From assembly GCA_049599475.1 (NCBI GenBank), contig JBMYOQ010000011.1, forward strand, positions 25,694 to 89,693: a stretch of DNA of 64,000 nucleotides. Reading direction: 5' to 3'. Below are positions 1 through 64,000 of this stretch, in pieces (within the stretch, counting starts at the first letter, position 1; each line of letters begins with the position of its first letter). A program made the translations under genes and the position numbers. The notes below the pieces were generated by a model. It worked only from the letters and a program-made list of their open reading frames with translations. It was not told the origin of the DNA and made no database searches. Source of the stretch: Opitutales bacterium. GTDB lineage: Bacteria > Verrucomicrobiota > Verrucomicrobiia > Opitutales > JABSRG01.

Positions 1-1130
1 GCGAAGATGCAGGAAAGGCTGGGGCCGAGTGAGGCAGCCAGTATGGGGCCGAAGGCGATAGGCCAGAAGAAGGGACCTAGGTCGACTTCTTGCACGAGGA
101 CCATCGGTAGGGACACCAAAGCCATCAGGAACATGCAGAAGTGGATGGCGTAGTGGGTGAGGTGGCAGACGGCCTGGAAGCGTTTAATGAGGCTGCGCTT
201 GGGGTCAAACTTGAGCTTCGGCAGAATTTTTAGCGCAGTTTGAATGGATCCCTTGGCCCAGCGGAATTGTTGGCTTTTGAGTGCCGTAAACGTAGCCGGA
301 AGTTCGGCGGGGACGACGAGATCGAGCAGGTAGTGCAGGCGCCAGCCTTTGATTTGGGCCCGGTAGCTGAGGTCCATATCCTCAGTCAGGGTGTCGGCTT
401 GCCAACCTCCGGCTTCGTCGATGGCTTGTCGGCGCCAGACACCAGCTGTGCCATTGAAATTTAGATAGAGGTTGTTCCAGGAGCGGGCAGATTGTTCGAT
501 GACAAAGTGGCAATCGATTCCCATAGCGAGGGCTCGCGTGAGCCAGGACTCTTCGCGGTTGAGGTGGCCCCAACGTGCTTGGACGAGGCCGACTTCTTCT
601 TGGCTGATCAGCTGTGGGATCGAGCGCTTGAGGAAATCTTTAGTGGGAACGAAATCGCTGTCGAAGATCGCGATATAAGGGGCGTTATCCTGAGTGAGCC
701 CATATTGGAGGGCGCCTGCTTTGAAGCCTTCGCGATTGTCGCGTCGGACGACTGCGATATCGATGCCTTCGGCGGATAATTCAGCTACGACCTTGTCGAC
801 GATCTCGCGTGTCTCGTCGGTCGAGTCATCAAGGACCTGGATGCGATGGAGGCCTTTCGGATACTCCATTTTCGCGGCGGCTCGGATGACGCGCTCGGCG
901 ACGTTGAGCTCATTGTAAAGGGGAAGTTGGGTGAGGACCTCAGGCCAAGATCGTTCGCCTGACTCGAGTTCGGCGAGGGCCTGAGTTTCGCGCTCAGCGT
1001 CTTGCTCGCGAGCCTGCTTGCGCTTGCGGATAAACAGGCGCATCAACACATAGCTGTTGAGCCCGTAGACTAACAGTAGGCTGCAGAGGATTCCGTAGAA
1101 AATCCAAATGATTGTTGAGACCTGTGACAT
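1..1130 (-). CDS. GT2 processive glycosyltransferase, cellulose synthase-like (CslA-like); 3' end runs off the window
   Basis: Not in the ORF track; translated by hand from ATG at 1130: MSQVSTIIWIFYGILCSLLLVYGLN (TM), then QLPLYNE, QVLDDSTD, GFKAGAL, AIFDSDF, TLTEDMDL and QQFRWAKG, i.e. the D,D,D,QxxRW signature. Confidence 0.9.
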   Translation of the reverse strand, partial: MSQVSTIIWIFYGILCSLLLVYGLNSYVLMRLFIRKRKQAREQDAERETQALAELESGERSWPEVLTQLPLYNELNVAERVIRAAAKMEYPKGLHRIQVLDDSTDETREIVDKVVAELSAEGIDIAVVRRDNREGFKAGALQYGLTQDNAPYIAIFDSDFVPTKDFLKRSIPQLISQEEVGLVQARWGHLNREESWLTRALAMGIDCHFVIEQSARSWNNLYLNFNGTAGVWRRQAIDEAGGWQADTLTEDMDLSYRAQIKGWRLHYLLDLVVPAELPATFTALKSQQFRWAKGSIQTALKILPKLKFDPKRSLIKRFQAVCHLTHYAIHFCMFLMALVSLPMVLVQEVDLGPFFWPIAFGPILAASLGPSLSCIF

Positions 1131-1225
1131 GATGGAGGAGCGGCGAGCACATCAGTTCCCGTCTAAAGAGCAACCGGGAAATTTGGAGAACCCATGTGGT
1201 ATCTGTATGTAGAAGAGATTGTTTT

Positions 1226-1311
1226 GGTAGGCGGAACCGTCGCGGTAAGCCGCAGGATCGGCTGATAAAGCGCGATTGCACATGCGGCTCGGCGGGACGC
1301 CTCGCCCTACC
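1226..1311. repeat. Inverted pair of GTAG-type REP-like elements (REPIN-like)
   Basis: GGTAGGCGGAACCGTCGCGGTAAGCCGC on + and GGTAGGGCGAGGCGTCCCGCCGAGCCGC on -; related copies at 30668 and 43754. Confidence 0.65.
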
Positions 1312-1378
1312 TAAAGTCCTTTGAAGATTAAAGATGTTAGTAGGAGATTGAGAATAGAACTAGACCGCTCTAGAGCAG

Positions 1379-3673
1379 TTATGAGACCCGCTTTGCAGCC
1401 TTTTCCATATACTCGTCAATTGGGGTCTTCTCAAGTTCGGCTTCGCTTTGCTGGACGGGCGAGGCCCAGAGCTTTTCGAGTTGTGGTTTACCATCCTTAT
1501 CGTAGCTGCCGAAGTTGAGGGTGCCGGTTGGGCAAACGTGCACACATGCTGAGCAGCGCACACATTCGGGATCTTCCATGCCTTTGCCCTTGTTGGCGAA
1601 GTTCATGATGTCGATACCCTGGTGGCAGACCGTGGTGCAGGCGTTGCACGAAATACATTTCTTCTTGTCTGCGAAAATGCGGAATTTCGAGAAGCGTGCG
1701 TAGATGTGCATGAGGGCCGCGAGCGGACATGCAAAACGACACCAAGCGCGTCCCGAAAAGTGGAAGTAAAGGCCGTAGCCGAGAATGCCGGCAAGCCAGA
1801 GGTCGACGATGTATTTGTAATTCGCGACGGGGAGTTCGCTGACCATGCTCTTGAAACTGTTTGCGAACCATTCAATGCCCATCCAGCCAAGAATTCTCCA
1901 AACCAGAAGAATCATTGCAACGGCGAGAATCGCTTGGCCAAGCATGTTGAGCTTATTCCAAAACGGACCGTGTGGCATCTTGTGGCGGTGTCCATCGCCG
2001 AGAGTTTCCGCCATCGCTCCGCAACTGCAGATCCAGCCGCAGTAGGCGCCTTTACCCCACTTGATGACAATGAATGGGATGATCACAAAGGTCTGAATTA
2101 GGCTGACGATGAGCCATCCCCAGATAGGAGCTTCCGTGAACACGTTGAAGGCGAAAAGTGGCCAGGCTAGGATAAACCCGAATGCGCGCCAGTATTGGTC
2201 TGGGTTTGTCCCTGGCCCGTTGGAAAGAAATGTCATGCCGAACCACTCGCCGATACCGCCATTGGTAAAGGCTCCCAGGGCCCCCATGTATGGTAAAATG
2301 ACGTAGGGGAGGAGGAACAAGGGCAGCACCTGTATTGCCATGAGAGACAGGGTTTGCCGAGTGATGTAGGGAGTCTTGCGAGTCTTAATTCGCTTAATCC
2401 CAAAGATTACAATCACCAATGAATAGACGAAGGTATACCAAAAATCGGGGCGCGTTTGCGCTGTCTGGGAAAGGGTGTGTAAGAATCCCCCAGGTTCGCC
2501 TAGGATACTTAAATTGAAGGGAAAAATATCCTTTTGGTCGAAGATTTGCCACAGGTTGGTATTGGGAATGCCCAATATGTTTACGTAGCCCTTCCAGTGG
2601 TAAATGAATCCGAAAATCAATAGGGAGATCGCTAGGGTAAACCAGAATTTCGGCGAACGCTCACCGGATATTTTGATCCCGGAACGGCGGAAAAATTCGA
2701 GGGGCGGCTCGCGTCCGATCAGCGAAAATACATAATCATTTTCCAGAGAAATGGAGGCTCTGTTTTGATCGATGAAGACACGATCGTCGGTGATTTTCTT
2801 GATATTGGAAGCCATGAACAGTTTCAGGCTACCGGCTTTCTGAAGAGCCTCGATTTTCTCGATGTTCTCGGGTTTGGGGCGTTGGAACTCTGCGCGGCGG
2901 TAGCTTAGGGCGACAGTGGCTCCTTCTTCGGCCATTGAAATCGCGGCTTCGAGCGCGGAATCGCCTCCGCCTACCACGAGGACTTTTTTGCCGACGAACT
3001 CGCGAGGATCGATCAGGCGATTGGAGACCTTCTCGAGCTCTTCGCCTTCGACGCCGAGTTTGCGGAAGTTGCCCGTGCGGCCGATTGCGATGACCACGCG
3101 TTGTGCTTTGATATCTTCGCCGCCCTTCGTTTTGAGAACACGGTGGCTGCCCTTGTCCTCGATCGCTTCTACCTGCGCTTGGCGGGTCTCGATCTCAAAC
3201 TCCTGGCGCTGGGCCTCCAGCTCGTCGATCAGGTCTTCCTTTACCTCGGATTTGAAGCGCATGCTACCCGCCGGTTCCATGTCGGTAGGGTAGGTGTAAA
3301 TAGGTTTACGGCGCGGGAAATTCCGAATGGTTGAAAAGGCTTGTTGTGCTTCCAGGACGCAATAGCTGAGCCCGGCTTTCTTGGCCTCGATGGCCGCTGA
3401 GATACCGGAAACGCCGGCTCCGATGATGGCGACGTCGACGTCGGTCTTACTCGACTGTTTCTCAAAGCCTTTCTCTTCGATGAAACCAAGCACCGCCTTG
3501 GCGCCTGTATCCGCTGAGAACTTCAGAAGGGGCACGCCTGTAAGATCGCCGACGATGCGAACTCCGGGAAGGTTCGTGAGCCCGTTTTCCTGGATTTCAG
3601 GGCCCTTTTCAGGGACGCCTGCGGGCCACTGAGTGTGCAGCCAGTGTGTGTACTTTGAGATGAGATTGAGCAT
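1379..3673 (-). CDS. Thioredoxin-reductase-like FAD/NAD(P) oxidoreductase fused to a polytopic membrane 4Fe-4S (NapH/MauN-like) ferredoxin domain
   Basis: IIGAGVSG (FAD), VVGGGDSA (NADPH), many TM helices, CGWIC and CRFACP motifs, CISCNACTTVC and CVRCSACVHVCP 4Fe-4S motifs. Confidence 0.85.
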   Translation of the reverse strand: MLNLISKYTHWLHTQWPAGVPEKGPEIQENGLTNLPGVRIVGDLTGVPLLKFSADTGAKAVLGFIEEKGFEKQSSKTDVDVAIIGAGVSGISAAIEAKKAGLSYCVLEAQQAFSTIRNFPRRKPIYTYPTDMEPAGSMRFKSEVKEDLIDELEAQRQEFEIETRQAQVEAIEDKGSHRVLKTKGGEDIKAQRVVIAIGRTGNFRKLGVEGEELEKVSNRLIDPREFVGKKVLVVGGGDSALEAAISMAEEGATVALSYRRAEFQRPKPENIEKIEALQKAGSLKLFMASNIKKITDDRVFIDQNRASISLENDYVFSLIGREPPLEFFRRSGIKISGERSPKFWFTLAISLLIFGFIYHWKGYVNILGIPNTNLWQIFDQKDIFPFNLSILGEPGGFLHTLSQTAQTRPDFWYTFVYSLVIVIFGIKRIKTRKTPYITRQTLSLMAIQVLPLFLLPYVILPYMGALGAFTNGGIGEWFGMTFLSNGPGTNPDQYWRAFGFILAWPLFAFNVFTEAPIWGWLIVSLIQTFVIIPFIVIKWGKGAYCGWICSCGAMAETLGDGHRHKMPHGPFWNKLNMLGQAILAVAMILLVWRILGWMGIEWFANSFKSMVSELPVANYKYIVDLWLAGILGYGLYFHFSGRAWCRFACPLAALMHIYARFSKFRIFADKKKCISCNACTTVCHQGIDIMNFANKGKGMEDPECVRCSACVHVCPTGTLNFGSYDKDGKPQLEKLWASPVQQSEAELEKTPIDEYMEKAAKRVS

Positions 3674-3742
3674 GCAGAATAAGGATTGGAGCCGAAGTCG
3701 GCTACAGAGTTACGCGGATGTGGTTGAAAATAGAGCGACGGA

Positions 3743-4489
3743 TTATTCGGAGAGCGGAGTATTGAGAGACCAATCGTAGGGGAGAAATTTTACGGATGCC
3801 TTAGCAGGAAGTTTTGCGCCAGTGCGATAGGGGTTGATGTATTCGATTGGATTTTCGGTCGGAAAGTCATGTTTATACCAATCGAAGAGGGCTGAGACGT
3901 GGACCTCGCGGCCTTTCACTTGGACGCCCCATTGATCGTTGAGGAAGATTTGGGCCTGTTCATCCATCTGCTCATCGAGTTTGCTGCTCAGAAAGGGCTC
4001 GCTTCTGAGCGGTGGACAGCTGCGGCTGGCGCAGTTGACGGCCCAGTGAATCCGTGGGTCCGGGTATTCCTTGAGGAGGATGACCTTCTCGACGTCGTCT
4101 AGAGAAAGTGTGCGGCCACTCTGTTGGATGAACGGCTTTTTGAAGATTCCAAAATCGGGCAAAATCTCGGTGACACTTTTCACCGGATATGCGTCGAACA
4201 CTGCCTTCAGCATGCCGAGATTATACAGATTGATATAAAATGCCTTTTGTTGATCGAAGCTGAGTTCGGACAAGTCGAGCTTGGACCAAGTCTTTAGAAT
4301 TGAGTCGACGGCCTTGAGATCGTCTGTGCTCTTCGCCCACTTCGCATAATCTACGCCGGTAGCGGTCGCATATTTATCGAGTAGTTCGGCGTAGTCGGTG
4401 TATAGGGCGGACTCATTTGCCTCTGAAAACTGGGCGTTCAACGCTTGTGCACTGAAAACGAGGGCGAATAAAATGGAAAGTGTCTTCAT
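3743..4489 (-). CDS. DUF547 domain exported protein
   Basis: Signal peptide; AFYINLYN, DPRIHWAVNCASRSCPPL, FDWY..DF and YDWSLN motifs typical of DUF547. Confidence 0.85.
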   Translation of the reverse strand: MKTLSILFALVFSAQALNAQFSEANESALYTDYAELLDKYATATGVDYAKWAKSTDDLKAVDSILKTWSKLDLSELSFDQQKAFYINLYNLGMLKAVFDAYPVKSVTEILPDFGIFKKPFIQQSGRTLSLDDVEKVILLKEYPDPRIHWAVNCASRSCPPLRSEPFLSSKLDEQMDEQAQIFLNDQWGVQVKGREVHVSALFDWYKHDFPTENPIEYINPYRTGAKLPAKASVKFLPYDWSLNTPLSE

Positions 4490-4550
4490 TGTCTTCTCGG
4501 TTTATTAGGATGATAGAGTGAAGCCTTTCCGAATTATTCCAAATAGACCC

Positions 4551-6596
4551 TTATTCGTTGGCAGGCACTGGCTTAGGATCGACCCATTTGCCGTGTTGCT
4601 TAATGAGGTCGACGAGACGGTCGACCGCTTCGTCCTGCGCAATGCCGGCCTTCACTACCTTTTTCCCGACATATAAATTTATTTTTCCAGGGGCGCCTCC
4701 CACGTATCCGAAGTCGGCATCTGCCATTTCGCCCGGGCCATTTACAATACAGCCCATGACTGCGATGGTGACTCCCTTTAGGTGAGCGGTCTTTTCCTTT
4801 ACCCGTGCGGTGGTGCTCTGCAAGTCGAAGAGCGTGCGCCCGCATGAAGGGCAGGCGACGTATTCGGTTTTCGAAATGCGTGAGCGGGCGGCTTGGAGGA
4901 TGTTGTAGGCGAGACCGTTGGCCTGCTTGAGCTCCTTGAGCGCGTGGATGCTGATCATATCGCCCAGTCCGTCCGCGAGGAGTGGGCCGGCGAGAATACT
5001 GGCCTCGATAAGCTGCCCTCCAAAGTAATCTGCGGGATCGATATGTGTCTCGGAGCCGAGACGGATCCAAAGCGGAGCATCGATTTCGGCTTGTTTCAGG
5101 GCCTCCGCGAGCTGTCGATACTGTCCGAGTGGATGAATAGAGTCACTCGGAACAAACTGGAGGCTGGCGATTACTGAACCGGAATTCAGGTTTGGAATGA
5201 TTTCCTGTTCCCAGGTTTCGGGTGTCGCTTGGATTGCGAGCTGAGTCCCAAAATTTTCGGAAAGAGACTGTGCGGTCTGGAGCTGGGCTGCGGAGTCAAG
5301 GGAGGTTGAAATAATCCATCCATTAGCCCCTGCTGGGCGTTTCCAGTCAGAGAAAATATCCTCAAGCTGCTCAGAAGGGGCTTCGAGCACGAAAAACGGA
5401 ATCACCGAGCTGAGGGCTGTGAAAATCGCTTCGACGTGCGGTAAGTCTGCTGCAGAAGCGACGGGTAGCAGGATGCCCTCGATCTTGGAGTCTTGGAAAT
5501 GCAGTTGGGTTTGGCAGACAGCCTGGATGATTGCCTGAGTGTCCTCGATCGGATCAGTGGGCGCCAGACATACCGCGGGTACTTCCGATCCGCCGATCGC
5601 GACTTTGCTGGGAGTATTCGAAAGCTCGATAGTCTGTGTTTCGCGGCGTGTGTATTCGAAAGGATTGATGCTGTCTTTTGTGGAAGGAATGTCCTGCGGG
5701 GCTTGCTCACGCAGGATGGTTGCTCGCTTTGCTAGGTCGCGGGCAACGGGCAGCTCGTGGATCGGGTCCTCCGTGAGCGAGACGCGTATGGTGTCCCCCA
5801 GACCGTCGTAGAGTAGGGAGCCGATTCCGATGGTGCTCTTGATTCGGGCATCTTCACCATCGCCGGCCTCGGTAACACCCAAGTGTAGGGGATACTGCAT
5901 CCCGAGTTCCTGCATGCGGGCGGCAGCGAGGCGATAGGCTTCGATCATGACCTTCGGATTCGAGGCCTTCATCGAAAGAATGATGTCGTGGAAATTGTGT
6001 GACTCTGCAATGCGAATGAACTCTAGCGCCGATTCCACCATGCCATTGGGCGTGTCGCCGTAGCGGTTCATAATCCGGTCGGACAGGGAGCCGTGATTGG
6101 TCCCTATGCGCATCGCTTTGCCGAGCTCCTTGGAACGCAGAACGATGGGGGAGAAGGCCTCGTGAAGGCGCTCGAGCTCCTCCTCATATTGATCGTCAGA
6201 ATACTCGCGAATTTTGAAAGCTTTGCGGTCGGCGTAGTTGCCAGGATTGATGCGCACCTTGTCGACATGGTTCACTGCCTCCATGGCTACCTTCGGGAGG
6301 AAGTGGATATCGGCGACCAAAGGGACGTCTACTTTTGCCTTTTCGAGCTCGGCGCGGATCTCCTTGAGGGCCTCGCCCGCCTTCATCGTAGGAGCGGTAA
6401 TCCGCACGATCTCGCAACCCGCCTCCGCAAGCTCTATGGTCTGTTTGACTGTTCCAGCCACATCGCAGGTGTCGGTGGTGGTCATGGACTGGACGCGAAC
6501 AGGATTCGCTCCGCCGATACCGACATCACCGACCCGGACTTCTCGGGTTTCCCAGCGGCGGGTCTGAAAGCGCGAATGACAGTAGCTCAGAGACAT
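4551..6596 (-). CDS. ispG: (E)-4-hydroxy-3-methylbut-2-enyl-diphosphate synthase, long form with insertion domain
   Basis: VQSMTTT, PLVADIHF, RINPGN, RIGTNHGSLS, HLGVTEAG, CPSCGR and MGCIVNGPGE. Confidence 0.97.
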   Translation of the reverse strand: MSLSYCHSRFQTRRWETREVRVGDVGIGGANPVRVQSMTTTDTCDVAGTVKQTIELAEAGCEIVRITAPTMKAGEALKEIRAELEKAKVDVPLVADIHFLPKVAMEAVNHVDKVRINPGNYADRKAFKIREYSDDQYEEELERLHEAFSPIVLRSKELGKAMRIGTNHGSLSDRIMNRYGDTPNGMVESALEFIRIAESHNFHDIILSMKASNPKVMIEAYRLAAARMQELGMQYPLHLGVTEAGDGEDARIKSTIGIGSLLYDGLGDTIRVSLTEDPIHELPVARDLAKRATILREQAPQDIPSTKDSINPFEYTRRETQTIELSNTPSKVAIGGSEVPAVCLAPTDPIEDTQAIIQAVCQTQLHFQDSKIEGILLPVASAADLPHVEAIFTALSSVIPFFVLEAPSEQLEDIFSDWKRPAGANGWIISTSLDSAAQLQTAQSLSENFGTQLAIQATPETWEQEIIPNLNSGSVIASLQFVPSDSIHPLGQYRQLAEALKQAEIDAPLWIRLGSETHIDPADYFGGQLIEASILAGPLLADGLGDMISIHALKELKQANGLAYNILQAARSRISKTEYVACPSCGRTLFDLQSTTARVKEKTAHLKGVTIAVMGCIVNGPGEMADADFGYVGGAPGKINLYVGKKVVKAGIAQDEAVDRLVDLIKQHGKWVDPKPVPANE

Positions 6597-6739
6597 GGCC
6601 GCAAGTTGCTATGAAAAAGGGTTCTGATCAAATCCAGAATCGAATGTTTTACATCATCACCTCGCGAGCCGCGTTAATCTATCCATCAATTCTCAAAGAA
6701 ATCCTTGAGGCGGGAGCGTTCTTTGCTATGCGAAGAGTG

Positions 6740-7699
6740 ATGAACCGAGATGTTTCCAACTTACTTGCCGCTATGTTTGGTGTGCTGCTTTTATTCGGAG
6801 CTGCCTTTCTTTTCTTGCGAGAAAAAGATGCGCCGCCGGTTGTGGATGTTCCGGAGCCTGAGCCCAGCGAGTATTTTGTATACTTTCCAAAATTTGAGCA
6901 ATGGTTGGAAACTCCGGTGAAGGTTCATGCTTTGCATAGCCTGAACAATGTGACGCTGGAGGAGATCAAGAACGGACAGAATATCGTGCGGACGGTGTTG
7001 TTCGACACTGAGAACGCGCAGAAAGATTTGGCACGTATCGTTCAGGCGGTTGATTTGACATGTAGAGACATCGTACCTCCCGCCGATGGGGGAGAGCGAA
7101 CGAGTAAGTTGCGGAGCGGCGTACTCGTCTTTGATTCTGATGATCTGTCGGATTTACGGATACCACGGCGCCCACAGCCATCGCCTGAAGTCGCTATTCC
7201 GGTGGCCCAGGACCTAGATCGCCTAATGCGCGGATTCTACATTCAAGATTTCGAAAAGGTTCAGAGCAGTTTTAATATCAAAGCAGACTCTTGGGAGAAG
7301 AAGTATTCGAGCTTCAATAGCGCATCAGGGGGCACACGGGTGGGGGCTTCGAGTATTCATTACATCCGTCAAGTTCGAAGCTTTTTACAGGGAATGGGCC
7401 AGATCAACGATCGCTATCTCTATATTCAATCTAGCTTGAACGGGACGAATGAGGCGCGCGAAGACTGGAGCAAATTTAAGGAAGAAAGTATTCCAGGCCT
7501 TGAGGCGGTCATCGTCGGTGGGTCGAATGAATCTGTGGAAGTTCAGCCAGGAGGACGTGTTCCTTTTGAACAAACGCATTCGACGCGGTCTTATTTCGTC
7601 GGCGAACTAGATATCCGAGGAAATAAAGTATTTTTGCTGCTTGGAAGCTACGCGGATCCCCGAATGAAAGTTCTATGGAGCCACAAGCGCCCCGTCTGA
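6740..7699 (+). CDS. Hypothetical protein with N-terminal membrane anchor
   Basis: Long ORF filling the gap between ispG and the cyclase gene; hydrophobic LLAAMFGVLLLFGAAFLFL followed by a Pro-rich linker; start uncertain (6728 or 6740). Confidence 0.7.
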   Translation: MNRDVSNLLAAMFGVLLLFGAAFLFLREKDAPPVVDVPEPEPSEYFVYFPKFEQWLETPVKVHALHSLNNVTLEEIKNGQNIVRTVLFDTENAQKDLARIVQAVDLTCRDIVPPADGGERTSKLRSGVLVFDSDDLSDLRIPRRPQPSPEVAIPVAQDLDRLMRGFYIQDFEKVQSSFNIKADSWEKKYSSFNSASGGTRVGASSIHYIRQVRSFLQGMGQINDRYLYIQSSLNGTNEAREDWSKFKEESIPGLEAVIVGGSNESVEVQPGGRVPFEQTHSTRSYFVGELDIRGNKVFLLLGSYADPRMKVLWSHKRPV

Positions 7700-7706
7700 G
7701 GCGGCC

Positions 7707-9629
7707 CTAGACCACCTTATAAACGCGCATGGCCTTGTGGCCTTTATCGAGGGTTTTCTCTCCGAGAAATTCAAATTTGCTGTCGTAACCTTCTTCAGTC
7801 TTCGCGAGAGCGGCAAAATATTCGGATGCGTAGATCTGTCCCTCTTCCGCAATGGGCTCCAAGCGTGCGGCTAGACTGACATGCGATCCCGTGAAGGTAA
7901 TGCAGCGCTGGATCGGGTCGAAACATTGGTAAAGTGGGCCGGCGTGTAGTCCGATGCGAAGCTTCAACTCAACTGAAAACGCATCGCTGATCTGTGCCTC
8001 TTGTAGCAGGGCTTTGGAAAAAGCTGCCGCGACCTGAGCTGAGGGGAAAACCGCGAAAAGCGCGTCGCCCCAAGTATTCGATACATCGGGAGCAAACTCT
8101 TCTTGGCTCATCAGCTCCGAGCATAGACCCAGGAATCTTGAGACAAATTCAGGGATTTCGACTTCGGGCAGGCGTGTGTAGCCGGACACATCGGCAAAGA
8201 GTATTGCTTTGGTCTCCTTGTGGGGGCGGAAGGGGGCCTTGTCTGAATTTCCCGAGTTGGATCGAGGCCTGACTGGTTGACGCCTGTTGATTTCTTCTAA
8301 CTGCTGTCCCGAGTTGGCTTTGATGGTAAAAGCTTGGGGAGATGCAGTGTCTCGCCAGATATTTTCCGAAACGACGCCTTGGGCGTGCCATTGAGCAATG
8401 TTTAAGGCGGTGCCTCCTTGGCCGCGGGCGATAGCGCCGTCCCACACACTCAGGCCCCGCACCGCGAGATCCATTTGATCACTGATTAGCAGCGCTTTCC
8501 CGAGCAAAATATTGGATGCGAACTCGAAGTCGATTGGATCTCCAGAGTATGCGAATGGGTTGAGAATATTAATGGAAGTCGCACGCTCCAGCACCCAATT
8601 CAGACGACTCTCCCAGTGGTCGCCCTCGGCGGAGTTGATGCAGATCTCTTTGAACGATTCCAATGAGAATGGAAGGATCACGTGAGCGTCGCCACCCTGC
8701 CGTATCACCGATTCGAGGAACAAAAGATCTCCGCCAGAAGCTGCGCTGGAAAACCCAAAGCGCACATTGTTGTCTTTGACCCACTGATCTATCTGCTCGG
8801 CCAGGGCTGGGACATCTGATTCGCGCAAGCGTTGATTTTCGGCAGATACCATCGCAGGATCTGCCAGGTGGCCGGTGAATAAGGTTATAGCCCCGAGATT
8901 GAAAATTGGTTCCCAGGCATCGAGATCTTCGCCACGTGCTCTCAGAATGAGTCGGGCTTGTTTCCGTGTAGATGCCACATCTGCCCACTTATCTTTTCCT
9001 ATCTTACGTGCTTCGATATATGCCTCTTTTGCACCCCAAGCATCTCCTAGAAGTAGATTCGCTTCGCCCAGAGTCGCAAGATTCCAATAGGTGTTGTTCT
9101 CCTTCAAACGTTTCAAGCAGACGCCGCGAATCTCGTCTGCAAGGTCGGCTGCGGAGTCCTTATCTCCCAGCAAATATGCTATCGTTGCTGCATTGATTCC
9201 AGGGTAAGGATCTCCGGAAATCCTCCATGCCCGGTTGTAGTAGGTGAGCGATTTTTGGAGATTCTTTATTTCTGGTTTCGGAACTGGGTGGGTGATCGTG
9301 TCCGATTTGTAAGAGCGGCCCAGGAGGGAAAGGGTCTCGGCATCTTCGGAAAATTGCCGGAGGGTGAGCTCTAGAAGCTCGCGGGCGGTCTGCGTGGCCC
9401 CGCAGCGCAAAAAGGCCAGGGCCCGTTGCTGTTGAAGCGTTTTGGAGCCTGGATGAATTTGCAGAGCGCGGGTGGCGAGTTCGACTGCCGAGAACGGATC
9501 GCCCAGGCTATTCAATTGTTTGACGGCAGATACGCAGTCGTCACTTGATGTGGCTTCAAGCAGTGTGGAATTCGCGAGCCAAAGGTTTCTGAGCTGGTAG
9601 ACGCGGGACTGGTTTCCGTCGGTAGACAT
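7707..9629 (-). CDS. TPR-sensor (TRAF-binding-like) + SLOG-like + class III nucleotide cyclase multidomain protein
   Basis: ETLSLLGRSYK, YPGINAAT and YWNLATLGEA (TPR-S/MAP3K_TRAF_bd-like); LFTGH..SSAASGGDLLFLE..HVILPF (SLOG-like); ILFADVSGYT, NTWGDA, RIGLHAGP, AARLEP (class III cyclase). ATG 9629 chosen; the ORF extends to 9731. Confidence 0.8.
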   Translation of the reverse strand: MSTDGNQSRVYQLRNLWLANSTLLEATSSDDCVSAVKQLNSLGDPFSAVELATRALQIHPGSKTLQQQRALAFLRCGATQTARELLELTLRQFSEDAETLSLLGRSYKSDTITHPVPKPEIKNLQKSLTYYNRAWRISGDPYPGINAATIAYLLGDKDSAADLADEIRGVCLKRLKENNTYWNLATLGEANLLLGDAWGAKEAYIEARKIGKDKWADVASTRKQARLILRARGEDLDAWEPIFNLGAITLFTGHLADPAMVSAENQRLRESDVPALAEQIDQWVKDNNVRFGFSSAASGGDLLFLESVIRQGGDAHVILPFSLESFKEICINSAEGDHWESRLNWVLERATSINILNPFAYSGDPIDFEFASNILLGKALLISDQMDLAVRGLSVWDGAIARGQGGTALNIAQWHAQGVVSENIWRDTASPQAFTIKANSGQQLEEINRRQPVRPRSNSGNSDKAPFRPHKETKAILFADVSGYTRLPEVEIPEFVSRFLGLCSELMSQEEFAPDVSNTWGDALFAVFPSAQVAAAFSKALLQEAQISDAFSVELKLRIGLHAGPLYQCFDPIQRCITFTGSHVSLAARLEPIAEEGQIYASEYFAALAKTEEGYDSKFEFLGEKTLDKGHKAMRVYKVV

Positions 9630-9737
9630 AGGAGGGTTTATCCCTGATAAAGGCTTATTGATAAGCTGTCTAGTGCTCACTGCCTCGTGTGCGGCGAATT
9701 GGAGCATATTTATTTTTCTAACGGCTTCCATCGCAGG

Positions 9738-9775
9738 AAAAAATAAGGGCGGCCGACACCTCCAGCCGGCCGCCC
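9738..9775 (-). terminator. Rho-independent terminator after the 68-aa small ORF
   Basis: Minus strand reads GGGCGGCCG-loop-CGGCCGCCC-TTATTTTTT. Confidence 0.8.
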
Positions 9776-9794
9776 AGTCACACTGTATTGAGCT

Positions 9795-10001
9795 CTAACC
9801 TAACAGACCTGTGCCGTTTTCACGACAAGCAGACCGATGTTTCCGGTTCGACATAGCCTCCCCGAAAGTCTTAAAATTCGTATCTCGATCGACCTTCTCG
9901 AAGAGTTTCAAGCGTTGAGTAGGCTTGAACGATTCCCTGTTCATTCTGCGAATCTGGGCGCAGTACAGGGAAGGTGTTTTAGTGAGAAATGCGGTGTGCA
10001 T
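9795..10001 (-). CDS. Small basic hypothetical protein (68 aa)
   Basis: ORF in otherwise empty intergenic space; A/C-rich pre-ATG context like other genes here; strong terminator 20 nt after the stop. Confidence 0.5.
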   Translation of the reverse strand: MHTAFLTKTPSLYCAQIRRMNRESFKPTQRLKLFEKVDRDTNFKTFGEAMSNRKHRSACRENGTGLLG

Positions 10002-10275
10002 GATGGTCGGTATGTGAGAGTGAGATGTGTCGCGACTGCGGGTTGGTAAGTGATGCAGTGCGCGTTCACAGGGAATACGAAGAAAGCCGAGCCGTTTTCA
10101 GAAATTTTCTATTTTTCTGAAAAAACTTTCGTTTTCTCTCTGAAACCCTCGGTTTTTTCGGCGTATGATCGTGGCCAATTTGGGGTGACCGTATCTATTC
10201 AGGCGCGCTCCGGCAGAACGATGCGATTGGCCAATCAGCTAGAAATCGTCAAACCGAGCGCCACGGGGCGAGGGC

Positions 10276-12792
10276 TTATTCGCCATCTCTGAGAATGCTC
10301 AGAGGAGGGTGCTGCGCGATACCCCGGCTATTCAACATACCGGTAATGAGGGTCAGGAAGGCGACCCCAAGAGCCGCTAAAACCGAATCGCTAATCGGTA
10401 GGACCACTTCGATCTCTAATAAGAACCGAGCTAGGGCCCAGGCGGCGAGCATGGCGATTATTATTCCGAGCGACGCCGCAATGGCGCCGATCATGAGATA
10501 CTCAATTGCCATAATCCCCCTGACTTGTTTGCCACTGGCTCCCAAGGTGCGGAGCAATACACTTTCGCGCACGCGTTGATATCGGCTTGTGGTGATGGCG
10601 CTGGCGAGGACTACGATCCCTGTGCCAATTGTGAAAAGGGCCATGAAGCGGACTGCAAAGCTAATTTTCGAAAGAACGTTTTCCAGTGCGCTTAGGACTA
10701 CCTGCAGATCAACGGCAGATACATTTGGGAAATCTAGGAAAATATCGCGTTGAAGAGCGGCCGTGGTCTCCACGTCCGGTGAGCGGGTGACTGCGATCCA
10801 CCAGTGTGGTGCAGCTTCGAGGACCCCAGTCGGGAAGGTGACAAAGAAATTGGGGCGCATTTGTAACCAGTCCACGGTTCGCAGGCTCGAAACGACCACT
10901 TCAATTGGAATGCCTTGGACATCGTATTCTAGTTTGTCGCCCAAGGTAACACCAAGATCTTTAGCCATGTCCTCTTCGAGTGAGACGGGCACGGGCTGTT
11001 TGAAGGGTTCCCACTCGGATACATATTCTCCTGCGATCAGTACTTCGGACTCGCGAGGGGCTGATCGGTAGGTGTTACGCCATTCGCGATTGAGGATCCA
11101 ACCATCAATCTTGTTTTCTGGATCCTTGCGAATCTCCGAGACGGATCGGCCTTTTACTGACTTTAGGCGCATCGTCACAATCGGAGCTTCTTCTTCGATG
11201 ACGAGACCGGCATCTTGAATTGTTTGATACACAGCCTCTCTCTGATCTGGTTGAATATCGAAGAGTAGGAGGTTGGGGTCGTCGCCCGTGGCGGCTCGCT
11301 CAGATTGTTGAAGTAGTCCGGTTTGTACAAGAGTCAGCGTGTAGACGAGAAAGGTCCCCATACCAATGCTCACCAGGAGGAATGTTGTGCGATTTTGAGG
11401 CCTATACAGATTGGATAGGGCTTGCCGCAGGAGGTATAGATTGAGCAGGGGGAGTTTTTTGAGGATGAATTGGAGGATCTTCGCCGCTGCCCAGAAAATG
11501 AAAAAGGCCACCCCGATGAATGCTGCGAAAATGAGGCCGTGCCACCATACCTGGTTTTTCGCCATACAATATGCGGTCAAGGTCGCTCCGGTGAGTAGGG
11601 CCAGCGGAATGGTGAATTTATCTCGAGGTGTATTCCCCTCATCGATACGAGCTCTGAGTGCCCGCAGCGGACTGATGTTTCTGATGGGTAAGAGCGGAAA
11701 CAGCGCAAATAAAACAGCTATGAGAAAACCGAAACTGGCTCCGCTCAATATACTGGGCCAGCTGATGAAAAACTCGAGATCTACCGGTAAAAGAGGCGCC
11801 AGGATACGTGGGAGGAGAGTCTGTATACCTACGCCTAAGATGGCTCCAGCAATGGCCCCGAGTCCTGCGACTCCTGAGATCTGTAAAAGGAAAATGGAAA
11901 ATGCGGTCTTGGATGAACTTCCCAAACAGCGGAGAATTGCGACGGTATCCCGCTTTTGCAAAAGGTATGCCTGGATAGACCCCGCGATGCCCACTCCGCC
12001 GAGCAGGAGCGAGATAAATCCGACGAGCCCGAGGTAGCGAGTGAGGTTTTCCAGGGGTTCTCCTACGTCCTCCTTGCGCTCTTCCACATCGTCGAGATTC
12101 AGGCGATCTTCGGCAAAGTTGGCTTTTGTGAAATCTCTGAGAGCCCGGGTGTCGAGGGTGTTATTTTTGATGTATACTCGATGGAATGCGATGCTTCCTG
12201 TCTCGATTAATCCTGTAGAATCGAGCTGTGTCTTGGGAATATAGATACGCGGTGCGAAGAGGCCTGCGAATCCAGACTCTCCCGGTATTTCAACGATTTC
12301 ACCAATTATCTTAAATTCGATTTCTCCGAGGCTCAGCGTGTCTCCGACTTTGAGCTCATACTGGGCCATCAGCACTGAATCAATGGTAGCTACGGGCTCG
12401 TCGTATTCTGCTGGATTGGCGCCTTCTGGATTTGTTTTGAATGTACCGTAGAACGGAAAACCTCCTTCGAGTGCGCGGACCTGAACTAATCGTGTCGACT
12501 CGTCCTTGTGGAAGTAAGCCATCGAGGAAAAGCGTGTCTCCCGGGCACGTTCGCCGCCCAAGGATTGTATCCAAAATTCTACATCATCAGAAAAGGGAGT
12601 GCGTGAAGAAACCTGAAGGTCGGCGCCGAGCAGAGTCATCGCTTCATCTTCGATCGCATCGCGGACGTTGTGCGTGAATGAATCGATTGCGACCATGGCA
12701 GCTACGCCAAACACGATGGCCAGAGCGCATAATGAGAGATGCTTGAGGCGGCTCTTGGCGTCGAGCCACGCAGTTGTGAGCAGAAATCTCAT
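10276..12792 (-). CDS. ybbP: ABC transporter permease, FtsX/MacB-like (YbbP family)
   Basis: LLGADL, LRCLGS, DIQPDQ, RPNFF and LRTLGAS motifs; two FtsX-type halves; synteny with ybbA/tesA. Confidence 0.88.
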   Translation of the reverse strand: MRFLLTTAWLDAKSRLKHLSLCALAIVFGVAAMVAIDSFTHNVRDAIEDEAMTLLGADLQVSSRTPFSDDVEFWIQSLGGERARETRFSSMAYFHKDESTRLVQVRALEGGFPFYGTFKTNPEGANPAEYDEPVATIDSVLMAQYELKVGDTLSLGEIEFKIIGEIVEIPGESGFAGLFAPRIYIPKTQLDSTGLIETGSIAFHRVYIKNNTLDTRALRDFTKANFAEDRLNLDDVEERKEDVGEPLENLTRYLGLVGFISLLLGGVGIAGSIQAYLLQKRDTVAILRCLGSSSKTAFSIFLLQISGVAGLGAIAGAILGVGIQTLLPRILAPLLPVDLEFFISWPSILSGASFGFLIAVLFALFPLLPIRNISPLRALRARIDEGNTPRDKFTIPLALLTGATLTAYCMAKNQVWWHGLIFAAFIGVAFFIFWAAAKILQFILKKLPLLNLYLLRQALSNLYRPQNRTTFLLVSIGMGTFLVYTLTLVQTGLLQQSERAATGDDPNLLLFDIQPDQREAVYQTIQDAGLVIEEEAPIVTMRLKSVKGRSVSEIRKDPENKIDGWILNREWRNTYRSAPRESEVLIAGEYVSEWEPFKQPVPVSLEEDMAKDLGVTLGDKLEYDVQGIPIEVVVSSLRTVDWLQMRPNFFVTFPTGVLEAAPHWWIAVTRSPDVETTAALQRDIFLDFPNVSAVDLQVVLSALENVLSKISFAVRFMALFTIGTGIVVLASAITTSRYQRVRESVLLRTLGASGKQVRGIMAIEYLMIGAIAASLGIIIAMLAAWALARFLLEIEVVLPISDSVLAALGVAFLTLITGMLNSRGIAQHPPLSILRDGE

Positions 12793-13490
12793 TGAGCGCT
12801 ATCGCCGATCAGTTTGCCATCTCGAAGGCGAATTTGCGCATCGCACTTCTCTGCAAGTCCGAGATCGTGGGTCACCAGGACCAATGTGGTATTCTTGTCG
12901 CGATTCATATCGAACAGCAGGTCGGTGACATGACCCCCATTCGACCCATCTAGATTTCCGGTAGGTTCGTCTGCGAAGAGAATTTTGGGCTCATTTACAA
13001 AAGCTCGCGCCAGGGCGACACGCTGCTGCTCTCCACCAGAAAGCTGGAGGGGGTAATGATCCAGGCGATGGCCGAGTCCCACAGATTTGAGCAGCTCCTT
13101 CGCACGTTCCCGAGAGCCGGGCGCTTTGCGTAGATCGAGAGGCACGGCCACGTTTTCTACAGCGGTAAGGGTGGGGATGAGTTGGAAATTCTGAAAAACG
13201 AAACCAATGTGCTCGCCCCGGAAAGCCGCTCGTTCGTCTTCACTCAGCGGATTAAGTGAAGTGCCAAGAAGCTCGATATCTCCGCCGCTTGCGGTATCGA
13301 GTCCGGCGCACAGGCCGAGGAGTGTTGTTTTACCACTACCGGATGGGCCGACGATGGCCAGGCTTTGTCCGGCGTTTACTTCGAAACTTACGGCGTGAAG
13401 CACGGTCAGAGCATCTTCTCCGGATTGATAGGTCTTAGTCAGTCCAGTTGCTCGGATTATGGGCGAATTATGCGCGGTGGTTGACATCAT
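12789..13490 (-). CDS. ybbA: ABC transporter ATP-binding protein (YbbA/LolD family)
   Basis: [30 protein letters not shown]; 4-bp overlap with the permease. Confidence 0.92.
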
Positions 13491-13516
13491 TTAAAATTTC
13501 AAAGCAATACGACTCT

Positions 13517-14152
13517 ATGCATCGATTCCTTAGCTTATTGCAAATAACAGTGCTCTTTTGCTGGGCCACTCCTTCGAATGCTGAGCTCGGTGCGGGGGAA
13601 ACTGGCAGCATTTTGTTTTTTGGAGACAGCTTGACCGCAGCCTATGGCCTTGACGAAACGCAGGGATATCCGGCTTTGATTGGAGATAAAATTAAACAAG
13701 AGGGCCTTCCTTGGGAGACTTTTGTAGGGGCTGTCAGTGGCGATACCAGTGCGGGTGGATTAAGGCGTATCGATTGGATGCTACAGAGAAAGGTCGATAT
13801 TTTCGTATTGGCGCTAGGAGCAAATGATGGCTTGCGGGGGACTGAGCTGTCATCCACGCGAGACAATTTGCAACAGACGATTGATCGGGTCCTAAAGAAA
13901 TACCCCTCTGCTGAGGTGATCATCGCTGGGATGCAAATGCCGCCCAATTTGGGTGCCAAATATACGGAAGAGTTCGCGGCGCTGTTTCCAGAGTTAGCCG
14001 AAAAGAATAAGGCTCATTTGATTCCCTTCCTCCTGGAAGGTGTGGCGGCGAATAATGAGTTGAATCAAGAAGACATCATTCATCCGACGGCTGAGGGGCA
14101 AAAAGTCATCGCGGAGAACGTCTGGAAGGTTCTCCGCCCCCTTCTGGATTGA
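13517..14152 (+). CDS. tesA: Arylesterase / acyl-CoA thioesterase I (SGNH hydrolase)
   Basis: Signal peptide, GDSLT, SGDTS, GANDG, DIIHP; divergent from ybbA as in the conserved ybbP-ybbA-tesA locus. Confidence 0.88.
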   Translation: MHRFLSLLQITVLFCWATPSNAELGAGETGSILFFGDSLTAAYGLDETQGYPALIGDKIKQEGLPWETFVGAVSGDTSAGGLRRIDWMLQRKVDIFVLALGANDGLRGTELSSTRDNLQQTIDRVLKKYPSAEVIIAGMQMPPNLGAKYTEEFAALFPELAEKNKAHLIPFLLEGVAANNELNQEDIIHPTAEGQKVIAENVWKVLRPLLD

Positions 14153-14197
14153 CCCCTAGGGCTGCTGTTGCATTGCCATCCAAGGGATGGGATTACC

Positions 14198-16066
14198 TTA
14201 GGCGGTCTGCTTGTCTAGGATGCTCTCAATCTCATCCATGATAGAATCCATGCGACGAATCAGAGCACGGTAGGGAGCCTCTTTCGTCATATCTAAACCC
14301 GATTCCATAAGGATTTCGTGAGGGTAATCTGAACCGCCCGCTTTGAGCACGTTTAAGAATTTCTCCAGGGCCGGTTCTCCATATTTCTTAATTTCCTCAG
14401 TATAGTAAGCTGCCGCTGAGATAGAGGTAGAGTACTGAAACACGTAAAAATCATAGTAGAAGTGAGGGATGTATGCCCACTCCACGCAGTATGCGTCGTC
14501 GATGGTCAGGACTCCTTGGTCGTGCCCGTGGTAGCGCTTGAGCAGATCACCGTAAATCTCAGTCAAGCGGTCTCCGGTGAGGGGTGCGCCCTTTTCGACT
14601 TCCTCGTGGATGGCCAATTCGAATTCCGCAAACATCGTCTGGCGGAAGAAGGTTCCTCTGAGCTGCTCCAGGGCAGTGCCTAGGTAGAAGAGGCGCTCTT
14701 GGTCATCCTTAGCATTTTCTAGGGAATAGTCCTGGAGCATGAGCTCGTTCACAATTGCCGCAATCTCGGCGATAAAAGTAGAGTATCCAGACTTCTCAAA
14801 GGGCTGATTGTCCTTGGTCAAAATAGTGTGGAGTGCATGGCCCACTTCGTGAGCATAGGTGCTCATCGAGTTGTAATCATCGTTGTGGTTCAAGAGCATG
14901 TACGGGTCTGTATCGTATGCGGCGCCAGACATGTATGCTCCCGAACGTTTGCCCTTTTGTGGATACACGTGGGTGTGATCTGTTTGGGCATACGCTTTTA
15001 ACTTTTTCCCATATTCTTCGCCCAGGTAGGTGAGGCTCGCGATGGTCGTATCGATCGAGCGATCGATGGTATAGACCTTATCGCTTTCAACTAAATCTGG
15101 ATAGATATCATAGTATTTCACCTCTTCAACGCCTAGCATGCGCCCGCGTAGTTTGAAGTAGCGGTGGAGTGTCGGTAGGCTCTCGTTGGTAACTTTGACT
15201 AGGGATCGATAAACGTCTTCAGGCAAATTGTCGTCGGACAGTGCCCAGTCCAAGACGTTGTCATATTTGCGCATTTGGGATTGAAATACGTTGGCTTGGA
15301 CCTCGGAAAGAAGGACTTGACCCATCGTGTTTTTATACTCTCCAAGCTTTCCCCAGAAAGCGTCGAAAACGGCTTTGCGGTCCCCGCGATCCTCGGCTGC
15401 ACGGTGTTTAGAGTATCCGGATTGGTTCAGGTAGACCTCCTCACCATCGGAAAGAGTGATCGTCGGCCAGGGTAGATCTGCATTTGCGAAAACGCTATAG
15501 ATTTGGGACGGCTGTCTCAGGAGTTTGCTGGTTGCTGCCATCACCTGCTCGGCATCCGGTGAGAGGGTGTGCGGAGCTTGTCGCAGAGTATTGCGCAGGC
15601 TGTGATCGAATGGGCTGAGGCCGGGGGCTTCCGCTATGAAGGCTTCAATCTTTTCGGCGCCCACACTGATGATCTCAGGGTCGATCCATGAGCTGGCTTG
15701 CTGCAGGTTTGAATATGTGGCGAGGACTCGCTGTTTGCGCGCCTGAGGTTCCGACTCAGCTATATTCTCGTCTGCGTTTAGCGAGGCGTAGACATAGACG
15801 TGAATCAGTTTACGGAAAAGCTTGGACTGCGTTTTGAGGGCTTCTTCCAGCTTCGCGGCGCTCTCACCAAGTTGGCCTTTGAATTTGGTTATCTCCGGAA
15901 TGCCCGCCTGAACTTCATTTAATGCCGTCTCCCAGGCTTCGACGGTAGGGAAGAGATCGGTCAAATCCCAGACTGTGGATGTGTTCGTGCTGAGTGTTTC
16001 AGACTCCTTGGCGAAGATAAACAAGGGGGCTAAAACGGACAGGATAAGGAAGCGTGTGAGATGCAT
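14198..16066 (-). CDS. pepF: Oligoendopeptidase F (M3B), with signal peptide
   Basis: WDLTDLF, GKRSGAY, HEVGH zinc motif, RQTMFAEFE and HFYYDFYVFQY. Confidence 0.92.
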   Translation of the reverse strand: MHLTRFLILSVLAPLFIFAKESETLSTNTSTVWDLTDLFPTVEAWETALNEVQAGIPEITKFKGQLGESAAKLEEALKTQSKLFRKLIHVYVYASLNADENIAESEPQARKQRVLATYSNLQQASSWIDPEIISVGAEKIEAFIAEAPGLSPFDHSLRNTLRQAPHTLSPDAEQVMAATSKLLRQPSQIYSVFANADLPWPTITLSDGEEVYLNQSGYSKHRAAEDRGDRKAVFDAFWGKLGEYKNTMGQVLLSEVQANVFQSQMRKYDNVLDWALSDDNLPEDVYRSLVKVTNESLPTLHRYFKLRGRMLGVEEVKYYDIYPDLVESDKVYTIDRSIDTTIASLTYLGEEYGKKLKAYAQTDHTHVYPQKGKRSGAYMSGAAYDTDPYMLLNHNDDYNSMSTYAHEVGHALHTILTKDNQPFEKSGYSTFIAEIAAIVNELMLQDYSLENAKDDQERLFYLGTALEQLRGTFFRQTMFAEFELAIHEEVEKGAPLTGDRLTEIYGDLLKRYHGHDQGVLTIDDAYCVEWAYIPHFYYDFYVFQYSTSISAAAYYTEEIKKYGEPALEKFLNVLKAGGSDYPHEILMESGLDMTKEAPYRALIRRMDSIMDEIESILDKQTA

Positions 16067-16140
16067 GTAGGTTGTATAACTTGGTTAAATTTTGGAAACG
16101 TCAAATTCTGGATACTGTAGGGGTAGAGCTAATTACGCTC

Positions 16141-17337
16141 CTATTGGAAACCATATTCCAGAATTTGTTCGGAATGTTGAATACTTACGTGATTCGACCC
16201 GTCAGTCCGCCCACTGGCTACAGTCTTGCCGATGATCTGGGCGTCGACTCCAAAGCTTTGAGCGGTCTCTATAATGCCTTTGGCTGCGCTTTCAGGACAA
16301 TAGATCTCCAGGCGATGCCCCATGTTATAAACCTGATACATCTCTTGATCAGAGGTCCCACTCGCCTTTTGAATCGCGCTGAAGAGCGGTGGCGTGGGGA
16401 ACAAATTGTCCTTTAGGTAATGGACACCGTTGCCGAACCGCAGACACTTGGTCTGACCACCGCCAGAGCAGTGTACCATGCCCTTGATTGCCTCGCGGTT
16501 ATCCTGGAGTAGCTTTGACACGATGGGCGCGTAGGTGCGCGTAGGGCTCAAGAGGGCTTGACCGACGCTCAGTTCGCTGCCGGGAAGCGGGTCTTCCATG
16601 CGGTAAGGTCCACAGTAAAGGAGTGCCGGGTCTGTATTGGAATCCCAGGTCTCAGGATAGGTTTCCCGATAGTGACTGCAAAGCATGTCGTGGCGTGCGC
16701 TTGTAAGGCCATTTGAGCCAATTCCGCTGTTTTCCGCAGATTCGTAGTTAGCTTTTCCGAATGAGGCCAAGCCCACGATCGCAAGACCTGGCTCGATCTG
16801 ATGATTATCGATGATGTCGCTTCGATCCATCACGCACACCGCGCAAGAGTCTACAGTCACCGTGCCGGTGAGGTCGCCGACATCGGCAGTCTCTCCGCCA
16901 CCGCTGGTAATGCCGACGCCTAGGTTGCGCATTTCGCTTAGGAATGACTCGTTGCCCTTGATCAGAGCGCCCAGGGCTTCGCCTGGAAAGTTGCGCGCAT
17001 TTCGATTTACGGTGCTCGAGATCAAAATGTTTTTGATGGCGCCTGTGCAGATGAGATCGTCCAGATTCATCACGATGCTGTCCTGTGCTATGCCTGCGAA
17101 TACGGATGGGTCCCCAGTTTCGCGATAGTGGAGGTAGCCCAGAATCGACTTCGTGCCGGAGCCGTCGGCATGGATGATATTGGCTTTGGTCGGATCTCCA
17201 GTCAGGACATCTGCCGTAATTTTGCAGAAGGCACCGGGGACGATTCCGCGGTCCATCTTGTCCACGACAGCGTGAACTTCGTTTTTCGATGAAGATACGC
17301 CTCGTCCTGCGTATCGGCTTCCTTCCTGGATTTGCAT
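16141..17337 (-). CDS. purM: Phosphoribosylformylglycinamidine cyclo-ligase (AIR synthase), Bacteroidetes-like type
   Basis: [46 protein letters not shown] and NMGHR. Confidence 0.9.
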
Positions 17338-17479
17338 GCGCTTAGTTTTATTTGAATCGGATTAAGACGACAGCTAAGAGGGCTTGTCTGGAATCCGCAA
17401 AGCCTTTTTCGACATGCTAATGGATTCTTAAGTTCGGGCTCCAGCATGCGACTTACAGCTTGATAAATACCCATCAACT

Positions 17480-19960
17480 GTGAGTGAGGAACCTAAAGAC
17501 GACGAAAACGAAGTCCCAATCGAGACTGCGGAGAGCGAAGATGATGTAACGCTCTCTGAGGATGCGATTGACTCTATTGTCGGGGAGGCAGCTGATTCTG
17601 GAGAAACTCGCGACCCTGAAGAGGTCACCGCAGACCAGGTGGATGCCCTCAAAGAAATGATGGGAACGGTCGGTCCTGCTGAGGAAGAATCAGAGTCTGA
17701 AACAGTGGATCCAGACGATATCGCTTCTATTCTGGAGCAGGCGGGTGACGAATCTTCTGATGAGTCTGAGGCTCCGACTGAGGAGGCTTCTACGCCGGCA
17801 CCGGAACCCGAAGAAGCCACAGCGGATCAAGTCGATGCACTGGCGGCTATGATGGGGAATTTCGGCAATGATAAATCGGAGGACTCACCCGAGGAAACAT
17901 CTGAAGAGGCGGCAGCATCACCAGCATCAGAAGAAGTCGAAGAAGAGTCCGAAGCGACTGCAGAGTCGGAGCCAGAAACTCAGCCGGAGGCGGCCGCAGC
18001 AGATCCCGAGGAAGCGACAGCAGACCAAGTGGACGCCTTAGCGGCCATGATGGGAAATTTTGGTGCTGATAAGCCTGCACCCGAAACCGCATCGGAGGAA
18101 AACTCTGAGTCTGCGGATGAGCCCGAACCGGAGGCCGCAGTTCAGGACGCGGAAGAGAATACCGCCGCCGAACCGGAGGCCCCTGAAACTCCCGAAGCTG
18201 ATCCAGAGCCGGAAGCGACTGCAGAGCCGGAAGCTGCAGCGGACGATTCACCCGTGGATGCGGATGATATTGCCTCGATACTCGCAGCGGAGAGTCCCGA
18301 AGTCGAAGAAGAGCCGGAGACCGAAGAAAAACCCGAGACCGAAGAAGCAAAGCCCGAGGCCAAGGTTGATCCCGGGAACGTCGCCAAAGAAGAAGGGATA
18401 CTCACGCCAGATATCCTCGAAAATCTTATTTTGACACCCCCGGATGATAAGCCCGAATCCGATGGAAAAGCGGCGCCGGCCGCCAAGGTTTCCGACGAGG
18501 AGGCCTCTAAGATTTTGGGTGACGAGGAGATTGAAGACGCCGGGGATGACGAACAAATCTCGGCTGATGAGCTCGCTTCTCTGATGGACGCAGAGGCACC
18601 CGCAAAGGAAAAAGAGTCATCTGAGGCGGAGCCCGAAAAAGAGCCCGAGGCGGTTCCAGACGATGCCGCAAACATCGTAACGCCGGAGGACGACCTCGAT
18701 GAGGAAGAAGAGCTCGCTGAGGAACCCTCTGAAGCGCCCAAGGAAGCCGAGGCACCCAAAGAACCGGAGCCCGAGGCCAAACCTAAGAAATCAAAGCTTC
18801 AATTGAAGTTCCCCGTATTTTCGAAGCTAGTCCGTCTGTTTAAGCCTTTGGGCTTTGTCGCTATGGTGTCCTCCATAGCAATGGTTTCAGCATTCATTGT
18901 CATTAAAATCGCCGCTCCTAAATCAGGCGCAGACGCCGACGAACATATGTTGCGCCGGATCCCGGTGGTGGGTTCGGACTACACGATACGCGTTCAAGAT
19001 ATCCAGCCCTCGATCGATCTCGCGATCGAACCGTATCTGGACAACTTTACGATCAACCAAGGATGGATCCATGCCGTAGCGCACTCAGGAGATGACATTT
19101 CTGTGTCGGTCTCCCTCACTGCGACTACGAAACAGATACTCTACGAAATCGTCGACGACAGTGTCCTGCTCAACCGCTTGGTCTTGACTCCCAATCGTTT
19201 CAATATGCTCCGCAGAGAGCTGATGGATGACGAAAAAAGTGAAGTGCCGGCGCGTCCAGCAGCGCCCGCAGATCAATACATCCGAGAGCGTTTCCCTGAA
19301 GGATTCTCGACGCGGGCAGTTCTAAATTTTTATGGCAAGCCTGATGGCCGTGAATGGGTATTCACAGAACCGGACTGGCAGGTTGCTGATTATTCCGGGA
19401 AACTGCCGACCGGATTCATCAAAGATTTCCTCGGAGGCGAGGCCATGCACATCGATGATCCCAAAGTGGGATTTTGGGTGCAGGAGTATAATGAGGCAGC
19501 CCAGACCCTGCTAGACGCCGCCCAGTCGGGGACCGAAATTGCCAATTTGAATGCCCTGCAGAAACGTGTCGATAATCGCCTAACGCTCTTTTCTCCGTTC
19601 GAAGTATTGTCTGGACGCATGTATACGCCCGACAATTTGGATCGGGGGGTCAGCTTCAACGCGATCATCACAGACGTCTACGAAGATGGATTTTTCGAAG
19701 GCTATTTCGAAATGAGGAATTTGGGTCTCGATCCGAAACGCTTCTCAGGGCGCGTTGCCCTCAGTCGGGGAGAGAATGGCTCTTTTGTGCAAACGGCGCA
19801 TATCCGCACATTCCGGGAATCGGGTCTGGAAAGTCGGGAAGATGGCTCGGTTCCGCGGATATTTGCTAAAGGATTCCAGGACAGCATTTCTCTGGTTTCC
19901 GAGCCGGGCTTCTTATCAGGTCGGCTCGACGATATGTATATCACCCTAGCTAAACCTTAG
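17480..19960 (+). CDS. Membrane-anchored protein with a long acidic low-complexity N-terminus carrying repeated helical motifs and an extracytoplasmic C-terminal domain
   Basis: 826-aa ORF (GTG start); E/D/A/P-rich first ~430 aa; three PEE(A/V)TADQVDAL..MMG repeats; one TM (LGFVAMVSSIAMVSAFIVIKIAA) after a basic patch. Confidence 0.85.
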   Translation: MSEEPKDDENEVPIETAESEDDVTLSEDAIDSIVGEAADSGETRDPEEVTADQVDALKEMMGTVGPAEEESESETVDPDDIASILEQAGDESSDESEAPTEEASTPAPEPEEATADQVDALAAMMGNFGNDKSEDSPEETSEEAAASPASEEVEEESEATAESEPETQPEAAAADPEEATADQVDALAAMMGNFGADKPAPETASEENSESADEPEPEAAVQDAEENTAAEPEAPETPEADPEPEATAEPEAAADDSPVDADDIASILAAESPEVEEEPETEEKPETEEAKPEAKVDPGNVAKEEGILTPDILENLILTPPDDKPESDGKAAPAAKVSDEEASKILGDEEIEDAGDDEQISADELASLMDAEAPAKEKESSEAEPEKEPEAVPDDAANIVTPEDDLDEEEELAEEPSEAPKEAEAPKEPEPEAKPKKSKLQLKFPVFSKLVRLFKPLGFVAMVSSIAMVSAFIVIKIAAPKSGADADEHMLRRIPVVGSDYTIRVQDIQPSIDLAIEPYLDNFTINQGWIHAVAHSGDDISVSVSLTATTKQILYEIVDDSVLLNRLVLTPNRFNMLRRELMDDEKSEVPARPAAPADQYIRERFPEGFSTRAVLNFYGKPDGREWVFTEPDWQVADYSGKLPTGFIKDFLGGEAMHIDDPKVGFWVQEYNEAAQTLLDAAQSGTEIANLNALQKRVDNRLTLFSPFEVLSGRMYTPDNLDRGVSFNAIITDVYEDGFFEGYFEMRNLGLDPKRFSGRVALSRGENGSFVQTAHIRTFRESGLESREDGSVPRIFAKGFQDSISLVSEPGFLSGRLDDMYITLAKP

Positions 19961-19971
19961 GCTCCGTACAT

Positions 19972-20001
19972 AAAAAAGACCTCAACCGAGTGGCGAGGCC
20001 T
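19972..20001 (-). terminator. Rho-independent terminator downstream of murJ and the small membrane ORF
   Basis: Minus strand reads AGGCCTCG-loop-TGAGGTCT-TTTTT. Confidence 0.65.
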
Positions 20002-20023
20002 TGAGCGGGTATACTGTTGGAAA

Positions 20024-20182
20024 CTACTTCCCAGCTTCAGCGCGTGCTTTCGCAATTTTTGCTTCGAGGCGCTTTTGGCTGGCTTCAAAATTGATGAGCA
20101 CCGCTGCTGCGACGACCGCGAGGGTGAGAGGGCCCATTAGAATGAAGAATCCGAGAAAATCGTTAAAGTGACCGTTGTTCAT
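20024..20182 (-). CDS. Small single-pass membrane protein (52 aa)
   Basis: MNNGHFNDFLGFFILMGPLTLAVVAAAVLINFEASQKRLEAKIAKARAEAGK; lies between the murJ stop and a terminator. Confidence 0.6.
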   Translation of the reverse strand: MNNGHFNDFLGFFILMGPLTLAVVAAAVLINFEASQKRLEAKIAKARAEAGK

Positions 20183-20229
20183 ATGTAGATAGCCAATGCT
20201 TGGTGTTAATAAAATCAAGACTTCTGTGT

Positions 20230-21813
20230 CTATTTTTGCGAGAGTGTTCCCAATTTTTCGCGCACAAGCCTCCAGGATTTGATGCAATCGGTCTGCTTGA
20301 AAATCAGCAGAGAGCCAAAATAGAGGACGACAGCGATCGGGATTCCCGCGGCAATTGTCGTGAACGAGGCCCATTTCCCCGGGGGCAAAAAGGCTGTGAC
20401 TAGCTGGGCGATGCCTAAGCAGCTGAATCCCATAAGGAGGCTCGCTCCGAGTATCCGTGACCCTTCAAGAACGGGCTTAGACGCTTTCAAGGCCGATGTT
20501 ACGTCGGGTAGTCGCATGAGGAGCAGCAGGCAACCCAGCTGTACCCATGCTGCTATCACATTACCTAAAGTGAGCCCGAGAGTGCCGCCAAGCTGCATGC
20601 CAATGAAGCACAATACGGCATTTACGACCAAGGTGAGCGCGGATACACGCAGTGTTTCCTTCATCTTCTTTTGCGCATGGAGCGCCCGTGTGACAAAGGA
20701 GATCCAAGCATAGGCCGGGATGGACAGGGCGTATAGCCCGACCACGGGCGCCGTGAGAGCGACCGATCGTTCATCAAACGCACCAAATTTGAAGAGACTG
20801 TCGACGATCTCGACACGATACACAATCAGGCCGATGACACTCGGTATCGTGATTACTGCGATCCAGCGGAGTCCCTGAATGCAGATGCTTGCGAATTTCC
20901 CCGGTTCTTTACTGGAAACTGCTCGCGCCAAGTCGGGAAACAATACGGTGGAAATCGCGATTGCGAACACACCGAGCGGAAGCTCCATAAGCCGACTAGC
21001 TAGATAGAGGACCGATGCCGAGCTGTCGTCGATGGCGTTCGAAAGCGTCCGGGTGAGTAAAATATTTATCTGTAAAATAGAGCTACTCGCGAGCCCTGGA
21101 AGCAGCAGGGCCCACATGTTGTCGAGTTCGTCTGAGCGGCCCCAGTCCGTCTTTACACGCCAGCCGGAGCGATTTAAGCCCCAAAATACGGACCCAAACT
21201 GAATGACTCCTCCCACGAGCACCGCGATGCACAGAGTTGCCACGCGTTGATACATACTGAGGTCCAAGAGGAAGCTGCCAATGCCCGCAGCGATAATAAT
21301 GCTCAGATTGAGCCAGATTGAGCTGAGGGAGCTCAGGCCGAAATGCCCCTTGAGATTGAGGGCTGCTATGAAGATCGCAGCGAGGCATATGAAAATCATG
21401 TAGGGCATCAACCAACTCGCAAAATGGGCCCCAAGTACCCAGCGCTCCTCCCAGGGAGCCAGTTCGGCCAGCGCCCAGAAACCGATCGAGGAAACGATTG
21501 CCAGACCGACCAACCATGCAGCAAGCCGTGTTGTCACTTGGTTGAGGATCCGTGGAGTCGGTGCCTTTCGCGGGTTTTCCATATCCCCCAGAGAATCCGA
21601 AAGAATCGGCATGAGGGCCGAAGTCATAGCACCTTCGCCCAAAAGCCTTCGGAATAGATTGGGAAGCGTGAACGCCAATACGAAGGCAGAACTAAAGACG
21701 GAGGTGCCCAGCATGGCATAGATGAACACGTCCCTCAGCAACCCCAGGACGCGCGAAAGCATCGTAAGACCCGCAACGAGCCCTAAGTCCTTGAGTTTGT
21801 TCTTGTTGTCCAC
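20230..21813 (-). CDS. murJ: Lipid II flippase MurJ (MviN)
   Basis: SRVLGLLRD, AFTLPNLFRRLLGEGA and RLMELPLGVF motifs; multiple TMs; GTG start inferred at 21813. Confidence 0.93.
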   Translation of the reverse strand: MDNKNKLKDLGLVAGLTMLSRVLGLLRDVFIYAMLGTSVFSSAFVLAFTLPNLFRRLLGEGAMTSALMPILSDSLGDMENPRKAPTPRILNQVTTRLAAWLVGLAIVSSIGFWALAELAPWEERWVLGAHFASWLMPYMIFICLAAIFIAALNLKGHFGLSSLSSIWLNLSIIIAAGIGSFLLDLSMYQRVATLCIAVLVGGVIQFGSVFWGLNRSGWRVKTDWGRSDELDNMWALLLPGLASSSILQINILLTRTLSNAIDDSSASVLYLASRLMELPLGVFAIAISTVLFPDLARAVSSKEPGKFASICIQGLRWIAVITIPSVIGLIVYRVEIVDSLFKFGAFDERSVALTAPVVGLYALSIPAYAWISFVTRALHAQKKMKETLRVSALTLVVNAVLCFIGMQLGGTLGLTLGNVIAAWVQLGCLLLLMRLPDVTSALKASKPVLEGSRILGASLLMGFSCLGIAQLVTAFLPPGKWASFTTIAAGIPIAVVLYFGSLLIFKQTDCIKSWRLVREKLGTLSQK

Positions 21814-21918
21814 TTTATAAAAAGCCAGCGTTTGATTTGCCCCTTGCCGAAAATTGGCAATAGCGGGCATCCTGTTTCCCATTCGCGACATATAGCAACG
21901 ACAAACCCCAAGCTCACT

Positions 21919-22953
21919 ATGGCTCTTCTCGATAACTTGATGGATCGGCTCAGAAATCACCCCAAGCGGATTGTGTTTCCCGAAGGTGGAGATCCACGTA
22001 TTCTTCAAGCCGCCCGTCAATTTGCTAAAAATAAACTCGGCGTTCCGATCCTCCTCGGGGATCGCTCGGACATTAAGGCGAAGGCTGCCCAGTTGGATAT
22101 CAATCTGGAACACATCCGCATTATTGAGCCGGAGCGTAGTGACGAGATGGAACTGTTTGTTAAGAAATTCCAAGGACTGCGCCGCTTTGCAGGCTTGGCG
22201 GATAAACAAGCTGAAGATTTCCTAAAAAATAATAATTACTTCGCGACAATGATGCTCGCGACGGGTCAGGCCTCGGCCTTGGTGTCGGGTGCCACGATGG
22301 CGGCTTCCAGTGCTTTGCGCCCGCTGCTGCAGATTATCCCGCTTCAGGAGGGGGTCGATACGATGTCCTCGGTGCAGGTGCTCGATTTGGAAGACAGCAC
22401 GCTTGGAGTTGAAGGTGCGCTCTTTCTTGCGGACTGTGCGGTATTGCCTCAGCCAAACGAGAAGCAATTGGCCGACATAGGCCTGACCGCTGCAGGTATT
22501 TGTTATCATATTACGAATGAGCACCCTCGGGTAGCGATGCTGGCATTTACCTCGAAGTCGAAGACAAGTAAGCTGGCCCCGATTCAGCGAATGAAGGCTG
22601 CTACCGAGCTCTGTCGCGAAAAAGCGAAGCAGATGATGTTTGATCTCGACGTGGATGGTGAGCTCCAAGTGGACGCTGCTCTCAATCCCCATGTTGCGGA
22701 AACAAAAGGCATTGTGAGCTCCGTTGCGGGCCATGCCAACGTATTGGTATTTCCAAGTCTGAATGCTGCGAATATTTCGCTTAAAATGATTCAGGCGATC
22801 GCGCGTTGTCGCTCTTACGGACCTATTTTGACAGGTCTCACGAAACCTGCTGCGGAAATCTCCCGTGGTGCAAGCGCACATGATATCTTTGGCACCGCAG
22901 TCATGGTCGGCGCTCAGGCGATCGATCAAAAACTCCTTCACCCCATGGCCTAA
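21919..22953 (+). CDS. pta: Phosphate acetyltransferase (catalytic PTA_PTB domain)
   Basis: RIVFPEGGD, FLADCAV, DGELQVDAAL, ANVLVFPSLNAANI and GPILTGL. Confidence 0.88.
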   Translation: MALLDNLMDRLRNHPKRIVFPEGGDPRILQAARQFAKNKLGVPILLGDRSDIKAKAAQLDINLEHIRIIEPERSDEMELFVKKFQGLRRFAGLADKQAEDFLKNNNYFATMMLATGQASALVSGATMAASSALRPLLQIIPLQEGVDTMSSVQVLDLEDSTLGVEGALFLADCAVLPQPNEKQLADIGLTAAGICYHITNEHPRVAMLAFTSKSKTSKLAPIQRMKAATELCREKAKQMMFDLDVDGELQVDAALNPHVAETKGIVSSVAGHANVLVFPSLNAANISLKMIQAIARCRSYGPILTGLTKPAAEISRGASAHDIFGTAVMVGAQAIDQKLLHPMA

Positions 22954-22959
22954 ACGAAC

Positions 22960-24267
22960 ATGCCTTCTAAAAGCGAACGACGAAGACGGTCGAAACCTAT
23001 CGACCAACTGACCCGAGGTCCCTTCGAGAATGATAAATTCGAGGGATTGTTGAAGAATCCGCGCAACACGACTACTAAGCGCATATTCGTCGCCGCTACA
23101 CGCATGAACGACGGCAAGACGACCACCTGCTTGGGGCTATTTGCTGCACTGCAGGCGGCGAACCCGAAGGTAGGTTTTATCAAACCTGTCGGGCAACGTT
23201 TTGTCGAAATCGAAGGCTATAAAATCGATGAGGATTCGGTATTGTTCGATACCGTTTTCGATACCAAGACTCCGATTGAGGCGATGAGCCCAGTCGCTGT
23301 GGATGGCACCTTTACGCGTCGCTATTTGCACGACCCGGAAGGCAATTACGATCTGATGATCGATCGCATCTGCCGTGGTTTCGACAGAGCCTCCTATCAG
23401 AAGGATTATGTCATCATTGAAGGCACCGGACACGCCGGTGTCGGATCGGTGTTTGATTTCTCCAATGCTTCCGCAGCTAAGGTCCTCGGCGCCAAGGCCA
23501 TTATCGTCTCGCAGGGCGGAGTGGGGCGTCCGGTGGACGAAATTGCTCTAAACAAAGCATTGTTTGACCAGGCGGGCGTCGAAGTTATCGGAGCCATTCT
23601 AAACAAAGTACTGCCCGAGAAAGTGGATATGATCCGCGAGTATGCTGAAATTGGCCTGCGCCGTCTAGGTGTTCCGCTGCTCGGCGTCATGCCGATGCAA
23701 AAGAAGCTCGGGGCTCCCAATCTTTCTCAAATCGTCGATGAAATCAGTGGGCGTTGGCTCAATGGTCGGGCCTCGGGGATGAACGAGCGCGTCTTGCGCG
23801 TAGTCATCGGTGCCATGACGGCTAAGGGCATCGTGGATTATATTCAGCCGGGCGTCTTGATCATTACTCCTGGAGACCGCGAAGACATCATTCTTTCCGC
23901 CATTGCGACATCGGGAATTGCTGGAGGCAAATGCCTGTCCGGTATCATTCTTACGCGTAATATTCTGCCGCATCCAAAACTGATGGATATGATCCAGCAG
24001 ACGCAGATTCCGGTGGTCATCAGTAATGAGGATTCTTACGCGGTCGCATCTAAGATCAATCAAATGACCGTCAAAACGATGCCGACGGACACGGATAAAA
24101 TTCCAATTATCCAGAAACTGATCAGCGAAAATGTGGATCTGGATATGATTCGAAAGGCTTTCGACGAGTCCACTGAGTCATCTGAAGCTGTCCAGCAACC
24201 TTACCTACCTTACAACGAGGAAACGTCGAAGGCGCGGTCCAAATCAAAGCCTGAGGCGAAGGTATGA
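22960..24267 (+). CDS. BioD-like AAA_26 + DRTGG domain protein (stand-alone N-terminal part of long Pta)
   Basis: DGKTT, GFIKPVGQ, IIEGTGH, ILNKV and TPGDREDI motifs; directly downstream of pta. Confidence 0.85.
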   Translation: MPSKSERRRRSKPIDQLTRGPFENDKFEGLLKNPRNTTTKRIFVAATRMNDGKTTTCLGLFAALQAANPKVGFIKPVGQRFVEIEGYKIDEDSVLFDTVFDTKTPIEAMSPVAVDGTFTRRYLHDPEGNYDLMIDRICRGFDRASYQKDYVIIEGTGHAGVGSVFDFSNASAAKVLGAKAIIVSQGGVGRPVDEIALNKALFDQAGVEVIGAILNKVLPEKVDMIREYAEIGLRRLGVPLLGVMPMQKKLGAPNLSQIVDEISGRWLNGRASGMNERVLRVVIGAMTAKGIVDYIQPGVLIITPGDREDIILSAIATSGIAGGKCLSGIILTRNILPHPKLMDMIQQTQIPVVISNEDSYAVASKINQMTVKTMPTDTDKIPIIQKLISENVDLDMIRKAFDESTESSEAVQQPYLPYNEETSKARSKSKPEAKV

Positions 24268-24340
24268 TTCCTGCAGTTGTGCTGCTTTATCATACTGAGC
24301 TCTTGCGCCCGGGGCGAATAGAGCTATTCTAGAAGATTCC

Positions 24341-25240
24341 ATGTCTGATCAAATACCGGATCCCAAGACCTCTAAGCGCAAACCGAACTGGTTGAGAGCC
24401 AAGCTCCCGACAAGTCCTGCCTACCACGGCGTGCGCGAGATGGTGGAGTCGAACAAGCTGCATACGGTCTGCCAATCAGCGCAGTGCCCGAATATGGGAG
24501 AATGCTGGTCGCGCGGCACCGCGACGCTGATGATCTTGGGTAATATTTGCACCCGTGCCTGCTCGTTTTGCGCGATTCAGACGGGCCGTCCGACTGAGCT
24601 TGATTTGGGCGAACCGGCACGCGTCGCGCAGGCGGTAAAGAAAATGAATTTGAAGCACTGCGTGATTACATCCGTCGCGCGTGATGACTTGAAAGACGGT
24701 GGAGCTGCGGTTTGGGCCGCAACCATTCGTGCAATCAAGAATGTAAATCCTGGAACCGCCGTTGAGGTGCTCACCGCCGATTTCCGTGGGGTTTCCGAGC
24801 ACGTCGATATCGTCCTCGACGCAAAACCAGATATTTTCAATCACAACTTGGAGACGGTAGAGCGCCTCCAACGACCCATTCGCAAGACTGCTCGTTATGA
24901 TCGGTCGCTATGGATCCTCAAGTACGCCAGTGATAAAGGATTCACAACCAAGTCGGGGATCATGCTTGGTATTGGGGAGAAAGAAGACGAAATCCGCACA
25001 GTGATGCAGGATATTCGCAACGCGGGTGTCTCGATTTTGACGATTGGGCAGTATCTCCAGCCTACTGAAAAGCACTCTGCGATCGACCGTTGGGTGACTC
25101 CAGAAGAGTTCGATAAGTGGAAACAAGTAGGCCTCGAAATGGGCTTCGGCTTTGTTGAGTCTGGTCCTATGGTTCGTTCTTCGTACCACGCAGAAGAGCA
25201 GTCTGCGCATTACACGCAAGACGCTCTAGCGAAGGCCTAA
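24341..25240 (+). CDS. lipA: Lipoyl synthase
   Basis: CQSAQCPNMGEC, CTRACSFC and RSSYHA. Confidence 0.97.
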   Translation: MSDQIPDPKTSKRKPNWLRAKLPTSPAYHGVREMVESNKLHTVCQSAQCPNMGECWSRGTATLMILGNICTRACSFCAIQTGRPTELDLGEPARVAQAVKKMNLKHCVITSVARDDLKDGGAAVWAATIRAIKNVNPGTAVEVLTADFRGVSEHVDIVLDAKPDIFNHNLETVERLQRPIRKTARYDRSLWILKYASDKGFTTKSGIMLGIGEKEDEIRTVMQDIRNAGVSILTIGQYLQPTEKHSAIDRWVTPEEFDKWKQVGLEMGFGFVESGPMVRSSYHAEEQSAHYTQDALAKA

Positions 25241-25272
25241 GACCCAGGTTGCTACCTGCTTAGAAAAATAGG

Positions 25273-25346
25273 GGTAGCCGCCGATCACCGAGCGGTGGAA
25301 GACAGGAGTTCCGCCCAGCTGTTACGCAGCATTCAGCCGCTCGGCG
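25273..25346. repeat. Degenerate GTAG-type REP-like element
   Basis: GGTAGCCGCCGATCACCGAGCGG with a partial inverted copy CCGCTCGGCG downstream. Confidence 0.4.
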
Positions 25347-25399
25347 TCTTAATTCTGATTTCTCTGAAAAGACGGCGCTTATCCAGCGTATGATCCTGT

Positions 25400-26113
25400 A
25401 TGGATTACCAAAGCCGTTTGAAGATCACTGAAATGGCCGTGCACGAGCGGCCGCGCGAACGTTTATCAACTCATGGGGCGCGTGCGTTGAGCGACTCAGA
25501 ACTCCTGGCGCTTATCCTGCGAAGTGGAAGCCAGAATATCGATGTGATGGGACTGGCTCAGCAAATGATGGCCAGTGCGGGCTCCTTATCCGCGATCCAG
25601 CAGATGAGTGAAGATGAATTCTGTGCCTTCGAGGGTATTGGCCAGGTCAAGGCAGGGCAGTTTGTAGCAATTTTCGAAATGGCCCGTCGTTTTGCTGCGG
25701 AGCAATCTAATGAGCTCAAAGTAATCGACGCGCCCGAGGAGGCGTATCGCTATCTTAGAGGCATCACGGTGGGGCTTGATGTGGAAAAATTTTATGTGCT
25801 GTGCCTGAACCGCAAAAATCGTCTGATCAAACATGTCGAAATCAGCTCGGGGACGGCGACGTCGAGTCTGGTCCATCCTCGAGAAGTCTTTAGGGAAGTT
25901 ATACGTTGTGGAGCGGCAGGGGTCTTGTGCGCGCATAATCATCCTAGCGGAGACCCTATGCCCAGCCGTGCAGATATTCAGATTACCCGGCGCCTGAAGG
26001 AGGCTGCCAAGATTCTAGATATTCATCTGCTCGACCACATCATCGTGGGAGAACTCAGGCATGATCCGCAAGGAATAGGATTCTACAGCTTTTCTGATAA
26101 CGGCCTCATATAG
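25400..26113 (+). CDS. radC: RadC family JAB-domain protein
   Basis: ERPRERL, LSDSELLALILRSG, GIGQVKA, VHPREVF, HNHPSGD and LLDHIIVG. Confidence 0.93.
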   Translation: MDYQSRLKITEMAVHERPRERLSTHGARALSDSELLALILRSGSQNIDVMGLAQQMMASAGSLSAIQQMSEDEFCAFEGIGQVKAGQFVAIFEMARRFAAEQSNELKVIDAPEEAYRYLRGITVGLDVEKFYVLCLNRKNRLIKHVEISSGTATSSLVHPREVFREVIRCGAAGVLCAHNHPSGDPMPSRADIQITRRLKEAAKILDIHLLDHIIVGELRHDPQGIGFYSFSDNGLI

Positions 26114-26178
26114 TACTGCTTTCGAATTAGATATCTTCCGTCTTTTGCAAAAACGCCGTAGCGGACTAGGGTAGTTCT

Positions 26179-27603
26179 ATGAAACGCGCTATAGTTTGGT
26201 TTCGGCAAGATCTTCGTATTCAGGATAATACAGCATTGGCACATGCCGTAGAGCAGGGCTATGAGCTATTACCTCTGTATATCTGGGATCCGGAGTCTGA
26301 GGGGGCTTGGGTTCCTGGAGGCGCGGGACAATGGTGGCTGCACCATGCCTTAAAATCTCTGGATGAGTCCTTTAGGGTCATTGGGGGAGAGCTCTTAATA
26401 AAATCTGGTCTGAGTGGCGCGGTGCTTGAGGAGCTAGCAGAAAGTTTCCAGGCCGACGCAGTATTTTGGAATCGCCGCTACGAACCCGAAATCATACGGC
26501 GTGATAGTGCCATTAAGGCGGATTTGGCAGAGGTCGGCCTGACGGTAGAGTCTTTTAACACATCGCTGATCTGGGAGCCGCATACCGTAGCGACCGGCCA
26601 GGGGAGAGCTTACCAAGTCTATACGCCTTATTGGAAGCAAGTGAGTAAGCGGAAAATTCCCGATCCTATCCGCGTCGATGAGGGGAAGCTGAAATTTATC
26701 ACATTTGAAGAGGTTCAACAGGAGTCTCTCGATTCACTCGGTCTCTTGCCCGATATTCCATGGGATAGCGGGATGCGAGAAACTTGGGAGGTGTCGGAGG
26801 CTGCAGCAGTTGAGCTCTTAGATACGTTTTCAAAATCGGCCTTGGACGTGTATCATGATGATCGTGACATTCCTTCGACTGTGGGGACTTCGCGCCTGTC
26901 TCCCTATCTTCATTTTGGTCAAATTGGGCCGCGCCAGATTTGGAAGGTGATTAGTGAGCAGATGGCTGATCGAGGCTTAAGTAATGAGACCTACCTTAAG
27001 GAAATCGCTTGGAGAGAATATGCTCACCATGTGATGTATCATTTTCCTAGTACACCCGAGAAACCACTGCGCGAGAAGTTTGAGGCTTTTCCGTGGTCGG
27101 ATAATGAAGAGCACCTGGTAGCTTGGCAGAAAGGGCAAACGGGCTATCCCATTGTTGATGCAGGTATGCGAGAGCTCTGGCATACGGGTTGGATGCATAA
27201 TCGGGTGCGCATGGTGGTGGCTTCCTTCCTGGTGAAGCATTTGTTGATTTCTTGGTATGAAGGCGCGCGTTGGTTTTGGGACACGCTTGTAGATGCGGAC
27301 TTGGCGAGCAATACGCTGGGTTGGCAGTGGGCTGGGGGATGTGGCGCAGATGCCGCGCCGTATTTTCGTATTTTCAATCCGATGACACAGGGGACCAAAT
27401 TTGATCCAGAAGGGGAATATGTGCGGAGATGGTGTCCAGAATTATCCAAACTCCCCAAGAAGTTTATCCATGAGCCTTGGAAGGCCCCTGCCAATATTCT
27501 CGAGTACGCTGGGGTAAGTCTTGGTGAAAATTATCCGTTACCTATTGTGGATCACCCAGAGGCAAGGAAGCGTGCACTCGACGCTCTAGAAACAACGAAA
27601 TGA
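26179..27603 (+). CDS. phrB: Deoxyribodipyrimidine photolyase (CPD class I/III type)
   Basis: WFRQDLR, TSRLSPYLHFG, TGYPIVDAGMR, WMHNRVRM and DAAPYFRIFNP. Confidence 0.93.
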   Translation: MKRAIVWFRQDLRIQDNTALAHAVEQGYELLPLYIWDPESEGAWVPGGAGQWWLHHALKSLDESFRVIGGELLIKSGLSGAVLEELAESFQADAVFWNRRYEPEIIRRDSAIKADLAEVGLTVESFNTSLIWEPHTVATGQGRAYQVYTPYWKQVSKRKIPDPIRVDEGKLKFITFEEVQQESLDSLGLLPDIPWDSGMRETWEVSEAAAVELLDTFSKSALDVYHDDRDIPSTVGTSRLSPYLHFGQIGPRQIWKVISEQMADRGLSNETYLKEIAWREYAHHVMYHFPSTPEKPLREKFEAFPWSDNEEHLVAWQKGQTGYPIVDAGMRELWHTGWMHNRVRMVVASFLVKHLLISWYEGARWFWDTLVDADLASNTLGWQWAGGCGADAAPYFRIFNPMTQGTKFDPEGEYVRRWCPELSKLPKKFIHEPWKAPANILEYAGVSLGENYPLPIVDHPEARKRALDALETTK

Positions 27604-28973
27604 TAAACTTCGAAGCTCAATCTGAATTTCCTGTATCGGTTGAAACGCTCTTTGATTGGCATGAGCGCCCTGGGGCCTTTGCGCGCTTGGCGCCGCCATG
27701 GCAGACGGTGAGACTTGTGAAGCATGAAGGAGGGATTCGTGATGGAGCGCGAGTTGAAGTAGAAACGCGTGTTGCAGGGGTGCCTCAGTCGTGGAAGATT
27801 CGCCATGAAGGCTTCGATTATGGGAAGCGGTTTGTGGATGTGCTCGATTCGGGCCCTTTTCGAGCGTGGCGTCATGAGCATCTATTTTCTCATTTAGCGG
27901 AAACTCGTTCATCGCTCGAAGATCGGCTGAAGATAGAGCCGATGGGCGGAGGCTTCGGAAATTGGTTGCAAGCTGGTTTCTTGCGCGGCGAGCTTAAGCA
28001 GGTTTTCAAATACAGACATAGTGTTCTGAAGGCTGATCTTGAGCGTGCGAAAGCGATGGGAGATCCCGCGTATTCAGGCAAGGTTTTAGTCACCGGGGTC
28101 ACTGGATTGCTGGGTAAGGCGGTTGCCGGCTATTTGCAGACACGCGGCTATCAGGTCGTCGGAGTGTCGCGTTCTGGACGTTCTCCCTGGCCTGGTATCG
28201 AGACCATTGCTTGGGATCCCGACAATCAGTTGATTGACTCGGGGGCTCTTGATGATGTGGACGTCGTCATCAATCTGGCCGGAGAGTCTATTTTGGGCGC
28301 GTGGTCTCAATCCAAAATGAAGCGAGTTCGAAGTAGCCGTGAGAAATCAGCGAGCACTTTAATACATGCATTTGAAAGTAATGGTCATTGGCCGAAGCTC
28401 TGGATCAACGCTTCGGGTACCGGGTATTATGGGCCGAAGCCATCGGGTGCTGTGAGCGAGCAGAGCGAGAGTGGCACCGGTTTTCTTGCGCATGTATGTC
28501 GCTCTTGGGAAGGGATTCTTGACCCTATAAGAAAACGGACACGCGTAGTGAGTGCACGCTTAGGTGCGGTGATGAGCCCTGGGGGTGGTGCCCTGAGTAT
28601 TATGCTCCCTGTTTTTAAAATGGGAGGTGGTGGTGTATTGGGAAATCCTGACGCAAAGATGCCTTGGATCGCTTTGGATGACGTGGTGTATGCGATGGAG
28701 TCTCTTTTTTATAAGGATGTCGAGGGTCCGGTGAATTTTGTGTCACCCCATAAAATTACCCAGAGAGATCTAGCGAAGGTACTCAGCAAGGTTTTGAGGC
28801 GCCCGTCTTTAATTCCGGCCCCAGAGTCTTTGATCAAGATGACTCTGGGTTCGCTCGGAAAAGAAGTGTTCTTAATTGATCAAGATGTGGATCCAGAGAT
28901 TCTACAGACATCAGGCTTTGAATACTCTCATTCGAGCTTTGAAAGAATGCTAAAGCATAGCTTGGGAATTTAG
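27600..28973 (+). CDS. SRPBCC domain + TIGR01777 family NAD-dependent epimerase-like protein
   Basis: N-terminal WHERPGAF..GPF..WRHEH; TGVTGLLG, VINLAGE, GFLAHVCRSWE and PWIALDD. Confidence 0.88.
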   Translation: MINFEAQSEFPVSVETLFDWHERPGAFARLAPPWQTVRLVKHEGGIRDGARVEVETRVAGVPQSWKIRHEGFDYGKRFVDVLDSGPFRAWRHEHLFSHLAETRSSLEDRLKIEPMGGGFGNWLQAGFLRGELKQVFKYRHSVLKADLERAKAMGDPAYSGKVLVTGVTGLLGKAVAGYLQTRGYQVVGVSRSGRSPWPGIETIAWDPDNQLIDSGALDDVDVVINLAGESILGAWSQSKMKRVRSSREKSASTLIHAFESNGHWPKLWINASGTGYYGPKPSGAVSEQSESGTGFLAHVCRSWEGILDPIRKRTRVVSARLGAVMSPGGGALSIMLPVFKMGGGGVLGNPDAKMPWIALDDVVYAMESLFYKDVEGPVNFVSPHKITQRDLAKVLSKVLRRPSLIPAPESLIKMTLGSLGKEVFLIDQDVDPEILQTSGFEYSHSSFERMLKHSLGI

Positions 28974-29069
28974 AGGGTGCACCACAAGACCTTGAGTGGG
29001 GACGGGGCGCATTCGAATTATGAACGAAAATTCATCGAACTTTTTGAGCGACTTGCCGTTCTTTGAGGT

Positions 29070-30608
29070 ATGTCAAATTACCCCTCTTTTTGTAACCCTA
29101 GGTTTGTTTTATATCTCACTTTTATAAATATCGCAGTAGCTGATAATGTCTTATTGATAATCGCGGATGATCTCGGACGCGATTCGCTGGGTATCTACAA
29201 TGATGAAGCTTCCGCTTCTGTTCCGCCGACGCCCACGATAGATAGCCTCGCGGCAAGTGGCATACAGTTTAACCGTGCCTACGCGTATCCCACCTGTTCT
29301 CCGACGCGTTCGTCCATACTTACAGGAAGGCATCATTTTCGGACTGGGGTTCATAGCCCTTCAATCAATGAGTTACAGCCGAATGAGTTTACCCTTGCGG
29401 AAGCGATTTTGGAGTCGGGTCAGATTGGTAATCGCTTAGCGCATTTTGGAAAATGGCATTTAGGTGGGGGAAACGATGGGCCGAATGTAAACGGAGGTTG
29501 GCCACACTATGCAGGCTCCACCTCGGGAGGAGTTTCGGATTACTACAGCTGGACCAAGGTGGTAAACGGGGTGAGCACGCGAAACTATTCGGTATATGCG
29601 ACAACGGACGTTGTAAACGATGCGATCGCGTGGATCGATGAGCAAGGTGAGGCAGACTGGTTTGCATGGGTCGCGTTTAACGCCCCGCACACGCCCTTTC
29701 ATAAGCCGGATAATAGTCTCCATGATTATGACCATCTTGATGGTAGCGATTCGGATATTTCAAATAATTCACGTCCGTATTACGAAGCAATGATCCAGGC
29801 GATGGATACCGAAATCGGTAGACTGCTGGCTCACGTGGACCTCGCTGAAACTACCGTCATCTTTATGGGCGACAACGGGACTCCCGGGAGAGTTGCGCAA
29901 GCTCCGTTCGGTAGAGGCCACACCAAAGGCTCTCTCTACGAAGGAGGTGTGAATGTGCCGTTTATTGTAGCTGGTGCCGGTGTCGATAGTGGGTTAGCTG
30001 GCATCGTGAGTGAGGAGCTCGTGCACTCGGTCGACTTGTATCTTACTATTTTAGATCTACTGGGAATAGATCTCTCGGGATTGTTACCGAATGGATTGGT
30101 CTATGACTCATTGTCCTTTTTTCCCTACCTGAACGGAAGCGCCGATGCGCATGTGCGCGATTATACGTATTCAGGAAGTTATGACTCCGGAGAAGGCGAA
30201 AGGAACCTTATGCTCGTCAATGATGCGTATAAATGGATACAGTTTGCGGACGGAACAGAAGAGTTATACGCGCTCAGTGACGGGCTTTCCGAGACAAATA
30301 ATCGAATAAACGGACTGGACTCGGAAGAAATGGCAAGTCTGGCTAAATTCGAAATTGAGCGCGATGTATTGGTAAATTTACCTCAAATTGTTGGAACGTT
30401 CCTGAGTCAAGATGGAGCATTTACGATTGAAACGGGGTGGTTCGCGGATGCCAACTTATCCGTAGAACATTGCTCCGATCTCCTGACCGGAGATTGGTCA
30501 CTAGTAGACTCGGTGAGCGTGATTGATATCGGTGAGGCTACCGTCGAACTCGTTTTCGACATCGATTCAGAATCACAGCAGTTTTTCCGAGTCGGTCATA
30601 CTCCGTAG
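29070..30608 (+). CDS. S1 family sulfatase with C-terminal Verrucomicrobia-type extension
   Basis: IIADDLG, CSPTR formylglycine motif, GKWHLG, NAPHTP, GDNG and YEGGVNVP. Confidence 0.9.
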   Translation: MSNYPSFCNPRFVLYLTFINIAVADNVLLIIADDLGRDSLGIYNDEASASVPPTPTIDSLAASGIQFNRAYAYPTCSPTRSSILTGRHHFRTGVHSPSINELQPNEFTLAEAILESGQIGNRLAHFGKWHLGGGNDGPNVNGGWPHYAGSTSGGVSDYYSWTKVVNGVSTRNYSVYATTDVVNDAIAWIDEQGEADWFAWVAFNAPHTPFHKPDNSLHDYDHLDGSDSDISNNSRPYYEAMIQAMDTEIGRLLAHVDLAETTVIFMGDNGTPGRVAQAPFGRGHTKGSLYEGGVNVPFIVAGAGVDSGLAGIVSEELVHSVDLYLTILDLLGIDLSGLLPNGLVYDSLSFFPYLNGSADAHVRDYTYSGSYDSGEGERNLMLVNDAYKWIQFADGTEELYALSDGLSETNNRINGLDSEEMASLAKFEIERDVLVNLPQIVGTFLSQDGAFTIETGWFADANLSVEHCSDLLTGDWSLVDSVSVIDIGEATVELVFDIDSESQQFFRVGHTP

Positions 30609-30665
30609 TCGAATACCAATTTATTTCAAAATTATATTCTTTCTCAAAAGTAATTTTGTAAGCGA

Positions 30666-30741
30666 AGGGTAGGGTGAGCCGTCTCGGCGAGCCGATCGAG
30701 GGCCCAATAAAGGCTTAAATGGTAAGGTTTACCCTACCCTT
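30666..30741. repeat. Inverted pair of GTAG-type REP-like elements between convergent genes
   Basis: AAGGGTAGGGTGAGCCGTCTCGGCGAGCCG ... TTTACCCTACCCTT. Confidence 0.65.
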
Positions 30742-30770
30742 GAATGCGATCAAAACTAATGGAGAGCGCT

Positions 30771-32198
30771 TTATTTCTTCTGCTTAGGTGCCGTCCATCC
30801 GGGTTTCATCTCTTCGAATGTCGCGAAGTGCTGAATATAATCCGGGCTGACTGACCAACGCTTGTCTTTGGGTTGGGGCGTACGGATGCGTTCGCCTTCT
30901 GGATAGTCTTTCCCTGCTTCGCTTTCCTCAACGCTAGCCATAATCCCCTGAAGCTCAGCTTTCATACGTTCCATAAGCTCAGGGAATTGTGTTGAAATAT
31001 CACTGTGTTCGCCGGGGTCTGCATCTACGTCGAAGAGTTCCCATTTTGGGTTGTTTCGTTTCTTGGATAGGTTGCGCAGTTTGAAATTCTCGGTGATCAA
31101 CACTTTACCCTTTTCTAAGAAAGCAATCCCTTTTTCTCGGCTAGGAGTATTGCCGAAGAAAATATCCTTGATGCTTTCGCCATCTACCACGCTGAGCATG
31201 GAGTCCTGTGGCAGCTCCAGGAGGTCTACAAATGTGGGCATGATATCCATCGTCGACGCAGGAAAATTCGTGATGGTAGGTTTTATCGTGCCGGGCCACT
31301 CGATGATGCCGGGTACACGGATTCCCCCCTCGGTGAGAGCGCCTTTGTTTCCTGTTAATTTGCCTCCAGAATGTGGGTCGTCCTTCAGGCCGCCATTGTC
31401 ACTACAGAACCATACAATGGTGTTTTCGGCGATGCCCATATCGCGGAGACCTTGTCGCAAAGTGCCTACACTGCGGTCCATAGCGGCAATTTCTGCAAGA
31501 TGATACGCATGTTTATCGTCGAACCCTAAAGCTTTGTAAGGAGCTACATCTTCTTCAGAAGTCCTAAAGGGAAAGTGCGGAGAGCCATACCAGATGACGG
31601 CCAAGAACGGATTGTCCTTTTCCCTTTCGATGAATTTCAGTGCATCATCGACAATGATATCAGAGGAGTCGCCCTCGATATATACGAATTCGCCATTGCG
31701 GCTCATCAGGGGATCCATGTCGAAAAAATTGGTGGTCGAGAGCCAATAATCGAAACCGTAAGCACCTGGATGATGTAAGGAGTCCTCTAATACAGGCATG
31801 CCGTTGCCCTTGACTCCACCCAAGTGCCACTTGCCAAAATGGGCGGTGGTGTATCCTGCTTTTTGTAGGGCTTGCGGTAGGGTCTTCTCCTGGAGAGATA
31901 GGGTTCCACTAATGGCGGGGGCTCCGGTGCGGCGCGGGAGACGCCCCGTCATGACAGATGCACGCGTCGGGGTGCAGGTCGCTGCTGCGGCGTAAAAGCG
32001 ATCAAAGCGGATACCGTTTTTCGCCATGGCATCCAAGTTGGGGGTTTTTAGGTGCGGGTGGCCGTTGTAGCCTGTCTGCCCCCAGCCTTGGTCGTCGGTC
32101 ATCACCAAGATAATGTTGGGGCGTTCTGTATTTGCGCTGAGAACGGATGCGCACATACAGATTATAGAGATTAGTATGGGGAGTCGTATACGTTTCAT
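30771..32198 (-). CDS. S1 family sulfatase, exported
   Basis: Signal peptide, MTDDQG, CTPTR, GKWHLG, SDNGG and EGGIRVP. Confidence 0.93.
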   Translation of the reverse strand: MKRIRLPILISIICMCASVLSANTERPNIILVMTDDQGWGQTGYNGHPHLKTPNLDAMAKNGIRFDRFYAAAATCTPTRASVMTGRLPRRTGAPAISGTLSLQEKTLPQALQKAGYTTAHFGKWHLGGVKGNGMPVLEDSLHHPGAYGFDYWLSTTNFFDMDPLMSRNGEFVYIEGDSSDIIVDDALKFIEREKDNPFLAVIWYGSPHFPFRTSEEDVAPYKALGFDDKHAYHLAEIAAMDRSVGTLRQGLRDMGIAENTIVWFCSDNGGLKDDPHSGGKLTGNKGALTEGGIRVPGIIEWPGTIKPTITNFPASTMDIMPTFVDLLELPQDSMLSVVDGESIKDIFFGNTPSREKGIAFLEKGKVLITENFKLRNLSKKRNNPKWELFDVDADPGEHSDISTQFPELMERMKAELQGIMASVEESEAGKDYPEGERIRTPQPKDKRWSVSPDYIQHFATFEEMKPGWTAPKQKK

Positions 32199-33613
32199 GA
32201 ATTGGGTGATTTTTTCTTGGATCGTACCAAGCTCTTCTCTGTTTCGATTGGGTCGCTGTCTCCGAGTTCGTCGAGTTTTTCCATGAGGTGAGTCTTCATG
32301 GCTTCAATGACAGAGGCGTATTCTGGATTTCCTATTTGATTATTTAATTCATAGGGATCTCGGCTGAGATCATAGAATTCAAATTCGGGCCTGTTGTGTA
32401 GTTTATGAACCAAGGGAGTGAGCTGAGGGTCGCTTTGGGACTTCGCTACCCAAGAGGCGCCAATATTCTCGAGATCCGGTTTAGATCCAGCCAATGCTTT
32501 AAGGGCAGGCATTAAAGTAAGGTTGGCTGTCTGGTTTGTATGATTGGGGTTGTATATGAGTGAATAGTCTCGGTTACGAATTACTCTAATTGGAAAGACA
32601 CGCTCGCGGTTTTGTATGATGTTGCAGTTTGTGAAGGCTCCGTAGACGTATTCATTTATCTGTGACGTGTTTCCTTTGAGTGTTTTTAGGAAACTCGAGC
32701 CGTCGAAATCGTTATTCTCGAAAGATCCTCCTGCCGCATGTACGAGGGTCGGGGCGACATCGGCGATAGAGAGTAGGGCATCGGACGAACTCTTTGGTGC
32801 GATAACTCCAGGCCAATGGATGACCATTCCTGATCGCAGGCCATTATCGTAGCATGTCCACTTGGCAAACGGAAGTTGAGTGCCTTGCTCACTGCAGACA
32901 ATGAATAGGGTGTTTTCCCAGAGGCCCCTGTTCTCCAACTCATTGCGCACGGATCCGACCAACTTGTCGAAATTGGAGATTTCGGCGTAGTACTTTACTA
33001 GGGTTTCTCTGAGAGCTGGGGTGTCTATCCAATAAGGTGGGATAGTCAGGTTCTCGGCTTTGTATTGGTCTGTGTTGCCGGTGGTAAAGGGCGCATGTGA
33101 GTCATTGGAGGCAATGAAAATGCAAAAGGGCGCATTCTTTTCCACTGATTGATCTATCACCTTTCTGGCTGCTTTTAGATAATCCTCATTGCTGTCTCTC
33201 TTCTTATTCCCGGTATTGATGTATTGGAATGGGTATGCGCTTTGAGGGCCTACATGTGATTTACCAATGAGAGCCACTTGGTAACCTAGCGGCTTTAAAT
33301 AATGAGGAAGGCTCCGGGTGCCCTCTGTTGATTTTGAATGATTGGCTAGAGTGCCTGTCCGCCAAGGTGTACGACCACTATAAAGCTCTTGGCGAAAGGG
33401 TGCACACATGGCGACGGAGGCATACATACTCTGTAGAGTCATGCCCTCTTGGGCCAATTGATCGATATGAGGTGTTTTACAGTCGACACTCCCGTAGACT
33501 CCCCAGGTATCTCGACTCATATCGTCGGCCAAAAGAAAGACTATATTGGGGCGATCCTGCGCGAGGCAAACCATACCGCTCGCGCAGGAGAGAAGAATCA
33601 GGAGGAATCTCAT
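32195..33613 (-). CDS. S1 family sulfatase (heparan N-sulfatase/sulfamidase-like)
   Basis: Signal peptide, LADDM, CAPFR, GKSHVGP, HAPF and FAKWTCY. Confidence 0.88.
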   Translation of the reverse strand: MRFLLILLSCASGMVCLAQDRPNIVFLLADDMSRDTWGVYGSVDCKTPHIDQLAQEGMTLQSMYASVAMCAPFRQELYSGRTPWRTGTLANHSKSTEGTRSLPHYLKPLGYQVALIGKSHVGPQSAYPFQYINTGNKKRDSNEDYLKAARKVIDQSVEKNAPFCIFIASNDSHAPFTTGNTDQYKAENLTIPPYWIDTPALRETLVKYYAEISNFDKLVGSVRNELENRGLWENTLFIVCSEQGTQLPFAKWTCYDNGLRSGMVIHWPGVIAPKSSSDALLSIADVAPTLVHAAGGSFENNDFDGSSFLKTLKGNTSQINEYVYGAFTNCNIIQNRERVFPIRVIRNRDYSLIYNPNHTNQTANLTLMPALKALAGSKPDLENIGASWVAKSQSDPQLTPLVHKLHNRPEFEFYDLSRDPYELNNQIGNPEYASVIEAMKTHLMEKLDELGDSDPIETEKSLVRSKKKSPNS

Positions 33614-33623
33614 TACAGAGGAA

Positions 33624-34997
33624 CTACTTCTTCTTTTTCTTTTTATTGTTCTTAGCGGCTTTCATTTCCTTCTGGTACTGTTTCACCTTTTCAGCATCCC
33701 AGCCGTCGACCCATTCAGGGGGACGGATATTCGAAGCGAGTTCCAATTGGTAATCCTGAGCCATTTTCTTTAACTCCTGAACAATTTCAGGGTGCTGTGA
33801 CGAGATGTCCGTGGTCTCTCCTATATCGTCCTTCAGGTTGAACAAGCTTCCCTCCTCGATCGGGGTTCGGCCTTGCATGCCGCCTTTTCCGTTTCCGCCT
33901 GGAGTGACTCGTTTTAGGTAGAGCTTCCAGTCTTTGTATCGAATGGTGCTGCCCGTGAAAAAGGTCTCGTGGATGGGTGAAGACACTTCTTCTCCGAGCA
34001 TGTAGGGGAGGATGCTCTTGCCGTCGAGGATGCGATCGGTAGGTGCCTTGACTCCCGAAATTTCAGCGAAGGTTGGGAGCATGTCGACGATAGCTGTGAT
34101 CTCCTCTGTCTCTGTGCCAGCTTCAATTTTGTCAGGCCAACGCATGACAGTGGGAACCCGCACGCCGCCTTCAAAATGGGTCCATTTGCCACCCTTGAGC
34201 GGACCTGAACTGCCATGACCGTCTACACTGAGTTGAGCGCCGTTGTCTGAAGTAAAAATGAATAGGGTGTTGTCCGCAATGCCTGTTTCCTCGAGCGCTT
34301 TCATGAGCTCGCCGACCTGCCAGTCGATTTCTTGGATCACATCGCCATAGGTTCCATGTTCTGATGATCCTACGAATTTCTCATTGGGAATCCATTTCAC
34401 GTGCGGCAGCGGAGAGGCATAATAGAGGAAAAACGGTTTATCGGAATTTGCGTTTCTTTTGATGAATTCCACGCCTTCTTGGGTGAGGTCTGGCGTGTAG
34501 ATCCCATGAGTCTTTGACTGCGCTTTTTCGATGACGACTTCGTTGTTGCGATAGATAGACTTCCCCATGAATCCATAGAAGTAGTCGAAGCCGTGCAGAG
34601 TTGGATTAAATTGCGGCCATTCACCCAAGTGCCACTTTCCAACGATACCCGTCGTATATCCGGCTTCCTTGAGAATTTCGGCAGTAGTGATCTCCTCGGA
34701 GTTAATACCCTTGTAAGAGTGCGCGTAAACGACAGTTCCGAGGCTCACGCGGCTGGCTTTCGATCCGGTCATGAATGCGGCCCGCGTCGGCGAGCAGCGA
34801 TTGTGGACGTAGAAGCTGGTAAATTTCATCCCCTCAGCGCCCAGGCGGTCAACATTGGGAGTTTTGTAGCCATCTGCGCCCCAGCTGCTTAAGTCTCCAT
34901 AACCTTGGTCATCGGTCATGAAGAAAATGATATTGGGCTGGGCTGCGTTTAGGGTAAAGCAAGCTAGCATGGAGGCTAGCCATAGAGGGTATTTCAT
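33624..34997 (-). CDS. S1 family arylsulfatase, exported
   Basis: Signal peptide, MTDDQGYGD, CSPTR, GKWHLG, SDNG and EGGVRVP. Confidence 0.93.
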   Translation of the reverse strand: MKYPLWLASMLACFTLNAAQPNIIFFMTDDQGYGDLSSWGADGYKTPNVDRLGAEGMKFTSFYVHNRCSPTRAAFMTGSKASRVSLGTVVYAHSYKGINSEEITTAEILKEAGYTTGIVGKWHLGEWPQFNPTLHGFDYFYGFMGKSIYRNNEVVIEKAQSKTHGIYTPDLTQEGVEFIKRNANSDKPFFLYYASPLPHVKWIPNEKFVGSSEHGTYGDVIQEIDWQVGELMKALEETGIADNTLFIFTSDNGAQLSVDGHGSSGPLKGGKWTHFEGGVRVPTVMRWPDKIEAGTETEEITAIVDMLPTFAEISGVKAPTDRILDGKSILPYMLGEEVSSPIHETFFTGSTIRYKDWKLYLKRVTPGGNGKGGMQGRTPIEEGSLFNLKDDIGETTDISSQHPEIVQELKKMAQDYQLELASNIRPPEWVDGWDAEKVKQYQKEMKAAKNNKKKKKK

Positions 34998-35300
34998 AAG
35001 TGTGATGTCGGTTGAAATGGTGATTTCGTTACCCTGTTAAAACATAGCGTTTAGATTATGTTGCGACTAAAATTAAACGTTTTATGCGGGGTAAAAAGTG
35101 GAATTCTGAGAAGAAATTACCAAGACCCAGGCATGAGTTTTCGATGCCTTTTGATGGGAAATTTCCGGATTGGAAGGTTGCCGAGGTCCTTAGAGCGGCG
35201 GACGCCCGGAGGAAGGCGGGTAAGCTGTAGCAGCGGTCTTAGGCCTTTGGAAAACGGCTAAGACCTGCGTAGACTTTCGTTAAAGTCAGATCAGGACACT

Positions 35301-36992
35301 CTACGCGTTCTTCAGCCTGTTGAAGGCACTGACGACCGCATAGAGACTAGCAGCCTCGATATTGGAGTCCAAGGCAGCTCCGAAGAACTTTTTGCCAGTG
35401 TTTAACTGCTCGAGTACAATGTAACATGCGGACTGAGTCGCAGAGCCATGACCGATCGCGTGCTGTCGGTAATCGACCAGCTGGAAGTCCTTCCACCCTT
35501 GTTGGTCAATCGCGTTCACGAGTGAGCTGATGGGGCCGTTACCTTGTCCTTCGAGCTCTACTTCCTTGCCTGCAAAGGTTGCGGGAGCTACAAAGGTAAC
35601 CGCGTCGACATCCTCCTCTTGGTGCATTACGCGATAGCGGAGCACTTCCAAGGGTGTCTTAGCCTCAAGATATGTCTTTTTGAAGACCTCGTATACTTCC
35701 TCATTATTCAACTCGCGTCCGAGGCTGTCGGCATGCGCGTTTACGATACCGCCGATTTCTATGTGCATGGCCTTCGGAAGGTCCAAGCCATAGCCGCGAG
35801 AGAGGATATAGGCTACGCCGCCCTTACCGCTCTGGCTGTTAATGCGGATAATGGCTTCGTAAGAGCGGCCAATATCATGGGGATCGATTGGAAGGTAGGG
35901 GACGGCCCAGAGTGGCTCAGTCTCGGCGCCTTCGCCAGCCGCTTTTACGCGGTCCATACCCTTCTTGATGGCATCTTGGTGCGAGCCTGAAAACGCGGTA
36001 AAGACGAGGTCGCCGGCGTATGGATGGCGGTCATGCACGTCCATGCGAGTGACCCGCTCGTAGACTTCGCGGATCTTGGGCAAGTCGCTCAAATCGAGCA
36101 GTGGGTCTACGCCTTGAGTGTAGAGATTCAGGGCGACCTGTACGATATCCAGGTTGCCAGTGCGCTCGCCGTTTCCAAAAAGCGTGCCTTCGACGCGGTC
36201 AGCGCCTGCCATCAAAGCCAACTCGGTGGCAGCTGTTCCGGTGCCGCGGTCGTTGTGCGTATGCAGGCTGATGATGGCTGCATCACGGTCTTTCAGGCTT
36301 TGGCAAAACCATTCGATCTGGTCCGCATGCACATTGGGTGTCGCCATCTCGACGGTCGCTGGAAGGTTCAGTATCACTGGCTTCTCAGCACGAGCTTCCC
36401 AAACCTCCATCACGGCTTCGCAGACTTCCAAGGCGTAATCGACCTCAGTATCTGAAAAGCTTTCGGGGGAGTATTGAAGCATCACGTCGGTGTCGCTCAA
36501 GCGATCCAAGCGTTCTTGCACCCACTGTGCCCCCTGCACTGCGATCGCTTTGATCTCTTCTTTGGTCTTTCCAAAGGTGACCTCGCGTTGCAGAGGATTC
36601 GTGGAATTATACAGGTGGATGACTACCTTTTTCGCGCCTTCCAAGCTCTCTACGGTGCGTTCAATCAAGTGCTCCCGAGCTTGGACCAAAACCTGAAGTG
36701 CAACATCATCGGGCACACGGTTTTCCTCGATCAAACGACGTGCAAAATTGAATTCAGTATCCGATGCAGACGGAAACCCGATCTCGATCTGCTTAAAGCC
36801 GATCTTCACTAAAAGCTCGAAAAACTCCAACTTCTCCTCGACCGACATCGGGATCGCGAGCGCCTGATTACCGTCCCGGAGATCGACACTGCACCAGATG
36901 GGCGCTTTTTCGATACGCTTATCTGGCCAAGTCCGGTTTTTAATCGGGATCGCCGGAAAGGGGCGATACTTGGAGATTGGGTGCTTTTGCAT
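35301..36992 (-). CDS. leuA: 2-isopropylmalate synthase (yeast/actinobacterial type)
   Basis: WCSVDLRDGNQAL, YSPESF, HTHNDRG, GNGERTGN, FSGSHQDAIKKG and IRINSQSGKGG; ATG at 36992. Confidence 0.96.
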   Translation of the reverse strand: MQKHPISKYRPFPAIPIKNRTWPDKRIEKAPIWCSVDLRDGNQALAIPMSVEEKLEFFELLVKIGFKQIEIGFPSASDTEFNFARRLIEENRVPDDVALQVLVQAREHLIERTVESLEGAKKVVIHLYNSTNPLQREVTFGKTKEEIKAIAVQGAQWVQERLDRLSDTDVMLQYSPESFSDTEVDYALEVCEAVMEVWEARAEKPVILNLPATVEMATPNVHADQIEWFCQSLKDRDAAIISLHTHNDRGTGTAATELALMAGADRVEGTLFGNGERTGNLDIVQVALNLYTQGVDPLLDLSDLPKIREVYERVTRMDVHDRHPYAGDLVFTAFSGSHQDAIKKGMDRVKAAGEGAETEPLWAVPYLPIDPHDIGRSYEAIIRINSQSGKGGVAYILSRGYGLDLPKAMHIEIGGIVNAHADSLGRELNNEEVYEVFKKTYLEAKTPLEVLRYRVMHQEEDVDAVTFVAPATFAGKEVELEGQGNGPISSLVNAIDQQGWKDFQLVDYRQHAIGHGSATQSACYIVLEQLNTGKKFFGAALDSNIEAASLYAVVSAFNRLKNA

Positions 36993-37139
36993 GGTAGGTA
37001 AAAAGGATGAAGGATGAGGGATGACGGAGCGCGTTAGCGCGGAGATGGCACCGTAAGCTTGCGAACGGTGGCCGAAGGCCGACGAAGCGGGTGCCCTTCG
37101 GGCAGCTGAGGAGCAAACCACCGTAACCCTCGCCGCGTT

Positions 37140-38933
37140 CTATTTTTCAGGACCAGAACTAATCAAAATCTCTCTCGCAGACTTTCCTTGTTGGATCATA
37201 GGCAAGACGTGCTCGGTGTAGGGAACAACCACGTCTAGCAGGTAAGGGCCGTCGTGAGCGAGCATGTCTTGAATTGCGGCGCGGAGGTCTTCGCGTCGGA
37301 TTACACGACGTGCTTTCACGCCGAAGCCTTCGGCGATTTTAACGAAGTCCGGATACAGGCCGTCGATGTTTTCGGGGCCGCCGATGTTGTTCGGGTCGCC
37401 CAGGATCGTTTGGCCACGCACACTCTCGTAAAGCAGGTCTTCCCACTGGACCACCATGCCCAAGTGCTGGTTGTTTATTATGATGGTCTTGGCGTTGATC
37501 TTTTCGATGGCCTGGGTCGCCAGTTCCTGGACATTCATCAGGAAGCAGCCGTCGCCATCAATATTGATCACTTCCTTGTCCGGAAATGCAACCTTTGCTC
37601 CGATCGCTGCCGGGAGGCCGAATCCCATGGTGCCTAAACCCAGCGAGCTGATATATCGGCGTGGCTCGGAAAATTTGTAATATTGCGCCGCCCACATTTG
37701 GTGCTGCCCGACCCCTGTGGTGATGATGGCATCTCCCTTTGTTTCTTCGTAAAGTACCTCGATCGCTTCTTGAGGAAGGATGTGCTTATTCGGCTCGTAT
37801 TGGAAGGGGTATTCCTTTTTCCAGCCGTTCAGCTTAACGTACCAGCCTTTGTAGTCGCGAGGCTCGATCTTGCGCTGGTCTACCAGCTCGATCATGCGGC
37901 GCAGCGCGTATTTAATATCGGTGTGGATCGGGAAATGCGCGGGCTTATTCTTATTGTGCTCCGAGCGATCGATATCGAAGTGAACGATCGTTGATTTCGG
38001 GGCAAATTTATCTACGCGGCCGGTGATGCGGTCGTCGAAGCGCGCGCCGGCACAAATAAGAAGATCACTTTCGAGAACGGCCCAGTTTCCGGCTACCGTG
38101 CCATGCATGCCAAACCAGTAGAGTGAACGCTCGTCTTCTGCTGGGTAAGCGCCCAAGCCCATCAAGGTCGAAGCTACTGGGATATTGAGCATCTTCGCGA
38201 AGCCGCGGAGCTCGTCTACAGCATCCCCAGAGATGATGCCACCGCCGGTGTAGAGAACCGGGCGTTCCGCTTGTTTGATCAGTTCCAGAACGACCAATAG
38301 ATCGTCGTCGCTGGCTTTGGGTGGAACCTGCAATCCCGGAAGGCTGGTGGTTGAAGGGAAAGTCGGCGCGAAGACCTCCTGTTGTACATCCTTGGGAATA
38401 TCGATTACCACCGGGCCAGGGCGTCCGCTGGTCGCGACGCGGAAGGCTTCTTTAATCGCAATCGGCAGCTCTTCTGGGGTGAGCACCAAGTAAGAGTGCT
38501 TCACGATCGGAAGGGTCATTCCGATAAAATCTGTTTCCTGGAAGGCGCTCTTGCCGATGAATTGCTGGTAAACTTGGCCGGTGATCGCAACGAGTGGGAT
38601 CGAATCCATCCAAGCGTCAGCGATACATGTTACCAAATTCGTAGCGCCGGGTCCGCTGGTCGCCATGCAAACGCCCGGTTTACCTGTAGCGCGGGCATAT
38701 CCGTGGGCCATGAAGCCGCCGCCCTGTTCGAAACGAGGCAGAATCGTGCGGATATCTTTTTCTCGGCGCACGAGTGCTTGGTGTAGTTCCAGTGAAGCCC
38801 CGCCTGGGTAGGCGAATACCACATCCACACCCTCACGGACGAGCGCTTCGATTGCGACATCGGCGCCTTTCATGGCGGGTAGTGTTTCCCCCGCTTTAGG
38901 ATCGTTTTCCTGAGCTAGAGTTGTTTGGGACAT
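37140..38933 (-). CDS. ilvB: Acetolactate synthase large subunit
   Basis: [31 protein letters not shown] and GDG..MN ThDP motif; ATG at 38933. Confidence 0.96.
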
Positions 38934-39015
38934 GGTATGTTGTTTTTTGGATTTTTGTTTAGAAATAGGCAAAAGCGAAGCGGCCTCGATCACATTGATC
39001 GTGATATTACGGTCT

Positions 39016-39049
39016 TAGGGCTCACCATTTAAAGGAAAGGCGAGCCCTA
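39016..39049 (-). promoter_or_regulatory. Hairpin overlapping the leader-peptide stop (candidate attenuator element)
   Basis: Minus strand reads TAGGGCTCGCC-TTTCCTTTAAAT-GGTGAGCCCTA. Confidence 0.6.
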
Positions 39050-39166
39050 CATCACCACGAGCACACGCACGCTGGTGAGCAAGAGCACAACAGTCACAAC
39101 GAGAGACAATCCGCGGCCGAAAACCGAGGCTTTAGGGAAACACTGTTGACTGGATGCTGGATTCAC
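39047..39166 (-). CDS. Val/Leu-rich ilv leader peptide (39 aa)
   Basis: Translated by hand (GTG start): MNPASSQQCFPKASVFGRGLSLVVTVVLLLTSVRVLVVM*, ending 113 nt upstream of ilvB. Confidence 0.75.
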   Translation of the reverse strand: MNPASSQQCFPKASVFGRGLSLVVTVVLLLTSVRVLVVM

Positions 39167-39239
39167 GGCTCTAAAAGTCGTTTAAAACCTTAACGCTTTA
39201 GGTCTTTCAGGCGGGTGAGGTCAATTTAAAAGCAGTTTT

Positions 39240-40019
39240 ATGGCACGTATTTTATTCATTGGAGACATCGTCGGCAGTCCCGGGCGGAAAGCAGTGCAGA
39301 AGCACTTAACCAAAATTCGAAAAGAGAACGCGATCGACTGGGTGATCGCAAACGGCGAAAACGCTGCAGCGGGCAAGGGCATCACAGGCCCCTTGTGCTA
39401 CGAACTCTATGAAGCTGGGGTCGATCGGATCACCTTGGGCGACCACGTTTGGGACCAGCGTGGCTTTGCTGATGATATCGACAATATCCATAAACTTTGC
39501 CGTCCCTATAATCTACCCAAAGGCGTGCCTGGGCGCGGCTACGAGACCCTGGATTTGGGCAATGGGAAAACGCTTGGTATCGCGACCTTGCTTGGCCGCC
39601 AGTTCATGAAAGTCTCGGGCAGTTGCCAGTATGAGGCCTTGGATGCACTGCTGAATGTTTCGGAAGTCGATTTCTGGTTTATCGAAATGCACGCCGAGAC
39701 GACCGCCGAAAAAATCGGCATCGGATGGTATTTGGACGGGCGAGCGCTGGCAGTCATCGGAACGCATACCCACGTGCCCACAGCCGACGAAGCCATTTTG
39801 CCGCGTGGCACCGCCTATTTGACCGACGCCGGTATGTCGGGCCCCTACACTTCAGTCCTCGGGCGTGAAGTGGCCCCTGTGATCGCCTCTATGCGTGACG
39901 GTATGCCGCGTCGTTTTGAGGTAGCCCAGCACGACGTGCGCATCTGCGGTTGCCTTATCGACTTCGACCCCGAGACCGGAATTGCCGAAAAGATCGAGCG
40001 ATTCCGGAAGGATGTTTAG
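39240..40019 (+). CDS. ymdB: YmdB / TIGR00282 family metallophosphoesterase
   Basis: FIGDIVG, NGENAA, HAETTAEK, GTHTHVPTAD and TDAGMSGP. Confidence 0.92.
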   Translation: MARILFIGDIVGSPGRKAVQKHLTKIRKENAIDWVIANGENAAAGKGITGPLCYELYEAGVDRITLGDHVWDQRGFADDIDNIHKLCRPYNLPKGVPGRGYETLDLGNGKTLGIATLLGRQFMKVSGSCQYEALDALLNVSEVDFWFIEMHAETTAEKIGIGWYLDGRALAVIGTHTHVPTADEAILPRGTAYLTDAGMSGPYTSVLGREVAPVIASMRDGMPRRFEVAQHDVRICGCLIDFDPETGIAEKIERFRKDV

Positions 40020-40063
40020 GGGAGGTGCTTGAGCAGGATTCTACGCCCTAAGGTTTGTTTTCA

Positions 40064-40462
<399 letters not shown>

Positions 40463-40579
40463 TTAGCTACCTTTTGCAATCTTCTATATCTCCCGAGCCT
40501 CTTCGTTGGCACTGAAATGACCTTAAAGATTGCAAAACGCTTCTCAAACTGCTTTGATTGAGCGTTTTTATTTGTCGCT

Positions 40580-41062
40580 ATGAATTCGGTATTGAAACTT
40601 TTGCTGGAGGGAGAACAGCTGTCCACAAGCCAGATGGCTCAGATACTCGACTTGAGTGAGGCTCAAGTTGATGCTGAACTCGCGGCGCTCCAAGCAGATA
40701 AGATCTTGCTGGGTTGGCGCCCCGTCCTAAATCGCGAGCTCGTGGAAGAAAACCAGGTGCGCGCGGTGATTGAGATTAGGATAACGCCTGAGCGCGGTGG
40801 AGGTTTTGACAAATTGGCGGCGCGCATTAGTAATTTCGAACAGGTGGAATCCTGCTACCTGATGTCCGGAGGGTACGACTTGCTCGCGTTCGTGTCGGGC
40901 AAAAACCTCCACGCAGTGGCCTCTTTTGTATCTGAGCGTTTAGCCTCGATCGGAGGTGTTTTGTCGACAGCGACACACTTCCTTTTGCGCACCTACAAGG
41001 AGCAGGGCTACATCTTGGTGCGCGGAGAAGGCCAAACCGACAAACCCTCAGTAAGTCCGTAG
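40580..41062 (+). CDS. Lrp/AsnC family transcriptional regulator
   Basis: N-terminal HTH; YLMSGGYDL and TATHFLL..YK typical of YugG-like regulators paired with aminotransferases. Confidence 0.9.
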   Translation: MNSVLKLLLEGEQLSTSQMAQILDLSEAQVDAELAALQADKILLGWRPVLNRELVEENQVRAVIEIRITPERGGGFDKLAARISNFEQVESCYLMSGGYDLLAFVSGKNLHAVASFVSERLASIGGVLSTATHFLLRTYKEQGYILVRGEGQTDKPSVSP

Positions 41063-41066
41063 AGCC

Positions 41067-42260
41067 ATGAGCGAGGGAGATTTTAATTATATTGCCGACC
41101 ACGTGAGCTCGATCCCGAAGTCGGGAATTCGTGACTTCTTTGCAATTGTGCAGCAGCGTCCAGAAGCTATCTCACTGGGCATCGGTGAGCCGGACTTTGT
41201 GACTCCATGGCATATTCGCGAAGCAGCTATCTTTGCCCTGGAGCAGGGGAGGACGTCCTACACGGACAACCTTGGATTGCTGTCCCTGCGCAAGGAGATT
41301 GCTAAATATGCCGAATCGAATTTCAGCCTGAGCTACAACCCACAAAAGGAAATCATTGTAGCGGTCGGTGTTTCTGAAGCGGTGGATATCGCTCTGAGGG
41401 CAATTATCAATCCGGGCGATAAAGTGATGTTTCACCAGCCTTGCTACGTCTCATACAGCCCGTCTGTGACCTTGGCCCATGGCGAAAGTATACCGGTCGC
41501 GACCAAGAAAGACGATCTATTTGCCCTGAACATCGAAGACCTCCGCGCAGCCTGGCAGCCCGGGACGAAGGCACTGATGCTGAACTATCCGACGAACCCA
41601 ACCGGTGCGGTCTTCCCGAAGCAAGTCCTTCAGGATATCGCGACTTTTGCGATCGAAAAGGATATCCTCATCTTGAGTGATGAGATTTATGCCGAGCTCA
41701 CCTATGATGGCGAACACGTCAGTATCGCGAGCCTGCCCGGCATGCGGGAGCGCACGTTATTCCTGCACGGTTTCTCCAAAGCCTGGGCTATGACAGGGTT
41801 CCGCATCGGGTATGCTTGTGGGCCTCAGGGGTGGATCGAAGCGATGATGAAAGTGCATCAATACAGCATGCTGTGCGCTCCGATCCTGAGCCAAGAGGCC
41901 GCCATTGAAGCCTTAAAAAATGGCGAAGACTCCGTCGCTATGATGCGTGAAAAGTATCAGAAACGCCGTGACTTTCTCGGTCGCCGATTTAACGAGATGG
42001 GGCTCGACTGCCATATTCCTGGCGGATCCTTTTATCTCTTCCCAGATATTCGGTCCACGGGATTGAGCTCGATGGATTTTGCGACCGGCCTCTTAAACCA
42101 GAACGAAGTCGCGATGGTTCCCGGAGGTGCTTTTGGCCCTGCCGGTGAGGGCTTCTGCCGGGCCAGTTATTCTACCAGTTTCGATGAGCTCATCGAAGCC
42201 TCGGATCGCATAGAGCGCTTCGTGAATTCAACATCAGCCACAACACCTGTAAACGCGTGA
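41067..42260 (+). CDS. PLP-dependent aminotransferase class I/II (YugH-like)
   Basis: SGIRDFF, GEPDF, NYPTNPTG, SDEIY and GFSKAWAMTGFRIG. Confidence 0.92.
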   Translation: MSEGDFNYIADHVSSIPKSGIRDFFAIVQQRPEAISLGIGEPDFVTPWHIREAAIFALEQGRTSYTDNLGLLSLRKEIAKYAESNFSLSYNPQKEIIVAVGVSEAVDIALRAIINPGDKVMFHQPCYVSYSPSVTLAHGESIPVATKKDDLFALNIEDLRAAWQPGTKALMLNYPTNPTGAVFPKQVLQDIATFAIEKDILILSDEIYAELTYDGEHVSIASLPGMRERTLFLHGFSKAWAMTGFRIGYACGPQGWIEAMMKVHQYSMLCAPILSQEAAIEALKNGEDSVAMMREKYQKRRDFLGRRFNEMGLDCHIPGGSFYLFPDIRSTGLSSMDFATGLLNQNEVAMVPGGAFGPAGEGFCRASYSTSFDELIEASDRIERFVNSTSATTPVNA

Positions 42261-43738
42261 GCGATACCATCGAGAGCCGCACAGTCGCGGTAGTAGGGCG
42301 ACCCAATGTTGGGAAGAGCCGTTTGTTTAATTGTCTCACCGGGCGGCGTATCTCCATCGTGCACGACCAACCAGGAGTGACCCGAGATGTCATTTCTGCA
42401 GAGGTAAAGGCTGGCTACACGCTCCTGGATACGGGTGGTATCGGAATGGAGCCAGAGGCGACACCAGAGGTCTTACGCGAGGCTACCGAAACTCAAGTGC
42501 AGTTTGCTCTGCAGGCCGCGCGCGTGATTCTTTTTGTCGTCGATTTTAAGGATGGTGTTACTCCAGTAGATATTGAATTGGCGAACGCGTTTAGGCGGCA
42601 AAAGACACAGCCAATTCTCATTGTAAATAAGGCGGATCACGCGGGTGATGCTGATGCGGCTTATGCTGAATTTGGCAGCCTGGGTTTCGAAAACATTCTG
42701 CCCATCTCGGCCGAACACAAGATCGGCATCGGGGCCATAAATAAGGCTATCATTGATATGATTGGGCCTCTTGAAGAGGAGAAAGAGGCAGAGGAGAGAC
42801 GGATTTCAATCAGTCTTATTGGACGACCCAATGTCGGGAAATCTTCGATGACAAACGCGATGCTCAAATCGGATCGCGTGATTGTGAGTGATATTCCGGG
42901 TACGACGCGAGACACGATCGAGATGGAACTCGACTACACCAATAAGCGTGGTGAGTTGTGGCGCTTCTTGTTGAATGATACGGCGGGTCTGCGTAGCCGG
43001 ACCAAGGTCGATACATCGGTAGAGTATTTTTCAAGTCTGCGTAGTGAGGAGACTATCAAGCGATCGGACGTCGTCTTTTTGGTCATTGATGCGGAAGACG
43101 GAATTACCAAGCAAGAGCAGCGGCTCGCGGGTATGGCTCTGGATTGGGGGAAGGCACTGATTATCGTGGTCAACAAATGGGACCTCGTTTTCGAGCGTTT
43201 CCAGCGAGACTTCGTGGATGGCTATGATAACGAAAGTGACTTCCGGAAGAGTTACGCAGAAGCCATTCAGAAGGAGCTCTTTTTCCTCCCGGGAACGCCT
43301 GTAGTCTTTACGTCAGCAGTCACTGGATTTTCGATCGAAAACCTATTGAAGACTGCGGTTGAGCTGGATGCTAAACTCGAGGAAAAAATCCCGACGGGTC
43401 GCCTGAATGCCCGCATTAAGGAGATGCTCGAGCATCGTTCACCGAAGAAGATAAAAACCGCTCGTTTTAAAATATATTACGCGGTGCATGTAGGGCGTCG
43501 CCCTTACAAAATAAAGCTCTTTTGTAATTCGGCTGAAAAACTGCACGAGACATACGAGCGCTATCTCGAAAAGGGGATTCAAGAGACTTTCGGCCTAGAG
43601 GGCTGTCCGGTGGAATTTGAACTTGTCGGAAAGGCCAAACGCTACACGGAAGGCGAAGTGGACAATCCCGAGGATATGCCCACCCGCAAGCCCAAACCAA
43701 AGCGCCGAAAGAAACCCAAGCGCCCCCGTAAGGGCTAG
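42257..43738 (+). CDS. der: Ribosome biogenesis GTPase Der (EngA)
   Basis: Two GRPNVGKS G-domains, DTGG/DTAG and NKAD/NKWD, KH-like C-terminus. Confidence 0.96.
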   Translation: MSDTIESRTVAVVGRPNVGKSRLFNCLTGRRISIVHDQPGVTRDVISAEVKAGYTLLDTGGIGMEPEATPEVLREATETQVQFALQAARVILFVVDFKDGVTPVDIELANAFRRQKTQPILIVNKADHAGDADAAYAEFGSLGFENILPISAEHKIGIGAINKAIIDMIGPLEEEKEAEERRISISLIGRPNVGKSSMTNAMLKSDRVIVSDIPGTTRDTIEMELDYTNKRGELWRFLLNDTAGLRSRTKVDTSVEYFSSLRSEETIKRSDVVFLVIDAEDGITKQEQRLAGMALDWGKALIIVVNKWDLVFERFQRDFVDGYDNESDFRKSYAEAIQKELFFLPGTPVVFTSAVTGFSIENLLKTAVELDAKLEEKIPTGRLNARIKEMLEHRSPKKIKTARFKIYYAVHVGRRPYKIKLFCNSAEKLHETYERYLEKGIQETFGLEGCPVEFELVGKAKRYTEGEVDNPEDMPTRKPKPKRRKKPKRPRKG

Positions 43739-43753
43739 GGTAGCAACTTTCAA

Positions 43754-43840
43754 GGTAGGTGCGAAACGGTCTCGGTGAGCTGAAGCATTTAAAGCCTTTG
43801 TGCGGCACACGAACGGTTTACCTGGACGATGTGCACTACC
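43754..43840. repeat. Inverted pair of degenerate GTAG-type REP-like elements between convergent genes
   Basis: GGTAGGTGCGAAACGGTCTCGGTGAGCTG on + and GGTAGTGCACATCGTCCAGGTAAACCG on -. Confidence 0.5.
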
Positions 43841-43891
43841 ATTTGCATGCGAAAATAGTTTTGAGGAAGGTTTAATCCTGTCTAGATATTT

Positions 43892-44875
43892 TCAGCGATT
43901 TAAATCGACGACTATGCGGCCTCGGATTTCTCCGTTGAGTAGTTTTGATGCGTAGGGAATCGCTTCGCTGAGCGGGATTATTTGGCGAATGGATGCGAGT
44001 TTTTTGAGGTCTAGATCTTTGCTGAGGCGCTGCCAGGCTTCGATCCTTTCGGCTTTTGGGCACATTACACTGTCTATACCTTTTAGGGTGACTCCGCGCA
44101 GGATGAAAGGAGCGACGGTTGCTGGGAAGTCCATGCTGCCGGCGAGTCCACAGGCGGTGACGATGCCGCCGTATTGTGTGGAAGCGCACAGGTTTGCCAG
44201 GGTGTGTCCTCCGACGACATCGATGGCTCCGGCCCATCTTTCTTTTTGGAGTGGTTTGCCCGGAGATGAGAATTCCGCGCGATCAATCACATCGGTGGCT
44301 CCGAGGCTTTTGAGGTATTCAGATTGCTCGGGTCGCCCGCTGAGTGCTGTAACCTTATAGCCGAGTTTGCTGAGGATTGAGATGGCCACACTGCCAACTC
44401 CGCCAGTGGCTCCTGTGACAATGATTTCGCCTGAATCGGGGGTGACCCCGTGTTTCTCCAAAGCAAGAATACAGAGCATGGCGGTGTATCCGGCTGTGCC
44501 GATTGTCATGCAGTCTTGAGGGCTCAGACCCGCAGGTTGGGGAATGAGCCAGTCGCCGTTGAGGCATGCTTTTTCGGAGAGGCCGCCCCAGTGTTTTTCG
44601 CCGACTCCCCAGCCGTTGAGCATTACGGTGTCACCAGGTTTGAAATCCGAGTGTTCCGAATGCTCTACAGTACCCACTAGATCGATACCCGGGACCATCG
44701 GGAAGGAACGCACGACCGGAGCTTTGCCGGTGATTGCCAGGGCGTCTTTGTAGTTGAGCGTCGAGTGAGTCACCTTGAGGCTTACGTCGCCCTCAGGCAG
44801 CTGATGCTCGTCTAATTTTTTCAAGCTGGCTCGGTAGCCGGATTCATCTTTTTCAATGAGAATGGCCTTGAACAT
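43892..44875 (-). CDS. acuI: Acryloyl-CoA reductase / YhdH family MDR oxidoreductase
   Basis: [34 protein letters not shown] and [14 protein letters not shown]. Confidence 0.88.
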
Positions 44876-44896
44876 CGCTTGAGGATCTTTAGTTGG

Positions 44897-46174
44897 CTAG
44901 ATCGCCTTGATCGCGTTTGAGAGTATTTCTGCGGCTTGATCGATTGCGATCGAAGCGTGGGCGGTGCTGATGAAGCAGGTCTCAAATGCTGATGGCGGCA
45001 GATAGACTCCGTCTTCCAAGGCTTTGTGGAAAACTTTGTTGAACAGGTCTTTGTCGGCTCCCAGAACGGCGTCGAAACTGTCGATTTTCTGTTCGGTAAA
45101 TGCCATGTAGAACATGGATCCAACCTGCGGGACTTGGAGTGCTATGCCTTTTTCCTTTGCTGCTGAAAGGAGCGCGTCGCGCAGGAGTTCTCCCATGCTG
45201 TTTAGTCGATCGTAGGGTTGTTGCTCGTTGAGGAGTTCCAGAGATTGGAGACCGGCTGCCATCGCGAGTGGATTTCCGCTCAGGGTACCTGCTTGGTAGA
45301 CGGGACCTAAGGGGGCGAGCTTTTCCATAATCTCTCGCTTTCCGCCAAACGCTCCCACGGGTAGACCACCACCGATGATTTTGCCCATGGCAGTGAGGTC
45401 GGGCGTGATGTCTTCCTTTTCCTGAACGCCGCCAAGGGCAATGCGGAACCCGGTCATTACTTCGTCCATTATAAGGACAGCACCGTGCTTGGTGCATACA
45501 TCGCGAAGAGCTTGCATATAGCCGGGCTTGGGAAGCACGAGGCCGCAGTTTGCAGGATATGCCTCGACAATGATGCCTGCGATTTGGTCGGGATATTGAG
45601 CGAATGCTGCATCGAGGGCTTCGAAATCGTTGTATGGAAGAACGACCGTTTCCTTGGCAAAACTCTTGGGGATGCCTGCGCTGTCGGGCGTGCCAAGTGT
45701 CAATGCTCCGGAACCTGCAGAGACCAGTAAGCTGTCGACGTGGCCGTGATAACAGCCGGCAAATTTGATGATTTTGTCCCTCCCTGTATAGCCGCGGGCG
45801 AGCCGAATACAGGTCATCGTCGCTTCGGTGCCGCTATTACACATGCGGACCATTTCGACTGAAGGAACATTTTCCACGATGAACTCTGCCATCGGTACCT
45901 CGTAGGGGTTGGGTGTTCCAAAGCTCGTGCCTTTATCTAATGCCTCGCTGACTGCGTCGTGGATTTCGGGGTGGTTGTGTCCGTGAATCGCGGGGCCCCA
46001 GGTGCACACAAAGTCGATCAAGTCTTGGCCATCGACCGTTGTCAAAGTCGCTCCAGCAGCGCGTTCGGTAAAGAAGGGTGCGCCGCCTACGCTGCGGAAA
46101 GCGCGGACCGGAGAGTTGACGCCTCCAGGGATCAGTTTTTGGGCAGTTTCAAAGAGTTCTTGCGAGCGATTCAT
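44897..46174 (-). CDS. hemL: Glutamate-1-semialdehyde 2,1-aminomutase
   Basis: [36 protein letters not shown] and [10 protein letters not shown]. Confidence 0.97.
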
Positions 46175-46193
46175 AGTTGCAAAGTCGAGAAGC

Positions 46194-47021
46194 CTAAGGC
46201 TTGGCTGAGTTTACCGAGGGAGGCAAGAGCTCTTCGATTCGCTGTTTGAGATTTCCAGAATCGATGTATTCCTCGATTAAAGATTTGGTGGGCGCAGTCT
46301 GGAAAAGAACGCCTTGGTCGGGAAGATAGGGAACGATGCTGGGAGGGCTTGTCGTACGTAGAATTTTTGAATCCAGGGGAAAGAAGGCGGTAAGGTAGAG
46401 CTTTCCGGTTATTGATGCCTTTTCGAATAGTTGAGAGATCTCATCGGAGCTGGGATGTGTGGATGCTATGGCTGATAGGGCGTAAAATTCGATCGGAATC
46501 TCTCCGCGAGCATTGGTGCCCGCGCGGAAAACTCGGGTCTCCAATATTTGCTTTTCTGCGAAGGTTTTGAGTTCGAGATCGTCTAAGGCCGAGGCATCGG
46601 AATCTGTGACTGCGCGGACCAGGAGATTACGCAAAGCGAGCTGCTCGGAGAGGATTGCTTTGCTGCGCTGACGGTCTGGGCCGGGTGAGAGTATGAGGGC
46701 GTGGGGGCTGATTGTTACACGAAAGCCCGCCTTGCGCCCCGCGAGTTCGAAAGCTCGGTAGACATTGCTCTCTCGAATCCGAAGGCTGATGACTTTCTCG
46801 CCGTATTCCGGCTTCGGGTAGTCGATTTGCAATGATGGGGTGTCGCGATGTTTCCCTTCAACAATAGCCCACAGCGCCTTGAGGACCGAATCGATTCGAT
46901 CCTCTTCGAAGTATACGTCTTTAATCTCGGTGTCGTAGGCAAGTCGCCGGACATCCCCGAAGGCTAGGGTAGCCAACGCACATGCGATCAAAGCCGCAGC
47001 CAGCAATCTACTTCGAGACAT
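46194..47021 (-). CDS. Hypothetical exported protein; N-terminal region resembles an STN/N0-like fold
   Basis: Signal peptide ([22 protein letters not shown]); ORF overlaps the nadE stop and fills the gap to hemL. Confidence 0.65.
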
Positions 47022-48651
47022 ATCTTTGAACAATCGGGATGCGGCGGCCCACGCCGAAAGCGAGAGGGGTGACCTTTAAGCCGGGAGCGGCCTGTTTGCG
47101 CTTGTATTCGTTGAGATCTACTTTGCGCACAATGTCTTTGACGACATCCAGTTCGAAACCATCTGCCACGATCTCGGAAGTGCTCTTCCCGTGCTCTACA
47201 TAGCGGTAAAGAATGGCATCCAGGACATCATACGGAGGGAGGCTATCCTCGTCTTTCTGGTCGGGGCGAAGTTCTGCTGAAGGTGGCTTGTTTATGGTAT
47301 TCCAAGGAATGATTTCGTGCTCGCGGTTGATGTGTCGACATAGCTCGAAAACGGTGGTCTTGGGTAGGTCTGAAATTACTGCGAGTCCGCCGCACATGTC
47401 GCCGTAAAGGGTGCAGTAGCCGACCGCGAGTTCACTCTTGTTACCGGTGGTCAGCAGGAGTGCGCCAAACTTGTTGGACATTGCCATCAGCAACAGCCCC
47501 CGTGTGCGCGCCTGAATGTTCTCCTCGGTCACATCCATGGCAAGTCCTTGGAATAAGGGGCTCAGTGTCCCGCTTGCTGCTTCGACGACTGTTGCGATCG
47601 GGATAGATTCGTAGCGAATGCCTAAATTGTGTGCGAGGTCGGCGGCGTCATCGCGGCTATGTTGGCTCGAAATCGCTGAGGGTAAGCTGACTCCGATTAC
47701 GTTTTCCTTCCCGAGGGCACGGGCCGCGATTGCGGCGGTGAGGGCTGAATCGATGCCGCCGCTCAAACCGATGAGGGCCTTTTTGAAGCCGCACTTATGC
47801 GTGTAGTCGCGGAGTCCCAAGGTGAGTGCTTCGAAGAGCAGGTCCATGGAGGTCGCTCCTTCCTCAGGGCTTTGTGGCAGCTTAACGGTTTCGAGGTCGA
47901 CTAGAAGGTTTTCCTCAACGAAGCCCTCGGCTTTTCCAAGAATGTCGCCTGTTGCGCTTACTGCAAAACTGCGGCCATCGAAAATCAGCTCATCATTCCC
48001 GCCCACTGCGTTGCAATAGACCACAGGAGCACTCGCACGCTTTGCGGCATCTTTGACCAAATCGATTCGGAAACGGTCTTTCTCCATATGCCATGGGCTG
48101 GCGGAGCAGTTGATCACGAGGTCGACTCCGCGTTCTGCGAGGTCCTTTATGGGGTCGGCATGATAGCGGTCGGCGGTGGAGATGTCCGGGTGCTTCCAGA
48201 TGTCTTCGCAAATCGTTAGGCCAATGCGTTTGCCCTGCCACTCCACAATCGCTGGGGCCTCGGCAGGCTCGAAGTAGCGATCTTCATCGAAGACATCATA
48301 GGTCGGAAGCAGGGATTTGTATCCGTAAGACTTTACCTCGCCGTCGGCTATCCAGGCCACTGCATTGCGGAACGGGCGGCCCGATGGATCTCCGTTGGGC
48401 AGAACGGTTCCGACGATTGATGGAACTGTTTTAACCTCTTGGGCGAGTGCGCCCAGGGTCTCCTCAATATCTGGGACAAAGCGAGTCTTGAAGAGAAGGT
48501 CCCGCGGTGGGTAGCCACAAACCACGAGTTCAGGAAATACCACCAATTCCGCACCGCCCGCCACAAGCGCGGCATAGCTCTCCCGCATCTTCTGCAGATT
48601 CCCGGGCATATCGCCCACTGTCGTATTGATCTGAGCCAGTCCAATTTTCAT
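47008..48651 (-). CDS. nadE: Glutamine-dependent NAD+ synthetase
   Basis: CN-hydrolase domain (FPEL, K, ICED); [20 protein letters not shown] and PPSAEL; ATG at 48651. Confidence 0.95.
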
Positions 48652-48807
48652 AGGTCTTCCCATAAGCTCAGAATTAAGCCGCAGATTAGCAAAGCTCAAA
48701 TTTCATACTGGGATGCTCGCCGGAGTGCTGAATGTAAAAAAAGCTTGAAGAAATAGCGCTTTCTTGGGCAATTAGGGTCCCGAATTTGCTCTCTTTGCTC
48801 TTAGTTT

Positions 48808-50163
48808 ATGAAAAAGTTTTTCCTCAGTTTTGTGATTCTGTCTCTGGCGTTCGTAGATGTTTGCGCTCAAGATACACCTACATTTACGCCGCAAGAACCT
48901 GTGGGGCTAGCTCCTCCGACGTCTAGCCCACCCAATATAAGTACTGCAACTTTGGCTACTCCCACAAGTGAGCAGATCACCGGTAATTCGGGTTCTTTCT
49001 CAATCGAGGATATTAACCTTGGAGTTTTGGATCAGGACCAAATCCTGAGCGACGAGCAGAGTATTGGCTCGTCAAACAACGTGGACTATTACCTCTTCTA
49101 CTTATCCGAGGATTCACATGTGAGTGTTTCGGTAGAAGCCCAGGGCGACGATGTCGCGATCATAGGTTTTTTGTACGATAGTGATGGAGTTGAGTTCATC
49201 GTTGATAATGGCCCCGGAAATGGAGAGTTCGGCGATTACGGCTTTACATTAAATTCTGCAAATTATCTCAATTCTCTGCTCACAGAGGGATACTATTTCA
49301 TCGGAATAAGAGGAGATGGAGGAGTCGGAGATTACGAAATATCGGTTGAAGTCTCCAGGGTGAACGTTTCATTTGATATTGGTATCCAAGGAGCCGCTGA
49401 CGAATCAGTGTCCCTCGATCAGCGCATTGTGTGGGGGGCAGAGGCCACGGCTCCCGTCGTTACAGGAATCGACGGTTGGGAGTTTTGGGGTTGGAATAAG
49501 GAATTTACCGAGGTTACGCAGGATATGGTTGTGAGTGCCGAGTATTTTCGGCCAGGCTCGCTACTCAGCGCAGATGGAAGCTCGATCCTATATGGAATGG
49601 ATTTTGAGTTGTCCGTTACTGCGACGGACGGTTCGGATTATTCATACCAGTGGTTTTTAGATGGCACAAAAATCGATGGAGCGACTGAAGCTACATATAT
49701 TGTCGAGTCTGCAGGAGATTTGGATGCTGGCCTATATGAGGTGCTAATCACGGATGGTGTGATCGAAAAACGTATCTCGGGTAACATTGAGGTCTCTGGC
49801 CTTGAATCAGTCTCTGAAGCATTCACTCAAATAGAGTTGATCGAAGACTTTGCTTCGGCGTCTACCGATGAATGGAGACATGTGGATTGGTTCGGCTTGA
49901 TCGAAACAACATCATATCCATGGCTCTATCATTACGAGATGGGTTGGGTGCTTGTGAGTGGGACTCAGGAAGCCGCCTCCGAGAGTGAAGATACAGTTTG
50001 GGTGTGGATACCTGGCATTGATGAATGGTATCGCTTCAGTGAAAACGATGATCCCTGGATCTGGTCCGATAGTGCCCAGGAATGGCATTACTTGTATCGT
50101 CAAGATGGAGCTTCATGGATATATGACTACGCCATCTCTGATTGGATACAAATAGGAGAGTGA
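48808..50163 (+). CDS. Secreted acidic modular protein (PPC-like, B-repeat-like, Ig-like and Trp-rich C-terminal domains)
   Basis: Signal peptide; DYYLF..GDYEISV; GWEFWGW; YSYQWFLDG..DAGLYEV; WFG..YPWLYH..GW C-terminus. Confidence 0.75.
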   Translation: MKKFFLSFVILSLAFVDVCAQDTPTFTPQEPVGLAPPTSSPPNISTATLATPTSEQITGNSGSFSIEDINLGVLDQDQILSDEQSIGSSNNVDYYLFYLSEDSHVSVSVEAQGDDVAIIGFLYDSDGVEFIVDNGPGNGEFGDYGFTLNSANYLNSLLTEGYYFIGIRGDGGVGDYEISVEVSRVNVSFDIGIQGAADESVSLDQRIVWGAEATAPVVTGIDGWEFWGWNKEFTEVTQDMVVSAEYFRPGSLLSADGSSILYGMDFELSVTATDGSDYSYQWFLDGTKIDGATEATYIVESAGDLDAGLYEVLITDGVIEKRISGNIEVSGLESVSEAFTQIELIEDFASASTDEWRHVDWFGLIETTSYPWLYHYEMGWVLVSGTQEAASESEDTVWVWIPGIDEWYRFSENDDPWIWSDSAQEWHYLYRQDGASWIYDYAISDWIQIGE

Positions 50164-50170
50164 GCTCTTC

Positions 50171-51856
50171 TTAGGGCTTAGCTTTCTCGGGGAGACTTGT
50201 TTCCGAAAACGGACTCGGGTCCCATTGGTTTGTATCTAGGTTTAAGGTGGCTATGGGGCCTTCGATTTGTTTGTGCTCTATCCAGTGGGCTAGGTTTTTA
50301 TACCACTCTGTGTCTACTGCGGCGTATTGCATATCCCATTGATGGGGAAGCATACCTGAATAGCCGTTGATTGTCGGGAGTCCGATGATCTGTGAGGCGC
50401 GGATGGCCATGACTTGGGCCTCGACGCTGTAGCGGTTTCTGGTTTCTTGATCGAACTCGGGCGGAGGGGTGCGATAGGCGAAGAAAGCGGATGCTTCAAA
50501 GGGCGGCGGTTTCAGGGCGTAGATTTGCCTGTTCTCTGCGCTGGGCAGTAGTCGGGACTCGCGGGGCCACATGAAATTTTCGGCCCAGAAGAATGGAGTG
50601 CTCAAGACGGCAATCCAGATTGTAGCGGTTTTGATACGTTGAGACGGAGAGTTGAGGAGATTGGTAACCGTGAATGCTACTGCAAAGAGCGCTATGGCGT
50701 AGTAGAGCATGTTTATTCTAAAAACGACACGAATCCCGTCGGCTCCGGGTAACAGTTTCCAGACTAAATACCAGGGGCTGACAACACCGACTCGGAGCAT
50801 CATGAACCAACCGACGAGGACTGTCAGTATTGCCCAAAATACGATTCTCCATTTCTCCTGAGTGCGGTTTTTCCAAGCGAAAATACTTACGCCACAGAAT
50901 AGAGCGAGGAATCCCCAAGGGAACCCATAGTACAGCTCGTGTTGGATGGCTTTCTGCGGATAGACCACGGGGATATGTATCCAGCCAAACCAGAACTTAT
51001 TATAGCGGTTCATCGACCCCAGGGAGGAAATTTCCGGCATCGTGGCTAAGGCGGATCCGTAAGAGCGGCCGCCGCTGAGTTCATGGGCGGGCAGGTATAT
51101 CTTAAGGAATAGTGCGAGGAAGGGTATGATCGCTATGCTGGCGATGACGATTGGCACCTTCTTGCTCCATAGCCACGCTATTCCCGTTCTAACGTGTTCT
51201 CGGAAAATGAATGCCCAGGTGCTCAGGCCGACAAGGCAAACGAATGCGAAAAACCAAGCAATGTAGAAGGTGGAGAGGGCGATGATTGCGTATCCGCTCA
51301 GTGCGATCGCTAGCTGCACTGTTCCTCGCTTGATCTTTTTTTGGTTTAGGGCGTCGAGCGCAGATATTGTTATCAGGATAATCCAAGGCAGCCACCATAT
51401 GCTCAGCAGCTGAATATGGGATGTGCCAATAGAGGTCTGTATGGGGGCGCCGGCCACGAAGAGGAAGGAAGCCCAAATGCCTATCCAGCGATTGAGGCCG
51501 AAGCGTCTCAGGAGGCAGAAAAAGCCGCAGAATCCGATGGTTGCATACCATAGGAGCACGATGTTCATGGAAACGAGAGGGGTGACCCCCGCGAAGCGGA
51601 ACAATGAGTAAAAGGCGCTGTTGAGGAGAAAGGTGTCGGTATACCCGAGGACATTCGGTTCTGGGAAGAAAAAGCCGGGGTTGTTCCATGCGGTTTCACC
51701 AGAAAACACCCGAAACCAGTGTTCCCAGCACGCTAGGAGCAGGCGTCCGTCGTATCGGTCAACAAAGCTGGAGTCCCCCGCAAATGAAAGGAGGTCGCGT
51801 GACATCATGGCCAGGGCGGCTGTGAGCGCGAAGATCCATACTATTCTGAAAACCAT
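50171..51856 (-). CDS. Polytopic membrane protein, probable GT-C fold glycosyltransferase-like
   Basis: Many TMs; DRYDG loop after the first TM, FFPEPNVLGYTD, LPGADGIRVVFR and PTINGYSG. Confidence 0.7.
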   Translation of the reverse strand: MVFRIVWIFALTAALAMMSRDLLSFAGDSSFVDRYDGRLLLACWEHWFRVFSGETAWNNPGFFFPEPNVLGYTDTFLLNSAFYSLFRFAGVTPLVSMNIVLLWYATIGFCGFFCLLRRFGLNRWIGIWASFLFVAGAPIQTSIGTSHIQLLSIWWLPWIILITISALDALNQKKIKRGTVQLAIALSGYAIIALSTFYIAWFFAFVCLVGLSTWAFIFREHVRTGIAWLWSKKVPIVIASIAIIPFLALFLKIYLPAHELSGGRSYGSALATMPEISSLGSMNRYNKFWFGWIHIPVVYPQKAIQHELYYGFPWGFLALFCGVSIFAWKNRTQEKWRIVFWAILTVLVGWFMMLRVGVVSPWYLVWKLLPGADGIRVVFRINMLYYAIALFAVAFTVTNLLNSPSQRIKTATIWIAVLSTPFFWAENFMWPRESRLLPSAENRQIYALKPPPFEASAFFAYRTPPPEFDQETRNRYSVEAQVMAIRASQIIGLPTINGYSGMLPHQWDMQYAAVDTEWYKNLAHWIEHKQIEGPIATLNLDTNQWDPSPFSETSLPEKAKP

Positions 51857-52057
51857 TACGCCCTAGGGTTTTCGTTTCCGAGGAATGCCGTCAATGGAAT
51901 AAAAAGGCGATTTCTTGAGTTTTTGACAAATCGCGTCAGTTTTCACGTTCTGTAGTCGAGCAAGATTCTAGAAGTTTTTCGAAACAATCAGTCTCGATTA
52001 TCGTTATCTTTTATGAAATCCTGTAATTAACGGCCTCCTGAATCACCGAAACTCCCC

Positions 52058-53488
52058 ATGAATATTCACCGCCCTACTTATTTGATCTCGTCCAAGTGGA
52101 TTAGGTTTTGTGCAATTTTCGTCTGCTTTATGCAGGCTTTGATCTCATCTCAGCCGAATATCATCATAATTTTCAATGATGACCAAGGCTACCAGGATCT
52201 CGGCGTCTATGGATCTCCCGATATAAAGACACCTCGAGTCGATCAATTGGCGGCCGAGGGGATTCGCTTTACTGACTTTTATGTGGCCTCGCCCGTGTGT
52301 TCGGCATCTCGCGCAGCGCTGTTGACGGGAAAATATCCTTTGAGCGTCGGAGTACCCGGAGTCTTTTTCCCTAATCGAGGGGTTAAAGGCCTGAGCCCCG
52401 AGCACACTACGATTGCGGAAGTCTTGAAATCGGCGGGATACGCGACAAAGGCAGTGGGTAAGTGGCACTTAGGGGACGAGAAGCAGTTTCTCCCGACTAA
52501 CCAGGGATTTGATAGCTACTATGGCATTCCTTACAGCAATGATATGTTCCCGGCCAAAAGTATGGAATATGCGGACGATTGCCTGTTTCTCGAAGGCTAT
52601 TCCAAGGCTAAGTTGGATGAGTTGTTTGTCTCCGGGGATTTGAGAAAAGGTAGCCCTCGAGAAACAAAGGATAAAGTGCCCCTTATGCGAGATGAGCAGT
52701 GCATTGAATTTCCAGCAGACCAGCGTACGATTACGCAGCGCTTTGCGACCGAGGGTATGCGTTTTATTTCGGATAGTGTGGAGGCAGAAAAGCCGTTTTT
52801 CCTCTATCTGGCGAACTCGATGCCGCATACGCCCTTGTACGTCACTCCTGAGTTTGAGGGGAAAAGTGCCAGAGGTTTATACGGAGATGTGATCGAGGAA
52901 ATCGATTACAATACGGGGCGGATTATCGATCATCTAGACTCCCTTGGTATCGCCGAAAACACCATCGTCATATTTTCATCAGATAATGGTCCTTGGCTTA
53001 TCAAGAAAGAGGATGGAGGATCGGCTTTGCCTTTATTTGAAGGTAAAATGACTCACTTCGAGGGCGGGCAGCGCGTTCCAGCTATTGTGCGTTGGCCGGC
53101 GAAGATTCCGGCGGGGATTGTCTCGTCTGAAATCGCGACAAGTATGGACCTGTTTCCAACGCTGGCTGCTTTTGCGGGAGCTGAGATACCCGCAGGTCTG
53201 GATCTGCACGGGAAAGACATTGCGAACCTTTTGCTCAATGAGCCGGGAGCAAAAACCCCGCACGAATATTTCTATTATGGCACGCTTGCAGTCCGAAGTG
53301 GCGACTGGAAATACCACCAGAAGGAACTCTTCAAAGTAGCTTTAGATCGCAAAAAGACGAGTAAAGGTCCGACGCTTTACAACTTGAAGGACGATATCGG
53401 TGAGACAACAAATCTGATCGACCAATATCCCGAAATTGCTGCGCGACTTAAAGCTGCCTTGGCGAAGAGTCCGAATCGGAGGAAATAG
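52058..53488 (+). CDS. S1 family arylsulfatase, exported
   Basis: NDDQGY, CSASR, GKWHLG, GIPYSND, SDNGPW and EGGQRVP. Confidence 0.93.
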   Translation: MNIHRPTYLISSKWIRFCAIFVCFMQALISSQPNIIIIFNDDQGYQDLGVYGSPDIKTPRVDQLAAEGIRFTDFYVASPVCSASRAALLTGKYPLSVGVPGVFFPNRGVKGLSPEHTTIAEVLKSAGYATKAVGKWHLGDEKQFLPTNQGFDSYYGIPYSNDMFPAKSMEYADDCLFLEGYSKAKLDELFVSGDLRKGSPRETKDKVPLMRDEQCIEFPADQRTITQRFATEGMRFISDSVEAEKPFFLYLANSMPHTPLYVTPEFEGKSARGLYGDVIEEIDYNTGRIIDHLDSLGIAENTIVIFSSDNGPWLIKKEDGGSALPLFEGKMTHFEGGQRVPAIVRWPAKIPAGIVSSEIATSMDLFPTLAAFAGAEIPAGLDLHGKDIANLLLNEPGAKTPHEYFYYGTLAVRSGDWKYHQKELFKVALDRKKTSKGPTLYNLKDDIGETTNLIDQYPEIAARLKAALAKSPNRRK

Positions 53489-53549
53489 CCGAGCGGACTC
53501 AAATTATTCCTTCGAATACTGGCCGCCCAGGGGAGAATGCTCCTAGATT

Positions 53550-55565
53550 CTAGGACGCGTTGGCTTGTTGTTTAGTGGCAACAGCCGTGTGTAAAAAGTC
53601 TTGCAGGATTTTGGGGTCCACGGGTTTGGGGATGAAGTGTCTGACACCCAGTTCTTGGACCCGCTCGATTTCGCCCTGTAATACATTTGCAGATACAACG
53701 GAGATTGGTGTTTCGATGTGCTGAAAGCCTGCTTCACCCGCACGTATTTTCTTTATCGATTCATAGCCGTCGAGGACTGGCATTTGCAAATCCATGAACA
53801 CCGCATCGCAATCATTCTCAGAGAGGTGCTCAAGGGCGAGTTGTCCATTGAGGCACGATTCGACCTGAAGCTTGTATGGTTTTAAGAATTGATCGAGTAG
53901 CTTAATATTCAGGCGATTGTCGTCTACAATCAGGACCTTGAGGCCGTGGACTTTTTCAATCTGGAAGACATCTTCACTCTCTCCGAGAGATTCGTCTAGT
54001 GAAAGTTCCGCGGCTTCATAGGGAATGTGGAAAAAGCACTGGGTTCCTTGGCCCTTGATACTCTTGATTTCGAGGTCGCCGCCCATCACACGTGCGAGCT
54101 CTCGGGCAATTGTGAGCCCAAGGCCTGTGCCTGTATGACTGCGCGTGTCTGAATTGTCTTCTTGTGCGAAAGGTTGAAAGATTGTTTTAAGGGCCTCTTT
54201 ATCGATTCCAATTCCTGAATCTGCTACAACAAATTGGATTGAGCCTCCGACGAGATCACAAGAAATTGTAATTTCACCTTCATTACAGAATTTTACGGCA
54301 TTTCTAGTCAGGTTGGACAACACCTGGTTGATCTTGAGTTTGTCTCCATTGATGCGACGCGGGAAAGCTTTGCCCAATTCTAATGAGAGCTTCACACCTT
54401 TGCTCTCTGCAGTGAGCCGTTGGACTTTGGTGATCTCAGTTAATAGATCGTCGAGACGGAATGGCTCTTTGTGCACGGCCATTTTCACGGACTCTATTTT
54501 CGAAAGATCGAGGACCTGGTTGATGAGGCTGAGAAGAGTGTCGCAACAACCTTCAATGGTTGTTACGAAATCGCGTTGTTCTCCATTGAGGTTCTGTTGG
54601 CTCAATAGTCGTGTAAATCCGATGATACCATTGAGCGGGGTGCGGATCTCATGGCTGATGTTAGAGACAAAGGTACTCTTTGATTTATTAGCCTCTTCCG
54701 CTTCGATTTTAGCTTGCTCGAGGGCGCGCTGAGTCTCCTTTAATTCGGAAATATCGATATGAGCAATAATGATTTCTTTGAACAGTTCCCGTTGCTTCGG
54801 AAACTTCATGAAGATCATTGTGGAAACGAGCTTCCCGTTGCTCAGGGCTGCTGGTGACTCCATGGCAAACGTCTCGTCGCCATTTGCGATAGCGACCATT
54901 TCGAGCCGAAAGGTTTCTAGAATTTGTTCGTGGAAAGTTTCACTGAGCTTTCCGAGCATCTCTTCTTTGCTGGCGAATCCAATGGAGTCCAAGGTGGCTT
55001 GATTGACATCAAGTATTTTGACTTTTTGTAGGGCCCCTACAACGACATCTGGATTGTCTTTTAGATATTGATCCATGTCCTCGACACCTGACGCTTTTAG
55101 CTCATCGAGGAGATCTACTGCTTCCGAAAAGTCCTCGCGCCACAACGGCACCGGTGAATTGTCGAAGGTCCATTTGACCTGTTCGCTATGCAGGTTCACC
55201 AGTTGCTCACGTTCAACTATCTTGGAGACGTCATGACCGTGAACCTGGTAAAAGAGCAGGCACCCTTTCATGTCGAAGAACGCAGTGAAGCTCCACTGTA
55301 TAAAGGTGGAGCTATCTGCATCCTTTCCTATCTCTACCTGCGCCTCATACTTGCTGTGCTCTTTTGCATCCTGTTTTAGATACGCATCCAGTGCATCAGT
55401 GGTGCCTTGGTCGAGCCACTGCGAGTAGTGCTCATTTTCGATCGAAACAGGGTCGATCTTATAGAGGTCTGCACAGTTGATGTTTAGAAATTGCGTGAAT
55501 CCTTCCGGGGATATTCTGAAAATCGGAATATCCAAAGTGTGAAGAATCTCTACCGCGTTATCCAT
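53550..55565 (-). CDS. Cytoplasmic PAS-PAS hybrid histidine kinase / response regulator
   Basis: No TM; PAS-like regions; H-box SHEIRTPLN, NAVKF, DSGIG, GTGLGL; receiver VDDN..DLQMP..KP. Confidence 0.93.
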   Translation of the reverse strand: MDNAVEILHTLDIPIFRISPEGFTQFLNINCADLYKIDPVSIENEHYSQWLDQGTTDALDAYLKQDAKEHSKYEAQVEIGKDADSSTFIQWSFTAFFDMKGCLLFYQVHGHDVSKIVEREQLVNLHSEQVKWTFDNSPVPLWREDFSEAVDLLDELKASGVEDMDQYLKDNPDVVVGALQKVKILDVNQATLDSIGFASKEEMLGKLSETFHEQILETFRLEMVAIANGDETFAMESPAALSNGKLVSTMIFMKFPKQRELFKEIIIAHIDISELKETQRALEQAKIEAEEANKSKSTFVSNISHEIRTPLNGIIGFTRLLSQQNLNGEQRDFVTTIEGCCDTLLSLINQVLDLSKIESVKMAVHKEPFRLDDLLTEITKVQRLTAESKGVKLSLELGKAFPRRINGDKLKINQVLSNLTRNAVKFCNEGEITISCDLVGGSIQFVVADSGIGIDKEALKTIFQPFAQEDNSDTRSHTGTGLGLTIARELARVMGGDLEIKSIKGQGTQCFFHIPYEAAELSLDESLGESEDVFQIEKVHGLKVLIVDDNRLNIKLLDQFLKPYKLQVESCLNGQLALEHLSENDCDAVFMDLQMPVLDGYESIKKIRAGEAGFQHIETPISVVSANVLQGEIERVQELGVRHFIPKPVDPKILQDFLHTAVATKQQANAS

Positions 55566-55575
55566 AGACCGTTCT

Positions 55576-58248
55576 TTAGCCGAAATCTTTCCGGGCTACA
55601 TCGCAGGATGGCTCGGGTGGGCTTAGTTTCTCGTTTGATGTTTGACCAATCGCGGTCTTGATAAATTGCGAGTTGTCATAGCGCAGGCCTCCAAAGGTAG
55701 CGCCGATGATTAGGTAGTCACTGTTTGCGCCGACGCTGTAGAGCTGGTTGCCAATGCCGGTATTAACAGTATACCATGCCTCCTTGTAAGTGAGGTAGAG
55801 CGTGCCTGAATAGCCGCCGACCCAGTAATCACCCAAGCCAACCGATCCGTGCATGGTTAGCTGATATATGGACCCTGGTAGGTCGTATAGGGATAGGTTG
55901 GGTGGGTTTACTAAGCAGAGGAAATTGCTATCGCCGCACAAATAGAGGCCATCGGCAGGTTGAACTGTCGTTGTTGGGTGGGTAAGTGTTTGCTCGTTGA
56001 AAACAAAGTCGAGGGTCGCGGAACCCCCACTCGGAATCGTGAACACGGAACCGTTTTGCAAGGTCACTTGGATACCTGTGCCCCCTGGATTTAAGGACAC
56101 TACGGTGCTTCCAAGGTTTTGAGCGATCGACTTAAGGTCAGACACTTGGAAGGTGCCGCCTGTGATCGCAGAGGCATCTGCTGTGAGGACCTCTCCTTTA
56201 GTCGTACCGAAATAGGCGATACCATTATCGATGAGCAAGGTGGTAAAGGTATAGAGGCCTGCGTACCAAAATACAGGAGACGTGCCACTTTTGTAGAGGC
56301 CTATTTGCGCGACTCCGCAGGTGCACACCGTATCCGCGGCAATGGGCTTTGCGTCCAGCCAGTCCAGCGAATGCGCACTCGCGATCGCGGTAGTCGTCCC
56401 GCTTGTTGGATCCAGGGTGCCGATATTGCCGGCTTCGCCGCAATAGAGGAAATCATTGCCTGTGTAAGGGCACGCGCCGAAATAGGTCGGGCCTGAAATG
56501 CTTTCGGAAAGGTAGCCTTGGGTGCCGTATGAGCCGATTTGAATACGTGCCCAGGTGACTCCGGCTGCCCAGTTCGTGCTGTATCCGGATACCGCGGTGA
56601 CTGCTTGGTAGGCTCCGCTCGGTCCCGAGAGCATCGTGCCATCACCAGATACTGAGATAACGGTGCCTTGGCTGCCTCCGAGAAATACATTTTTTCCGTC
56701 AGTGCTAAACGAGCCGGAGACGACTGTCTCATCTGGTCCGGCCAGGTTGCTGGAGACATCCGCGACTTGGCTCCAGCTGCCATCGCTGCCGCCCTTGTAT
56801 AGCACTGTGCCCTTTACCCCAAAAACGTATCCTAAAGACCCGAAAAGGAGGTCAAGGCCGTCAGCATTTGGACTGGATGGCGTCTTGGTCTTTTGGGTGA
56901 GATCCACTGCGTACACGTCGCCGGTGCTCGTGCGAGCGTAGAAGTATGTGCTAGAGATCGCCGCAATACCGTAGATGGTATCGTCGCCGAAAAGGGTGCT
57001 AAATCCAGACACCTCGCTCAGGGTGCCACCACTCAAGGAGTATAAACTGCCGTAGCTGCCCGCGATATATGCGGAGGATGCCTGAGGCGACGCACATTTG
57101 AAGTCTTTGTAGGTCCCCGTATCGATTACGGTGATCGCGTCCGTTGCGGTGTCTAGAGTGGCCAAATAGCCGTCATTGCCCCCCACGACAAACTGTCCAG
57201 ATCCTGTGGGAATGGAGATGTTGAGATCTATGGGAGGGGTAAATAGTTGTTTGATGGCGCCCCCGGCTGATCCGGCAAGGATGTTTCCGATATCGGTGAC
57301 TCCGCATACGCTACCATCCGTATTCAGGGCGATTGATTTGATTGATTCCGCTCGGCCATTTTGAAGTGTTTTCCACGTTTTCGAGCTCCATCCAAATTCC
57401 ACAATGCGGCCAAACCAGCCTCCGGCACCGAAGTTCCCCGAGCCGCTACCTAGATAGACCACTCCTTCCAGGAAGCAGTTTGCTCCGAGATATATACTGT
57501 GCCATTCGGTACCGTCATAGTAGAGGGAATTACCCTGCCACCCGACGACGACGATTTCGTTTTCGCTGGCGGCGTCCAAACCATAAAGGGGCCCATAGGT
57601 TCCCGCATAGAAAGCGGTGATCTCATCATTTTCGAGCCAGACCATGGCACCATTGGTTCCGCAAATGAGAAATTTGCTGGTTCCTGGGATGAGCTGAATG
57701 CCTAGAAAGTGTGCATCCATACCGGTGTAGATCTTGGTCACAGTGGTGCCGTCGTATTTCAGGATCGTGCCGTAGCTACCCACTGCGTAAGTAGGGCCGC
57801 CGGGTAGACCACCGATGCAGTATAGGCGATTGCCCGCGTTGGTTTGCAGCTTCGTCCAATTGGTCCCATCGTAGTGAATCCACGTGCCGGCCGCTCCAGA
57901 GAAATACATATCCGTGGGGCTGCGTCCCCAGACAGACTCTAACCAAGTGTCGTCAGGATTATTTTGGTCGGTCCAGGTTGTGCCGTCAAAGCGATAGACT
58001 TTGCCGTAGGTTCCAACGGCCCAGACGTCCTTTGCGCTGAAGCCGAAAATGTCGTAGAAATCGACGGTGTTCGTTAGGGTGTAATTTGTGACCGTTCCGT
58101 TGGGGTCCGTATAAAAAATAGTTCCGCTTTCGGCGGCGGCGAAGAGGGAGCCATCTTGAGGACTCCAGACTCCGTAGATCGTGTTTGAGCGAACGTTCGT
58201 GTTCGCGGCTAACAAAGGATTGTTCCGGATCGTTGTTGAATCAGACAT
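55576..58248 (-). CDS. Large multi-bladed beta-propeller repeat protein (890 aa)
   Basis: Tandem ~40-aa repeats such as LESVWGRSPTDMYFSGAAGTWIHYDGTNW; G/S/T/Y/W-rich; ATG at 58248; no evident signal peptide. Confidence 0.8.
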   Translation of the reverse strand: MSDSTTIRNNPLLAANTNVRSNTIYGVWSPQDGSLFAAAESGTIFYTDPNGTVTNYTLTNTVDFYDIFGFSAKDVWAVGTYGKVYRFDGTTWTDQNNPDDTWLESVWGRSPTDMYFSGAAGTWIHYDGTNWTKLQTNAGNRLYCIGGLPGGPTYAVGSYGTILKYDGTTVTKIYTGMDAHFLGIQLIPGTSKFLICGTNGAMVWLENDEITAFYAGTYGPLYGLDAASENEIVVVGWQGNSLYYDGTEWHSIYLGANCFLEGVVYLGSGSGNFGAGGWFGRIVEFGWSSKTWKTLQNGRAESIKSIALNTDGSVCGVTDIGNILAGSAGGAIKQLFTPPIDLNISIPTGSGQFVVGGNDGYLATLDTATDAITVIDTGTYKDFKCASPQASSAYIAGSYGSLYSLSGGTLSEVSGFSTLFGDDTIYGIAAISSTYFYARTSTGDVYAVDLTQKTKTPSSPNADGLDLLFGSLGYVFGVKGTVLYKGGSDGSWSQVADVSSNLAGPDETVVSGSFSTDGKNVFLGGSQGTVISVSGDGTMLSGPSGAYQAVTAVSGYSTNWAAGVTWARIQIGSYGTQGYLSESISGPTYFGACPYTGNDFLYCGEAGNIGTLDPTSGTTTAIASAHSLDWLDAKPIAADTVCTCGVAQIGLYKSGTSPVFWYAGLYTFTTLLIDNGIAYFGTTKGEVLTADASAITGGTFQVSDLKSIAQNLGSTVVSLNPGGTGIQVTLQNGSVFTIPSGGSATLDFVFNEQTLTHPTTTVQPADGLYLCGDSNFLCLVNPPNLSLYDLPGSIYQLTMHGSVGLGDYWVGGYSGTLYLTYKEAWYTVNTGIGNQLYSVGANSDYLIIGATFGGLRYDNSQFIKTAIGQTSNEKLSPPEPSCDVARKDFG

Positions 58249-58480
58249 TATTGTATAACTGGCAGGTTTAATAGAACGTCCTCTACTCGTCGGCTTTGGA
58301 GCCGCTAAATTGATTTGGAAAACGAAGTTTAGTTTAAATAAACCTAGTGGGTGCACCTGGTCAGAGGTTCTCTCTGTATTTTCATCGATTTGGATTCTTA
58401 CGTAATTTTCACAGGTGGTGAGCTATGGGGTGTTTGTCTCGGGACTCTTCGCTGGTACGGCCTAAGCTGGCTAGGAACAC

Positions 58481-59443
58481 ATGCCCATTATTAGATATTT
58501 TAGATCTGCATTATTCAGTCTGGCTTTGGTCTTGGCTTTCGGAGTCTCTCGAGCGGAGAATGCTCCCGTGGACAAAGACATTTTTATCGCGGTCGTCGGA
58601 GGTACCACCTTTGGCACTCCACTCGAATTTGCAGAGGGTCTCGCCGAAGATCTGGGCAGTTTTCGCTTTGAAACGAAGGCGGGCCCGAGTCCTGAGATTT
58701 TTAAGAAAAAGTATAAGGGCGTATCTTTCTACTATATCCCTGTATATGGACTTCTAGATAAGAAACCGGATGAGGATGATGATATGTATCATGTGCGCAC
58801 GTGGAGCGCGCTCTATGAGCTCGGGGTGACTCATGCAATCAGTGGTGCGACCTCCGGTGGGATCGATCCAGATCTGGATTTTGATGATATTGTGCTGATC
58901 GACGATTTTATGGAGTTTCGCTCCGAGAGGCCGAACGATGTCCTAGGTGCATCGGGGCATAGCCGTCCCGGCATTTTCCCAAATTTTGAAGTACCGCTCA
59001 GCCCGTCGATTCGCGCATTACTTATAGATGAGTGTGCGAAGCAGAAGGAGGCCACCGGCTACAAAGGTAAAATCCGGAATACGGGCACTTTTTTCCAATT
59101 TGCCCCGGGGCGCTTTGAAAGCCCGGCAGAAATTCGCGCGATGCACAAGCTCGGCGCCGATCTGACAAGTATGAATCAAGCAACCTGCATCATCTATGCG
59201 CGGCAGTTTGGTATTCGCTATGGATCGATCTGCTCGATTTCTAATCCTGCGGTAGGTGTACGGCCTTTCACGTTCGAGCAGATGCAGGAAAGCGTGCAGA
59301 ATATTGCAGATTTTGCGATACCGGTGGTTCTTGAGGTGATCGCTCGTATTCCCGAAGAAGCCATTTGGCCCGAGCCGAGTAGCACAGGGGATGAATTTGA
59401 GGGCAATTACCTAGACCCAGATGGCGAGACTACAGGGATGTAG
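58481..59443 (+). CDS. MTAP/purine nucleoside phosphorylase family protein with signal peptide
   Basis: IAVVGGT, GGID..L...DIVLIDDF, PGRFESPAEIR, LGADLTSMN and CSISN. Confidence 0.75.
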   Translation: MPIIRYFRSALFSLALVLAFGVSRAENAPVDKDIFIAVVGGTTFGTPLEFAEGLAEDLGSFRFETKAGPSPEIFKKKYKGVSFYYIPVYGLLDKKPDEDDDMYHVRTWSALYELGVTHAISGATSGGIDPDLDFDDIVLIDDFMEFRSERPNDVLGASGHSRPGIFPNFEVPLSPSIRALLIDECAKQKEATGYKGKIRNTGTFFQFAPGRFESPAEIRAMHKLGADLTSMNQATCIIYARQFGIRYGSICSISNPAVGVRPFTFEQMQESVQNIADFAIPVVLEVIARIPEEAIWPEPSSTGDEFEGNYLDPDGETTGM

Positions 59444-59454
59444 GTCTTGTCGCG

Positions 59455-59928
59455 CTATCTGGGATTGTTGAGACGACGTCCGGTGCCGAATGCCTTATTG
59501 AATCGGCGTAACACCTTTTTCAGGATAATGTTGCCGTATTTGGCTGTTTCACCGGTCATCACGACGGCGAAGGCTTTCTCGGCACGGTCGTAGAAAGCAA
59601 AACGCTCGACGCGTTCGATTTGCGCGGAGCCAGAAATGTGAGGTTCAATCGCCGCTCGGTAGCTGGATTCCACCTCGGGATCTAGGGTGTCTCCCGGGAC
59701 CGCGTCCATCATCGCGATGGGCGAGTCGACGTATTGGTCCAGTTCATACAAGGGAAGAATCGCTTCGAGCAAAGCGGGAATTCTCAAGCCGTCTGCACGT
59801 AGGACATTATCATTGAACGATTCCCCTGGGAAGTGCGCATCGGCGAGGATGATTTCATCGCCATGCCCCATGCGATAGAGCGTGGAGAGTAGGTCAGGAG
59901 AGAGGAATGGGGAGATACCTTTAAGCAT
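59455..59928 (-). CDS. fucU: L-fucose mutarotase; C-terminus apparently frameshifted (canonical-frame stop at 59495-59497)
   Basis: [37 protein letters not shown]. Confidence 0.92.
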
Positions 59929-59940
59929 GATTTATGTGAG

Positions 59941-60018
59941 AGAAATTAGAATTTAGAGCTCAGACATTAGAGATAATCTTTTTCTATTCTATCCTAAATT
60001 CTAAGCTCTATTTTCTAA
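59941..60018. repeat. Inverted arrays of degenerate heptamer repeats (AGANNTT-like / its complement)
   Basis: AGAAATT AGAATTT AGAGCTC AGACATT AGAGATA ... AATTCTA AGCTCTA TTTTCTA. Confidence 0.55.
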
Positions 60019-60030
60019 AATCTTACGCCT

Positions 60031-60789
60031 TTACCCATTCAACATTTTCTGGCGGTAGTGCTCGTCTGGGCGGCCAGCGATGCGTGTCACTTGTTCAGGA
60101 GTCAGGAAGATTGGACCTTCTGAACGAGCGGCCAAAGCTCCCATGTGAATGCGTGCAGATTTTTCAGCCATCAGTGTTCCCGAGAGGACTTCCTTGGCTG
60201 TCTTTCCGATTACGATCAGGCCGTGATTTTCGATGAGAATATTCTTTGGATAAGTATATTCCTTTTCGATGAATGCGCGGACCTCACGATCAATCACTTT
60301 CGCTAATTCAAGGCCGGGGTCCTGATAGGGGATGATGACTGAGCGACTGCCACAGCAGACGATCTGATCGGGGAATAGGCGCTTGTTTGCGAAGTCCTCG
60401 GCATTGTCGCTGCACAGGAGCATATTGACATTCTCCGGGTGGACGTGGCCGACGAAGTTAATTCCCTCAATGTTGAGAAGTGTTGCGTGAAAGGTCGCCT
60501 CGACGGATGGCTTTTTCATCCAATCTTCGGTGCGCGATTCCATGAGTTTCTCGTCGATCTCAGTGTCGCTCAATCCATCAACGTTTAGAAGAGGGAGCAG
60601 CTTGTCGAATGAGCAGGTGGCGAGCTGATCTTCACGGAGTGTGCCGAGAGAGGATCCGCTGGCCTTTACTTGGAACTCTGTATCTGAAATACGAGCGGAG
60701 ACGTTACCTTCCCCGAGGATAGCTAGACCGCGGTCTTCGCGGCCTAGTTCGTGGGCAAGCTCTAGGAGTTTTTCGGTTGTGTCTGACAT
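60031..60789 (-). CDS. Class II aldolase/adducin family protein, probable L-fuculose-1-phosphate aldolase
   Basis: GEGNVSAR, KASG, KPSVE..FH, HVHP and NHGL; located inside the fucose operon. Confidence 0.8.
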   Translation of the reverse strand: MSDTTEKLLELAHELGREDRGLAILGEGNVSARISDTEFQVKASGSSLGTLREDQLATCSFDKLLPLLNVDGLSDTEIDEKLMESRTEDWMKKPSVEATFHATLLNIEGINFVGHVHPENVNMLLCSDNAEDFANKRLFPDQIVCCGSRSVIIPYQDPGLELAKVIDREVRAFIEKEYTYPKNILIENHGLIVIGKTAKEVLSGTLMAEKSARIHMGALAARSEGPIFLTPEQVTRIAGRPDEHYRQKMLNG

Positions 60790-60807
60790 GGTAAGAGATG
60801 GCTGCGA

Positions 60808-62592
60808 TTAAGCGTAAAGAGGTCCGTAAGCCTCACATGCGCGGAAGTCTGCACCCTCTAGCTCAGAGGTGCCGAATGCGCGCCATGCGCTTGGGCGGAA
60901 TACGCGCTCCTCCTCAATGTTATGCATGTAAACAGGGATGCGGAGCATGGAAGCGAGGGTTATGTAAAGGTCGCCAACGTGTCCCGCTGTCATCACGCAG
61001 TGGTTTGCGCCCCAGTTGTTCATTACTTCGTAAGTAGAGCGGAAGGCACCCTTGCCGGTGAGGCGAGGGGCAAACCATGTAGTCGGCCAGGTCGGGTTCG
61101 TCCGTTGGTCTAGAGCATCGTGGACCTTATCCGGAAGTTCAACGGTCCAGCCCTCGGCGATTTGCAAACAGGGACCAAGATTTGCCGCAAGGTTGAGGCG
61201 AATCATTGTCGCCTTCATGCCGCCCTTAGTGCGGTAGCGTGTGCTCATGCCACCACCGGGGAAATACTCGGTGATGGATGGGTGCCATGTTGTGTTTTTC
61301 AGGCTGGCGTTCATCTCTTCGTCGGAGATTTCCCAATACGGCTTCATCGTGGGCTTGCCGTCGGCGTCTGTCTGGTCTCCCGTGCCATCGAGCGCAGCTG
61401 GGCCGGAATTGATCAAGTGAAGCAGGCCATCGGAGGCTGCCCCTTCGAGTTGATAGCCGTCCGATACGCGAGCTACGGCGCTTGGGCTCCAGTAGGTGCG
61501 GAGATCGGCGAAAATCTGTGCGGTGTTGGTCAAGAGTTGACCAAAGAGCATACCGGCGCCGTTGAGGGCGTCGTTCTCTGTAGCAAGAATGTAGGGTGGG
61601 CGTTTGCCGTTCCAGTCGAAGGACGTGCTCAGAATGGCTTCCATGAAGTCGCCATTCGGGAAGTGGTCAGTCCATTGGCGTTGACCTTGGAAGCCAGCGG
61701 CAATCGCGTAGTGTCCTTGGGCTTGTTCGCCAAGGCCGTCTTTGTTGAGTGCATCATTGCCGACCATCAGGTCGCGAGCGATGAGTGCCATTTTGACGGA
61801 GTCTTCCCACTCGCTGTCGAGCTGGGCGCGGTCGCGTTGAGTCTCGGGGCTGTTGTAGTCGTCTCCCTCTGGGCAGTTTTCTTTTACCCAGGCCAAAGCT
61901 TTTTCGTATTCAGCTTTGTCATACTGGCCCTTTTTCATGCGTCCGACAAACTCTGTCATATCGACGGCTTCAACGCGCATGCCCAAGTAGTTTTCCCACA
62001 TAGCGGGATCTACGACTGAGCCGGCGATCCCCATTGAGGTGCCTCCCATTGAGAGGTATGCCTTGCCGCGCATATAAGCTACCGCGAGTCCGGCGCGCGC
62101 GAAATTGAGAAGCTTTTCTTCTACGTCCTCGGGGATTGTTTCATCCGAAGCTTCTTGAACGTCTTTTCCATAAATCCCGAAAGCAGGAATGCCCTTTTGT
62201 GTGTGTCCAGCCAATACGGCTGCAAGATACACAGCGCCAGGGCGTTCTGTTCCGTTGAAACCCCATACCGCCTTGGGGCGATGTGGATCCATATCCATCG
62301 TTTCCGACCCATAGCACCAGCAGGGTGTCACGGTGACGCTCAGGCCGACACCCTCGCGCTGGAATTTGTCTTCGCATGCTGCTGCCTCACGCACACCGCC
62401 GATATTGCTATCGGCTATGACCACCTCGACGGGGCTTCCATCGAGATTGCGCAATGTTGAAGTGTAGAGGTCGGCCACACGCTTGGCCATGTTCATGGTT
62501 TGGTCTTCGAGAGACTCGCGCACACCGCCGAGGCGGCCATCAATCGTAGGGCGTATACCAATCTTAGGGAACGGGAATGGGTGAGATTTCAT
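60808..62592 (-). CDS. fucI: L-fucose isomerase
   Basis: [41 protein letters not shown] and NNWGANH. Confidence 0.97.
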
Positions 62593-62640
62593 TTCTGATT
62601 CTAGCGATATTAGGGTCGTGGATTAATGGATACGGACCAA

Positions 62641-63933
62641 TTAGATCTTGGCGCCGGTATCCACGCGCTGTGCATAAAATGCGTAGGCTGCTACTACGAT
62701 GAAGCAGAATAGTGGAAGTGCGTAAGAGATGTTTACGTCAGCTATATCAATGATTCGTGCTTGAACCATGGGGAGAATAGCACCTCCAAGGATTGCCATG
62801 ATGAGACCTGATCCACCGATCTTAGTGTGTTCACCGAGCCCGATTGATCCGAGGCCGAAAATGGTTGGGAACATCAGAGACATGAATCCAGACATGGCCA
62901 CTAGAGCGTATACGCCTGTGATACCACCTACGAAAATAATTGTAAGGCAAAGCACAATACAGATAGACGCCATGATTAAGAGTAGGCGGCTTGGCTTGAT
63001 AACACTCATGAGGCCTGTGCAGACGAATCGACCAATACTGAAGAGGATGAGTGCCTTGAAGTGGTAGCTCAGTGCCTCACTGTCTGGAATCCCGAGTTGT
63101 GCAGGGATGTAGTATACAGTGTATGTCCAAACGGAAATTTGCAGGCCGACATAGAAGAACTGGGCGATGACTGCGAATACGTAGTTCTTGTTTTTCAAGA
63201 GTGCTGCGATTGATTCACCAAAATGGACATCGTGGTCTTTCGTTTGTGCGTGGTCTGATGCGTGAGGCATCTTCATGAAGGCGATGATTGCCCAGATGCC
63301 GAGAAGGAAAACACCTACGCCGACGTAGGGTGTGATAACGATGTTTAAAGCATCCGCTTGAGCTTCTGGATTTGTACCAGCTAGCGCAGATAGATCGGAA
63401 AGGTTGTTATCTTCGAGTTTTCTGAGGATGAGATACTGGCACAATACAGTACCTGCTAGAGACCCGACAGGATTGAAGGACTGCGCAAGATTGAGACGCT
63501 GAGTCGAAGTCTCTGCTGGACCAATCGCGAGCACATAGGGATTGGCCGCAGTCTCCAAGATTGAAAGTCCGCCAGCTAGGACGAAGAAGGCCAACAGGAA
63601 GAAGTGAAAGTTTTGAGAAGCGCCCGCTGGGAAAAAGAGGAAGCAACCGGCGATGTAAATGCCGAGGCCGACGAGAACGCCGACTTTGTAGCTGAACTTT
63701 CGAATGATAATGGCACCGGGAATCGCTAGGCAAAAGTAGGCTCCATAGAAAGCAAACTGAATTAACGAGGATTCCAGGGTGGTCATGTCGGGGTAAATGC
63801 CGGTGAAGGCTTTTACCAGAGGGTCAGTCATATTGTTCGCTAATCCCCACCAAGCGAAGCAGCTGGCGAGAATTATGAACGGGAGTAGGATCGCTTTGGG
63901 GACGATCGGTGCTTTTGTGGGAGCGTCAGACAT
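62641..63933 (-). CDS. fucP: L-fucose:H+ symporter (MFS, FucP family)
   Basis: QFAFYGAYF, LETAANPY, RLNLAQSFN, QFFYVG.Q, SLMFPTIF and MAILGGA. Confidence 0.93.
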   Translation of the reverse strand: MSDAPTKAPIVPKAILLPFIILASCFAWWGLANNMTDPLVKAFTGIYPDMTTLESSLIQFAFYGAYFCLAIPGAIIIRKFSYKVGVLVGLGIYIAGCFLFFPAGASQNFHFFLLAFFVLAGGLSILETAANPYVLAIGPAETSTQRLNLAQSFNPVGSLAGTVLCQYLILRKLEDNNLSDLSALAGTNPEAQADALNIVITPYVGVGVFLLGIWAIIAFMKMPHASDHAQTKDHDVHFGESIAALLKNKNYVFAVIAQFFYVGLQISVWTYTVYYIPAQLGIPDSEALSYHFKALILFSIGRFVCTGLMSVIKPSRLLLIMASICIVLCLTIIFVGGITGVYALVAMSGFMSLMFPTIFGLGSIGLGEHTKIGGSGLIMAILGGAILPMVQARIIDIADVNISYALPLFCFIVVAAYAFYAQRVDTGAKI

Positions 63934-64000
63934 AGCTGTAATACAGGATTATACCGATTCTAAAAATTAAAGAGCCTTAAGGTTGTCTAAGAAGCGTTTA

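Follow-up and report, generated by a model that had tools for sequence, protein, structure and literature searches.

Introduction

TIR-based signaling in bacteria is known from the Thoeris systems. In type I, the TIR protein ThsB is partnered by ThsA (SIR2-SLOG), while in type VIII it is partnered by ThsI (CMP hydrolase-TPR). The SLOG domain of ThsA binds 3'cADPR, and the TPR domain has been proposed as the cADPR sensor of ThsI (10.64898/2025.12.03.692087). RyR domains of phages bind or cleave 2'/3'cADPR, and a His/Trp pattern in these phage proteins is reported to bind cADPR isomers (PMC13232231; 10.64898/2026.06.04.730250). Among the SLOG domains, the YpsA family is marked by an aromatic residue in the first loop and an acidic GxD/E residue in the second helix, and the legend to Fig. 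1A of the same paper places an A/G cyclase among the contexts of this family (PMC6459960). A class III cyclase of the Pucsar system, PucC, is described as cGMP-making, with E118/D122 (10.64898/2026.08.12.744502). At the level of the output, CalpL-CalpT-CalpS combines a SAVED-Lon protease with an anti-sigma protein and an ECF sigma factor (10.1101/2024.05.08.593097).

Here we describe a gene from an Opitutales bacterium, found in a window of 64,000 nucleotides (the whole stretch of DNA analyzed), that encodes TPR-S, SLOG and class III cyclase domains in one protein. An NAD-derived alarm signal probably reaches this nucleotide-sensing cyclase from a membrane TIR receptor and is relayed by it as a cyclic nucleotide; the further route to gene expression appears to run over a protease and a sigma factor whose genes lie elsewhere in the genome. 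To our knowledge, the bacterial TIR signals described so far all end in cell death. If the present reading is right, a TIR signal would instead be passed through a second messenger to a sigma factor, and immune-type NAD chemistry would serve gene regulation. The individual domains and the link between YpsA and cyclases are already in print as predictions (PMC6459960; TPR-S in Pfam). Literature searches, assessed by title and abstract, returned no experimental study of this cyclase family, and nothing on TPR-S+SLOG, with or without the cyclase, or on the set of ECF, subtilase, GAF, TIR and cyclase genes; earlier surveys may already show the architecture, and the Pucsar preprint may include members of the family.

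The gene, its leader and its surroundings

The feature outlined by the initial annotation is a real gene (Table 1), present as a single copy in the 4.68-Mb source genome (G000), where it lies on contig C11. No membrane-like stretch was seen in a sequence check of the protein. A further in-frame ATG, at 9731, would extend the protein to 674 aa; the start at 9629 was preferred because a homologue from the same genus has its start codon at the equivalent position, and because the database entry and the closest match among those listed are both 640 aa long. NCBIfam and PADLOC provide no named family for the protein, whose closest named relatives, among the matches listed, are labeled Verrucomicrobiota. 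DNA of the locus is present in seawater metagenome runs; among the sequencing runs listed, no RNA run carries it.

Table 1. Position of the gene, its domains and its leader within the window.
Feature	Position	Strand	Description
TPR-S + SLOG + class III nucleotide cyclase gene	7707..9629	minus	open frame; 640 aa, soluble
TPR-S sensor solenoid	8901..9614	minus	residues ~6-243; PF20308, fold match
YpsA-type SLOG domain	8340..8903	minus	residues 243-430; fold match
Class III cyclase domain	7710..8231	minus	residues 467-640; Pfam, fold, conserved residues
Conserved non-coding leader	9738..9870	minus	ends in G+C hairpin + T run (9775-9747)

The G+C content of the gene is about that of its surroundings, and its neighbors in the window are, by Pfam, housekeeping genes (IspG, an FtsX/MacB-type ABC pair, a GDSL lipase and oligopeptidase F). 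It is directly flanked by an ABC permease and by a convergent gene (6611-7699) that is not counted in the system, since it has no family match and adjoins the cyclase gene elsewhere only in the same-genus genome. Between kin genomes the cyclase gene is 72-80% identical, and housekeeping genes 81-87%. Its dN of 0.15-0.22 with saturated dS indicates purifying selection, and thus the maintenance of this solitary copy.

The hairpin and T run of the leader are located about 115 nt upstream of the cyclase start codon. Compared with the same-genus genome, the leader retains 85% identity across 130 nt, at a distance where synonymous sites are already saturated, and a related hairpin precedes the cyclase gene of G003, there in a different neighborhood. 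From its sequence, this element is a possible attenuator. No Rfam family matched it at the gathering score, and no exact match was present in the metagenome contigs searched. A match in one further genome was discarded as a chance one, sitting inside a coding region. Promoter and terminator counts were no higher than in shuffled sequence, and an ECF-type promoter pattern common to the regions upstream of the cyclase, GAF, ECF and TIR genes was not found.

Domain architecture

A helical-repeat N-terminus, a SLOG-like central region and a class III cyclase had been read from the sequence, and all three assignments hold, together with the motifs quoted for them: LFTGH (residues 250-254), SSAASGGD (294-301), VILPF (317-321), FAD (478-480), NTWGD (518-522) and SLAAR (585-589). 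The AlphaFold2 model of the full-length protein has a mean pLDDT of 91.4 and a pTM of 0.91. Conservation was followed in an alignment of 114 sequences, obtained from the 120 matches listed after dropping six partial ones; the family search gave 151 matches among 7998 candidates, and species genomes contain 573 stretches or more.

The N-terminal repeats are TPR-S (Pfam PF20308, residues 48-150, 2e-17; 63.9 bits against a cut-off of 27.6). The same part also matches PF13281 (MAP3K_TRAF_bd; Pfam, 2e-7), and its fold resembles the central regulatory region of ASK1 (5ulm; Z 21.1, rmsd 3.2, 240 residues aligned). The window copy retains the family residues R105, K108, Y131, N146, W182, E189 and R222 and departs from the family at D109. 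Its clade, which has a long stem in the tree, also differs from the family at R261, F268, P269, S330 and V331; its sensing may therefore have drifted.

For the central domain, a search with 75 domain sequences gave no Pfam or PDB match. The predicted fold is that of a YpsA-type SLOG: when the domain is folded alone (pLDDT 91.8), the highest-ranking of 48,161 chains is YpsA (2nx2; Z 18.3, rmsd 2.8, 157 aligned; Foldseek E 3e-7). DprA is the runner-up with a Z of 13.5, 4.8 below YpsA, followed by LOG and TRPM-type SLOG domains, and the SLOG domain of ThsA reaches only 7.7. The retained residues are G253, H254, D257, G299-x-D301, P320, W396-D397 and G405-G406-T407. H254 and D301, found in 114 of 114 sequences, fit the pocket positions of the YpsA family by a placement made from predicted secondary structure and not from a residue-level alignment to YpsA.

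The C-terminal domain matches Pfam Guanylate_cyc over the cut-off (residues 472-637, 3e-7). Its fold is close to CyaB (Z 22.5, rmsd 1.8) and Rv1900c (Z 21.9, rmsd 1.8), and both the metal-binding Asp pair and the catalytic Arg are present.

A proposed relay from TIR receptor to sigma factor

How might such a protein be wired into the cell? We propose, at a probability of roughly 45%, that it is the central stage of a signaling relay with two messengers, and not of a killing defense. A membrane-anchored TIR (or DUF4062/STAND) receptor would sense an outside cue and produce an ADP-ribose derivative from NAD+. This derivative would bind the TPR-S and/or the SLOG pocket and switch on the cyclase dimer, which would make a 3',5'-cNMP. 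A stand-alone GAF protein, placed by a structural model on the active site of a short cytoplasmic subtilase (S8), would read the cNMP and release the protease. The protease would then cut a small anti-sigma protein at a [DE]-V-x-[GA]-[RHYQ] stretch, freeing an ECF sigma factor, and where loci are richer it may also trim exported precursor peptides bearing the same stretch. We infer the ligand, activity and regulation steps from domains, folds, conservation, neighborhoods and co-inheritance. In G000 the parts are unlinked: the cyclase is on C11, the GAF/S8/anti-sigma/ECF genes are on C6 and the TIR receptors are on C35 and C29. Between the two roles first suggested, signaling or defense, signaling is favored, with transcription as the likely output, and defense is the weaker reading, as no killing effector was found.

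A more elaborate version is distinctly more tentative. It has a cascade of three loci, in which a cADPR-type signal from a membrane TIR receptor drives the Asn/Trp-pocket cyclase to make a dedicated cNMP, possibly neither cAMP nor cGMP, and the GAF protein then leaves a subtilase that cuts anti-sigma protein and peptide leaders at one motif. If true, it would couple immune-type chemistry to transcription and peptide export.

Proposed output module

Stand-alone GAF and short subtilase (S8) genes flank the cyclase at 19 of 80 homologous loci, with an ECF sigma gene at 18, and this module appears at no fewer than five separate places on a FastTree tree. S8 and ECF are encoded together at module loci, and the protease is a Peptidase_S8 accompanied by a separate GAF protein. 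The window copy has no module beside it, and contig C6 of the same genome (97338-100053) carries GAF, S8, a 79-aa protein and ECF, the module proteins being 35-39% identical to the cyclase-linked versions. The initial idea of a one-protein system is thus abandoned: many homologues adjoin TIR partners, and some this recurring module, which the source genome holds on another contig.

Among 61 genomes of the same order, a full-length cyclase occurs in seven and a diverged, RyR-bearing form in G002. The module-specific ECF, short S8 and stand-alone GAF are found only in G000-G003, all four cyclase-bearing; the specific ECF scores E ≤1e-25 in these, and the next match 3e-12. The profiles were built from the neighbors of homologues, the GAF alignment including G000-G003 themselves, and these four genomes are kin, so that their agreement does not amount to four independent events. 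Three other genomes of the same family (91%, 82% and 97% complete) are without all parts. In a separate sample of 220 genomes from the phylum, four have the family cyclase, two have S8 and 216 have neither; both S8 genes lie within 9 kb of a family cyclase domain. The module is not obligatory, being absent from four of the eight cyclase genomes of the order and from two of the four in the phylum sample. In G002 the module is retained alongside a cyclase whose central domain has lost its match to the SLOG profile.

A complex model of the G000 GAF and S8 proteins scores 0.76, and the best of three controls 0.01. In benchmarks this mark was reached by 116 of 157 solved pairs and by two of 215 mismatched pairs, counts that hold roughly for GAF-S8, as custom alignments were used for the model. 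At least 87% of contacts recur between runs, and the partner pLDDT is at least 82. In the model, GAF contacts S8 residues 66-69, 121-128, 150-157 and 207-216, around the conserved His69, Asn153 and Ser215. The model supports binding, with GAF predicted to lie over the active site in the manner of an inhibitor. GAF domains as a class accept many different ligands. Fusions of S8 to an HD domain (G238, G295) and of an ABC exporter to a cNMP-binding domain (G002, G238) suggest that a cyclic nucleotide takes part in the circuit.

The small protein behind ECF is the candidate anti-sigma factor. In G295 its sequence shows a zf-HC2-like motif that falls just short of the cut-off (E 2e-4), the motif is visible by eye in Acidobacteria, and G000 has none. 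The [DE]-V-x-[GA]-[RHYQ] stretch is conserved in 20 of 21 distinct small proteins, at a chance of 1.5% for each, on the same proteins for which the motif was defined. Precursor-like peptides at three loci carry the same stretch ahead of their cores, and we take it to resemble a subtilisin P4-P1 site. In G000, 47 short frames yielded no convincing precursor peptide.

Does the messenger act through this module at all? It is possible, if unlikely, that the TIR-to-cNMP part of the relay is correct and that the cNMP is read by CRP-like proteins or other cNMP binders, the module being a co-inherited branch with another ligand or a role in peptide processing. The module is missing from half of the cyclase genomes, and the eight cNMP-binding matches in G000 could be true receptors. 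Moreover, S8 has a sub-threshold resemblance to the leader peptidase QhpE, and the G238 locus contains rSAM, precursors and an ABC exporter. However, in the samples of 61 and 220 genomes the module never occurs without the family cyclase, and G000, G001 and G003 retain GAF, S8, anti-sigma and ECF with no peptide or exporter adjacent. The protease and the sigma factor remain the preferred output of the relay.

Proposed input side

Profiles built from the neighbors of homologues detected no TIR, nSTAND or CHAT gene in the window, in keeping with the initial remark that no obvious effector is adjacent; the link to conflict genes that it anticipated is borne out around homologues. A TIR or DUF4062 gene lies within 8 kb at 44 of 80 loci, at a distance of 600 nt or less in 24 of these, nSTAND1 is present at 17 of 80 and CHAT at eight of 80, as counted with profiles built from 20 of the same neighbors. 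Side by side with homologues there are also SLOG-SLATT-like neighbors. With Pfam TIR_2 over cut-off, 22 of 50 loci (from the 80) have a match within 8 kb against 0.92 expected, the expectation being derived from the 304 matches that the same genomes contain in 255 Mb and the count at the loci from scanning candidate genes alone. The TIR link reaches several phyla, with many of the loci kin to one another. A membrane-like stretch is found in TIR or its STAND partner at 42 of the 44 loci, against a background of 42-50% of long frames, a contrast that is overstated since up to three proteins were checked per locus. None of the partners lies within the DNA covered at 19 of the 80 loci.

An N-terminal RyR domain was flagged at 25 of 80 loci, and the His/Trp pattern (HxxW and HP) is present in 27 of 28 RyR-type N-termini; the window protein is without this domain. 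The source genome has three TIR_2 genes, on contigs other than that of the cyclase. C35 carries a TIR-membrane-repeat gene with a TIR-like partner, whose counterparts among the 61 genomes occur only in G001 and G003, and C29 a TIR-membrane-solute-binding protein that is close to cyclase-adjacent TIRs elsewhere (E ~1e-41). The C35 receptor diverges fast, with 28% identity to that of G001.

These neighbors invite comparison with immunity. An anti-phage system of the Thoeris or Pycsar type, with a cNMP (possibly pyrimidine) triggering a toxic effector such as a TIR NADase, a CHAT protease or a SLATT pore, would account for the TIR, nSTAND1, CHAT and SLOG-SLATT-like genes, for the patchy distribution of the family and for a receptor evolving so much faster than housekeeping genes (28% against 81-87%); the Pucsar preprint, in addition, describes an immune cyclase clade tied to STAND NTPases (10.64898/2026.08.12.744502). 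We rate this as improbable: no CNBD-TIR or Pycsar-type effector was recognized adjacent to the gene, the PycC match is weak and two homologues have no PADLOC family, the receptors are mostly membrane-anchored, and the window copy, like some clades, has a stable place amid housekeeping genes.

The opposite view would see an ordinary metabolic adenylyl cyclase in this lineage, its TPR-S/SLOG part reading NAD or ADP-ribose status independently of TIR. The solitary gene in G000, G001 and G003, the purine-cyclase fold, a conserved leader of its own and the altered family residues of the window clade would all suit such a role. Nevertheless, the TIR gene pair is found in just those three of 61 genomes, and the C29 protein is close to the TIRs that adjoin cyclases, which makes this view still less probable. 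The TIR-driven relay remains the reading we prefer.

Catalytic pocket and likely product

The cyclase is the most conserved domain of the protein. D480 and D522 (metal), R589 and K629 provide the ligands and catalytic residues, and the catalytic core is, judging from the alignment, probably intact: both Asp residues are kept in 114 of 114 sequences, R589, N518 and W520 in 113, K629 in at least 113 and H583 in 109. As first noted, the base-selecting and transition-state positions are atypical. N518 aligns with the Glu of a guanylyl cyclase and with a Lys in chain 3mr7, and S585 occupies the column of the canonical Asn, so that the adenylyl/guanylyl signature (Lys or Glu base residue plus Asn) is absent. 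T578 is the second base position, while W520 and H583 are specific to the family. Across the 114 sequences the second base position is N in 56, T in 29, S in 19 and D in three, and the transition-state position is S in 85 and N in 19. Since N518, W520 and others are kept in 113-114 of 114 sequences, the odd pocket is a fixed trait of the family and not chance.

In Rv1900c, too, the Lys position is occupied by Asn, and Thr or Ser at the second base position is typical of class IIIb adenylyl cyclases. N518, four residues before the second Asp, takes the place of E118 in PucC. The PADLOC PycC profile matches weakly (E 1e-3), and a pyrimidine product is unsupported because the fold is closer to purine cyclases than to Pycsar. 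A purine is the better guess from the modeled fold: ATP would be an even bet and GTP an unlikely choice, with a pyrimidine nucleotide on the one hand, and another substrate or inactivity on the other, each slightly less likely again. That the domain is inactive or only binds nucleotides, leaving SLOG as the working enzyme, is very improbable: the base-selecting Lys/Glu and the Asn are both missing and some SLOG domains are N-glycosidases (PMC9503650), but the core residues are nearly invariant in the most conserved domain, and Ma1120 (Ala) and Rv1900c (His) are reported as active despite the missing Asn (PMC4215837; PMC4886424).

Comparison with known systems

The family gives direct tests for the ligand of YpsA-type SLOG and TPR-S domains, the latter related to the regulatory region of animal ASK1, and likewise for what a large cyclase family, whose pocket is uncharted, produces and for a putative GAF-gated subtilase. 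It also illustrates that solitary members of a family can have partners elsewhere in the genome.

How far do the described systems extend to this one? As in Thoeris, there is a TIR partner, with SLOG and TPR domains positioned so that an ADP-ribose derivative could be recognized and an enzyme domain controlled. Differently to Thoeris, the gated domain is a second-messenger synthase, the cyclase, with no SIR2, Macro-TM, caspase, SLATT or CMP hydrolase; the SLOG is YpsA-type, far from that of ThsA (Z 7.7); and the TIR partners are mostly membrane receptors, encoded within 8 kb at 44 of 80 homologous loci and not adjoining the window copy. With Pycsar and Pucsar the protein shares the class III fold, the pair of metal-binding Asp and a base position that departs from the canonical residue, but it has its own TPR-S/SLOG sensor and no CNBD-TIR or membrane effector gene adjacent in the window; the Pycsar structure 7r65 is not among the fold matches listed. 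Rv1900c (LipJ) and Ma1120 are close in fold (Z 21.9 and 21.5) and are described as active without the Asn (PMC4886424; PMC4215837), whereas their partner domains are others, identity is about 20%, and W520 and H583 belong to the present family. The fold and pocket positions are those of B. subtilis YpsA (2nx2), at 15% identity, with SLOG placed here between TPR-S and cyclase and with no link to GpsB.

CalpL-CalpT-CalpS offers the parallel for the predicted output logic, a nucleotide-gated protease with an anti-sigma protein and an ECF factor. Here, however, the protease is a subtilase with a separate GAF protein in place of SAVED-Lon, and where CalpL-CalpT-CalpS responds to CRISPR cyclic oligoadenylate, the signal here is predicted to originate with a TIR and a class III cyclase. 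The system falls outside both Thoeris and CalpL-CalpT-CalpS, and probably outside Pycsar as well, and would be best described as Thoeris-like at its input and CalpL-CalpT-CalpS-like at its output.

Leader and neighbouring genes in the window

The stretch upstream of the cyclase gene is predicted to fold into two or three small stems followed by a terminator-like hairpin. Three genomes were compared: that of the window (G000), that of the same genus (G001) and that of a further member of the family (G003). The folding z-scores were -2.2, -6.5 and -2.1, respectively (n = 3 sequences), G000 and G001 differ by compensatory changes in one of the small stems, and the leader had no match in Rfam. The product of the gene convergent to the cyclase is 52% identical to that of the gene at the same place in G001, changing faster than its neighbours. 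The 826-aa protein had no match in Pfam, and its identity in G001 is 60%.

Features in the window and in other loci
Feature	Location	Strand	Remarks
Structured non-coding leader	window 9738-9870	-	5' of cyclase gene (7707..9629); folding of three sequences
Gene without known family	window 6611-7699	+	convergent to cyclase gene; one membrane-like stretch
826-aa protein gene	window 17480-19960	+	long, acidic, low-complexity N-terminus
Variant locus	L136 (G238 contig C40)		cyclase fused to other domains
Co-oriented gene row	L137:5438-17651 (G295 contig C22)		all genes in one orientation
ECF and small protein genes	L142:7760-10617 (G002 contig C55)		adjoin membrane-protein gene
TIR island	L096:8373-17680 (G000 contig C29)		TIR-membrane-solute-binding protein, 767-aa protein, nSTAND1-ankyrin gene
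SEFIR/TIR gene set	L098:6140-7624 (G000 contig C92)		
TIR gene pair	L108:7645-15343 (G003 contig C85)		adjoins ABC exporter containing C39 peptidase

Related loci in other genomes

The variant locus of G238 also encodes nSTAND1, exporter-CNBD, GAF and S8-HD proteins, a radical SAM/SPASM enzyme and three Cys-rich precursor peptides, and looks like an undescribed peptide-modification cluster. The row in G295 runs from a sigma factor through a zf-HC2-like anti-sigma, GAF, S8-HD, an ABC exporter and TIR-TPR to a TPR-S/SLOG/cyclase gene, the last of the row, which is split into two frames.

In the family member G002, the ECF and small anti-sigma-like protein genes lie apart from the cyclase, GAF and S8 genes; their neighbour encodes a membrane protein whose C-terminus matches RyR weakly. 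At two other loci (L051, L073), the small protein follows the ECF gene in three tandem copies, each bearing the conserved stretch [DE]-V-x-[GA]-[RHYQ], the candidate S8 cleavage motif.

TIR loci

Judged by eye, the 767-aa protein of the TIR island in G000 looks like a SLOG-SLATT fusion; the nSTAND1-ankyrin gene is split into two overlapping frames. Parts similar to those of this island flank the cyclase at locus L024. The genes around the SEFIR/TIR set appear, by sequence, to form a type I restriction-modification operon. In G003, the exporter adjoining the TIR pair again ties TIR receptors to peptide export.
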